Shown: positions 1 to 64,000 of the stretch, piece by piece | Position numbering within the stretch: position 1 is the first letter of the stretch | Layout: each line of letters starts with the position of its first letter | Assembly: GCA_028534125.1 (NCBI GenBank) | Contig: CM052816.1 | Coordinates: 15,068,001 to 15,132,000 of the forward strand | Direction of reading: 5' to 3' | Length of the DNA stretch: 64,000 bases | Source of the DNA: Lama glama | Taxonomy: Eukaryota | Notes under the pieces: generated by a model | The model's database searches: none | What the model was told of the DNA's origin: nothing | Seen by the model: only the letters and a program-made list of their open reading frames with translations | Translations under genes and position numbers: made by a program

Positions 1-979
1 AGATACCCTTTAAAGACTTTGATGGAGATGAAGAACATGCTCTCCTTTTTAAGAGAAAAAGCCAAATGTAAAACCTTTTATCTGTTACATGACATTTTCC
101 AACACCAAGGAGCAAGAATGGGAAACCAGTTATGTTATTAACTTCCTGAGTGTCTATGTTACTTCTAAATATTAAGCTGGGGACTAGAGACAATCTGACT
201 CAGTTAATTAATTAACTTGCAATTAATTATTGGACCTGATTGAATAGTTTTTTCCAAAATAGTCCCAAATGTGGCTTGAAATAGGGCAAAAAAATAATTA
301 TGTTTGAGTAAGAATAATTCATATAAATAAATCCGATTACCTCCCCTCCAACAAAATTTTTAAAATAAAAAAAATAAAATAAAATAGAGTAATTCCTGAC
401 CCACAACTATTACAGAAGCAGATCCAGCAGACAGGTTAAGACAACACTCTTAATCATAATCATCTACAGAAGGAATATGCCAATGTTACAAGCTGAGAGC
501 ACAAAGAGATGTTTCTGGAGTGATAGAACTATTACAGTGGAGCAGGTGGTTAAGAGAAATAGAGACAGTTCTCATGTCTTGCCTCACAACTAAGAGAAAA
601 CAGGCAAAGATCACTAGAATGCTTTGACAGACTTGTAAAATACAAAAATACTTGGGAGGAAAAACCAGCATTTTTTTCCTTTGCTCAGCTTGCTCAGGTG
701 TTTCTAAGGCAACGAAATCTAATAATTACTGTCAAAACACAGAATGTGTAAGTAAGGAGGATGGACCCCAAATTCGTGTTCATTCCTAAAATCCGATGGA
801 CCCACCTAAGGGACATCAATCTTTTAATTATCCACTCTTTTAACCTTTTCTTCTCTATTGGCCCTCTACATCCCAATCAAATGTCCCCTCTTTTGAAGGT
901 AATTACTTTTAAGGGTACTCAATAGTTTCATCTCTGTTTTCCTAATCCCCTTCCTTTTTTAATTCACTGCTTCTCCTCT

Positions 980-1620
980 AACCACACTTCTCAAACTTAT
1001 TTTGCTAAAATGTTCAATGACATCATAATGACCAGCCCAATAAACACTTTAACAACCTCTTCTTACTTGACTTTTCTGTGACATTCTACAATTAATTGCA
1101 ACCAACACTTTTTTCTCGAAATTTTCCTGTTTTGATTTTGATAAAGTATCTTTCCTATTTCTTTTGGCCCTTTTTTCCTTCTCCATTTTATATGCTATCC
1201 ATACATAGTTTCATCCACACCCTAGGCTTCAACCATCACCTTTATGCAAATGACTCAAAGTTTATATTTAGAATTCAAACCTCTCTCAGATCAACAAATT
1301 CAAGTGACTATTGTCTACCACTACCTAAATGACATTTCCAAACTGAACCCATTGTTTCCATGAACCTTGACATTATCTGCTATTTTACTGTAGTACTCAC
1401 ATTTATTAACTAAGTCCTATCAAGTCTACCTCTAATATTATATTAAATTCCTTCCTCTAGCCTCAACTTAAATCTTCATAATTTCTTATCTAGATACTTT
1501 AGTGGTAGTTTAAATCCTTTACTCAACTGTAGCCCTATATAGTGGATACTATATAATACTGCTAATAACGTCTTATTAAAATTTAATTTTGATAATGAAA
1601 CTTTAACATCTTAAACTCTT
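980..1620 (+). mobile_element. Ancient L2 fragment
   Basis: ggcttcaaccatcacctttatgcaaatgactcaaag (GFNHHLYANDS, an L2 RT YADD-like remnant) in pyrimidine-rich sequence. Confidence 0.65.
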
Positions 1621-2599
1621 TCAACTTTTTAAAATATTTTTTCTGCGTGTTATTCTTAATTTTAGAAAAAAAGCTGTTACGCTAAATAAAATAATTATTC
1701 CATTGGAATTTTTATTGACACAGGGCCAAAGCCAACTAAATTGGGGAAAATATATTTTTGTAATACTCTGTCTAAGACTATATTATGCCCCTCCATTTAT
1801 ATAAGATTTTGAAATACTTTTGAACAAAATTTCACACTTTTCCCTTCACACTTCTCATAAAGTCATTCCTAGGTTATGTTTATTGCTCTTCTGAATGAGA
1901 TCTCTATCTGCCATTTTATTTTTTACTATTGGCAAATATAAAAACTATAATTATTTGGATGCAAATCATCTACCTAGGCACCTTTAAATGATTTGAGGCA
2001 AGATAATTCAAATAATTTTTTCAATTAACTTACTCTGATTCTGTAAGTACACAGTTTTTTCTTAATACACATAGAGATTAATGTAAAGATAATTTATATA
2101 GTCATATTTTTTAAATCTGGAAATAATCCAATTATAATACATACTATTACCGGAATGTACATAGTCATTTAAATTATTCTGATAAATAGTTTATAATAAC
2201 CTGAGACCTTATGTAACAATATTAAGTGAGGAAAGAGCATGAATTAAAAACATATATACTTTCCTTGTTTTATCCAAAAAGAGCTAAAAGTACTAATTAT
2301 TAATTAGACTTTGAGAATTCAAGGATTATGTTTTAAAACCTAAGATAACCACCAAAATGACTACAAAAAGAATTTTTCAAGTTTAAAAAACACAAAGAAT
2401 GTCAACTTTCAAGCTAATAGCAGGATGTCAACTAAGCATCTCCCCAAGGAACGTATCTGAAACTCAAGCAAAGATCAATGTACATACAGACTTGTTCATT
2501 GCAGTGATATTTATGATAAACAGTGGCATTAAATGCTCAGCATAGGAGAATCTCTATCTGTGATGAAGTATTATACAGCCATGTAAAATGATGCCCTCT

Positions 2600-2895
2600 A
2601 TAACAACAACAACAACAACAACAGGTTTATAGATAACAGAACAAACTACTGGTCACCAGCGGGGAGAGGGTCGGGGAGGGGCAAAATACGGGTAGAGGAT
2701 TAAGAGGTATAAACTACTATGTATAAAGTAAATAAGCTACAGGATATGTTGTACAGCACAGGGAATATAGCCAATATGTTGTAATAATTATAAATGAAAT
2801 ACAACTCTAAAAAATTGTGAATCACTATGTTGTACATCTGAAACTAATGTAAGGTACATTAACTACACTTCAATGAAAACAAAATAACAAAAAAA
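2600..2895 (+). mobile_element. Short L1 3' end with (AAC)n
   Basis: ...gttgtacagcacagggaatatagccaata...gaatcactatgttgtacatctgaaac...cttcaatgaaaa. Confidence 0.75.
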
Positions 2896-3159
2896 TACTT
2901 TCTTAAATTTCACTATATTCTATAATAAAGACAAATAAACTATATAATAAAATATCATATATTTATATATGATTTCAACTATTTTTTAAAATGTTCATGG
3001 AACTTTTTTTTTCAAAAAGAGCTGTAAACACATATAGTTGTGACTGTACTTAGGTTTTGGGACTACATATGATTTCTTTTTCCAAAACATCTGCAATGAT
3101 TATGTGGTACTATTTGATGGAAAAGTTATTTTTAAATCTTTTTTCATTCTGACTGCCTA

Positions 3160-3680
3160 CTATTTCCCCATGATAAAATCTAAAATTTTAGGCATTACAT
3201 TGAAGGATCTTCTTAATCTGATTCTTATTCACCTTTCTAGCCAAAACTTCTTCCTTGCTTACACAGGTACAGTATACTCTAGCCAAATCAAACTTTTTTC
3301 AGCTTCTCTTGTGCTTTCTCATTCCTCCAGGGCTTAATGGATTTTGCTCTGTCTGAAATACCTATTCTCCACTCTACTTCCTTGCTACCCAAATCACCCA
3401 TTAACATTCTGCTATAGAGACATCTTACATGGGAAGACTTTTCTGCCTGCCCTCACCCTCCATCAAATACTATACTGAGTTAGTTCCTTTCCTTCTGTGC
3501 TTCCTAGGTAGCATGTATTTTGTTTCATTGTAGCTCAAATGTGTTTGTATTATAACTGACAGTTTAACTGTTTATTGTTGAGGTATCTTTTAATGTTATG
3601 AATTATATCTTATCTGTCTCCACATTTTGACTGTCTCATGCTCAAAAAGTATGTTAAATGGAGTGGCTAGAATAAAGAAA
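3160..3680 (+). mobile_element. Ancient L2 3' fragment
   Basis: Degenerate L2 3' sequence ending ...tgctcaaaaagtatgttaaatg. Confidence 0.5.
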
Positions 3681-3919
3681 TATAGAAATTATTGTATGTC
3701 AAGTAAAGCCACAAACACCATCTTTAATACAGTTTGATTATCTGAATGTTTTAAGTGAAAGCATGTGCTCTCTTGATTCAGTTACTAAGTATTTCACAGT
3801 TGATCTAATGTCTGAATTACTTTCTTTCCAAAATTTATAATAAAAGATTTAAATCCTCCTACAAAGCATTTCAGTACTACTCAGATGCTAGTCCATGGTG
3901 ATAAAACTGTGTGATAGGG

Positions 3920-6900
3920 AATCTCAAGTAATGGCAGCCTAAATTATTTAGAGCAGCCGTCTTACTGAAAGCAAGCAAATATTCTGGATAAAATATAAAA
4001 AACAATTATCTTAAAAGCACCAAAAATCTGACAATACAATGGGGACCTGCTGAGACAAATTCTAGAGGAAACTTAAATCCAAAGAGGTAAGCAGAATTTT
4101 GAACCTGCTTTTTGTTCTGAAAGCACCTGCCAACATAAACTTGGACATATATTCAGATAACTTGTTGGGTGAGACAGACATGAATAAACATAAGATCAGG
4201 AATCTTATGGGATCTCCAAACTACAATAATCTGGAACCCCAAAGACTACACTCTCCAGGTAATGGTGGGACTAAACTAAATCCACCTACCCTCCAACCCA
4301 GAGAACTGCTGTCAAGTTTGACTTGGAGCCAACCAGGAAAGCAGGAAAGGAAAAAAAATCCTATAAAGTTGTGGTTGGGTACTGGACACCTCACAGATTT
4401 TTAGCTGGGTTTATGTGTAATCAAAGTCTCCAAAGACCCTCAAGTCTTGAACTTAGATTAAAATAGTTTACAACTTGTAGTATTCAGACACTGGCAGATG
4501 TAAATAAAAATCTATCCTGAAGGCACTTTCATCCAAGAACTCAGGATATCCTGACATATATTTTTCAAGGTAATGACCATTGCAAGTCAGAGAAAATCCT
4601 GCACACATGGAAACATGGAGCTGTGATCAAAAACCAGCTGAAGCAGCACACAGCAGAAACATACTTTCAGACTTCAGACTCCAGAACTACCAAAGACTTA
4701 TAATATTTAAATAAATAAAAAGCAAGCTTGAAAATATTTTCAGAGAATGAAAAATAAATTTAAAGTGTCCTAGCAGATTTGAACAATACTAATTAGAATT
4801 TTAAAAATAAAAAAATAGCTAAAATTTACAAACTCAAGGGACACACAAGACATAATTAGTAAAACTGAAAGAAAGATAATATTAAATTAAATATTAAATT
4901 ACTCATAAAACAGCACAATGAGACAACAGTGGAACCCAGAGGACAGGCAATAACTTTAATGTGCCAAAATGAAATAAATTCCAATCTAGAATTCTATACC
5001 AAAGGAAAAATATCTATCTAGAATGACATTTCAGACAAACAAAAACTAAAAGAGTTCGTCACCAACAGAAGTAGCGATAAAGAAGAGTTATTTCATAATG
5101 TTAAAAGTTTCAATTTAACAAGAAAATATTACAAATTAAAATTTGGTTAAGTATCTAAATAAAATAGCCTCAAAATATACAAAGCAAAAAGCTGATGGAA
5201 ATCTAAGAAGACATAAACAGTTCACTATTCATAGTGGGATACGTTAACATAACTTTCTCAGTCTCATAAAATAAGCAAATATAAAGAATAAAAAAGAACA
5301 CAGAAATATTTGAACTACACAGTAGCAAATGACTTGACAGACATTTATAGAGCACTACTAAGGGCAATTTCAGAATACTACCTTTTCATGAACATGGAAA
5401 TTCATGAACATTTACAAAAATTGACCATTCACACCCTGAAATACTATACAGTAAGAATCAATGATATGCAGCTATATACAACAATATGGATAAATCTCAC
5501 AAATAACCATGGTTAGTCACAGATGATAAAACAAAAGCGTATATACTATATAATTCCATATATATAAAGTATTAAAACAGCAAAACAAATCTAGATCGTT
5601 AGAAGTCAGAATAGTGCTTACCCTAGGGGAGACTGATTGGAGCTTCTGGAGTGCTGGGAATGTTCTGTGTCTAGATCTGTGTGCTAGTTACATAGATGTG
5701 TTCAATTTGACTACATTTATCCAGCGCTGCACTTACAATGTGTGTGCACTTTTCTATATGTATACTATACTACAATAAACAAAAAGGTTTTCAAAAAATG
5801 GCTATATGATGGGCTGGAAAGTAAATTTCAACAAATATCAAAGAATAAAATCATACTAGATATGATCTGACAACAGTGGGATGTAATTAGAACTCTATAA
5901 CTAAAAGATTATAGGTAATCTCTATGTGTAGAATATATCTGTTTTTGGAGATTAAAAAAATAACCTATGATTCAAAGAAGGAATCACAAAGGAAATTAGA
6001 AATATACTAAATGGTTGATTTAAAAAAATTTACATATGAAAACTTGTCATGGATTTATTGAGATTTTCTTTATGGTCCAGACTATGTTTAATTTTGGTAA
6101 ATGCATCATGAGCATTTTTAAAGAGTTTTCTTTCCGCAGTTGTTGGGTGATTTTATACATATACATACACACACACACATACACACAAAGTTTGTTATTC
6201 CTTTTATTCAAATTCTCTATATCCTTATTGATTTTCATTTGTGTTCTTATTCTGTTTCTGAACAAAACATGTTAAAATTTCCCATTCTGGTTTGGAGTTC
6301 TCTATTTCTCCTTGGAGTTTAACCATTTTTGTTTAAGGTAGTTAAAGATGATGTTACTAATGCATTAAAATTAATGATTATTTTATCATCTAGTGGACTG
6401 ATTTTTATCATTGTTATGTCCCTATTTATATCTATAAGTCTTCTTGCCTTAAGGACCATTATAAGTGACGTTTGTATAACTGGCGTTATAGTTTTGTTTT
6501 GATAAGTGTTTACATGGTATACCTCTTTCATCCTTTTATTTCCAACTTTTCTTTATTCTTTTAATAAAGGTGTGCCTCTAATAAGTGACATATGGGTGTT
6601 TAATTTCTAACCAGTCTGACCAACTTTGTTAACTAGAGTGTTTAGTCTGTTTATATTTAATGTAACTACTGATATACTTGGGTTTTAAAATATCATCTTA
6701 CTATTTGTATTTATGTATCTTATCTATTCTAATTTGCCTTTTTATGTTTCTCATCTCTTATAGACTAATTAAGTATATTTTTATCCTATTTTTCTCCCCA
6801 CTATTAACTACTAAGTTACACATTTTAAAAATGTTTTAAATGAATTGCCTTAGAAGATACAACATTCATCCTTGATTTATTAAAGTCTAGTGTAATTTTT

Positions 6901-9800
6901 CACTTTCACCACTTCCGGAGCAATGCAATGGCCTTAGAACCTTTTAATTCCATTTACCTCTCTCCATATTTTTGTTGTTATCCCCATATTTCAGTTCTTT
7001 TTATATTTTAAATTCTACTATGTATTATTGTTGTTTTACTCAGTGAATATTTACCTCCTCTGCTCCTTTCTTTTCCTTTCCTTCCTTCCTAGATTTCTTT
7101 GCTTCTTCCTGGGAATATTTTCCATATAACTAAAGAAATCACTTACTATGTCCCTCAGTGCAGATCTGATTCAGACATATACCTTCAATTTTGTTTTGTT
7201 TGGAAGTATTTTATTTACTTCTTTTTCTGAAGGATGTTTTTGCTAGGTATAAAATTCTAGGTTTTCAGATGCTTTCTTTAAGCCCTTGAAGATGTCATTT
7301 CATTGTTTTCTGGTTTCCACTTTTTCCCTTGAGATCTGAGTTGTTAGCCTTCCTATTGCTCACTCAAAGGTAATGTTTTTTATTTTCTGGCAGTCAAAAG
7401 ATGGCTCATTGAAAAAACTAATAAAATCAGTAAGTCTACAGTAAAATTTATCAAAAGGATATAAAAATACCAACCCTAGGAGTGCAGAAAGAAACAGCGT
7501 ATGGCCCCTACAACATTAAAATAATAAGAAAGGGAGCAGAGCCAAGATGCTGGAGTAGAGACTCACAGCTCACCCTCTTCCACAAGTGTATACCAAGAAC
7601 TACATCTACAAACCCATCGAATCGCACAGAACACATACTGAATTCTGGCAGAGTGCCTCTCATTTTGAAATACAGGAAGATTCTTATAAAATCTGATAAA
7701 CAATAAGTTTATACCATATAGCACAGGGAACCATATTCAGTATCTTGTAGTAACCTATGGTGAAGAATATGAGAATGAATGTATGTATGTTCCTATGTGA
7801 CTTAAGCATTGTGCTGTACACCGGAAATTGACACAACATTGTAAATTGACTATACTTCAATAAAAATATATTCAAAATAATAAAAAATATTATGAACAAC
7901 TTTAAGCCCATACATTATAACATTTAGATTAAATGTACAAATTTATTGGAAAACACAATTAACCAAATTGCATAACTAGAAACAGAAGCTCTGTATAGTT
8001 CTATACCTAATATAGATATTGATTTATAATTAAAAACATTTTCATGAAGAGAATTCTAATCCAACAAGGCTTCCTTCTGAATTCTCCCAAATGTTTATGG
8101 GAGAAAAAAACACTAATTTACACAAACTTTCCAAAGAATTGAAAAAGAGGTAATACTTCTCATTTTGCTATATGAAGCCAGCACACTCTTGATACCAAAC
8201 CCTGACAAAAATATTATAAGAATGGAAAACTATAAGCCAATTTATATCATAAACATAGATTTTTAAAATTCTAAGCAATACGTCCAGTGATACAAAGAAA
8301 GATAACACATCAAAATGAACCTAGATTTATTCTAAGAATGCAAGATTGATTCACTACTAGTAAATCAACCAATATATTACTAATAAATCAACCAATAAAA
8401 GTCATAATTTGAATAAAGTAAAAGGATAAAAATCATATGATCACCTTAATAAATAGAAAAATATGTGATAAGTTTAAAATCCATTCATGATTTAAAAAAG
8501 AAAGAAAGAAACAAGCTCTTAGTAAGTTGGAAAGAGAAGGAAGTTTCCTTAACCTCATAAAAAGGCTCTGGAAAAAGTCAAACAATGTATTTCATATTAC
8601 GTATTAAAAAGTTTCTCTCTGAGATCAGGAGTAAAACAAGACTACCCATTATCATTGCTTCAGCAATGCCATAAAACAAGAAAACTTTGTGATTAGATAG
8701 TAAAAAATAAATAAGTAAAACTAGCATTATTTGGAGACAGCAAATAATGTTAGTTTCATATGACAATATATGTAGAAAATGTAAAATAATATAAAATGTG
8801 AGATTTTTAAAATAAATTTAGCAAGGACACTGGACACAAAGTCAATATAAAATCAGTTTTATATTTCTATACTTGCAACAAAAACTAATTACAAAATTAA
8901 AATTTTTAAATATTATTTAAAATATCAAATATCTAGTGAAAGTTGTGCAACACACACTCATGAAAACACACATAAACACTGAGAGAAAATAATAGATAAA
9001 ATAAAAGGAAGGATATGCCATGTTAATGGGCCAGACATTTATGGACATATTGTCATTATGTCAATAAAGCCCATTTTTAAAAAAGAATCAATAAAAATTC
9101 AAATAAAATATTGTCAAAACATCCATATGCTAAGTAAAATCAGAGCAAGGGTTTTTTTGGGGGGGGGTAAAAATTGACAAGGTAATTCTACAATTTACAC
9201 AGAAATGCAAAAGGCAAAAAATAGGTAAATTAATCTTGAGGCAGAAGAACAATGTGGGAGAGTTTACACAATTGTGTATAAATACATATTAACAGCTACT
9301 CTATTTAACAGAACAGTACTGGCACAAGAACAGATAAATAGACCAGTGAAACAGATTAGAGCGTCTAGAAATAGACACAAATACATAGTTACTTAGTTTA
9401 TGACAAATGTAGCACTGCAGAGCAATGAAAAAGGATGATCTTTGTATTAAATCATGCCCTGAATATAGAAAATCAAAATGAATTTACACCTGGGAAAAAA
9501 TGCATTTCAGCTTCTACATTAAAAAAAACCCCACCAATTTCAGGTGGATTTAAGAATTTAAATGTGCAAGCTGAAACACGAAATTTTCTGGAAACGTGGC
9601 GACCACTAATCACATATGGCTAAATTAAATTTAAGCTTAAATTAGAAAGGATAAACCATAAAATGTGATCGCCTATAAGAGGGGAGAAGGACTAGCGTGG
9701 AGGAACAGGGATAGTAGATGCCAGGCTTCTCTAAATATAATTTATTTTTAAAATTTATTTTGGAACAATGTAAATATTTCACATAACTATAAAAGAAATT
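3920..9800 (+). mobile_element. Mosaic of old, diverged L1 fragments, including a reverse-oriented piece at about 6050-7390
   Basis: A-rich degenerate ORF1/ORF2 sequence on the plus strand. The T-rich block 6050-7390 translates on minus to L1 EN-like KINKDIENLN. Boundaries approximate. Confidence 0.75.
7531..7873 (+). mobile_element. Mini-L1: about 165 bp of L1 5'UTR start fused directly to about 175 bp of L1 3' end, inserted into an older L1 ORF2
   Basis: Starts GGGAGCAGAGCCAAGATGCTGGAGTAG and ends ...GACTATACTTCAATAAAAA. TSD aaaataataagaa (7518-7530) and aaaataataaaaa (7874-7886). The host ORF2 resumes at atattatgaacaac. Confidence 0.8.
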
Positions 9801-9849
9801 CAATTTTAAAAAGCAAGCCCTAAATTTGAAAGCAACTTAAAACAAAATA

Positions 9850-12795
9850 AGACCACAACTTGAAATATGAAAATTACAAGAGGAAAAACCTCATTGGTAA
9901 AGACAAATATACAGAAAGATAGTAAATCAACAATTTATAAAACTAGTAGGGAGGTTAAAAACAAAAGTAGCAAAATTATCTATATCCACAATAATTAGTC
10001 AAGGGATATACAAAACAATAAGAGGATGTCAAAAAAGATTAAATGTGGGGAAGAGAGAAAAAAATGCAGGGTTGTTAGAACGTGTTTGAACTTTAGAGAT
10101 CACCAACTTAAAGTAATCATATGTATGCATATATACATATATGGCTATATATAAACCTTATTTTTATTACAAATAAAAAATCTATAAAGAAAAAGGAATA
10201 AAAAAAAAGCACTAAAGGTAGTTAACTGACTCACACGGGAAAAGAACAAAAGAATAAAGGAACAAAAAAGGACACCACAAAAACAACCCCCCAAATTAAC
10301 AAAATGGCAATGAGTACATACCTATCAATAATTACCTTAAATGCAATGCATTAAATGCTCCAATCAAAAGACAAAGAGTGGCTCAATGGTTTTAAAAAGA
10401 GATCTATCTATATGCTGCCTAGAAGAGACTCAGCTCAGCTCTAAAGACACACAGACTAAAAGTGAGGGGATATAAAAAAGTATTCCATACAAATGGAAGC
10501 AAAAAGAAAGCTGGAGTAGCAACAGACTTTAACACAATGACTGTAACAAGAGACAAAGAATGACGTTACACAGTAATAAAGGGATAAATCCAACAAGGAG
10601 CTGTAACAACTAAAAATATATATGCACCCAACATAGGAGCACCTAAATACATAAAGCAAATATTAACAAATATAATGAAAGAAAATGACAGTAACACAAT
10701 AATAGAAGGGAACTTTAACACCCCGCTTACATCAATGAACAGATCATCCAGACAGCAAATTGATAAGGAAACAGTGAACTTAAAGGACACATTAAGCCAA
10801 ATGGACTTGACAGAACACTCCATGCAAAAGCAGCAGAATACACACTCTTTTCAAGCACACATGGAACATTCCCCAGGATAGATCAATGCTAGGCCACAAA
10901 ACAAGCCTCAATACATTTTAGAAGACTGAAATCCTTTTAAGCATCTTTTCTGATCACAACATTGTAAGACTACAAGGAAATCAACTATAAGGAAAAAACG
11001 GCAAAACAAAAAAACCCCACAAACATGTGTAGACTGAAAAATATACTACTAATCAATCAATGGGTCACTGAAGAAATCAAAGAGAAAATCGAAAAATACC
11101 TGGAGACAACTAAAAACAGAAACACAATGATTCAAAATCTATAGGACACAGCAAAAGCAGTTCTAAAAGAGAAATTTACAGCAACACAAGCCTGCATCAC
11201 AAAACCAGCAAAATCTCAAATAAACAACCTATCCTTACACCAAAAGGAACCAGAAAAAGAAGGAAAAAAACCCCAAAGTTAGAAGAAATCATATACATCA
11301 AAAAGTAATAAATGAAATACAAACTGAAAAAATAGAAAAGATCAATGAACATAAGAGCTGGTTCTCTGAAAAAACAAATGAAATTGATAAACCTTTAGCC
11401 AAACTCATCAAGAAAAAAAGAGAGAGACCCAAATAAATAAAATCAAAAATGAAAAAGAAGTTACAACTGACACCACATAAATAAAAAGAACCGTAAGATA
11501 GTACTACGAACAACTATATGAAAATAAAATGGACAATCTAGAAGAAATGGATAAAGCAAAAATAAACAAATGGGACTACATCAAACTAAAAGAGTTTTGC
11601 ATAGCAAAGAAATCTATCAACAAAATGAAAAAGCTACCTACCAAATGGGAGAAAACACTTATAAATGATATATCCAATAAGGGGTTAATACCCAAAATAA
11701 GCAAAGGACTCACATAACTCAACATCAAAAAACAAACCACCTGATTAAAACATGGGCAGAGGATCTGAATAGACATTTTTCCAAAGACATGCAGATGGGC
11801 AAATGATAACTGAAAAGATGCTCAGCATCACTAATCATCAGAAAACTGCAAATCAAAACCACAATCAGATATCACTTCATACCTGTAAGAATGGTTATTA
11901 TCAAAAAGACAAAAAACAACAAATGTTGGCAAGGATGTGGAGGCAAGGAAAAACTTGTACACTGTTTGTAGGAATGTAAATTGGCACAGCCAGCATGGAA
12001 AATAGTATAAAGTTTCCTCAAAAAATTAAAAATAGAACTAGCATACAATCCAGCAATTCCAGTTTTAGGTATTTTCCCAAAGAAAATGAAAACACTAATT
12101 TGGAAAGATATATGCACCCCCATATTCATTGCAGCATTAACCACTATTAATAGGCAAGATATGGAGGCAATCTAAGTGCCCACCAACAGCTGAATGAACA
12201 AAGATGTGGCATACATATATGGATAGATATAACACACACACACACACGTTACTCAGCCATAAAAAGGAATAAAATCTTGCCATTTGCAACAACATGGCTG
12301 GACCTTGAGGGTATTCTGCTAAGTGAAATAAGTCTAAGACAAAAACTGTATGATTTCACTTATATGTGGAATCTAAAAATCAAATTAACAAACATAACAG
12401 AACAAAAACAGAGTCATAGATATAGAGAACAAACAGGTCGTTGCCAGAAGTGAGGGATGGGGCAGAGAATGAGTGAGTTAGGTGAGGGAAATTAAGAGAT
12501 ACAAACTTCCAGGTACAGAATAAACAAGTCACAGGTATGAAATGTACAGTATGGGGAATATACTCTATAATAATGTAGTATATTTGATGGTGACAAGTGG
12601 TAATTAGACTTATCATAGTGATCATTTTGTAATGTATAGAAATATAGAATTACTATGTTGGGCACAAGGAATGAACATAAGTGTAGGTCAATTATACTTC
12701 AGAAACAAACTCACTCATAGAAAAAGAGATAAGATATGTGATTACCAGCGGTGGGGTTAGGGGAGAGGGTGAATTGGATGATGGTGGTTTAAAAA
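9850..12795 (+). mobile_element. L1 fragment (ORF1 end, endonuclease, internal deletion near 11553, 3' region)
   Basis: EN motif [25 protein letters not shown] is joined directly to [12 protein letters not shown], so the RT core is missing. L1 3'UTR follows. Confidence 0.88.
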
Positions 12796-13212
12796 ATATT
12801 AAATTTTAAAAAGCAAGCCCTAATTGTGAAAGCAACTTGAAATAAATGAATCTGACTCTATGTAGTTGGTGGCTTTACTACACAGGGATGAACTATTCCA
12901 AGACACTTCAAAACAGGGTAATTTGTACAAAGCCTAGTAAAATATACCCTACAAATAAAAAAATGGCAAAAATATTAAACTGTTACTGTAATTATATTGT
13001 TGGTGTGGTGTTGGCATTGTTTTCTTAGTCTGTTATTTGAGTAGTGTGTGGTATTAAATTAGTAATCATGTTGATATAAATGAAAACTGGGATTTTTGTC
13101 GTGGGAGAAAGGAGATACAAATGTAAGACTGACAAAAGTAGGTAAAGCCTTATAGTTCTAAACTTGGAAAGATAAGTATGAACTTGTGATGCATTTACCT
13201 TTTTAATTGCAT

Positions 13213-13275
13213 TTTAATTAATTAATTAATTTAATTTAATTTAATTATTTATTAATTAATTAATTAATTAAAAAA
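13213..13275. repeat. (TTAA)n / AT-only low-complexity tract
   Basis: ttaattaattaattaatttaatttaatttaattatttattaattaattaattaatta. Confidence 0.9.
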
Positions 13276-13489
13276 TTAATGCATTTTTAATGCATAGCCC
13301 TTAATTCAGTAACTGAAATTACCTAGAAACACTGACTCAACCCTGTAGGAATAAGCACACCTATTGTCCAGATTATATTTCTAAATATCATCTCCCATAA
13401 AAAAGAATTGAAGGATCCTCGGAGGATAGTTGGTTCCAGGTCTGAGACAGGAAATTGACAAGATGAACCTGGGTATTTGTAGTATCAGA

Positions 13490-13750
13490 AAGCAGACATT
13501 CTCTTTAAAATGAATGAAATGAGTAAGGAAAACAACTGACAGTATTTTGTCCAAGTGATAAAATTTAAGATTTTGAGTAAGAATCATTATTTTGGAAAAC
13601 TTGTGTCCACCACCGTGAGCTTGTAGCTTCCCAATACTGAAACACTGCCTGATGCGATCAGTGGTGGTATTGACAAATGTATAATAAAATGTGTCCACAT
13701 TTGGAAGATCTGTATAGTTCAGTGGACCAGTATTTACCGAACAACCAATA
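13490..13750 (+). mobile_element. hAT-Charlie (Charlie1-like) DNA transposon internal fragment
   Basis: ttggaaaacttgtgtccaccaccgtgagcttg...cttcccaatact...atttggaagatctgtatagttcagtggaccagtattt resembles the recalled Charlie1 transposase region. No TIRs seen. Confidence 0.6.
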
Positions 13751-16700
13751 AACCTGACTTTTAGAATGTATATAATGGAAGGGAAGGATGAATGGTCTAA
13801 GCATTTTAATAGTCACTTTGTAGACTGCTCAGTATTCAATTGTTACATTACATGAAAAAGAAAACAAATCTAGAACTTACATTTAAAAAATGAGATATTA
13901 GTACACATCACCTTAATGACGAAAATTTGAAAGGCTGGTAATACTAATTATTCAAGAATGTGGAGTAACTGGAACTCTCAAGCGCTGCTGGTGGGACAGT
14001 AAACTGAAACTACTAATAGGGGAAACTGTTGCCAGTACCTATTAAAGCTAAGCATACTCATACCTCATAGCCAAGCAATTTCTACTACTAGCTCCACAGT
14101 CAACAGAAATGCAAATGTAAGTGCACCAAAAGACATGAGGAAAATGTTCATTGCAGAGTTGTTCACAGTAGAAAAAAATAAACTTGAAAAAAATGTCCAT
14201 CAACAGAAAAATAGATAAATAAATGGTGGTATATTCATACAATGCAATATACAGCAATTTACTGGATGGATTATTGCTATGCACAGCCAGCCTGATGAAT
14301 GTTCCATGTATAATATTGAGTGAAACTAGCCAGACACAAAACATAATCACAACACATGATTCTATCTTTATGATGTTGGAACTCATGACAACGGTCATGC
14401 CTCAGAAGCCAGTCATTATAGAGGAGCGTTGAGGGGGGTTGGGGATGCACCTAAAGCACCTCTACCTCCTTACCTCTGTGGTGATTACATTATTGTGTTG
14501 CCTTTGGATTATTTCTCAAGCAGTACACGTATGATACAAACTTTTATGTATGTTACACTTCAACGAAAACTTTATAAAATAAGATTTGTGTGAAGCAGCT
14601 AATACCACACTTAGTGGAAAACTTTCAGCCTTACACCCATACATTACAAACAACAAAACCTGAAAATCAATAAGCCAAATAAGAAGCTAGAAATCAAGTA
14701 GCAAATTGAACACAAAGAAAATATGAGGAAGCAAATCATGTTAAGAGCAGGAGTCAGTGAACTAGAAGGCAAATATACAAGAAAGAGAATCCCAGAAGCC
14801 AAGAGCTAGTCCTCAAAAAGGCTAATAAAATAAGCTACTTCCACGTCTAATCAGGAAAAATGAGTGGTGACAATATCTTCAGGGTTCAAAAGAATATCAC
14901 TACAGATTCCGTAGATGTTAAAAAGATCAAAGAGGACATTATAAGCAACATTATGTCAAAATACTTGAAATTCTAGATGAAATTAACATATTTCTAGAAA
15001 AAGAATTTATAGAAATGAAACAAAAATAAAAATATGAATGTCTATAACTAGTAAAGAAATGTGATTTCATGATGTAAAACTTCCCCACAAAGAAAATTCA
15101 TGAATCTCGTGAATTCTACTAAATATTTAAGAAATCTCACCAATCTTAACAAACATGACCAGAGAATAGAAAAAAGAGAGAGAGAGAAAAAAAAGCACTT
15201 CTAACTTGTTCAATAAGGCCAGCATAACGCTGACACCAAACCCTTACAAGAAAGGAAAATGACATGCCAATCTCAAGTGATGAACATAAATGCACAAGTC
15301 CACTATTAAGATGTCTTACCTGGTTGTTTTTATTTTGTATGAACATATTTTGATTCTAAACAAAACAGCTGTAATCTTTGCTTAAAGATTCTAAAGAATA
15401 AACATAATGTGCCTGAATTCACCGAGTACATTTTTGAGGCATGTCAATAAGCTCTGCTGTGAAAACAATATGTGTGTATATATATATAGCGACCAGATGG
15501 CTACAGCCAACAATTTGGGTTGGGATGGAAAGGTTTTTCTCTTTCTCCTCAGCACAAGAGATTACATGATTGCATATTCATTCCTAGATTCCAAGGCAAG
15601 TTCCAGATGAATATATAATGACCTTCTGTGTTTATGGCATGAAGAAGAAATTCTTATCCTAACTCTTTTTCATAAATGCAGTACAAAAGAGACATGTAAT
15701 TTATTTACATCCTGAACCATTCTCGCCTCATCAATTAAAATTGGGAACCAGGTGAGTAACCACCTTTATCATTTAGTTTGGCTTTAAAGAATAATCGTTA
15801 CTAATAAATTCCTTACTTCCCATACTTTAATTAGAATCCCAGATTGTGATCTATATTCATTTGATGTTCTGCCAAATGCTATTGCTGATATTTATATTAT
15901 ATGCATTTCAGCAATGTAAAAACCTCTTAGCAATTTAGTCTATTTTCATCCCAACCCAGCTCAGTGTATTTAGTCTCTGAGATATTATTGTTTCTCTCTA
16001 ATTGCAAACATTGAAGGCAACAAAAATCAATAGGTCATTAACATTATCAGACATGTCAAAACTTTCCCACTTATAATTTCCCAGGCATTGCTCTTCTTTT
16101 GTCTACTTAAATTATGATGCTCTTTTTCTTTCCTTTTCACTAGGTTGAGGCTTCTGTCTTGTACAACAAATATTACTGTCCTGCCTATATATTTTTAAAT
16201 CTGAATGTATTTCATATTCCATTCACACTTCCTTAGTTCCGGCACTCTAAAGTTTTTCAAAGTGTGGTTATCAGCTTCAAAGTCAACATAGACATAATAA
16301 ACCATCCAATTAGCCCATGAAAAAGCCTACTTAGAGAATATAAAAATGTTAGCAAATAAAAACACCTAGAATGCCAGAAACATTCTACCACTCTTGTTAA
16401 CAAATGACACTGCAAAGGGGAAATATCTTATACCCCACATATCCTGACAAAAGAGAAACTACTCTAACTCCAGAAGAACAATACACTAAGAAAATATTGA
16501 TGTGTTCAAAATGTAATTTCCATGTGGAATTTTTAATAAAGTCAGTGTACACTGTTTGCATTTTTGCTACATTAACATTTATTATCTTAAAAATTGCCAA
16601 TGCAATTAATTTTAAATAGTAAGTAGATGTTTACATCACAGTGGTACCATCTCAGATACCAATCTAAAAACTTAAACTGTCCATCAAGAATCTTAACAGA

Positions 16701-17205
16701 AAAGACTGACATGAGGTTCATGCTGTGTACTTGTTGCACAGTGGATCAATTTTGTTTATATCTGTTAGATATTATCAATAGGAGAGATATAGATAAAACA
16801 TTCTCCTGAATTTCTTAAGCTGATTTTTTTAGCATTGTAAACTCTGCTAACATACACCATAAACTAAACTAAGACAGAAGGGCTTAGAATCTCAACAAAA
16901 TATAAACACATATGCATCAATTTGATTCTGTGTGACTCAGTCACACAGTTAAAATTACAAAATTGCACGCTTTTCAAAGGATATATGTTTCATAAAACTC
17001 AAGCAACAAATATTTTCTTTCTAGACTCCTGTAGTTGTTCTTACAGCATTCAATGAACACTGTAGGAAGCATTCTTTTCTAAAAAATCAAGATTGGATCA
17101 GTCTGCACTTGGACAGAAAGAATAAATTAACAGATGCCTGTGTTGAACTGCAAATACTCTAGCTTTACAGAAGTTATTTTATCCATGTTTTTATGCATCA
17201 AACTT

Positions 17206-17255
<50 letters not shown>
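17206..17255. repeat. Compound (TA)n(GA)n microsatellite
   Basis: Direct reading. Confidence 0.95.
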
Positions 17256-17257
<2 letters not shown>

Positions 17258-18819
17258 TTACATATATATAAGGAACTATCCAGCCCACAAAAATGAACAG
17301 ATAATAGACTACCTAAAAAGTGAAATATCAGCAATGATGGAAAAGGATTGCTCAGCTGGATGAATGAGATGGCACAACATTCCTGCTTCGTCTAAACAGT
17401 GTATCTCTGTTACTTTGCTTACCAGTCAAGTTAAGTTTAGAAATTCTGTGGCAGGGGACATTTTCCTCTTCTTAGCTATGTATTTTTTCCTTTTAAGAAG
17501 ATAATTTTCCTTCTAACTTTCAGATCCATTGGTCTTCCTTTAATTTACTCATTTTCCTTTCTAATTGAATCAGAATGTGCCTCTCAACCAACTCCTGACT
17601 CCCAAACTTCACAGACATTACTGGTATTCGTATCTCGCCTTGTTACAGAAAGCGATGAAAGGAAAGTAAATGGGGACTTTTCTTAATAGGAAGAGATATT
17701 ACACATTGTGTTTTGATATCTGAAATACTAACATCTTGTGAACCAACTTTCTCCCTTAAAATGAGCTGTTATTTAAATTTTCATTCACTATAATCTCCCA
17801 ATGTGATGATGTGCATCCCTCCTAACCACTTTGTCATTGACAGGAGCTGGACTCGTATTTAGCCCCAGAAGACAGCACTGAGGTTTTTCATGTCAGCTCT
17901 AAGACCAGAAAATCCCTGTTATGTTGTTTCATGATCATATATCACAAGGAAGAAAATAATCATTGAAATAACATATTTGAAAATGGCCTTTGAACTGTTT
18001 CCTACATACACACATAAAGTAGAAAAGTAAGTCAGAGTCTTTCCCTCTATATTGAACAGTGTTACCACCTAATTCACATACTCACAAATTGACTTATGAA
18101 TTCATTCAGCAAGTATTTACTAGTCATATAGTATATACTGGATTCTGTTATATCATGTGAGAATATTAATTATGCAAAGTTTTAGTGGATGCAAATCTAT
18201 TTTATTTGTAGTTAACATCATTATTTGAAGAATAACTTATAATCCACTTTTACCCTTATTGCTTTGAATAGCAAAACCTTCCCTTCCCAAATTTCTGCAC
18301 ACCTCCTTCCCTTGTATCTGCGATCTCTATGAGAAATCAGAAAGTAGTATTGTAAAATTGCTATCCCAACTGCTCCCATTCAATTCAGAAAGTTTTAAAA
18401 TGCCAAGGGCCATTATAGATAAGGTGCAGTATTTGAATAATTTTTATTAAATGCATTACTCTCAAATATGATATTTCCTTATTTCTAAGTATACTGGCTT
18501 CTAAAATAGTAAGAATATTCAATCCACATTGAATGGACTTTGAATGGTAAGAGTACCTCTGAACGCACAAATGTTTCTGACATAATTACTCATCTGTCCT
18601 CTTTATGAAATATATCGAGAAGAACACAAAAGGTTGTCAAGTCCTGTACGAATTGTATTATCCTCTTTCTGTCAGTACAAATAGGTATTTTGAAACATGC
18701 CTATAATTTCTATGTACTTACAAAAACTATTCATTATGTTTTGGTGTATCATTCTCAAAAAAAGACTACTTTGCCAAAATGCTTTTCATTGTAAAGTACA
18801 GTCTAGAGAATATACTGCA

Positions 18820-19130
18820 TTTTATATAATTCAAGATCCAATTCAAATGTCATCTCTACCACAAAGCCTTCTCTGATTCCCTCTTCCCTGCCTAGATGTT
18901 CTCTCATGTTTTCTCTCCCCCTTCTTTGAACATCCATTGCAATTCATTTTTACCTGTTTTAGGTTATCATCGTTTTTAAATCATGTATTGTAATGGCTTG
19001 AGGAAACGTCTCATCTTCCATGATACTAAGTTTGCATGATGCAAAGACTCTTACATATTTTTCATTCCTACTTTAGGTATCATAATGCCTTACACATCAC
19101 CATTGCTCAGAATACTTCTTTGAATGAAGG
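18820..19130 (+). mobile_element. Ancient L2 3' end
   Basis: ttcaagatccaattcaaatgtcatctctaccacaaagccttctctgatt ... tgctcagaatacttctttgaatgaa. Confidence 0.6.
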
Positions 19131-19516
19131 GATATTTGCTTTAAGTAACTCCTTAAAGAAATTCCCCAAAGGAATTATTTAAAGACATCTCCGATCATTT
19201 ATTACTTGTACCAGAAACTTCAGTGCTTGATTATTTTTAACGTTAGACCTATATGCTCAGTTACTTTTACTGTGCTTTAATAGGTTTGAATTTCTCACCC
19301 TGGTTCCTCAAAAATAAGCTATAATCTTGTTGAATCCAACAACAGTCTTTTTTCAATACTTGTGTACTCCCAGAATTCTTAGCACAGTGGGTGCTAAGCA
19401 AGAGTGTTCAATCCAATGGATTAAATGTTGCCAAAGGCTCATCTAAGAAACATTTCAGAAAATAGTTAGTGGCCAATTCCTGGTCAAGGTACTCAAATCC
19501 CATAAAATTTGCTTAC

Positions 19517-21949
19517 CATGGCATTGACATTGGCGTGGTCCCCTTTCCTATTCCGAATCTGAATACAGGAAATTGGCACACTCAGTCCTACACCAGTGGC
19601 CACATTTCTCAGGTTAGCAGCACCGTATTCCCCACATAACAGCAAACTATTGTTATCAGAACCAAGTCCCAGAGAGGCCCGATACAGATAGGTCTGAGAA
19701 AGTCTCTCCACTGTAGTGACATCTATTGTGGCTGATGTCACGCAAGGATTGGAAACCATCTTGTTTCCACACCTGGACTCCTTCGGAGAGCGACAGCAGC
19801 TCTGAGTGCAACAACCTGGGCTCTGGCTCAATTTGCTACACACAAAGAAAAGTAAGCACCCCAGAAATAAAAACGAAACACAGGCCAGGGCAATTATTAA
19901 ATGCAGGTTCTGGGCAGAAAGGTGCCCTTCTATTTCCCAGGCATCTTCAAAGTCTGGAAGGACCTGAGGAGCAGAGTTGCTCAACAGCACGCCCAATGTG
20001 ACAGAGGTAGAAAGTGATGGGTCGCCATGGTCCCGAACCACTACCACCACCCTCTGTTTAACTGCATCAGTGGGAAGAACCAAGCGAGCAGTACGGAGCT
20101 CTCCCATACTGGCTGAAATTCTGAAAAGGCTAGAGTCAGAAGCCTGAGAGATGTGGTAGGAAAGCCAAGCATTAGAGCCACTGTCTGCATCCTCTGCTAC
20201 CACTTTTGTGACCAAATGTCCTGTTCTGGCAGAGCGGGGCACAATTTCCACTGGAACAGAGCCATTTCTGGGCAAAGGAAACAGGATGACTGGAGAATTG
20301 TCATTCCTATCTACCACAAACAAGTTCACAGTCACTGTTGCACTTCTGGGAGGAAAGCCACCATCCCGGGCTTCCACTTGGAAGTGAAACCCCCTGAGCT
20401 GCTCAAAGTCAAAGGTAATTTTGGCAGAGATAGCCCCACTGGATGAATCTACTGCCACCAAGCTAGAGGCTGCCTGCCCTTCAGAGATAACATCCAACAG
20501 CTCATAGAAGACAAGGCCATTCTTTCCCAGGTCTGGGTCCTGGGCAAACACGCGTCCTAGAAAGGCCCCAGGGCCATTGTTTTCAGCCACAAAAAGTTCC
20601 TGTTTCGGTTGAGAAAAGCTTGGTGTATTATCGTTGACATCAGCAACTGACACAATCAGTGTCCTGCGAATGCTAAGCGGGGGCGAGCCACCATCAGAGG
20701 CGGTGATCAGGACTTGGTATTCACTGACCTGTTCCCGGTCCAACGGCCCATCAGTTAGCAAGCTGTAGTAGTTGTCAAAGGAAGACTTCAGCTTAAAAGG
20801 GCCTCCAGTGGACATGCTACAAATGACCTTACCATTGGGACCGAGGTCCTCATCCCTTACACTAAGGAGAGCAATCACTGTGCCAGCGGCGGCGTCCTCG
20901 GAAACCGGACTGGAGAGAGTGAGGAGGTTCACCTCGGGGGCGTGATCGTTCACATCAGTCACTTCCACCAGCAGTTTGGCAGTGCTGGCTAGACTGAAGG
21001 CGCCTTCGTCTCTGGCCTCGACATACGCCTCCAAAAGCATTTCAGGCGGACCTAGTGAAGCAGCTACCCGCACTTCCCCATTTCTTGGGTGCACGTGAAA
21101 GAAGTGTCGCAGCTTTGCTTGCGTGCTGTTACTTAAGAAGTACCGGATTTCCCCATTGGAGCCTTCATCCGGGTCCGAGGCTTGAACTCGGAATAATACA
21201 GTCCCGTTGGGGGCAGTCTCTGGCACCTTGGTGTGGTATACTGTGCGCTCAAATACAGGCGCATTGTCGTTTGTGTCCACCACGATGATGGTGACTTGTG
21301 CGTCTCCAGAGCGCACCGGCAGCCCGCCGTCCTGAGCGGTGAGCACCAGCTGATGGGTGGCACGCTGCTCCCGATCTAACGCTTTCTCCAATACCAACTC
21401 CGGGTATTCGCTGCCGTCGACCCGCGACCCCATGTCCAGGCGAAAGTGCTGGCTGGGGCTCAGGTTGTAGCTTAGCACCCCGTTGCTTCCCTCGTCGGCA
21501 TCTTGGGCATTAGGGAGTGTAAAGCGGGCTCCGGGCATCAGGAACTCGGGAATGTGCAGCTGCACGTCGCCGGCAGGGAAGTGAGGTGAGTTGTCGTTGG
21601 TGTCCAGGACGTGAATGCGCATCTTGTGCAGCTCCAGCGGGTCCTCGAGCACCAGTTCGTAGGTCAAAACGCAGGCAGCTTTGGTCCCGCACAGCTGTTC
21701 GCGGTCCGCTGGCTCTCGGACCACCAAGCTACCGCTCGCCAGATCAACCCCGAAGTAGGGCTCGCCGTGGCTGGAAAGGAAGCGAAAGTTCCTCAGGGAC
21801 AGAGCGGCCGCTGACAGCCTCAAATCCTGGGCAACATTGCCTACGGCTACGCCCCGCTCGGTCTCCTCCGACACTGAGTACTCGAGCTGTCCCGCTGCAG
21901 AGCTGCAGGAGACCCACAAGCATAGAACCGCCACCTTCCAGCCCACCAT
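19517..21949 (-). CDS. PCDHAC1: Protocadherin alpha-C1 variable (first) exon, 811 codons: signal peptide, six cadherin EC repeats, TM segment and variable cytoplasmic part. Splices to constant exons outside the window.
   Basis: The ORF from ATG 21949 reads MVGWKVAVLCLWVSCSSAAGQLEYSVSEETERGVAVG, with repeated DxNDN/DRE cadherin motifs and TM LIIALACVSFLFLGCLLFFVC. It ends RKGDHANVNAM followed by a phase-0 donor ATG|GTAAGC at 19517/19516. It closely matches human PCDHAC1 as recalled. Confidence 0.96.
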
Positions 21950-22950
21950 CCTCCCTCCCTCTCGGCGTCTTCGCTCCGCCAGCGGTGACCCGGGATCATG
22001 CTCCGGACTACCGGAGAGCACTAGCCGCGATAAAGAGCGCGGGCCGGCCGGCCGCGGCTGCCGGCTGGAGGTGCAGAGACCGCCGACGTTCGCCTTCTGA
22101 ATACCGGAATTGCCCAGGGCTGGCCGGCAGCGAGCTACGATTGCTAGACTGGAGGCTTGGCAGCCGTCTGGGAAAGCAGAGCCCGCCGGGTGCGGAGGAG
22201 CGCAGCGCCGCCTAGGGGTGCGCGGACGAGGTAAACCGCCGGGGCCGGGGAAGCGCGACCTCGGGGGATCTCGCCCCCGCCCGCTCCCCTGGGCCGGGCA
22301 GCGAGCGCGGGGCGGGGCAAGGAAGACGCTCCGAGAAACTGTCACATCTTCCCTTAAACGGCGTTTCCTAGGACAACGCCCTGAGAATGCCCTGGTTTTA
22401 ACGCTTACAGCCTCTGCCTGAAGACGGCTTGTAACTGGGGCCAAGCTCGGCTGGGCGTCTCTCGTCAAACTGAGAGCAGAACGTCCGGTCCCGGGCGCTC
22501 GGACCACCGACTCCCTACAGCGCGCGCGGAGGGGGCGAACTCCGAGAGGAACGGCGGCGGAGGCGGTGAGAGGCGGCACCGTGATCGTGAACTACTACGC
22601 CTTCGAGCCTTAAGGAAACAGGAGCCCCCAAACCAAGTACTATGGTACATTCCGTGCTGGATTCCCAGCCTCTCCGCTGCGGGTTAAAGTCTCTCCTGCA
22701 CTTTAGTATGTCCCAGGAGCCACCAAGATTTCAACAGAGGCGACCAGCGAGGGGCAAATTGGGAAACAGTATCGTCCTCAAGCTTCCCCGGGACTCTGGC
22801 TTTCCGAGACACCAGAGTGGGCGAGCCCAATTCCGGGTCTACTGCGTTCGTCCCGCTCTCTGCGGGTCAGCAGTTTCTCTCTTCCCAGGAGGCCCTACTG
22901 GAAGTGGTTTGCAAACGTCCCTCGACGCTCCGGATGAAAGAAGGGGTTAG
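21150..22950. promoter_or_regulatory. CpG island over the PCDHAC1 promoter and 5' exon
   Basis: Visibly GC- and CpG-dense against an AT-rich background, with a GGGGCGGGGC GC box near 22309-22318. Boundaries approximate. Confidence 0.85.
22203..22218 (-). promoter_or_regulatory. PCDHAC1 promoter CSE / CTCF motif
   Basis: Minus strand CCCCTAGGCGGCGCTG, about 255 bp upstream of the ATG. It resembles the CTCF core CCASYAGRKGGCRS, contains CGCT, and aligns without gaps to the PCDHA1 CSE. Confidence 0.7.
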
Positions 22951-25900
22951 GAACCAGTCAATATCAAGCACCAGAAACTCAGAAAGGTTAACAGCTCACT
23001 CCTAAACAGGGCGTGCAAAGTGGAAGGGCAAGGAAATATTGAGATACTCTCTGGAGTGTGACCAGGAAACTATCCTGTGAATTTGCTCTCTGTAAATATT
23101 TAGAAAACAGCAATGAGGTAGGGTAAGAACAGGCTTGATAACCCTCATTCTCCCGCTTTGTTTTTAGCGGGTCTTCTGCATGGAAATCGAGACAACGATC
23201 AGTTCTATGAAAAAAAATCTCTTTGCTGTAAGAAATACCTCCAAATTCCGCCTAACACCCTACAGCCAGTGGCTTTCCCTGAGGGGGAAGAGAGCTGAAA
23301 AAGGGACTCTTTTAAATGACCATTAAACACTAAATTCCTCACTCAAGTCCTTCTTTTAATACAATTGTAGTGTCCAAAGCCTCAAGAAGCAAAATTTGAA
23401 AGACAAAGGCTGAATACAGATCAAGAATTCAAGCTATCAGGGCATTGTATTTTCTGGTCAGAAAACTGCCTAAAAGTTATTGATAATTATTGAAGCTGAG
23501 TACTGGATACATGGGGATTATTTATATAATTCTCTCAACTTTAGTGCTTACGAATGGAGCACTAAGTTGAACATTAATTGACTATTTCTCCAATAATTTT
23601 TAAATTGTCAATTAAAATGGAGTTGGGGGCGGGAGTAGATAGGCAGCTCCATCTTTCTGGTCTTAAGACTTAAAGTCGGATTGGAAACTTCAGTGCACCA
23701 CTAAGAGCTAGCCATCTCCTCTGAACATCACAAACCCATCCCTTATTTCTTCCAAGGAAGTAGGGCAGGTTGCCACGTAAGGCAATGTAAGTTGTAAATA
23801 CCCCTGACTAATTTGTCTTTCTGAATTAAGGAACCAAAATATCACTGACACCAAGACTTAGATAAAATTAATGCAAGAAACATGTCCACCTACTGAAGTG
23901 TTAAGAGTCATAAGCACAGCCATCACTGGGGATCCTCGTTAGGATGTGAAATAACTCATAAAAATTAAATTTATTCCTCACCAAGTTTCAGAACAAAACT
24001 AATTATCTACTTCAGTGCCAGAGATTAGGACTGGCATTTCCTCATTTTAATTTAATGCTGCTAACCAAGCTACTTGCTTTGGGGTAATAAAAGGCTACAC
24101 TTTTCACTTTTCCATTAGCAGCTGATGAAATGCACCTGGAGAGATGTACATAACTTTTGGAAGGCCCCTGACTTTTAGATCTGCAATCAAGCTTCTCATT
24201 ACACTGGGTTTAGGAATTCTGAAGTACATCTAGGAAGACAGTATGCATGGGTGTGGATTAGGGAGTGGGGAGAAGGAAAAACTCACACTGAGAATCAGCA
24301 TGGAAAAATCTTGACAAAAACTCTTCCCTACTCACACACTTCCTGATGCCCTTTGGCTTACCTTTTCTCTCATTTCTGTTTAAACTGCCACTGATGTTTA
24401 TTTTCAAAGGAATAAGTGGACAGCACTCATCTAGTGGAATGTGTCCCACCACCTGCCTCCCTATCTTTAGGCATAACTGAGATTTGTGGGGAAGCAATAT
24501 TTAGGAGATATTGAGATATTTGGACATCTCAAAGATGCAGAAGTCTCAAGAATTTTTCCTTTTGTATAAGATGTCTAGGTGAACCTTAAAATCATGAATT
24601 AGCAAAACTTCTATTTAGCAGAAACTTTCCTTTCTAATATTTCACTTTGCCAGTTTATGGCATTTTCCATAGTTTCTCCTAATTCAAGCATTTTCAAGCC
24701 TGTAATTTGGTGCAAGTACAACTTTAAGTGGACTCGGTGGAAAAACATTGTTCTGATTTCTGCTTGGGCTCTCCTGTCAGGACTATTATTATAAAGCTCT
24801 CCGACCAAACTTGGCCTTAATCTGTAAATTCAAAAGATTTCTTGCCATAATGCATAAATTCATATTAGAGATCTTGAAGCCAAACAGAATAATCTGAATA
24901 CCCACCAAAGAGTTTGTCAGCAGAAGGCTATTATACTTTAAACAAAACTTTCTTAGTGCTTAAGATTATTCCCTGGGAGTATTTTATGTACTTATGGGAA
25001 CTAAATTAAAAGTCTGGACATCACAAACACATTAAGCAAATTTTCATCGTGTAAAATAGCTTCATAAAGGGTCCAAATCAAGTCTAATAGATTGGGAGTT
25101 CTTTGAGGGAAGAGATCTGTATCACTCAATTTTGTTTCTTAAATATCCAGCTAAGCTCTGGGCATGTAAGTTAAGTGGCTAAAGCACTCTGCATACACAA
25201 CAGCCTGTGTCAATCATTGTTAGGTTTTTTTTTTTACTTGAACTCCTTACCAACAGCAAATTCCTATAGAATTCCTTTCTCAGGTTTTTACTACCAAGGA
25301 ATTAGTTTTTCTTAATAACATAGTATGTAAAGTATCTTCGACCTTTCTTCATGAATCTTCACTCTAATTAAGTATATGCTGTGTTTACTTACTACTTTTT
25401 ATAACTATGTATCAATTTTTCTAAAATTACCTTTTTATAAAATCTTATTCTATTTCATAACTAAAGTGGAGCCCACACAACTTAAAGTAATACTCCAGAT
25501 AGATCAAATCATATCCAAGAAGAGGAGATCTAGCCCTTTCATTCTAAAAACTACATATCAAGTAATAGAGTCTAAAACTGCATCTGGTTCTTTAACAGCT
25601 GCATCACATAACTTTTTTTATCATAGACTGAAAACTAAAATTCACATCTATTTTTCCCTAGTTGCTATTAAGCCATAGATCAAATAGTTCTAGACTTTTA
25701 TACTTAATTTGTTTTAATTCAAATTTGCTGAATGTCATTGTGAGAATAGCTAGTCAATCTGGTTCACTCACATAATAATATTTCACTTAGATCAAATTTC
25801 ACATTCCTACATATCTGGTAAGCAGTCACACCACATCGTTCTCTGAGCTGCAGATGAAAATTTTCATCAAGGGTGGCTGAAAAGGAAGGCTTGCAACCAT

Positions 25901-26098
25901 TACCAAGCACCCTGCCTGACATCAGCTTATTAGGAGTGCCTAACCTAAAATAAAGATCTGACAAAGATACTATCAACATTCCCCAAAAAGGAATGCTCAC
26001 AAATCTCACATTATATTATAGTTTCAAAATAAAATATTACCAGATCACCACTATGATATATACAGTTAAAAGAAATTTGATAAAAATTTGACAGCTAT

Positions 26099-26100
<2 letters not shown>

Positions 26101-26130
<30 letters not shown>
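26101..26130. repeat. (CA)n microsatellite
   Basis: Direct reading. Confidence 0.95.
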
Positions 26131-26136
<6 letters not shown>

Positions 26137-29100
26137 GGCCGTCTTCATTTTAAATAGTAAAAGCACCAGAATTATTCCCATGGAAAATTATGACCATAAT
26201 AGGACACTTCATGTCATGGCTATTTTCAGTACTGCCTCTGATACTCTAGACAACACAAGATAAAGAAGTGTGTGTGTTAGAAAGGAGGATAAAATATATG
26301 TTAGATGTTAGATAAATATATGTTAAATTTATGGGTAATATAATTGTCTACTCATAATTCCCACGGAATTAAAGAAAAAATAATTAGAACTAACAAAGAG
26401 AGCAATGAGATTAGTTTAAATTTAAAAAGCACAGCTTTCCTACATTCCTGCAAAAACAACTAGACGAAAAGTGAGATTTCTATCAATTATGGATAAATGA
26501 AAATGGACATTATAATGTTTCTTCTCCTCCATGAAACCTACCAAAAACAACAACAGAACAGCAAACAAAAAAAAAAGTTCCATCTTTGATGAAACTCTTT
26601 AAAATGTCTGAACGTCAACCATAGTATATATGGAGAGAAGTTACCAAGTGCCATGAAAATTGGGCCAAAATGTGAGAAAAAGCTGAGAGAGGATTCCTGC
26701 CACTGAAGACCTGGGGAAGAGCTGGTAGCCTGGAGTTTTCCACAGTAGTGCTTCACACTGAAATATAAAGGTATTGATCCCTTGTTTGGGACAAAACCAT
26801 CTAGGTACATAGTGAATCAGGCAGGACTCTCCCATAATCCTGTTTGTCAGCACAAAATAGGTGAGAAAGCAGGACTGAATGTGACCGTGAGCAGAGGTAT
26901 CATTATTTCAAGAGTGAACATAAGGATATGGTAAGGTTAAGAGAAAACTCTGGATGACAGATTGCTTTCCAGCTGCCAGTTCTCACTAGTTGGAGATACG
27001 TAAAAGCTAAGGTACACACGAACCACTCTAACAAATGATAAATAAGGAAATGTTCACATTGGTTCAGAGCACAGCTGGCCCATCCATTGACAGGCTCCAC
27101 CTGCAGGTAGCTGGTCCTAAATGAACGCGTCTCAAAAGATAAAGAGTAATAGAAAAAGAGCCAAAATCGAATCAACACAAACATAACAAGAAAGAAGAAA
27201 ATAAATATGAAAAATAACAGATAAGAATACGCACCTGGAAATTTTTACTACCAAGCAGAAAAAAATGTTTTGACTAGAGGCCTCTAGTCAAGAGTCACAA
27301 AGCAATCTTAAAGGGTCTCAGAGAATTAAGAACTCAAAACAGAGATACAGAACTCCAAGGAGAAAATGAAAAGGCCACAAGAGACCATGAAAACTGAGGT
27401 GATGCAATTCAAGAAATAAATGGGAGAGAAATATAAAATCATAAATAACAGAATATAGTAACAGATATTAAAGCCATATTAGAAAAAGCTGAACAGGCTC
27501 TGCTTGGTACACAGTCGAGATCAAGAAGCACTTGAGAAGGCTGAGAAAAATCAATGCAAAGAACAAAGAATTTAAAAGAATTCAAGGGGAAAGTATGGCT
27601 TTAAAACACAGGAAAAGGAGGTCTAACATAATCCTAATAGATGTCCTTAAAGAAACCAAATACAAGGAAAAGAAAAAAAATCCAAAGACACCATTTAAGA
27701 AAAATACTTGAGATAAAAGTAAACTTCAGACTTCAACTTTCAGCAACATAAAGTCTAGCTTGTCTTTAGCTGGTGGAGTACTGAAGGCAGCAGGCAGGTA
27801 GTAGAAGCAGTTTTCTCTGATTCAGAAAGAGGGGGATGCTTTATCTATCAGGATTTTTTAAAATTAGTATGATATACACTCAGAATTCCAGTTTCAGCTT
27901 CAACGTGTAAAGAGCTTAGAACTTGTCACTCCTTTCCTTGTAATAACAAGTTGGATACATGACTTTTCCTGAACCCGTAAGAGAACTGAGATTACAGGAA
28001 AACCCCCGGAGAGACAAGAAAATCCAGAGAGTCACAGCCAAGCTTTGCTTACATGGAGCAGAAGCCACTAGAGCCAGAGACTGGTAGGAAACACATCAAT
28101 GGAAATTTTGACAAATAGCTGGAGGCTGAGTTGTTGACTCTCTTAAGAGTGAGAAACTCCTGGAGGTCACAGTCATGAGCCCTGTCCTCCCCTCCACGCA
28201 CCCCACTTTAACAGGCTTTACTTTCAGGAATCTCACAAGGTTCTCACAGTGAATATCCAAGAAAGATCCCCTTGTGACTCAAGCAGAAAGAAAGATATGT
28301 ATGTATTATATATAATATATATATATATATATTATATATATACATAAAACAATAATAAAACAAAAATGGAGAAAGGAAAAGAAATACATATGGGTAATAT
28401 CTTTATATCACAATAGAATTAAGTTAACATAAACCTGAAGGATACTGGTAAGTTAAAAAAGTATATAGTCAACTCTAGAGAAACCACTGAGAAAATAACT
28501 CAAAAATACAGTTTAAAACTCATTAAAGGAATTAAATTGTTATATTTGAAAATATTCACTCAATAAAAAGAAATCAGTAAAGGAGGAATGTCAAAACAAA
28601 AGACAATTAAGACATAAAGAATACAAAAGGTAAAATGGTAAACATGAATCCAACTATATAAATAATAATATTAAATGTTAATGGATTAAGCAATCCAATC
28701 AAAAGGCAGAATTATCACACTAGATTTAAAAATAACAAGATCCAACTATACATTGTCTACAGCAGACACCTTTAGATTCAGAGATACAAATAGGTTGAAA
28801 ATAAAAGAACAGAAAGACATGTATTGTGAAAATAGCAACCATAAGAGAGCTGGAGTGGCTATACTGATATCAGCCAAAATATTGCTAGAAATAAAGAGGG
28901 ACATTTTAATAACATAAGGGTCCATGAGAAGGGTATAAAATTATAAGCATATAGGCAGCTAACAACAGAGCCCCAAAATACATGAAGCAAAAACTGACAG
29001 AAATGAAAGGAGAAATAGACAATTCAACATGAACAGCTGGAGATTTTAATACCCTACTTCCAGTAATGCATAACAACTAGGCAGAAGATCAATAAGGAAA

Positions 29101-29521
29101 TGGAAGACTTTAAAAACACTATGAACTACCTACATCTAAAAGACTTCTACAGAAATGCAGAGCAGAATATATTTTCTCAATTGCACATGGGACACTCTCC
29201 ATGATAGACCACATGCTAAATACTACACAGATTACCATGCACCAGTTATCAGTCCCAAGGGAGGACTCTATAAACACTTCTGCCCATTGCATTTTGGCAT
29301 TGCAGTTGCCAAGAAGAACACAATGCAATCAAGCACTGAATATAGCAACACTTTACTTATAGAGAAGAGACACAGCAAGATCAGCTTCAGTAGTGGGTAT
29401 CAGTACCTTATGGTCAGCGAGTCTCTCCAAGAGGCCACTGCAGAGCAATCTGCCTACATGCACCCCTCTTGTGCCACAGTAGGAAGACTTTCTCCCTTCC
29501 CCATTAAGAACAAAAATAACA

Positions 29522-30113
29522 CATACCAACATGCATAGCAGCACTATTTGCAATAGTCAAGACATGGAAGCAACTATTTACAATAGCCAAGCATGGAAGC
29601 ATTTGTTGATGTGCTCATCACAAATGAATGGATAAAGAAGATGGGGGTGGAATATTACTCAGCTGTAAAAAAGAATGAACGAAATATTACTATTTGCAGT
29701 AACATGGATAGACCTAGAGAGTATCATACTAAGTGAAGTAATTCAGACAGAGAAAGACAAATATTATATCATTTATATATGGAATCTAAAAAATAACACA
29801 AATTAATCTATTTATAAAACAGAAACCGACTCACAGACACAGAAAACAAACCGATGATTACCAAAGAAGAAAAGGGGAGGGAGAGGTAAACTGGATTAAC
29901 AGATACACACTACTATATATAAAATGGATAAGCAATAATGATTTACTGTATAACACAGGGAATAATATTTAATATTATGTAGTAACCTATAATGGAAAAT
30001 GATCTGAAAAAATTTATATATATGTATGTATAACTGAATCACTTTGCTGTACACCTGAAACTGACACAATATTTTAAATCAATTATACTTCAAAAAAGTA
30101 GAATAAAATAAAA
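29522..30113 (+). mobile_element. 5'-truncated L1 3' end inside the LTR
   Basis: L1 3' end with TSD aagaacaaaaataaca (29506-29521) / aagaacaaatataaca (30114-30129). Confidence 0.85.
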
Positions 30114-30302
30114 AAGAACAAATATAACAATGGAGTTGGGCAGGTACCACAAGGTGTGCATGCTCCAAGCAGAGATAATAGAGCATTTATTGAGACTGAA
30201 ACAGGGAAATGTATTCCCACACAAGGTGGTAAGCCCAGCACAGGCTGTGTGGGCCCTTCATCTCTTGATAAGGAATTGGTTGAAGCCCAAGACCCATTTT
30301 TA

Positions 30303-31225
30303 GGTATAATTTACTTTTATAAATTCACTTATTTAAATAAACAATTCATTATTTTAAAAAATATATACAGAATGTGTAGCCATAACAATCCCACTTTAAA
30401 ACAATTTCATTATTGCACAAAGACTTCTCAAACTTTACTCTACTGACTACATTTGACAGTCAATGCTGCCTTCTTCTTTTTCAAAGTTACAGGTATACAC
30501 CATAATGATTCACAATTTTTAAAGGTTTTTAAAGGTTATACTCTATTTACAGTTACTGTAAGGTATTGGCTATATTCCCTGTGTTGTACGATATACCCTT
30601 GTAGCTTATTTATTTTACACACAATAGTTTGTACCTCTACCCCTATCTTATTGTAATTGTATCCTCTACACCTATCTTATTCCTCCTTACTTTCCTCTCC
30701 CCACTGTTAACCACTACTTTGTCCTCTATATCTGTGAATCTGTTTCCTTTTTGTTATATTCATTATTTTATTTTTTTAGATTCCACATATAAGCCATATC
30801 ATACAGTATTTGTCCTTCTTGTCTGACTTAACCTGACTTAGAATAATACCCTACAAGTCCATCCTTATTGTTGAAAATGGCAAATATTCATTCTTTTTAT
30901 GGCTGAGTAGTATTCCATTGTGTGTGTGTCTGTGTGTGTGTGTGTGTGATATATGTATCACACATCTCCTTTATCCATTCATCTGTTGATGGACACTTAG
31001 GTTGCTTCCATATCTTGGCAATTGTAAATAATATGTTGCTATGAACATTGGGGAGCATGTATCTTGTTGAATTACTATTTTCAATTTTAAAATATATACC
31101 CAGGAGTAAAATTGCTGGGTCATATGGTAGTTCTACTTTTAGTTTTATGAGAAATTGCCATACTGTTTTCCACAGTGACTGCACAAATTTACATTCCAAC
31201 CAACAGTGTATGAGGGTTCCCTTTC
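30303..31225 (-). mobile_element. 5'-truncated L1 3' end (minus strand) inside the LTR
   Basis: Minus-strand translation [17 protein letters not shown]...KIWKQPKCPSTDEWIK. TSD caagacccattttta (30288-30302) / caagatccattctta (31226-31240). Confidence 0.85.
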
Positions 31226-32403
31226 CAAGATCCATTCTTACGTGGCTGAGTGACGGTTGAAATACTGTGCACATGAGATTGCCCTTCTCAACACTAAGCC
31301 ATAAAATAAATGCCCATAAGTTTAAAAGGATTCATACTATACAACATATGTTCTTTGACCACAATGGAATGAAATTAGAAATCAGTAACAAAAGGAAATT
31401 TGGGGAATTCACAAACTGTGGAAATTTAATAACATATGCTTAAACAATCAATGGATCAAAGAAGAAAGAACAAGGAAAATTAGAAAATACTCTAGGATGA
31501 ATAAAAATCGAAACACAACATATGAAAACTTATGGGATGCAACTAAAACAGTGCCTAGAGGAAAACATATAACTGTAAATGTTGACATTTAAAAAGAAGA
31601 AATAGCTCAAATCAATAACCTAAACTTCCACTTTAAGACACTGGACAAATAAAAGTAAACCAACCTAAGGCAAGCAGAAGAAAGAAAATAATTAGAATTA
31701 GAGCAGAAATAAATGAAATAAAGAATATAAAAACAATAATGAGTAAGACAATAAAGCCAAAAGTTGGTTCTTTGAAAAGATCAACAAAACTGACAAATCT
31801 TTACCTAGATTGACCAGGAGAAAAAACCAGAAGACTGAAATTACTTAAAACCAGAAATGAAAAAGGAGGCAGTACAATTGATCATACAGAAAAAAAGAAA
31901 GATTATAAAAGAATACCATGAACAACTGTATGCCAATAAATTAGTAGCCTAGGTGAAACAGACAAATTCCTGAAACACACAAATACCAAAACTGAGTCAG
32001 GAAGAAATAGAAAATCTGAATGGACCTATAGAAAGTAAAGAGACTGAATTAGTAATGATAGAATTACATACAAAAACAAACAAACAAGCAGAACCAAAAG
32101 GCACCATGAATGAATTCTACCAAATATTTGCATAAGTATTAATAGCAGTTATTTACAAACTCTTCCAAAGAGTAGAAGAGGAGTGAACATGTCCTACCCT
32201 GATACCAAAACCAAAAGCATCACAAGAAAACTAAAGACCAATATCTCTCATGAATACAAAGAGGGAAATTCTCAACAAAATACTAGGAAACTATATTCAG
32301 CAAAATGTAAAAGAAATTATTCACCATCACCAAGTGAGGGTAGTATTCCCAGGAACACAAGGTTGACTTAACATCTGGAAATCAATAAATGTAATACACT
32401 GTA

Positions 32404-32780
32404 TGTATTAGTTTCCTGGGGCTGCCATAACAAAGTACCACATACTAGGTGTCTTAAAAAATAGAAGTTTATATTCTTATAATTCTGAAGGCTAGAATTC
32501 CAAGATCAATATGTTAGCAGGGTTAGTTTTTCTGAGACCTCTATCCTTGGCTTATAAATGTCCATCGTCTTCACATGGTCTTCCCTGTGTGTATGTTGAT
32601 GTTCTAATTTTCTCTTCTTATAAGGACATCAGTCATTGCACTGGGGTCCACCCTAAATGACTTCATTTTAACTTAATTACCTCTTAAAGGCTCTATCTCC
32701 AAATATAATCACATTCTGAGGTCCTGGAGGTTAGAATGTCAACAGATGGGTTTGGGTAGGACATAATTCAGCCCATAATA
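32404..32780 (-). mobile_element. MaLR solo LTR (MLT1A-like)
   Basis: tgtattagtttcctggggctgccataacaaagtaccac ... gacataattcagcccata termini, typical of MLT1. Confidence 0.8.
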
Positions 32781-33582
32781 TCACATCAACTGATTAAAAT
32801 ACAAAACCACATGATCATCTCAATAGATGCAGAAAAATTATTTGACAAAATCCAACACCATTTCATAATAAAAATCAACAAATTAGGAACAGAAGGAAAT
32901 TACCTCCTCCTGATAGGTATATACATGAAATAAAAAATGGAAAACAGCAGAGAAAGACAATGAAGCCACAGTTGATTCTTTGAAAAGATCAACATGATTG
33001 ACAAAACTTTAGCTAGACTGACCAACAGAAAAAGCCAGAAGACTAAAATTACTAAAGCTAGAAATAAGAGAAAGGACACTACTACTGACCTACTGACAGA
33101 TATTAGAGTTACAGGTGAAAAATTATGCTTTTTCTAAGATCAGAAACAAGTCAGGGACATCTTTCACCACTCCTATTCAACATTGCACTGGTGGTTCTCA
33201 CCAGGGCAATTGGGCAAGAATCTGAAATTAAAAACATTCAGATGGAAAGGAAAATTAAGACTATCTCTGTTTACAGATCACATAGCTTTGTATATAAAGA
33301 ATCCACTAATAACTACAAAACTAATAAAAGGCATCAGCAAGGTTATAGGATAAGAAATTAATATACAAAAATCAATCATTTTATTTTATACACAAACCAA
33401 AGTAAAAACAAACCAGAAAAATGAAATAAGAAAACAATTCCATTTGCAATAGGATTGAAAAGATGAAAATATTAAGGAAAAATTTAACAAAAGAAATATA
33501 AAATGCAAATATAAAATATAAAATGAGGTCTCTGAAGACCTCAAAATATTGTTGAAAGGAATAAAGATCTAAGATCTAAATA

Positions 33583-36500
33583 GAGATCTTGTCAAGATGG
33601 CAGGGTAGAAGGACTGTGAGCTCATGTCCTCTCACAAACACAACAAAATCACAACTGATTGCTGAACAACCATCAATTAAAAAAAAAGACTGGAACCTAC
33701 AAAAAAAAAAAAGACTTTCTACAACTAGAGACATAAAGAGGGAACCACAGCAGGACAGTATGAGGGGCACGCTCGCAATATAATCGGGTCCCATATTCCT
33801 CAGGGAGCTGACCTACAAGCTGAAGAATAATTATCCTGCAGAAGCCCTCCCACAGGAGTGAGAGTACTGACCCCAGGTCAGGCTCCCCAGCCTGGGGGCC
33901 TGGCATCAGGAGGAAAAGCCCCCAGAGCATTTAGCTTTGAAGGCCAACAGGGCTTAACAGCAGGAACTCCACAGGACTGGGGGAAACAGACTTCACTCTT
34001 AAGAAGCACACTCAGAATCTCACATATACCAGGACCAAGGGCAGAAGTACTGATTTCATAGGAGACTGACTGGGCCTGAGCTGCCTGCTGGTCTTGGAGG
34101 TGGGGGGTGGCTGTGGCTCACCCTAGAGATGTAAAAGCTGTTGGCAGACATATCATGAAGTGTTCATCTGCCTGAACTCTCCTTCCTGGAGGCAGACATC
34201 TTGCTGTCTTGCTTGGGTCATTAGCACCAAGAACAGTCCCCACCCAACAGCCTGTAGGTTCCAGTGCTGGGATGCCTCCGGCTAAACAACTAACTGGGTG
34301 GGAACACAGAACCATTCAGCAGACAGCCTGTAAAGACTTCCTAAGCCCACAGCCACCTCTAGACACACCTCTTGACATGGCCCTCCCACCAGATGGCCAG
34401 GACACATCTCCATCCACCAGTGGGAAGGCAACAGCCCCTCCCGCCAGGAAGCCTGCACAAGCCTCTAGATCAGCCTCACCCACCAGCAGGCAGACACCAG
34501 AAGCAAGAAAAGAATAACCCCACAGCCTTTGGAACTAGTCCACAAACACAGGCCAGACTCTACCCTGGGACCAGCTGGCCCATGGCCCTTGGGTGATAAG
34601 AGGGGAGTGCACTGCTAGGATGCATGGGACATCACCTACAGAGGGCCACTTGGGAAATGTAACTAACCTACCACATACATAAAAATACAAATAGAAATTT
34701 AGAGAAAATGAGGTGGTAGAGGAATATGTTCCAGACAAGGAACAAGATGAAACCCCAGAAAAAGAACTAAGTGATGTGGAGATAGGCAATCTACCTGAGA
34801 AGGAGTTCAGAATAATAATCATGAAAATGATCAGAGAACTTCGGAGGAGAATAGATGCATAGAGCAAGAAGTTAGTTTTTAACAAAGAATTAGAAAACAT
34901 AGGGGGAAGATATAGCTCAGTGGTAAAGTCTGTGCTTACCATGCAAGAGGTCCTAGGTTCAATTCCTAGTACCTCCATCTAAAATAATAATAATAATAAT
35001 AATAATTTATACATAAAAATTAAAATAAATCTAATTACCTCCCCCAATTTTTTTAATTTTTAATTTTTAATTAAAATTTTCAAAGAATTAGAAAAATATA
35101 AATAATAACCAGAGTTGAAGAATACAATAACTGAAATGAAAAATACATTAGAAAGGACAAATAATAGACTAAATGAGGCAGAAGAACAAATCAGTGAGCC
35201 AGAAGACAGAGTAGTGGAAATCACTACTGCAGAACAGAAAAAAGAAGAAAGAATGAAAATAAGGACAGTTTGAGAGACTCCTGGGACAACATCAAGCGCT
35301 CTAATATTAGCATTATAGGGGTCCTAGAAGGAGAAGAGAGAGAAAGGGCCTGAGAAAATATATGAATACATAGTGCTGAAAACTTCCCTAACTTGGGAAA
35401 AGAAACAGTCACCCAAGTCCAGGAAGTGCAGAGAGTCCCATAAGAGAAACACACCTAGACATATTGTAATTAAAATAACAAAAATTAAAGACAAACAGAG
35501 AATATTAAAAGCAACAAGGGAAAAGCAACAAATAACATACGAAGGAACTCTCATAAGACTATAAGCTGATTTTTCAGCAGAAACTCTGAGGCTAGAAGGG
35601 AGCGGCATGATATATTTAAAGAGATGAAAGGGGAAAAACCTACAACCAAGAATACTCTAACCAGCAAGGCCCTCACTCAGATTTGATGGAGAAATCAAAA
35701 GCTTTACAGACAAGCAAATGATAAAAAAAAATTCAGCACCACCAAGCCAGCTTTATAACACATGCTAAAGGAACTTCTCTGGGCAGAAAAGAAAAGGCCA
35801 CAACTGAAAACAGGAAAACTACAAAATGGGAAAGCTCACAGGTAAAGGCAAACATACAGTAAAGACAGGAAATCAGCCACACACAAAGCAGGATAAAGGT
35901 TAAAGGACAAAAGTAGTAAAATCATCTGTAGCCACATAAGCAGTTAAGGGATACACGAAACACTTAAATGCAAAATATGATATCAATAATAGTAACCCTG
36001 AGAGGAGGAGAGTACCAATGCAGGGTACTTTAAATGCACATGAAATTAAGATCAGCGACTTAAAGCAAGCATGTATATGTACAGACTGCTATACCAAAAC
36101 TTCATGATAACTGCACACCCAAAATCTATAATAGATACAAACACACACACAAAAAAGGGAATCCAAATACAACACTAATGATAGTCATCAAATCACAAGA
36201 GAAGAGAATAAAAGAGGGGGGGAAAGACCTACAAAAACAAATCTAAAACAATTAACAAAATGGTAATAAGAACAAACATATCAATAATTACCTTAAATGT
36301 AAATGGACTAAATGTTCTAACCAATAGATATAGACTGGCTGGATGAAAAAACAAGAGCCATATATTTGCTGCCTACAAGAGACTCACTTCAGAGCTAGAG
36401 ACACATACAGACTGAAAGTGAAGGGATGCAAAAAGTTATTTAACACAAATGGAAATCAAAAAAAAGCTGGGGTAGCAATACTTACATCAGACAAAATAGA

Positions 36501-39310
36501 CTTTAAGATAGAGACTGTTATAAGAGACAAAGAAGGAGACTACATAATGATCAAGTGAGCAATCCAAAAGAGACTATTATGAACACCTATATGCAATAAA
36601 ATGGACAACTAGAAGAAATGGACAAATTCTTAGAACGTACAATCTCCCAAGACTGAACCAAGAATTAGTAGAAAATATAAACAGACTATTTACCAGTAAT
36701 GAAATTAAATCAGTAATTTTTAAAACTTCCAATAAACAAAAGTCCAGGACCAGATGGCTTTATAGGGAATTCTACCAAGCATTTAGAGAAGAGTTAACAC
36801 CTATCTTTCTGAAGCTATGCTCCAAAAATGGCAGAGGAAGAAACACTTCTGAACTCATTCTGTCAGGCCACTATCACCCTGATAACAAAACTAGACACAG
36901 ATTTCACAAAAAAGAAAATTACTGGACAATATCACTAATGAAGATAGATGCAAAAATCATCAACAAAATACTAGCAAACTGAATCCAACAATACATTAAA
37001 ATGATCATACGCCATGATCACGTGAGATTTATCCCAGGGATACAAGGATTTTTCAATATCCGCATATTAGTCAGTGTGATACATCACATTAACAAACTGA
37101 AGAATAAAAACCATACTATCTTAACAGATGCAGAAAAAAAGGTTTTGATAAAATTCAACATCCATTTATGATTTTAAAAATTCTCCAGAAAGTGGGCATA
37201 GAAGAAACATACCTCAACATAAAGGCCATATATGACAACATCATATATACACAGCTAACATCATACCCAATGGTGAAAAGCTGAAAGTATTCAAGACAAG
37301 ATGCCCACTCTTACCACTTTGATTCAACATAGTCTTGAAAGTCCTAGCCACAGTAATCAGAGAAGAAAAAGAAATAAGAGGAATCCAACTTGGAAAAAAG
37401 TAGGAAAACCATCACTGTTTGCAGATGACATGATACTATACATGGAAAATCCTGAAACACTACGAGAAAATTACTAGAGCTCATCAGTGAATTTGGTAAA
37501 GTTGCAGGATACAAAATTAACACACACACAAATCTGTTGCATTTCTATACAATAACAATGAAATATATTTTAAATTGAAATTAAGGAAACAGTCCCACTT
37601 ACCATTGCATCAAAAAGAATAAAATATCTAGGAATAAACTTACCTAAGGATGCAAAAGACCTATACTATATAAACTATAAGATGCTGATGAAAGAAACTG
37701 AAGATGACACAGATAGAAAGATATACAGTGTTCTTGGACTGGAAGAATCAATATTGTTAATATGATCATACTACCCAAGGCAGTCTACAGATTCAATGTA
37801 ATCCCTATCAAACTACTAATGGCGTTTTTCACAGAAATAGAACAAAAAATTGTTAAGTTTATATGGCAACACAAAAGACCCTGACTAGCTAAAACAATCT
37901 TGAAAAAGAAGAATGAAGCTGGAGGAATCAGGCTCTCTGACCTCAGACTATATTATAAAGCTACAGTAATCAAAACAGTATAGTAATGGCACAAAAACAG
38001 ACACATAGATCAATGGAACAGGCTAGAAAGCCCAGAAATAAACCTACACACTTAATGGTCAATTAATCTATAACAAAGGAGGTAAGAATATACAATGGAG
38101 AAAAGACAGTCTCTTCAACAAGAGGTGCTGGGAAAACTGGACAGCAACATGTAAAAGTATGAAATTAGAATATTCTCTAATGCCATAAACAAAAATAAAC
38201 TCAAAATGGGTTAAAGACCTAGATGTAAAACTAGATACTATAAAGGTCCTAGAGGAAAACACACTGACATAAATTACAGCAATATTTTTTGTATCTGTCT
38301 TCTAAAGTAATTAAGATAAAAAACAAAAATAAATAAATGGGATCTAATTAAACTTAAAAGATTTTCCAGAGCAAAAGAAAATATAAACAAAACAAAAAGA
38401 CAACTTATACTTATTAGAGATATGCAAATCAAAATTACAGTGAGGTATCACCTCACATTCCACTTTCATCAATGGATAGATCACACAGAAAACCAATAAG
38501 GAAACATTGAACTTGAACTATACTTTATATCAAGTGAACCTGACAAGCATATACAGAACATTCCATCCACGGGCAGCGGAATATACATTCTTCTCAAGCA
38601 CACATGGAACATTCTCCCAGATAGATCATATGTTAGGTCATAGAAGTCTCGGCAAATTTTAAAAGACTGAATATTCCAACCACAATATTATGAAACTAGA
38701 AATCAACAACAGGAGGAAAACTGAAAAACTCATAAACATGCAGAAATTAAATAATGCACTCTTGGAAACCAATGGGTCAAAGACAAAATCAAAGGGAAAT
38801 TCACACATTTCTTGAAAAAAATGAAAATGGAAACACAACATACCAACATGTATGGGTTGCAGCAAAAGAAGTGCTAAGAGGGAGGTTTATAGTGATAAAT
38901 GCCTACATTAAGAAAAATTATCTCACTTATGTGGTATCTAAAATACAAACAAACAAACAAAGATTCAGAGAACAGACTGGTGGCCAGATGCAGGGGGTGG
39001 AGGGTAGGTGAAACTGGTGAAGGTGGTCAAAATATACACTGTCAGTTATGAAATAAGTAAGTCTGGGTAATGTAATGTAAAACATGGTGGCTAGAGTTAA
39101 TAATGCTGTATTATAGACTTAAAAGTTGCTAAAGAGTAGATCTTAAAAGTTCTCTTTACAAGAAAAAAGATTTTGTAACTATGCATGGTGATGTATGTTA
39201 ACTAGACTTAATGTGGTGATCATTTCACAATATATACAAATATTGAATCACTATGTTGTATACCTGAAACCAATATAATGCTGTATGTTAATTACACTTC
39301 AATTTTTTAA
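33583..39310 (+). mobile_element. Near-full-length but dead L1 (5'UTR, ORF1, ORF2 with internal deletion and rearrangement, 3' end)
   Basis: CAAGATGGC-type 5' end at about 33593 and a GC-richer 5'UTR. ORF1 remnants (RNTPRHIVIKITKIKDKQRILKATREK), endonuclease (ICCLQETHF; ORF2 ATG about 36260) and RT region (LFADDMILY near 37415). Many stops. Confidence 0.9.
34902..35080 (+). mobile_element. tRNA-derived SINE (camelid Vic-1-like) inserted into L1 ORF1
   Basis: GGGGGAAGATATAGCTCAGTGGTA (A box), GGTTCAATTCC (B box), (AAT)n, and an AATCTAATTACCTCCCCC tail. TSD caaagaattagaaaa at 34883-34897 and 35081-35095. Confidence 0.88.
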
Positions 39311-40791
39311 ATTAAGTTAAATTTAAAAATAAATGTTTATGAAAAATATATAAATAAATAAATAAAAAGAAATGTTTATGAAATGAATTTAATTAATAAA
39401 CGTTCACTATAAAAGTCAGAAAGATCTTCCTAACTAAACGCAGAGACCCTAAAATCCATTAGGGAAAAAAGGACATATAAATTTTTAAAAAACTTTTATA
39501 TGGATAGCAGAATATACTATAAACAAATCAATATAAATTATATAAGAGGAAAAATATTTATGATATAGAGAGGTGATAAAAGGCAGTATCTATATTTCAC
39601 AGAGAAGTTTCTCAAACTGAAAAAACAGTTTTTCAATTAAAAAATAGGCAAAGAATTAAATTGATAAATAAAAGAAAACCAGATACAAATGTCAATATGC
39701 TCAAATTCACTGCTGGTATATAGCAATTAAAGTAACAATGAGATAATTACTTTATACAGATCACACTGGCAGAATGAGGACCTCTATGGCTTTTCAATAT
39801 AAAGGAGAGTGCTCATAATCTGTTAGTGGAAGTTAAAGGTCCTACAAAATTCTTGTAAAGTAATCAAGCAACACATTTTAAAATTAAAATTATTAATAAT
39901 CTTAGATGTATCGATTCTATATCTTAAAATGAATTTTACAGAAATAAAAGCACCAATATTTTGGGAATATGTAAAATAATAGTACAGCATGGTTTACAAG
40001 GTCAGAAGAATACTTAAAGTGCTCATCAACAGTGAATAATTCAGTATATAAATGATATACCCACAATACGGAGTACTATACAGGTATTAAAGTTATCATA
40101 TTTCTAAGAATTTCCATGAGGTATTGGAGACTGAGAAAAGTAAAACTCACTGTCTATGCTAATAAACTTTCAAAAAGAAACAATAAAGAAAAACCTACAA
40201 GGTGTATGCATGTGTATAAATACTTACGTGACTACAAATAAAAATTTCAAAGGAAAATCATAAGATTTTCCATATTGGATATCAGAGAGGGGAACACTGG
40301 TGTGCCTAGAGAAAAATTAGAAAGGACCAAGCCAAAAAGATTTTTAAAAAGAAAGAAAACTACACTTTAAAAAATACTTTATGTTAAAAGTTATGGCTCT
40401 TTTCAAAATAAAATCTGTAGGTGGGTATAAGTATAAATTTTAAAAATAGAGTTAAGAATTTTAATTATGGTTAGCCTCATTAAAGCAAATGTTTTCTTAA
40501 TGTTCAACTACTCACAATGTGGAGATTCTAGAAAATGTTTACGTAGGCAAAAATACTTTAAAACTATTACGAATACAACAAAAACAAATGATTAGCATAT
40601 TGGACAATGTTAGGTTTTTGACTTAAGTTTTCCATCTGTAGAATAATTAAACCCATAATGTCAATAACACTCATTAAATACCGTAACGATGAACAAAATT
40701 AAAGAATGATCTTAAAATTGAAATTCAAGAAGCTTAAACGGAAAACCATGAGGAGGGTTAAAACAGTAAGAAAATTTAAATATGATCTCAC

Positions 40792-41114
40792 CTCTCTGAA
40801 CTGTTCTGAATCTGCTTCTATTACACTTCTTTTCTCCGCAGAACTCAGACAAGGAGGCAGGCTGGGACTGAAGGCCATGAGATCTGCCTTAGGCGGTCCC
40901 TCCCCAGAGAACACTCTCTGCCGCCTCTGCTGCGAGTAAGACCAGCTCCCCACCGCGCTGGAGCACACCAGCCTGGGCTTCCCGGGCCCGCACGAGCCCT
41001 CGCTGGGCGGCGCCGAGCACCGCAGCGCCGTGTACAGCAGCAGCGTGAGCACAAACAGGCTGGACACCGCGCAGATGGCGACGATCAGGTACACGTTCAC
41101 ATCCACCAGAGCCG
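40792..41114 (-). CDS. 3' part of an alternate protocadherin-alpha variable exon (TM and variable cytoplasmic segment), most like the last alternate exon (PCDHA13-like)
   Basis: Reads [32 protein letters not shown]...[31 protein letters not shown], then a phase-0 donor GAG|GTGAGA at 40792/40791. The tail resembles recalled PCDHA13 ([12 protein letters not shown]...DSECLKE), not PCDHA1 (SPGLSPSLN...DLSGN). It is also the nearest alternate exon upstream of PCDHAC1. Confidence 0.8.
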
Positions 41115-41614
41115 NNNNNNNNNNNNNNNNNNNNNNNNNNNNNNNNNNNNNNNNNNNNNNNNNNNNNNNNNNNNNNNNNNNNNNNNNNNNNNNNNNNNNN
41201 NNNNNNNNNNNNNNNNNNNNNNNNNNNNNNNNNNNNNNNNNNNNNNNNNNNNNNNNNNNNNNNNNNNNNNNNNNNNNNNNNNNNNNNNNNNNNNNNNNNN
41301 NNNNNNNNNNNNNNNNNNNNNNNNNNNNNNNNNNNNNNNNNNNNNNNNNNNNNNNNNNNNNNNNNNNNNNNNNNNNNNNNNNNNNNNNNNNNNNNNNNNN
41401 NNNNNNNNNNNNNNNNNNNNNNNNNNNNNNNNNNNNNNNNNNNNNNNNNNNNNNNNNNNNNNNNNNNNNNNNNNNNNNNNNNNNNNNNNNNNNNNNNNNN
41501 NNNNNNNNNNNNNNNNNNNNNNNNNNNNNNNNNNNNNNNNNNNNNNNNNNNNNNNNNNNNNNNNNNNNNNNNNNNNNNNNNNNNNNNNNNNNNNNNNNNN
41601 NNNNNNNNNNNNNN
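41115..41614. other. Assembly gap, exactly 500 N, inside the PCDHA variable exon
   Basis: Run of N. The round length and the frame change across it indicate a placeholder size. Confidence 0.99.
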
Positions 41615-43127
41615 ACAGCGCTCGCTCGCCCACCCGCCGCTCCACCAGCGAGTACGACACCAGCGCGTTCTCCTGCGCGTCCGCGTCCCGCGCCGACACG
41701 GTGAAGATGTGGCAGCCGGGCGGGTTGTTCTCCTTCACGAACACCGTGTACTCGGGCTGCGCGAACGTGGGCGCGTTGTCGTTCACGTCGGCCACGTCCA
41801 CGGACACGCTGGCGGTGGTTGACAGCGAAGGCGAGCCCCCGTCCCGTGCGGTCACCACTAATTTATAGACCGACACTTTCTCGCGGTCCAAGGAGCTGTC
41901 CACCACCAAAGAGTAATAATTCTTGAAGGTGGACACCAGCTTGAAGGGTACATGAGGCGTCAGGGTGCAGGTCACCTGCCCATTGACACCAGAGTCACGG
42001 TCGGACAAGGAGATGAAGGCAATGACGGTGCTGAGTGGAGAGTCCTCTCTGACTGGCAAAGACAGGGACGTGACCACCAGTTCTGGAGCATTATCATTTA
42101 CATCCAGCACTTTCACTAAAACTTTGCAGTGATTTGACATTGGAGGACTTCCTTTATCAACTGCTTTTACCTGAATTTCGTAGGATTTTGTTTCTTCATA
42201 ATCCAGTCCACCAATTAGCCTAATTTCCCCTAAACTGGAATCAATTTTGAAGGTTTTTTTAATGTTAAGAGTCACATCACTGCCAAAGGAAAAGACAATT
42301 TCGCCATTTACACCTTCGTCAGCGTCAGAGGCGTTCAATGTGATCACTAACGTTCCATTTGCTGTAGTCTCTAATAAGTGAATTCTGTACACAGCCTGGG
42401 AAAACAATGGGGCATTATCATTAACGTCGAGCACCGTAATCAGCAGCTGAACTGTACCTTCCAGTACTGGTTTGCCCCCGTCGGTAGCTGTTAATAATAA
42501 ATGAAGTTCTGGTGTTTCTTCTCTATCCAAAGACTTTCTCAATTCAAGCGAAAGTGACTTACTCATTTCATCACTTGCCTGTACATCCAAAGAGAAATAA
42601 TCACTGGGGCTCAGGGTGTATGTTATCAAAGCGTTGGTACCAATGTCTGCATCAGCAGCGCCCTCTATCGGGAAGCGCGAATCCAGCAGTCTAGATTCGG
42701 GAATAAATAACCTTTGTTCTCTGGCTCTGAAGACCGGTGGATTATCGTTAATGTCCCTCACCTCCACCTCTACATGGAACACCTGCAGCGGCCTGTCCAC
42801 GATCACCTCCAGGTGGATACTACATTCCGCGCTCCGCCCGCACAGCTCCTCTCGGTCGATCCGAGAATTCACAAACAAAATGCCATTCTGCAGGTTTACC
42901 TCCAGAAGGTCCCCGCGGACTTTGGACACCACTCGGAACAGGCGGGGCACCAGCTCCGCCACCTCCAGCCCCAGGTCCTGCGCGATGCGACCCACGAAGG
43001 TGCCGTGTTTGGCCTCCTCAGGGACTGAGTAGTGGATCTGACCGCTGCCGGCCTCCCAGGCTGCGAGGAGCAGAAGCGAGAGCAGCAGGCGCCGGGCTCC
43101 CTTGCCTCCTCTCCCAGCAAACAGCAT
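41615..43127 (-). CDS. PCDHA1: 5' part of an alternate protocadherin-alpha variable exon (signal peptide, EC1 to mid-EC5), PCDHA1 orthologue. Cut by an assembly gap.
   Basis: Open frame from ATG 43127, MLFAGRGG...[12 protein letters not shown]2-EC3 segments [50 protein letters not shown] and [27 protein letters not shown] match recalled human PCDHA1. No further PCDHA exon lies in the 21 kb upstream, as expected for the first gene of the cluster. Confidence 0.85.
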
Positions 43128-43311
43128 CGCAAAAGCACTACACCTTTTGTACTACTCTCACTTTACTTTAAAATCTTGCTTTTTTTACTTCATATTTTCA
43201 ATAATTTGTCCTCTTACCGGTTTTATCTTCTCTCGGGCGGTGACAAAATGGAGCTTCCTCCTTTAGTTTTTGATAATCAGTACATTTCATTTGACCGGAC
43301 TTTGTGGTATA

Positions 43312-43327
43312 CAGCGACATCATGTGG
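43312..43327 (-). promoter_or_regulatory. PCDHA1 promoter conserved sequence element (CSE; CGCT box, CTCF site)
   Basis: Minus strand CCACATGATGTCGCTG, 185 bp upstream of the ATG. Position and CGCT core fit the established clustered-Pcdh CSE. Confidence 0.85.
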
Positions 43328-44399
43328 CTAATGATGTAGATTTTAGATCAATTCACTGATGTCCAAAACAATCTCTATACTCATTTGCAATTTGTTCAAT
43401 GCATTTTTAATTTTATGTCCTTTAAAAACGAACATTTCAAATCTCACTTGAGAGTATGTAATTCAGTAGTATTTTGCTTTAGCTATTATCACAAAGATTT
43501 GGGAATTGGATTTTGGGAAAATCAAGATACATGTAAATAACCTCATATCTTTTTATTTAAAATTATTTATCAGCTCACATATTTCTATTATTAAATATTT
43601 GTAACTGAATACTGGAATTATAAAATAAGGTACTTAGACCACTAAAATTCACCTTATGCTAGGATAGTTTGGATGTTAATTTTTTTAATGGTATATCATT
43701 ATCAGGTACTTATACATGACATTTTTAGAAATTTTTCTGAAATTCACTTAAAATTCCTTCAGTGGTGTATGAACGACATAATTTTCCAATATTTTAAACC
43801 TCAGAATAATGATATTTGGGACATTTCCCTTTGTTGCAATTAAGAATCAGAACCGTAAAGCTACATCAAAATTTGACTAAGAAATGTGACCTGAATAAAC
43901 TATCATTGGCTAATTTTTAAAATAATGACCTTAACATTTCTACTTTAAGTACTATGGGTATTTAAGGATATTAATATTAATAAGGACAAATTATTTTGTC
44001 TTCTTAATCAGAAAGTCCAAATCATTGTTTATTTGATAATTAAAAGATTTATGAAACATGCTATTTTTAAAAATCAGCTTACAATTTTAATAGTAGAGTT
44101 CAGTGTAGTGATTACTTTATTACAAAAGGTACAGCAAAATATAAGATACATCAATACCCTTTTATTCTCAAAATGAAGCAAATTGAGAGCTTGGAACTTT
44201 TCTAAATGTCAGTAGATTTAGACAATACTGACAATATTTGAATGTGCAAGGTACTTTAGTACGTTATAAATTTCCTTATGATAAACATTATTACTATGAA
44301 GAATACATAGAATAAGTGCTAACCACAATCAACTGGTATTCAAATATTTCAAACATTAAAGTGCTAATTTAAATATATTTTGTTTTCTACAGTTAAAAG

Positions 44400-44864
44400 C
44401 TTATTTTACTTTTTATATTTTTAATTTTATTGAAGTATAATTGATTTGCAACACTGTGTAAGTTTCAGGTGTACAGCAAAGTGATTCAGTTACCTTCTTT
44501 TTTCAGATTCTTTCCCATTATAGGTTATTACCAGACACTGAATGTATTTCCCTGTGCTATACAGTAGGTCCTTGTTGTTTATCTATTTTGTATATAGTAG
44601 TGTGTATATGTTAATCCCAAACTCTAAATTTAGCCCTCCACCTTTCCTTTTTGGTAACCATAAGTTTGTCTTCCATGTCTGTGAGTCTATTTCTGTTTTG
44701 TAAATACATTCATTTGTATCATTTTTTATATTATACATATAAATTATTTTATATGATATTTCTCTTTCTCTGTTTACTTACTTCACTTAATATGATTATC
44801 TCTAGGTACATCCGTGTTTTTGCAAATGGCATTATTTCATCCTGTTTTGGCTGAGTAATATTCC

Positions 44865-44911
<47 letters not shown>

Positions 44912-45105
44912 CACATCTTCCTTTATCCATTCATCTGTTGATGGACGTTTAGATTGTTTCCACATCTTGGCTATTCTAAGTAATACTGCTATGAACATTG
45001 GGGTGCATGTATCTTTCTGAATTAGAATTTTCTCCAGATATATGCCCAGGAGTGGGATTGCTGGATCAAATAGTAATTTTCAGTTTTTTAAGGAACCTCC
45101 ATTAT
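44400..45105 (-). mobile_element. 5'-truncated L1 3' end on the minus strand with internal (TG)n, about 1.3 kb upstream of the PCDHA1 ATG
   Basis: T-rich tail near 44400, then ttgaagtataattgattt...ccattcatctgttgatggac...cccaggagtgggattgctggatca (reverse L1 3' end). Confidence 0.85.
44867..44908. repeat. (TG)n microsatellite inside an L1 3' end
   Basis: Direct reading. Confidence 0.95.
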
Positions 45106-45918
45106 TTTACCTGTTAAAAATATCCAAATTTTTATTTAACTGAAAATTATATAACTCTCATGCTTTAACACTGAGAGTTACAATGATCCTTAAATATAAT
45201 TAAATCACAGCCATATTGCAATGTTTCACCCTGTCCCTTCCTTTTGATGAAAACTGTTCAATCTGAAGATATTCCAAATATTAGAAAAATGCCACTTACA
45301 ATGATCAGGTGACAACTGAAATATAAAACCATAGTTAGCCATGAACTTCATTATCATAGTAGTGATCATGGATATAAAAGTCTACATAATACTATCCTCA
45401 AGGAAAAAACATATGGGAGTACAATGCCTTGAAAAAAGTATTATCAGAGCCCTTAAAAGAGCAACGTGTCTTGAAAATGTGTAAGCATATTTGACTGTCC
45501 TTTATGATTGGATTACTGCATTCTGTTGATTCTTATTTCCTGGTTGGCTTTATTCCTTTGATAACTATGTAAGTTTAAAAACCTAAAGCTCTAAACTTCT
45601 TAGAAATAATGAATAGTACATTTATCTAAATTAAAAAAATATGTGCAGTATATTTTATACATGTATTTACATGCAATATATTGTATATGTGCAATCAAAT
45701 TGTTATCAATTTTATCTAATAAAACTGAAAAATGGAAAAAGAGCAGTGTGCTTGTGTGTTATTGAAGTTAAGCTCGTATAAACTCAAATTAGAATGTTAT
45801 AAGTTTAAGGCGTTAAATGTATTCTCCACAATAACTGCAAAGAAAATAGCTAGAGAATCTGAATAGACATAAAACTAGTAAGGAGATTGAATCACTAATT
45901 TAAAAAATCTCCTAACAA

Positions 45919-46656
45919 CTCTTCCTGCACTGTTGATAAGAATATAGTTTTGTGCAACCATTATGGAAAACAGTATGGCGAGTCCTTAAAAAAAAAACAA
46001 AACTAAAACTAGATTTACCATATGATCCAGCAATCCCACTCCTGGGAATATATCCAGAGGGTGCTCTAATTCAAAAAGATACATGCACCCCAAAGTTCAC
46101 AGCAGCACTATTTACAATAACCAAGACATGGAAACAACCTAGATGTCCATCAACAGATGCCTGGATAAAGAAGATGTGGTATATGTATACAATGGAATAC
46201 TACTCAGCCATAAAAAAGAATGAAATAATGCCATTTGCAGCAACATAGATGGACCTGGATTTTGTCTTATTAGGTGAAGAAATCCAGAAAGAAAAATACC
46301 ACATGATATCACTTATATGTGGAGTCTTTAAAAGAAAACCACACAAATAAACTTATTTACAAAACAGAAACAGACTCACGGACACAGAAAACAAAATTAT
46401 AATTATTTGGGGGAAGGGAAAGAATAAATTGGGAGTTCGAGATTTGCAGATAATAACTACTACATATAAAAGAGATAAACAAGTTTCTACTGTATAGCAC
46501 AGGAAACTGTGTTAAATATCTGGTAGTAACCTATAATGAAAAAAATATGAAAAGGAATATACGTATTTACATGTATGACTGAAACATTATTCTGTACACC
46601 AGAAATTGACACAACATTGTAAACTGACTATACTTCAATTTAAAAATAAAATAAAA
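45919..46656 (+). mobile_element. 5'-truncated L1 3' end inserted into an older L1
   Basis: QPLWKTVWR...YYSAIKKNEIMPFAAT in the ORF track and an A-rich tail. TSD aaaatctcctaacaa / aaagtctcctgacaa at about 45904-45918 and 46659-46673. Confidence 0.85.
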
Positions 46657-46964
46657 TAAAAGTCTCCTGACAAAGAAAAGTCCTTGACCAATTGAACTCT
46701 CTGGTGACTCATACCAAACATTTAAAGAAAAAATAATACCAATCTTTTCAAAATTTTTCAAAAAATTGAAAAGGGGGTATTTTCTAACTCATTCTATGAG
46801 GCCAGCATTACCCTGATATCAAAGCCAGACAAAGACACTGCAAGAAAAGAAAACTGCAGATCAATATCCCTTATAAACAGTGATGCTAAAATCCTAAAAA
46901 AAAAAAAAAAAGAAAAGAGAAGAAAAGAAAACTGAGTTTAGTAGAATAATAAAAGGATTACAGG

Positions 46965-47957
46965 ACCTAATTAAACTTACAAGCTTCTGCACAGCAAAGG
47001 AAACCATAAGTAAACAAAAAGACAACCTACTGAATGGGAGAAAGTTTTTGCAAATGAAACCGACAAAAGCTTCATCTCCAGAATATATAAGCAGCTCATA
47101 CAACTTAAGAAGAAGAAAACAAACAACCCAATCCAAAATGGGCAAAAGATCTAAACAAGCAATTCTCCAAAGAAGACATACAAATGATCAATAGGCACAT
47201 GAAAAAATGCTCCATATCACTAATTATCAGGGAANNNNNNNNNNNNNNNNNNNNNNNNNNNNNNNNNNNNNNNNNNNNNNNNNNNNNNNNNNNNNNNNNN
47301 NNNNNNNNNNNNNNNNNNNNNNNNNNNNNNNNNNTACCATATGACCCAGTCATCCCACTCCTGGGCATATATCCAGAAGGAACCCTACTTCAGGATGACA
47401 CCTGCACCTCAGTGTTCATAGCAGTACTATTTACAATAGCCAAGACATGGAAGCAGCCTAAATGTCCATCAACAGATGACTGGATAAAGATGTAGTATAT
47501 TTATACAATGGAATACTATTCAGCCATAAAAATTGACAACATAACGCCATTTGCAGCAACATGGATGTTCCTGGAGAATGTAAGTAAGTGAAGTAAGTAA
47601 GCCAGAAAGAGAAAGAAAAATACCATATGAGATCGCTATGTGTGGAATGTGTAAAAAAAAAACATAAATACAAAACAGAAACAGACTCATAGACATAGAA
47701 TACAAGCTTGTGGTTGCCAAGGGGGCGGGGGAAGGGGGCAGGAAGGGACAGACTGGGATTTTAAAATGTAGAATAGATAAACAAGATTATACTGTATAGC
47801 ACAGAGAAATATATACAAGATCTTATGGCAGCTCACAGCAAAAGAGAATGTGATAATGAATATATATACGTTCATGTATAACTGAAAAATTGTGCTTTAC
47901 ACTGGAATTTGACACAACATTGTAAAATGACTATAACTCAATTAAAAAAGTTAAAAA
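46965..47957 (+). mobile_element. Young 5'-truncated L1 (3' ORF2 and 3'UTR)
   Basis: L1 ORF2 C-terminal motifs ([29 protein letters not shown]) and an A tail. Perfect 14-bp TSD aaaaggattacagg at 46951-46964 and 47958-47971. Confidence 0.9.
47235..47334. other. Assembly gap, exactly 100 N, inside a young L1 copy
   Basis: Run of N flanked on both sides by L1 ORF2 3' sequence. Confidence 0.99.
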
Positions 47958-47967
47958 AAAAGGATTA

Positions 47968-48797
47968 CAGGCATACCTCAGAGATATTGCAGGTTTAGTT
48001 CCAGACCACCACAATAAAACAAATATCACAATAAAGCAAGCCACATGAATTTTTTGGTTTTCCAGTGCATATAAAAGTTATGTTTACACTATAATGTAGT
48101 CTATTAAGTGTACAATAGCATTTATCTAAAGAAACAATGTACACACCTTAATTTTAAAATACTTTACTGCTAAAAAATGCTAACCATCATCTGAGCCTTC
48201 ACCATGTTGTACTCTTTTTGCTGGTGAAGGGTATTTGCCTTGATGTTGATGGCTACTAACTGATCAGGGTATTGACTGCTGAAGGTTGGTATGGCTGTGG
48301 CAATTTCTTAAAATAAGACAACAGTGAAGTTTCCCACATCAGTTGACTCTTCTTTTCACTTCAACATTTAGAAGCCATTGTAAGGTTGTTAATTGGCCTA
48401 ATTTCAATATTTTTGTGTCTCAGGGAAGAGGGAGTTCCAAAGAGAGGGAGAGAGGCAGAGGAGAGGCCAGTCAATGGAGTGGTCAGAGCACATACAACAT
48501 TTATTGATTAAGTTTGTGGTCTTACGTAGGGATTGTTCACGGCACCCCAACAAAATTACAATAGTAACATCAAAGATCACTGATCATAGATCACCATAAT
48601 ATTTATAATAATAATAAAGTTTGAAATATTGCAAGAATTACTGAAATGTGACACAGAGACATGAAGTGAGCAAATTTTTGAAAAAAATGACTTGCTTATT
48701 GCAGGTTGCCACAAATCTTTAATTTGTAAAAAACAAAACAAAACACAGTATCTGTGTAGTGCAATAAAGTACAGCACAATAAAATGAGGTATATCTG
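47968..48797 (-). mobile_element. Non-autonomous Tigger1-type (Tc1/mariner-pogo) DNA transposon, 830-bp internally deleted copy
   Basis: Terminal inverted repeats CAGGCATACCTC and GAGGTATATCTG, flanked by TA at 47966-47967 and 48798-48799. Internal sequence matches recalled Tigger1 ends. Confidence 0.88.
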
Positions 48798-51700
48798 TAT
48801 ACACTATGAGCAAGTAGAATTTATTCCTGGAATATAAAGATGGTTCAACAAACACAAATTGATCAGTGTAATACAGCACATTAACAGAATGAAGGGAAGG
48901 GGAAAAAAAACCATGATCATCTCAAAAGATACAGAAAAAGCATTTGACAAAATTCAGCACCCTTTCATGATAAAAATCCTAGGAACAGAGGGAAATTACT
49001 TCAATATAATAAAAATCTATACATAAAACCTCCCTGTTAACCTCACACTCAATGATGAAAATTGAAGTATATCCTCTAAGGTTAGGAACAAGGCAAGGAT
49101 GCCTGCTTTCACCGCTTCTACTCAACAAAGAACTGGACATTTTAGCCAGAACAATTAGGCAAGAATAAATAAATAAAGGCATCCAAACTGAGAAGAAAAA
49201 AGTACTCTGTTTACAGATGACATGATCTCATATGTAGAAAACCCAAAAGATTACATAAAAAAAACCCTTAAAATTAATAAATAAATACACCAAAGTATCA
49301 GGATACTAAGTCAACACACACAAAAATCAGTTGCATTACTATACACTAAAAATGTTGAACAATCTGAATAGGAAATTAGGAAAACAATTCCAGTTATAAT
49401 ATCATAAAAGTACATTTAGGAATTAACTTAATCAAGGTGAAAGATTTATATAATGACAACAACAAAAACATTTCTGAAGGAAATTAAAGGATACTTAAAT
49501 GAATGGAAAGACACCTCATGTTCATATGTTGTAAGAATATTATTGTTAAGATATCATTACTACCCAAAGGGATCTACAGATTTAATATATTGCTTATTAA
49601 AATCCCCATTGATTTTTTTTCAGAAATAGAAAACCCAATCCTCAAATTCATCTGGAATCTCAAAGGGACCCTAAATAGCAAAAACAATTCTGAAAAAAGA
49701 AGAACAAATCTGGAAGACTTACAACTTCCTGATTTGAAAACTTACTACAAACCTATAGTAATCAAAACAGTGGTACTGTCGTAAAGACAGACATATAGAA
49801 CAATGAAATAGAATAGAGAGTCTAGAAATAAATCCTTACATATATAGTCAAATGATTTTCAGCAAAATTGACAAGATCATTCAATGGGAGGAATGAGTCT
49901 TTTCAACAAATGGTGCTGGGAAAACAGGACATCCACATGCAAAAGAATGAAGTTATACTCTTACATAACACCACATACAAAAATTAACTCAAATGGGTCC
50001 ATGACCAAAATATAAGACCTAAAACTGTAAAATTCTTAGAAGACAGGATAAAACTTCATGACAGTGGGTTTGGTGATGATTTCTTAGATATGATACCAAA
50101 GGTACATACAGGCAACAAAAGAAAAAATAGACAAATTAGACTTCATAAAACTTGAAATTGTCAAAAGACACCGTCAAGAACTTCCAGTTTCTACTCCCAA
50201 ATGTAAGAAACTTCTAAACCAACACTCTATCTTAATATCAAGTAAAAAGCTGAACAGTCAGTAAAAATCAACAACTCATCTTGGATGTGTATGAGAGGGG
50301 AAGACACAGGGCAAACCACTACCCCCAAGATTAAAGAGACAGACAGGGAAATACAGAGAGTCAGAGATTATTGGCACAAAGATTCAAGACAAGCCACTGT
50401 GGGAACCAGAGCTGGAGTAGGAATATCTTAATTGTAACTGACAAGCTGCTGGAGACTCAATGTGGACAAATCGGAGAGTTGAGAACTCCAGGGGGAAGCA
50501 GTCATGGGCAGGGGGCAGCAAAGTATTTTGATATTTACCTCCAGGAGCTTGACTAGATTCCCACAGTAAATATCAGAGAAAAATCCTCTTATGCTTCTGG
50601 CAGTGGAAGGGGAAAAGGTACCATTTTGAAATACCCAGAGTACTCTGTTCTTAGAAGGGCCTTCCCTCAGGGGAAAGTAATTAATGAAAGACTAGCTGTT
50701 GGGTTATTACCAGAGCCTAACTGATGTGAAGGAAGGGAAATACCCAACTCCAGCAGGCTCTAGCTCTCCATGAGGGAAAAAAAATACCCAGCTCCAGGGT
50801 ATTCTAGCCATCCTGTCTGACCTGGATAAAGAGTGAGGGAGTCAGGGGGGTGATGTTGTAGTGAGAACCACTTGTTCATAGTCCAAAAGCATAGGCTCAC
50901 TAAGACTGAGACCTAATCATAGGACTATAGAATGCTTCCCTTCCCTGAACACCTCACCACCACATTATTACTAGCCTATCTATAGCAGTTCCTTCTACCT
51001 AGTACATCATGTCCAGCTATCAATGAGGCATATCAAAAGGCAAAAAAAAACCCCACAATTTGAAGATACAGAGCAGACATCAGAACCAGACATGACAGAG
51101 ATGTTGAAATTATAAGACTGGGAATTAAAAACAACTATGATTAACATGCTAATGGCTCTAATGGATAAAGAAGACAGCATGTAAGAACAGAAGAGATGGA
51201 CAATGTAAACAGAGAGATGGAAATCCTAAGAAAGAGCCAGAAAGAAATACTAGAGATTGAAAAAAAACCCACTGTAAAAGAAATGAAGGAGGCCTTTCAT
51301 GGGTACATTAGTGGACTGTACATGGATGAGGAAAGAACCTTGGAGCTAAAGGATATATCAATAGAATCATCAAAAACCAAAAAGCAAAGAGTCCAAAAAT
51401 TGAAAACACAACAGACTATCCATGGACTGTGGGACAACTTTAAAAAGGTATAACATACGCATAATGGAAATACCAGAGGAAGAAAGAGAGAAAGGGACAG
51501 AAGAAGTATTTTAACTAATAATGACTGAGAATTTCCTCCAAATTAATTTCAGACACCAAATCACAGATCCAGGAAGCTCAGGTAACAACTAGCAAGATAA
51601 ATATCAAAAAATCTACACCTAGGCATATCGGTTTCAAACTACAGGTAATCAAAGATTTTTTTAAAATCCTGAAAGACATGACAGGCAGAAAAATACCTTA

Positions 51701-53445
51701 CCTATAGAGGAACAAAGACAAAAATTGCATCTGACTTCTCCTCAAGAACCACAAGATTGTTCTCAACTTGATGAAGAGCATCCATGACAAATGTACAGAT
51801 AACATTATACTTAGTTGTGAATAATTTAATGCTTTCAACCTCAGCTTGGGAATAAGGCAAAGAGGTCTCATCTCATTACTTATTTAGCATAGTGCAGGAA
51901 GTTCTACTGTGTGCAATAAAACAAGAAAAGGAAGTATGAGACATACAGATGAGAAAGAAAGAAATAAAACTGTTCTGATTTCCAGATAACACAATTTCAT
52001 ACAATAAAATCCCATGGAATTAAAAAAAATTCTTAGAAAACTGAGTTCAGCAATGTCACAGAAAACAAGATAAACAAACAAAAATGAATGTATCTCCATA
52101 TACTAACAATGAAAATATATGTATGAAAAATAAATTTAAAATACAATACCATTTGCACTAGCTCAAAAAAGATACTTTGGTGTAAATGTATTCCACATTC
52201 TGAAAACTACATAGCACTGATGAAAGAAGTGGAAGAATTTCTAAATAAATAGAGAGACATACTGTTTTCATGAACTGGATGATTCTACATAGTATGGGGA
52301 AATGTCAAGTTTCCCTGAATTAACATACAGATTTAACACAATTCCTCCCCAAATCCCAAGACTTTCTGTAGATCTAGACAAGATTATATGAAATGCCAAA
52401 GGAACTTGAACACCTCAAGCAATTTTTTAAAAAACAAGAAAAAAGTACAAGGAATCAGTGTATCCTATTTTAAGATTTATTATACAGCTTAAGAAATAAA
52501 GACTGTGTTACTGGTAGATAAACAGACAGGTAGATCAATGGAACAAAGTGGATAATCCAAAAATAGACCCATGCAAACATGCTGAACTGACTGAATTTTG
52601 ACAAAGGTGCAAAAGCAATTAAATGCAGGAAAGATGGCTTTTCCAACAAATAGTGTTAGAGCTATTGGACTATGTTAGGCAAAACAAAAACAAAAAACCT
52701 AAGTCTCACCTCATACTAAAATTAATTCAAAGTGGATCACAAACCTGAAAGTAAAACACAAAACTCTAAAACTTTTAGAAAAAATATAGGGAAAAATCTT
52801 CAGAATCAAAGGATAGGCAAAGAGTTCTTAGATTTGACACCAAAAGCACAATCTGTAAAAGAAATAATTGACAAATTGGACTTTATCAAAATTGAAGAAA
52901 TTTTATTCTGTGATATACCATATTCAGAGTATAAAAAGAAAAACTGCAAATTTTGGAGATATTGTTTAAAAGCATATAACTGGCAAAGATCTAAAAGTAT
53001 ACAGTAGACAATCAAAACTCAACAGTAAAAAATCAATCATGGGCAAAAGACATGAAGAAACATTTCACCAAAGAAGATATACATATGGCAAAGAAACACA
53101 TTAAAATATTTGCAACACCAAGAGCATTTGGGGAAATGCAAATTAAAACTATAATGAGATATCATTACACATCTACCAGAATGGCTAAAGTAAAAAAATC
53201 ATAACAAGAACGCAGAGAAATTAGATTACTTATACTTGGCTGATGAGAATGTAAAATACTACAGCCATTCTGGAAAACAGTTTGGCAGATACTTTTTGGG
53301 AAAAAAAAAAGACTTAAAATTGCACTTCTTGTCATTTATTCCAGAGAATTGAAAACTTATGTTTACAAAAAAACCTTTACACAAATGTTGACAGCAACAT
53401 TATTTATAATATCCAAAACACTGAAAACAATCAAGATGCTCTTCA

Positions 53446-54042
53446 ACTCTAATTTGAAAAGATACATGCACCTCAATGTTCATAGCAGCACTATTTACAA
53501 TAGTCAAGACATGGAAACAACCTAAATGTCTATCAACAGATGAATGGATAAAGAAGTTTGGTATATTTATACAATGGAATACTACACAGCCATAAAAAAG
53601 AATAAAATAATACCATTTGCAGCAACATGGATGGACCTGGAGATTGTCACACTAAGTGGAGTAAGCCAGAAAGAAAAAGAAAAATACCATATGATATCAC
53701 TTATATGCAGAATCTTTTAAAAAAAGACACAAATGAACTTATTTACAAAACAGACTCACAGACATAAAAAACAAACTTACAGTTACTGGGGGGAAGATGA
53801 TGGGAAGGGATGAATTGGAAGTTCAAGATCTGCAGGTACTAATTACTACGTATAAAATAGATAAATAAGAAGTTTCTACTGTACAGTGCAGGGAATTATA
53901 TTCAATATCTTGTAGTAACCTATAATGAAAAGGAACATGAAAAGGAATATATGTATGTACATGTATGATCGAAATATTATGCTGTACACCAGAAATTGAT
54001 GCAACACTGTAAATTGATTATACTTCAATTAAAAAATAAGTT
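53446..54042 (+). mobile_element. 5'-truncated L1 3' end nested in an older L1
   Basis: L1 3' terminal sequence. TSD aagatgctcttca at 53433-53445 and 54043-54055. Confidence 0.88.
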
Positions 54043-57000
54043 AAGATGCTCTTCAGTGGGAGAATGGTAAAGCAAACCATGGTACATCCATACAATGGTA
54101 CAGTATTCAGTAATGAATAGGTACAAATGATTGATACCTGCAACAACCTGGAAGATTTTCCAGAGAACTATGCCAAGGAAAGAAAAAAAAAATCCTAAAA
54201 GGTGACATACTGTATGATTCCATTTATATTTCATTCTTGACAATATTTTAGAAATAGATAACAGATTAGTAATTGCAGGAGTTAAGGAATAGTGGGTGTG
54301 GGTATAAAAGAGCAACCTGAGGGATCCTCCTGATGATGGAAGTGTTCTGTATCTTGACTGCATCAATGTCAATATCCTGAATGTGGTGTTGTACTTTAGT
54401 TTTGCAAGATGCTACCATTGGGGGAAATTGAGTAAAGGGTAGAGGGGATTATTATTTCCTATCACTGCGTGTGAATTTATAATTATCTCAAATAAAAAGT
54501 TTTAATTATAAAATCAAGAGTGATGTCAGCAAACTGGTAGTCTAGGAAGCTCCAAGTTCTCATTCCCCCACTGAAACATAAAAAAAAAAAAAACCCAGTA
54601 AGTAGCTGTCTGAATCAACCTTGTAAGAGCTCTGGGAAATGCTCAAAGGTTTACAGCAACTGAGTAAATACCAAATCAGGAAAACGCCATCTTCAAAACA
54701 TTGGGAAAGTTTTGCAGTGTTCTAACTCATCCTTGCCCCACCCTCTCCCTCCCATAGCATCAAACTTAGGCATGCACAGTTTGCAGCTCAGTTCCTAGCT
54801 GCATCCCTTGAACCAAAGGGAGCACAGCAGACTTCACTTGCAAGTTATTAGGTTTAACTGTCCTAACCTGTCTGGAGGATACCTAAAGGACTGAGAAGGG
54901 CAAATATCTGTTTTGTGTAACTCCAAGTGCAGATCGGAAAAGTGATGGGCACTGGTGATGAAAGCTACAAGGTAAACTACAAACTCACAGACACCTGGGG
55001 AAAGAGATTACGCATGGAGTCATACAATAGACTATTTAAGTCCTGAAAGAGAAGCTGGGGTGAGACCATTTTTTGGAAATTAAAATACTCAAAAGTAGTT
55101 ACATATATGGGGGAATTTAGAAATCCATGTGCATACCCAGGCAAGATTCATACTCAGAAAAGTCCTGAAACAAACTTAAGCTATTATCTTAAGCTGATCT
55201 CCAGGCAAAGAACAAGACCCACTAAGAGGTTAAGAAATGCATCAACATGGAGCCAATCTGCCAAGACTACGAGAGGTAGCTGGTCTATTTTTTTTTTTAA
55301 TTTCTGTTTGTTTGTTTCAGCTCCTAGCATTCAGGGAAATCTCTGTCAAAACATTAGCTGAACATAAGCTAAAGGAAAAGAGACTTCAGTAATCATTTTC
55401 AACAAGGAATGGTCTTTGAAGAAAAACTTTGGAAAATTTCAAAAAAGGTCTACTACAGCCTTCAGCACCTTTTTTAAATGACAAATTCTAGGGAAGGGGG
55501 GATAATCTGATTTACAGAATTCCCACATAATAGCTAAATGCCCAATTTAAAAAATTACAGGGCATACAAAGAAACAAGAAAAAAGGGATTATTCAAAAGA
55601 ACAAAATTAGTTGGCAAAAACCATCCTTGAGGAAGTCCAGATACTAGACTTAGTAGAAAAAGACTTCAAAATAACTGTCTTAAATATGCTGAAAGAGTTA
55701 AAGGGAAAGATGGACAATAAAGTAAAAGAAATCAGGTGAATGATACACTAACAAAATGATAATATCAACACAGGGATAGAAATTATGAAAGGGAACCAAA
55801 CAAATTCTGGAGCTGAAAAATACAATAACTGAAGAGAAAAATTCACCAGAGGGGTTCAACAGCAGATATGAGTAGGCAGAAGAAAGAATCAGTAAACTTA
55901 AGATAGGAGAGTGGAAATGTTTTGAGAAACAGAAAGAAAAAAGACTGAAGAGAAGTAAAGGGAGCTTAAGGGACTTATAGTATACCATTAAGAATAAGAA
56001 TATATGAATTTTGGGAGTCCAAAAATGAGAAGAGAAGAAGAAATGAGTAGAAAGATTATTTGAAAAAATGAGCCAAAAACGTCCCAAATTTGATGAAAGA
56101 TATGTATCTACAAGTACAAGAAATCCAAGGAATTCCAAGCAGGAAAAAATCTAAGGAAACCCACTCTAAGAGACATTATAACCAAACTGTCAAAAGATGA
56201 AGGGAGAATCTTGAAAGCAGAGGGGGGTGAAAAAAAAAAAGCTACTTGGCATGTACAAGTGATGCTCAATGAAACTATCAACTGACTTTTTATCAGAAAA
56301 CCTGGGAGCCAGAAGGCAGTAGAATGATATACTTACAACTTTGAAAGAAAAATTTGTCAACTAAGAATTCCACATCCAGCATTTTGAAGTGTCCTTCAAA
56401 ATGTGGGAGAAATTAGGGCATTCAAAGATAAACAAAAGCAAGGGAGTTCACTACCACTAGACCTGCCCTAAAGAAATGCTAAAGAGAGTCATTCAGGTTC
56501 AAATCAAAGGATGCTAGACAGTAACTTAAATTTGAATGAAGATATAAAGATCTCCAGCAAATGTAAATACATGGGCATATATAAAAGCTAATATTACTGT
56601 AATTTTGATTAGTAAGTCTGCTCTTTGTTTTCTACATAATGTAAAAGAAAAATCCATAAAAATAATTTAAATCTATGTTATTGGACACACAATGTATAAA
56701 ACTATAATCTGTGACATCAAAACATAAAGATGGGGAGATGGAGCTGCCTAATTGTAGAGCTCTTGTATGTGACTGAAGTTATCTTGGCATCAATTCAAAT
56801 AAGACTGTTGTAATTTTTGGATGTTATATGTAATCTCCATGGTAATCACAAAGATAATATATATAGAAAAACACAAAAGGAAATAAGAAGGGAATCAATA
56901 CATGTGACTACAAAAAAATCAACTAAACAGAAAAGGTGGTAATGGAGTAAATGAGAGACAAAAAAGCTATAAAACATTCATAAAACAAATAGAAACATGG

Positions 57001-58484
57001 CATAAATAAACACTTCCTTGTCAGTACACTATTATTCTGAAGTTAATTAATTAAATCCTTCATTCAAAATGCAAACATTGGTAGAATGAATTAAAAAACA
57101 TAATTCTATTCTATGCTATCTACAGGAGATATAATTCAGATTCAAAAACTGAATGAAGATTCAAATACAAGATTGAAAATAAAGGGTTGGAAGTTACACA
57201 CACACACACACACACACAGAGCAAACAGTAACCATACAAAAGTTAGAGCAACTATACCTATATCAGACAAAATAGACTTTAAAATAAAAATGATACTAGA
57301 GAAAGAGTGATACTTTATATTGATAAAAAGGGTCAGTCTATCTTTAAATTATAAGAATTATAAACATATATCCACCTGAAGACAGAGCCCCCAAACACAT
57401 GAAGCAAAGACTGAAAGTATTGATGGGAGAAATAAACAATTCTACAATAGAAGAGACCATTATCAGTATTATATAAAACAGCCATGCAGAAGATCAATAA
57501 GGAAACAGAAGACTTAAATAACAGTCTATACAAAGTAGATCTAACAGACTTCTACAGAGTACTCCATCAACAACAGCAAAATACACATCGTTTCAAGTGC
57601 ACATAGAACAGTCTCGAAGTTAGATTATAAAGCAAGCCTCAAAAAAGTTAAAAGGATATAACTCACTAAAGGATGTTCCCCTTTAATGGAAATTAGAAAT
57701 TAATAACAGAAATTTGGGAAATGCAAAAAACGTAAAAATTAAACAATATATTACTAAATAACCAATCGGTAAAGAAGCAACCTCACAAGAAATAAGAAAA
57801 TAGTTTGAGGTAAATAAAAATATACCACAACATACCAAAATGTAATGGGAAACAAATGCTTAGAGGGAAATTTATAGCTGTAAATTCAAAAAGAAGAATG
57901 GTCTTAAATTAACAAACTAAATTTCCACCTTAAGACCCTGACAGAAAAAAATAGCAAACTAAACCCAAATCAATCAGAAGGAAGTAAATAATAATGATTA
58001 GAGCAGATATTAATGAACTACAGTATAGTATCAATAAAACTAAACATTAGTTCTTGAAAAGATCAGAAGACTTTAGGTAGACTGACAGAAAGAAAAAGAG
58101 AGAAAGAAGAATCAAATTATTAAAGTTGGAAATGAGAGAAGGAATATTACTATGACCTTATAGAAATAAAAAGAATGATAAAGTTATACTATGAACAAGT
58201 GTGGACTAACAAATTAGATAATATTGATGAACTGGAAAAATTCATATAAAGACAGAAACTACCAAAATTGAATCTAGAAAAATATAAAAATCGAACAGAC
58301 CTATATAAAAAGTGAAGAGACTAGATTAGTAATTAAAAAAAAAAAAACTTCCCACAAGGAAAATCCCAGGACCAGATAGTCATTTTAAAAAGGTTCTTCA
58401 CCAAGTCTTCCAAAGAATAGAAAAAGATGAAACATTTCCCAGCTCATTCTATGATGCTACCGATACTAAAACCAGGCAAGACAT

Positions 58485-58509
58485 CACACACACACACACA
58501 CACACACAC
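58485..58509. repeat. (CA)n microsatellite
   Basis: Direct reading. Confidence 0.9.
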
Positions 58510-59399
58510 CCCTACAAATATCTCTTAGGAATAAAGACACAAGAATACCCAATAAAATACTAGCACAATGAACCCAGCAATATTTTAAAAGGATAAAGCA
58601 CTGTGACTAGTGGTGATTTATCCCAGTAATGCAAGGTTGTTTTATCAACTGAAAATCAATTAATCTAATACTCTACATCAATAAAAGACAAAAACCTCAT
58701 GATCATCTTGACAGACATTTTTGTCTTTTTATTTTGGGATATGGGAAGTCCAAACAATGGCACAAAAATCTAAACATGACTACATGTTGAGGTCTTTCCC
58801 AAGTGAGCATATTAATTTTAAGATGCATTAAGGTAGTTTTGTGAGTTAAGGGAAAGGAGAAGGAGTAAAAGTAAGGAATCAATGAGAATTGAACAAAGTC
58901 CTGGAAGTGGAAGAATGGTAAGGGAAGAGTAGGAGATAGGGAGGGGAGTATAATGGGATTTTGCAGATCTACAAATTAGGCATTTCTAACTTTCTCATAA
59001 TTTTAATTGCTTTATCTAAGAAATTATTTAATGAGGCAATTTTAAAGTGCAGTTATAAGGTGGAAGTCTCATATCAATTAAATAAAACACTCCATTGGGA
59101 AATAGAAATATTTCCCTTTTGTTCTAAGGTACCTCAAAATGTATAATCTAATCCATATCAAAAGTTCTCCAAAGTAACTACTCTAATTCCAAATTGTACC
59201 TGGTAAAATTTCACCAGTTAGATAGATATGAGCTTAAATTAGCAAATAAAGTTTCTACATTTTCCAATTTTTTTCTAGGATAGATATTCTGATATTCTAC
59301 AAACAGGAGTATAAAAAATGAAGGCTTTCTTAATTAAATTATATTATAAATTCTCCCAAGCAAAGATGTAAATGTTGCCTAAAGTTCTTTCAAACTTCC

Positions 59400-61190
59400 T
59401 TAAATTTGTTCTTACCAGAATTAATTATTTGATGAAAATTAAGATATCTAACATGAATAAAGGTCTTCCCACATACCCTACATTCATAGAGTTTATCACC
59501 TGTATTAATTCTCTGAAGTTGAGTAATTTGATAGCCACTATTTAAGGTTTCCCCATAAACTTTATAGTTACAGAATTTTCAACACTATGAATTCTCTTTT
59601 GCATAGTAGGGTGTCCCCCTTGACTAAAGACTTTTGCACATTCCCAATATTCATAATAATTCACACCAGTATAAATGCACCAACATGTATTAAGGTTTGA
59701 ATTATATCTAAAAGCCTTCACACATTCCTTTCATTCAAAGAGCTTTTCAACAGTATGAACATTTTTCAAGTAACCTGTTGATGCATACTAATGGTTTTCC
59801 CACTTTGATTACATTCATAGGATGTTGGGGGGTTCCAATATTAATAATCTGATATTGGGTAAGTTGTCTATACACAGTAAAGGCTTTATTGAATTTCTTA
59901 TAGTCATAAAGCTTCTCAGCAGTATGAGTTCTCTATCATATAGAATTGACTGAATTAAGTCTAATATCTTCCCATATTATATTAATCAGGTATCTCACCA
60001 GTATGAGTTCTCTGACACTGAGTGACTTGTCCACACCTTATAATGGCTTTCTCACATTTTTCACATTCATAAAAATTATCATCAGTATGAATTCTCTGCT
60101 TTGAAGGAAGAACTCAATTCAGTCTAAATACCTTCTTTATGTAAATTCTCACCTGTATGAGTTCTCTGATCTTGAGTAACTTGTTCACACATAAAGGCTT
60201 TGCTTTACTCCATTTATTCACAATAATTTATCAACAGTATGAATTCTCTGCCTTAAAGAAAGAATTCAATCAGGTCTAAAGACCTTCCCACATTCTTTAT
60301 ATTCCTATGATTTCTCACCTGTATGAATACTCTGATGTGGATAAATTGTCCACACACAATGAAGGCCTTATTGCATTTCTAATATTCATAAAACACCTCA
60401 CCAGTATGAATTCTCTAATACATAGTAAGGAATGAATTAAGTCTAAACATTCTACATTTCTTACATTCATCAGTTTCTGATGAATATAAATGATTGATGT
60501 TAAGTTACTTGTCTACACACAAAAAAGGCTTCCTCATATTACTAATAGTCATAAACTTTATCACCAGTATGAATTTTCTGGTTTGCAAAAAAGAACTCAA
60601 TTAGTTCTTTCTAAAGATCTTCCTACATTCCTTATATCCACAGAATTTTCCATCAGTATTAATTCTCTGGTTTTGAGTATATTATCCACATAAATAATGG
60701 CTTTCTCACATTCTTAACATTTTTAAAGTTTCTCACCAGTATGAATTCTCTATGGTGTGGTAAGGACCAAATTAAATCTAAACATCTTCTCAGATTTCTT
60801 ACATTCATTGTGTTTTTCATCAGTATGAGTTCTCTGATGTTGAGTAAATTGATATCCATTAGTGAAGGTTATTCTACAGTCTTTCTGATTACACCATTTC
60901 TAATTAGAGCATCTTTTCTCTCAAGTTTGAAAAGGGTTGGATTTATGTTATTGCTTAAACAGAGTTTCTGTCTATTATGAGTTATGTGTTAGAAAAGGAG
61001 AGAATGTGGTCATTTTCATAGATAATATTTAGGGTAAAATATTTCTTTTGAGGCTGACACCTCTCAAGCTTGCCCTCACACTTCCAATCATTTCTAAGAA
61101 TAGAGGCCTTAAGATCAAGTGTATTACTTCTTTAACTGATTCTTTAATTCCTGGATCACACATTTACTGTCTTCTTTCCATAATTCTGGG
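59400..61190 (-). pseudogene. Decayed C2H2 zinc-finger gene remnant (KRAB-ZNF-type last exon), about 18 degenerate fingers plus upstream spacer
   Basis: The reverse complement of the QRIHTGEKPY linker (tctcaccagtatgaattctctg-like) recurs at about 59503, 59586, 59670, 59754, 59839, 59923, 60002, 60086, 60156, 60238, 60322, 60405, 60568, 60657, 60740 and 60824, mostly 83-85 bp apart. The ORF track shows fragments such as HQRTHTDEKH/CKKSEKMF-like remnants. Many stops and frameshifts. Confidence 0.88.
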
Positions 61191-61453
61191 CACAAAGGCT
61201 ATTGTGGTGATAGAGAAAGCTCCAGAACTAGACTGGCATAAATCTAATGGAATTCTCAAAGAATATCATTTTTACTAGCAAGCTAGTTTTGTGTAGCTTA
61301 TTACTTAAACCCTTCCAATAATCTTGTAAGCATATAATTTCCCACTTGAATATCTTCCCAATTAAAAGTACCTGCAATTGTTTGATTCTGGCTGTGAACA
61401 CTGACTACATAAATAAACTAAAAGATAAAAACCAAATAATGCAGAAACACATT

Positions 61454-61905
61454 TGTATTAATTTCCTAGGGCTGCTGTAACAAATTATCACAAACCTGAT
61501 GACTTAAAACAACAGAAATATATTCTCTCACAGTTCTAGGGGCCAGATTATAATATCAAGATGTTAGCAATGCTTTACTCCCTCTAAACGCTCTTGGGGA
61601 GAATCCATTCCTTACCTCTTCCAGCTTCTGGCGTCTGTCAGCATTCCTTACGGCTGTATCACTTTGACCACTTCCTCCAGCTTCACATAGATCTGTCCTC
61701 TTCTCTGTGTTTTCTTCTGTCTCTTACAAGGACACTTGCTTTTGTATTTAGGGTTCACCTCAGTAACCCAGGATGTTCTTATCTTCAGATCATTAATGTA
61801 ATTACATCTGAAAAGACTATTTTTCAAAATAAAGTAATATATAGAGGATTCAGGTATTAAAGATATGGACATATTTTGGGGGGAGCCACCATGAAACCCA
61901 CTACA
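61454..61905 (-). mobile_element. MaLR solo LTR (MLT1C-like)
   Basis: TG...CA termini (tgtattaatttcctagggctgctgtaacaaattatcacaaac ... aaacccactaca) with 5-bp TSD acatt/gcatt. Confidence 0.82.
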
Positions 61906-63209
61906 GCATTCAATGAAGTTCAGTATATAATTCTGGTTAAAAATAACTCTTAGGAAAATTTCTTTACCTGGAAAAATTACATATTAAAAACCTACAGCAG
62001 AAATTACACTTGATATAGGAAGTTTTACATGCATTGTTTTAAAGAAAGAAAATGATAGAAAGAGGAAGAGATAAAACTATAATTTTTCACTATTGATGAA
62101 ATAACCTACCTAGAAAAAAGCAAAAGGCAAATTGTAACATCTGGTAAGAAATATCAGCAAGTCCTCAGTAACCAAGATCAACTTTAAAATATTACTAGTA
62201 TTTCATTACATCTGGCAGTATCCTTGTCCTGGAAAATCGAAATGAAAGGCACTCCACGCAGTCATACAATTATTTAGGATACTGTACATCCTATCAAGGA
62301 ACAGATGGCTTTCCATATGTTTTCCTTGGTCAACAGCCATCATCATTTTGACTTTGGAGAAATGACCTGGGTTTGCCCATGGTCTTGCAGATTGAATTCT
62401 GCAAACTATTTACATAAAAGAGGGAAGCTACTGCTGTCTGTAAAGATTACAATTATATTTACTTAATACAATCTAAAGAAAAAAACTTAAAGCTTTGGAT
62501 TTGCTTTTAAGACTTAAGTTATTAACCTTCTCCAGTTCAAGACAGCTTGAGAGCATTAGAGCTGAATTGGACCTGGAAGATGATATAGTTCAGTTCCTAC
62601 CTTATAAATGAAGAAACTCAATCACACACAAGCTGGGTGAGATGCGTAAGGTCTGTGCCTCGCTAGTGCAGAGGTTTGGAATCTAGTTTTTGTGGTAGTT
62701 TAGCTAATGTATAAATATTCTGCTTTTGGTTTATTCTGAATGAGTGCTTATTTTACTCACTCAATTTCACCCATTATTCATTTCTTCTTAAACTCCTTGT
62801 ATTTCTTTGGTGCCCACCTTGCTTTATTTTCTCCATGTTTTGTGCTTAGTAAAGTTAAGTCAAATGGAGTGACTCTAATATTAAAGTATTTCTCTACATT
62901 ATCAGTAAGCAAAAAACATTTTACTGTATCATTCACAATATCAAAAAATCTATAAAGTATTTAAGACTTAACTAAGAATATATAAGATCTCAATGAATAA
63001 AAATATAATACACTATTAAAGTACAGAGAAAATTATGAATAGAAAAAATCCTGTGCTTAGAAGACATTCATTAATATAAAATACAATCTCTCCAAATTAA
63101 TCCATGAATTAAAAATCATTGACATCAAAAAGTCCAGTTGGATTTTTAATGCAACTAGATAATCTTAATCTAAAATTTAAACCGAAGGATAAAGAATAAA
63201 TAACAAAAA

Positions 63210-63480
63210 AGGATTTAACTCATGTGATGATGGAGGCTAAGAACTCCCAGTATCTGCAGTCTGAAAGCCTGAGAACCAGGAGACATGCTGATGGTGTGAG
63301 TTCCAGTCTGAGTCCAAAAACATAAAATCAATGTTCCCACATCAAAAGCCATCAGGCAGAGTGTGATTTCTCTCTTGCTCAGCCTTTTGTTCTATTCGGG
63401 ATTTCAGTAGATGGGGAGAGACCCACCCATATTAAGGAAGGCAATCTGCTTCACTCAGTCTACCAATTCAAATGTAAACT
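63210..63480 (-). mobile_element. ERVL LTR fragment (MLT2-like)
   Basis: ctcatgtgatgatggaggctaagaactccc...gaaggcaatctgcttcactcagtctaccaattcaaatg resembles recalled MLT2. Confidence 0.7.
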
Positions 63481-64000
63481 AACTGTAAAAGTTAAATATT
63501 TGTAAATTTTGTATAACATTGTAAAAGTCATTGAACACTTTTCTCTCTCCCTCCCCCCACCATACCTCTTTATATATATCTATATGGCAATAGATAGATA
63601 GGTAAATAGATGTGAAGAGAGATACAATGTGGCAAGTGTTAACAATTAGTGAACCTAAGTGGAAAATAAATCAATGTTCATTGTCTTATTCTTACAAGGT
63701 TTCTGTAGATTTGAAAATATTCAGCAGTTGAAAAAATACTGAGTATCTGACAATCGTCCCCACTGCTACCACCCTGATCAAAGTAATCATAACCTTTCAT
63801 TGGGATTATTGAAATAGATTCTTATCACATCTTCCTTCTTTTAACCTTTCCTCTCTATATTATCAACATGGTATCCAGAGTGACTTTAGCTTTATCACTC
63901 CTGTCCTGAAAAGAGAAGTTTTAGCTTCCCATTTAACTCAGAGCACAAGGCAAAGCCTTACCTTAACAAAACCCAAAGTATCTGATTCTCCCATTACCAC

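Follow-up and report, generated by a model that had tools for sequence, protein, structure and literature searches.

A variable exon split by a 500-N gap

The window, by which we mean the whole 64,000-nucleotide stretch analysed, covers positions 15068001-15132000 of scaffold C1 in an assembly of 2.35 Gb and 1,072,352 contigs. It contains two runs of N, one of exactly 500 and one of 100, together with the protocadherin alpha (PCDHA) features listed in Table 1. On one side of the 500-N gap, the head frame starts with an ATG at 43127 and runs for 504 codons on the minus strand to the motif GERAL, ending at 41616, with one spare base between its last codon and the gap. On the other side, the tail frame of 107 codons (41112-40792) extends from ALVDVNVY to DSEQFRE, and a GT splice donor comes next at 40791-40790. 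Head and tail are in different frames: 43127-41112 is 2015, which leaves a remainder of 2 on division by 3, an offset that exists because the length of the gap is arbitrary. In the head, Pfam analysis identified Cadherin_2, a cadherin-like domain from the N terminus of protocadherins, and four Cadherin stretches; in the tail it identified the cadherin C-terminal family. A complete variable exon, with ~2.4 kb of uninterrupted frame from ATG to donor, six cadherin repeats, a transmembrane segment and a short cytoplasmic part, was not found here; between the ATG and the donor lie the 500 N, a frame shift and a change from one paralogue to another.

The contig bearing the head is 5.6 kb long, and its other boundary is the 100-N gap, which was presumably introduced by the draft assembler. 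The tail is N-free and contiguous down to an alpha-C1-like exon 19 kb downstream. This exon carries cadherin domains by Pfam and matches the C-terminal portion of a Bos mutus protocadherin alpha-C1 record, itself a fused model, at 89% identity (533/602). The assembly was searched with three queries (head, tail and an alpha signal peptide), none of which revealed another alpha-alternate piece on C1 within the window; by these searches, the split exon has no other alternate exon in the 21 kb before it or in the 19 kb after it. The N-run count, the translations and these searches bear out the preliminary description, which had reported a single variable exon split by exactly 500 N, with a frame change across the gap and no other alternate exon nearby.

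Table 1. Positions of the split exon, its gaps and the neighbouring exon in the window
Feature	Position	Strand	Description
Head piece	41615..43127	-	Assigned PCDHA1 variable exon front: signal peptide, EC1 to part of EC5, residues 1-504
Tail piece	40792..41112	-	Assigned PCDHA13 variable exon back: end of EC6 linker, transmembrane segment, cytoplasmic start; 107 residues
Homogenised EC5 part of head flank	41615..41800	-	Nucleotide identity to contigs of other exons
Homogenised transmembrane and proximal cytoplasmic segment of tail flank	40900..41114	-	Nucleotide identity to 24 other loci
500-N scaffolding gap	41115..41614	.	Length conventional, not measured
100-N gap	47235..47334	.	N-run count; 4.1 kb upstream of the PCDHA1 ATG
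PCDHAC1-like variable exon	19517..21949	-	ATG at 21949; putative GTAAGC donor after 19517

Identity of the two flanks and homogenisation at the break points

We compared the head with proteins, considering the best 120 of 8000 scored. Among these, the head showed 99% identity to protocadherin alpha-1 isoform X5 of Camelus bactrianus (P0026), 86% to human alpha-1 (P0082) and 84-91% to alpha-1 of bats, carnivores, perissodactyls, primates, rodents and xenarthrans, and only 57-74% to matches named alpha-3 to alpha-13. The reference proteins P0026 and P0082 share the signal peptide and the EC1-EC5 order of the head. No alpha exon start or end was found upstream of the head on C1 in the window, with contiguity through the 100-N gap, which places the head first in the array. 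By its sequence, the head piece is assigned as the PCDHA1 orthologue and the first alternate exon of the array.

Comparison of the tail with longer proteins gave, at full coverage, the best matches to alpha-13 of Camelus ferus and C. dromedarius (94%); an alpha-13-like protein of Vicugna pacos was 97% identical over 94% of the query. Identity to alpha-13 in other orders was 78-89% (cetaceans, lemurs, horses, cats and deer: 85-89%), and camel alpha-1 reached only 83%. Since most of the tail is common to all alpha paralogues, the paralogue-specific comparison was restricted to the residues past the shared FSP motif and made against 12 tails of the assembly. The results showed that the specific end of camel alpha-13 scored 128 on the window tail vs 49 on the next best of the 12. 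We assign the tail piece as the PCDHA13 orthologue, the last alternate exon before alpha-C1.

The missing counterpart of each piece was located on unplaced contigs. Behind the head at 41615-43127 the alpha-1-specific end is absent, and the end across the gap is of the alpha-13 type. Among the same 12 tails, the specific end of camel alpha-1 scored 132 on the unplaced contig C672255 vs 61 on the next best, with the window tail holding no place among the three best listed scores, and the human alpha-1 end scored 91 on C672255, 56 on C1067465 (next best) and 45 on the window tail. In the PCDHA1 reference exon, 187 further residues and the alpha-1-specific tail follow the part that corresponds to the head, whereas in this assembly that tail lies on C672255 and not past the gap. 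Similarly, the tail piece, including its paralogue-specific end, is 94-97% identical to the PCDHA13 references (Camelus ferus isoform X3, P0148; Vicugna pacos, P0151), but the proper PCDHA13 head, with a different signal peptide and its own EC1-EC4, sits on the unplaced contigs C104665 and C349074 and not before the window tail. The true start of alpha-13 on C104665 was identical to the Vicugna alpha-13-like protein at 114/114 residues, and its continuation on C349074 was 99.3% identical over 433 residues.

Nucleotide identity between the window exon and other loci varied strongly by segment. It was 67-70% in EC2-EC3 and 67-79% in EC4, rose to 89-95% in the EC1 block, and reached 97.2-100% in the transmembrane and proximal cytoplasmic segment (24 other loci). 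Both flanks of the gap fall in such near-identical sequence. Over its last 186 nt, the head flank showed 100% identity to contigs of five other exons (C349074, C92719, C992914, C740033 and C838975), within the 60-132 nt that each contig covers, and over its first 215 nt the tail flank showed 97-100% identity to 24 other loci. Among the fetched loci, no match elsewhere was seen for the unique tail end, the intron or the upstream DNA. Other contigs stop and start at places that coincide with the two break points of the window: the other head contigs end at residues 64-486, and the tail contigs start near ALVDVNVY. From GERAL to (A/E)LVDVNVY, 6/7 reference proteins have 187 residues (561 nt), and the seventh has 189. 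Repeated gene conversion has been described for mammalian protocadherin genes, in a study that tested ECD5 and ECD6 for gene conversion (PMC2764143).

These comparisons agree with three earlier proposals: that the exon is a chimera, the head now matching PCDHA1 best and the tail PCDHA13, with no single paralogue best for both flanks; that its gap lies in the homogenised segment; and that ~560 nt should separate ERAL from ALVDVNVY.

Interior exons on unplaced contigs and the order of the array

Searching the assembly with the head, with 85 of 409 candidates scored, yielded 91 matches. Identity was at least 68% in 27 of them, and 26/27 were on unplaced contigs; the remaining matches, at 49% or less, were beta, gamma or C-type exons and other cadherins. 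The beta and gamma clusters were likewise found scattered onto unplaced contigs.

The tail query matched 26 places, of which 25 were on unplaced contigs; in translation, 16 of the 26 matches extend to the paralogue-specific end, and these comprise 11 distinct ends. With a signal-peptide query of 64 residues, 27 matches were obtained, comprising 11 alpha-type exon starts (68-97%), 2 partial matches and 14 matches at 57% or less. This 64-residue query also located a camel alpha-10-type exon start on C1067465, which the full-length query had missed under its stricter filter. The assembly contains at least 11 starts and at least 11 ends of alpha-alternate exons, one of each in the window; the number 11 is a lower bound, as the assembly searches score the best candidates only. 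The interior starts and ends appear as open frames. A scaffolding join that hides unplaced paralogues had been suggested in the preliminary description, and the ten further exon starts and ten further ends on unplaced contigs speak for it, being the outcome which that description had named as refuting a real deletion.

Nine contigs carry a junction, in which 2.7-5.7 kb separate the end of one exon from the start of the next on the same strand (C672255, C931805, C70371, C926582, C1067465, C84333, C740033, C992914 and C104665). Contig C1003025 (5036 bp) carries an exon start and 3.7 kb of upstream DNA without an exon end, and the end of the second exon is known only from the ~400-bp contigs C151696 and C191329. 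The ten interior contigs measure 3484-7292 bp and total 51.8 kb, all being below 15 kb; four of these lengths were reported, and six were deduced from where the fetched loci stop. From the 51.8 kb and the missing mid-exon parts, the stretch hidden behind the 500-N gap may be estimated at ~60-70 kb, or about ten exon-plus-spacer units.

Exon starts were paired with exon ends using intact or fused camelid proteins (P0026, P0003, P0127, P0195/P0183, P0125, P0176, P0210, P0194/P0202 and P0148/P0151), and head fragments were assigned by their identity to camelid proteins outside the homogenised EC1 block. Joining head fragments by 189-nt identical overlaps was tried and rejected, the overlap lying in the EC1 homogenised block, which several paralogues share. 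The pieces form a single linear chain of 11 exons, with the window head at one free end and the window tail at the other. The window head (alpha-1) leads to C672255, then to the second exon (C151696/C191329), to C1003025 and to C931805. From there the chain runs through C70371, C926582, C1067465, C84333 and C740033, and then through C992914 to C104665, which bears the alpha-13 start and continues on C349074, and so to the window tail and alpha-C1, 19 kb downstream.

Two of these links were reached by elimination. The end of the second exon (C151696, C191329) is probably followed by the start of the third (C1003025), a link made by elimination alone. The start of the tenth exon was paired with its end by elimination together with the required linearity of the chain, the only alternative closing a circle. 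A Vicugna model (P0023) runs from the head of the tenth exon straight into the alpha-13 start, which favours this placing of the tenth exon. Camelid models fuse alpha-1 with the second exon as well as the tenth exon with alpha-13, and both fusions support the same order.

Probable origin of the join and comparison with known systems

With each flank assigned to its paralogue, the interior pieces present and linked, and the break points lying in homogenised sequence, the PCDHA exon in the window is almost certainly a false scaffold join between the opening part of the array's first exon and the closing part of its last. Such a join would originate in a fragmented short-read draft that was afterwards scaffolded to chromosome scale. 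The alternate exons share near-identical stretches, namely the EC5-EC6-transmembrane segment and the shorter EC1 block, and the draft assembler would therefore have broken every exon there. The resulting small contigs would each hold the unique end of one exon, intergenic DNA and the front part of the next exon and, at 3.5-7.3 kb, would have fallen below the size used in Hi-C scaffolding and been left unplaced. Only the two outer pieces, the PCDHA1 front with its upstream DNA and the PCDHA13 back with the DNA down to PCDHAC1, would have been on long draft scaffolds, and the scaffolder would have put them side by side with the standard 500 N. The product resembles one exon with a small gap because ~561 nt of any single exon spans both break points.

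The N tracts that Hi-C scaffolders write into their joins all have one fixed length, which in 3d-dna and SALSA2 is 500 by default (PMC9292758). By default, 3D-DNA takes only contigs of at least 15 kb and sends smaller ones to debris (PMC10659057). Both marks of such a join, a gap of uniform default length and gap-filling contigs below the placement threshold, were found here. From the gap length and the number of contigs, the scaffolder was probably of the 3d-dna or SALSA2 type.

Three other explanations were weighed. The sequenced animal could be a heterozygote in which one haplotype has the full array and is the source of the unplaced contigs, while the other carries an alpha-1/alpha-13 hybrid exon, which the scaffold would resemble by chance. 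We consider this very unlikely, and equally so its corollary that the hybrid haplotype arose by unequal crossover in the homogenised EC5-EC6 segment, with the loss of nine alternate isoforms on that chromosome. Nothing speaks positively for it, and in the head and tail searches no contig of the assembly joined alpha-1-specific to alpha-13-specific sequence, the flanks meeting through N only. A second haplotype is also superfluous where an artefact accounts for everything, and the scattering of beta and gamma exons points to a general effect of the assembly.

The interior array could instead lie elsewhere in the genome after a translocation or inversion, the gap then being a real small gap in a hybrid exon. 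The unplaced contigs have no positional information of their own, which leaves room for this explanation. However, they form a chain from the alpha-1 end to the alpha-13 start whose free ends exactly complement the two pieces in the window, and the camelid models with fused neighbours at either end of the array (alpha-1 plus the second exon, the tenth exon plus alpha-13) favour the same order; relocation is extremely improbable.

A homozygous unequal crossover between PCDHA1 and PCDHA13, the array having collapsed to one hybrid exon and the 500 N standing for ~560 nt of unresolved sequence, would fit the single alternate exon on the placed scaffold and the closeness of the expected 561-nt fill to the gap length, but its probability is practically nil: the alpha-1 end is joined to the start of the second exon on C672255, the end of the tenth exon is joined to the alpha-13 start on C104665, eight other exon starts and ends are present as open frames, and 500 N is what a program writes by default. 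The presence of ten interior exon starts and as many interior ends in the same assembly refutes a homozygous deletion, and the real collapse to one hybrid isoform that the preliminary description had offered as its alternative fails in its homozygous form on these interior exons, which lie on other contigs.

Any gene model bridging the 500-N gap would be a false PCDHA1/13 hybrid gene, which a comparative study could misread as a camelid loss of neuronal self-recognition diversity. The importance of the finding lies in assembly quality and not in biology, and it calls for caution in annotation and in counting protocadherin isoforms from this assembly, whose beta and gamma clusters look affected in the same way. 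The locus exemplifies how tandem arrays homogenised by gene conversion can drop out of Hi-C-scaffolded short-read assemblies, the outer half-exons being joined and the interior going to debris, with a conventional gap length that happens to mimic the missing piece of one exon. The unplaced contigs by themselves suffice to restore the array and to put its exons in order, which gives no fewer than 11 alternate exons in addition to alpha-C1 and alpha-C2.

The natural deletion polymorphisms inside the human PCDHA array would be the real counterpart of the alternative in the preliminary description, as products of unequal recombination between homogenised alpha exons; the present assembly differs from these in that its interior exons are present and no such allele is evident. 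With the joins made by Hi-C scaffolders such as 3d-dna and SALSA2, the gap shares its exact 500 N, and the present assembly has the matching make-up of chromosome-length scaffolds plus about a million small contigs; it differs in that the program is deduced, and in that the second gap of the window has 100 N, unlike the 500 N. Fused PCDHA models are also found elsewhere (P0003, P0125, P0127, P0023 and P0078), in which one alpha exon runs into the next or into alpha-C1, because assemblies and predictions fail in the same homogenised segments. These public models link neighbouring exons, whereas the join in the window skips the whole interior of the array.

Breakpoints and placement of the alpha exon parts

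We tabulated the features bearing on the joined exon and its surroundings.

Features of the window considered here
Feature	Position	Strand	Remark
Open alpha-C1 frame upstream of the ATG	21950-22591	minus	214 codons
RVFSGEG in the alpha-13 tail	40930-40960	minus	
Second homogenised block, in EC1	42790-42990		89-95% nucleotide identity to 24 other loci
100-N gap	47235-47334		4.1 kb upstream of the alpha-1 ATG

Four unplaced contigs (C104665, C70371, C926582 and C1067465) were found to end within the EC1 block or just past it, and the draft assembly therefore breaks at two sites per exon. Given the 100-N gap upstream of the ATG, the contig carrying the alpha-1 head is thus 5.6 kb long and flanked by gaps on both sides. 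The draft scaffolder determines where the head is placed with respect to the 17 kb upstream. At the site where the window's tail reads RVFSGEG, RVCSGEG was found in all 15 of the other tails of the assembly that reach the paralogue-specific end, as well as in camel alpha-13; human alpha-1 shares the F of the window's tail. The open stretch preceding the alpha-C1 ATG has a G+C content of 60-63%; it probably does not code for protein but forms a CpG-island promoter region.

Duplicate contigs and the beta and gamma clusters

A single stretch of the seventh exon in the alpha chain is carried by two loci on unplaced contigs, L061 (C848864) and L063 (C961294), with 99.27% identity over 686 nt. The two contigs probably represent either different alleles or error variants that were retained separately as debris. 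The pairs C879349/C879955 and C303333/C303355 look like duplicates of the same kind.

Among the matches listed in the assembly searches, beta- and gamma-type protocadherin exons lay mostly on small unplaced contigs (e.g. L011-L030), and about 11 were located on the placed scaffold, C1, at 14820000-14966000. Their identity to the alpha-1 head was 43-49%. The beta and gamma clusters look collapsed, like the alpha array.

Fused models in public records

In five public protein records from camels, alpaca and wild yak (P0003, P0125, P0127, P0023 and P0078), either two adjacent alpha exons or an alpha exon and alpha-C1 were fused, and one of these models contained a frame-shifted transmembrane segment. 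Such fused PCDHA protein models represent an error of the same kind, made in assemblies or annotations other than this one.
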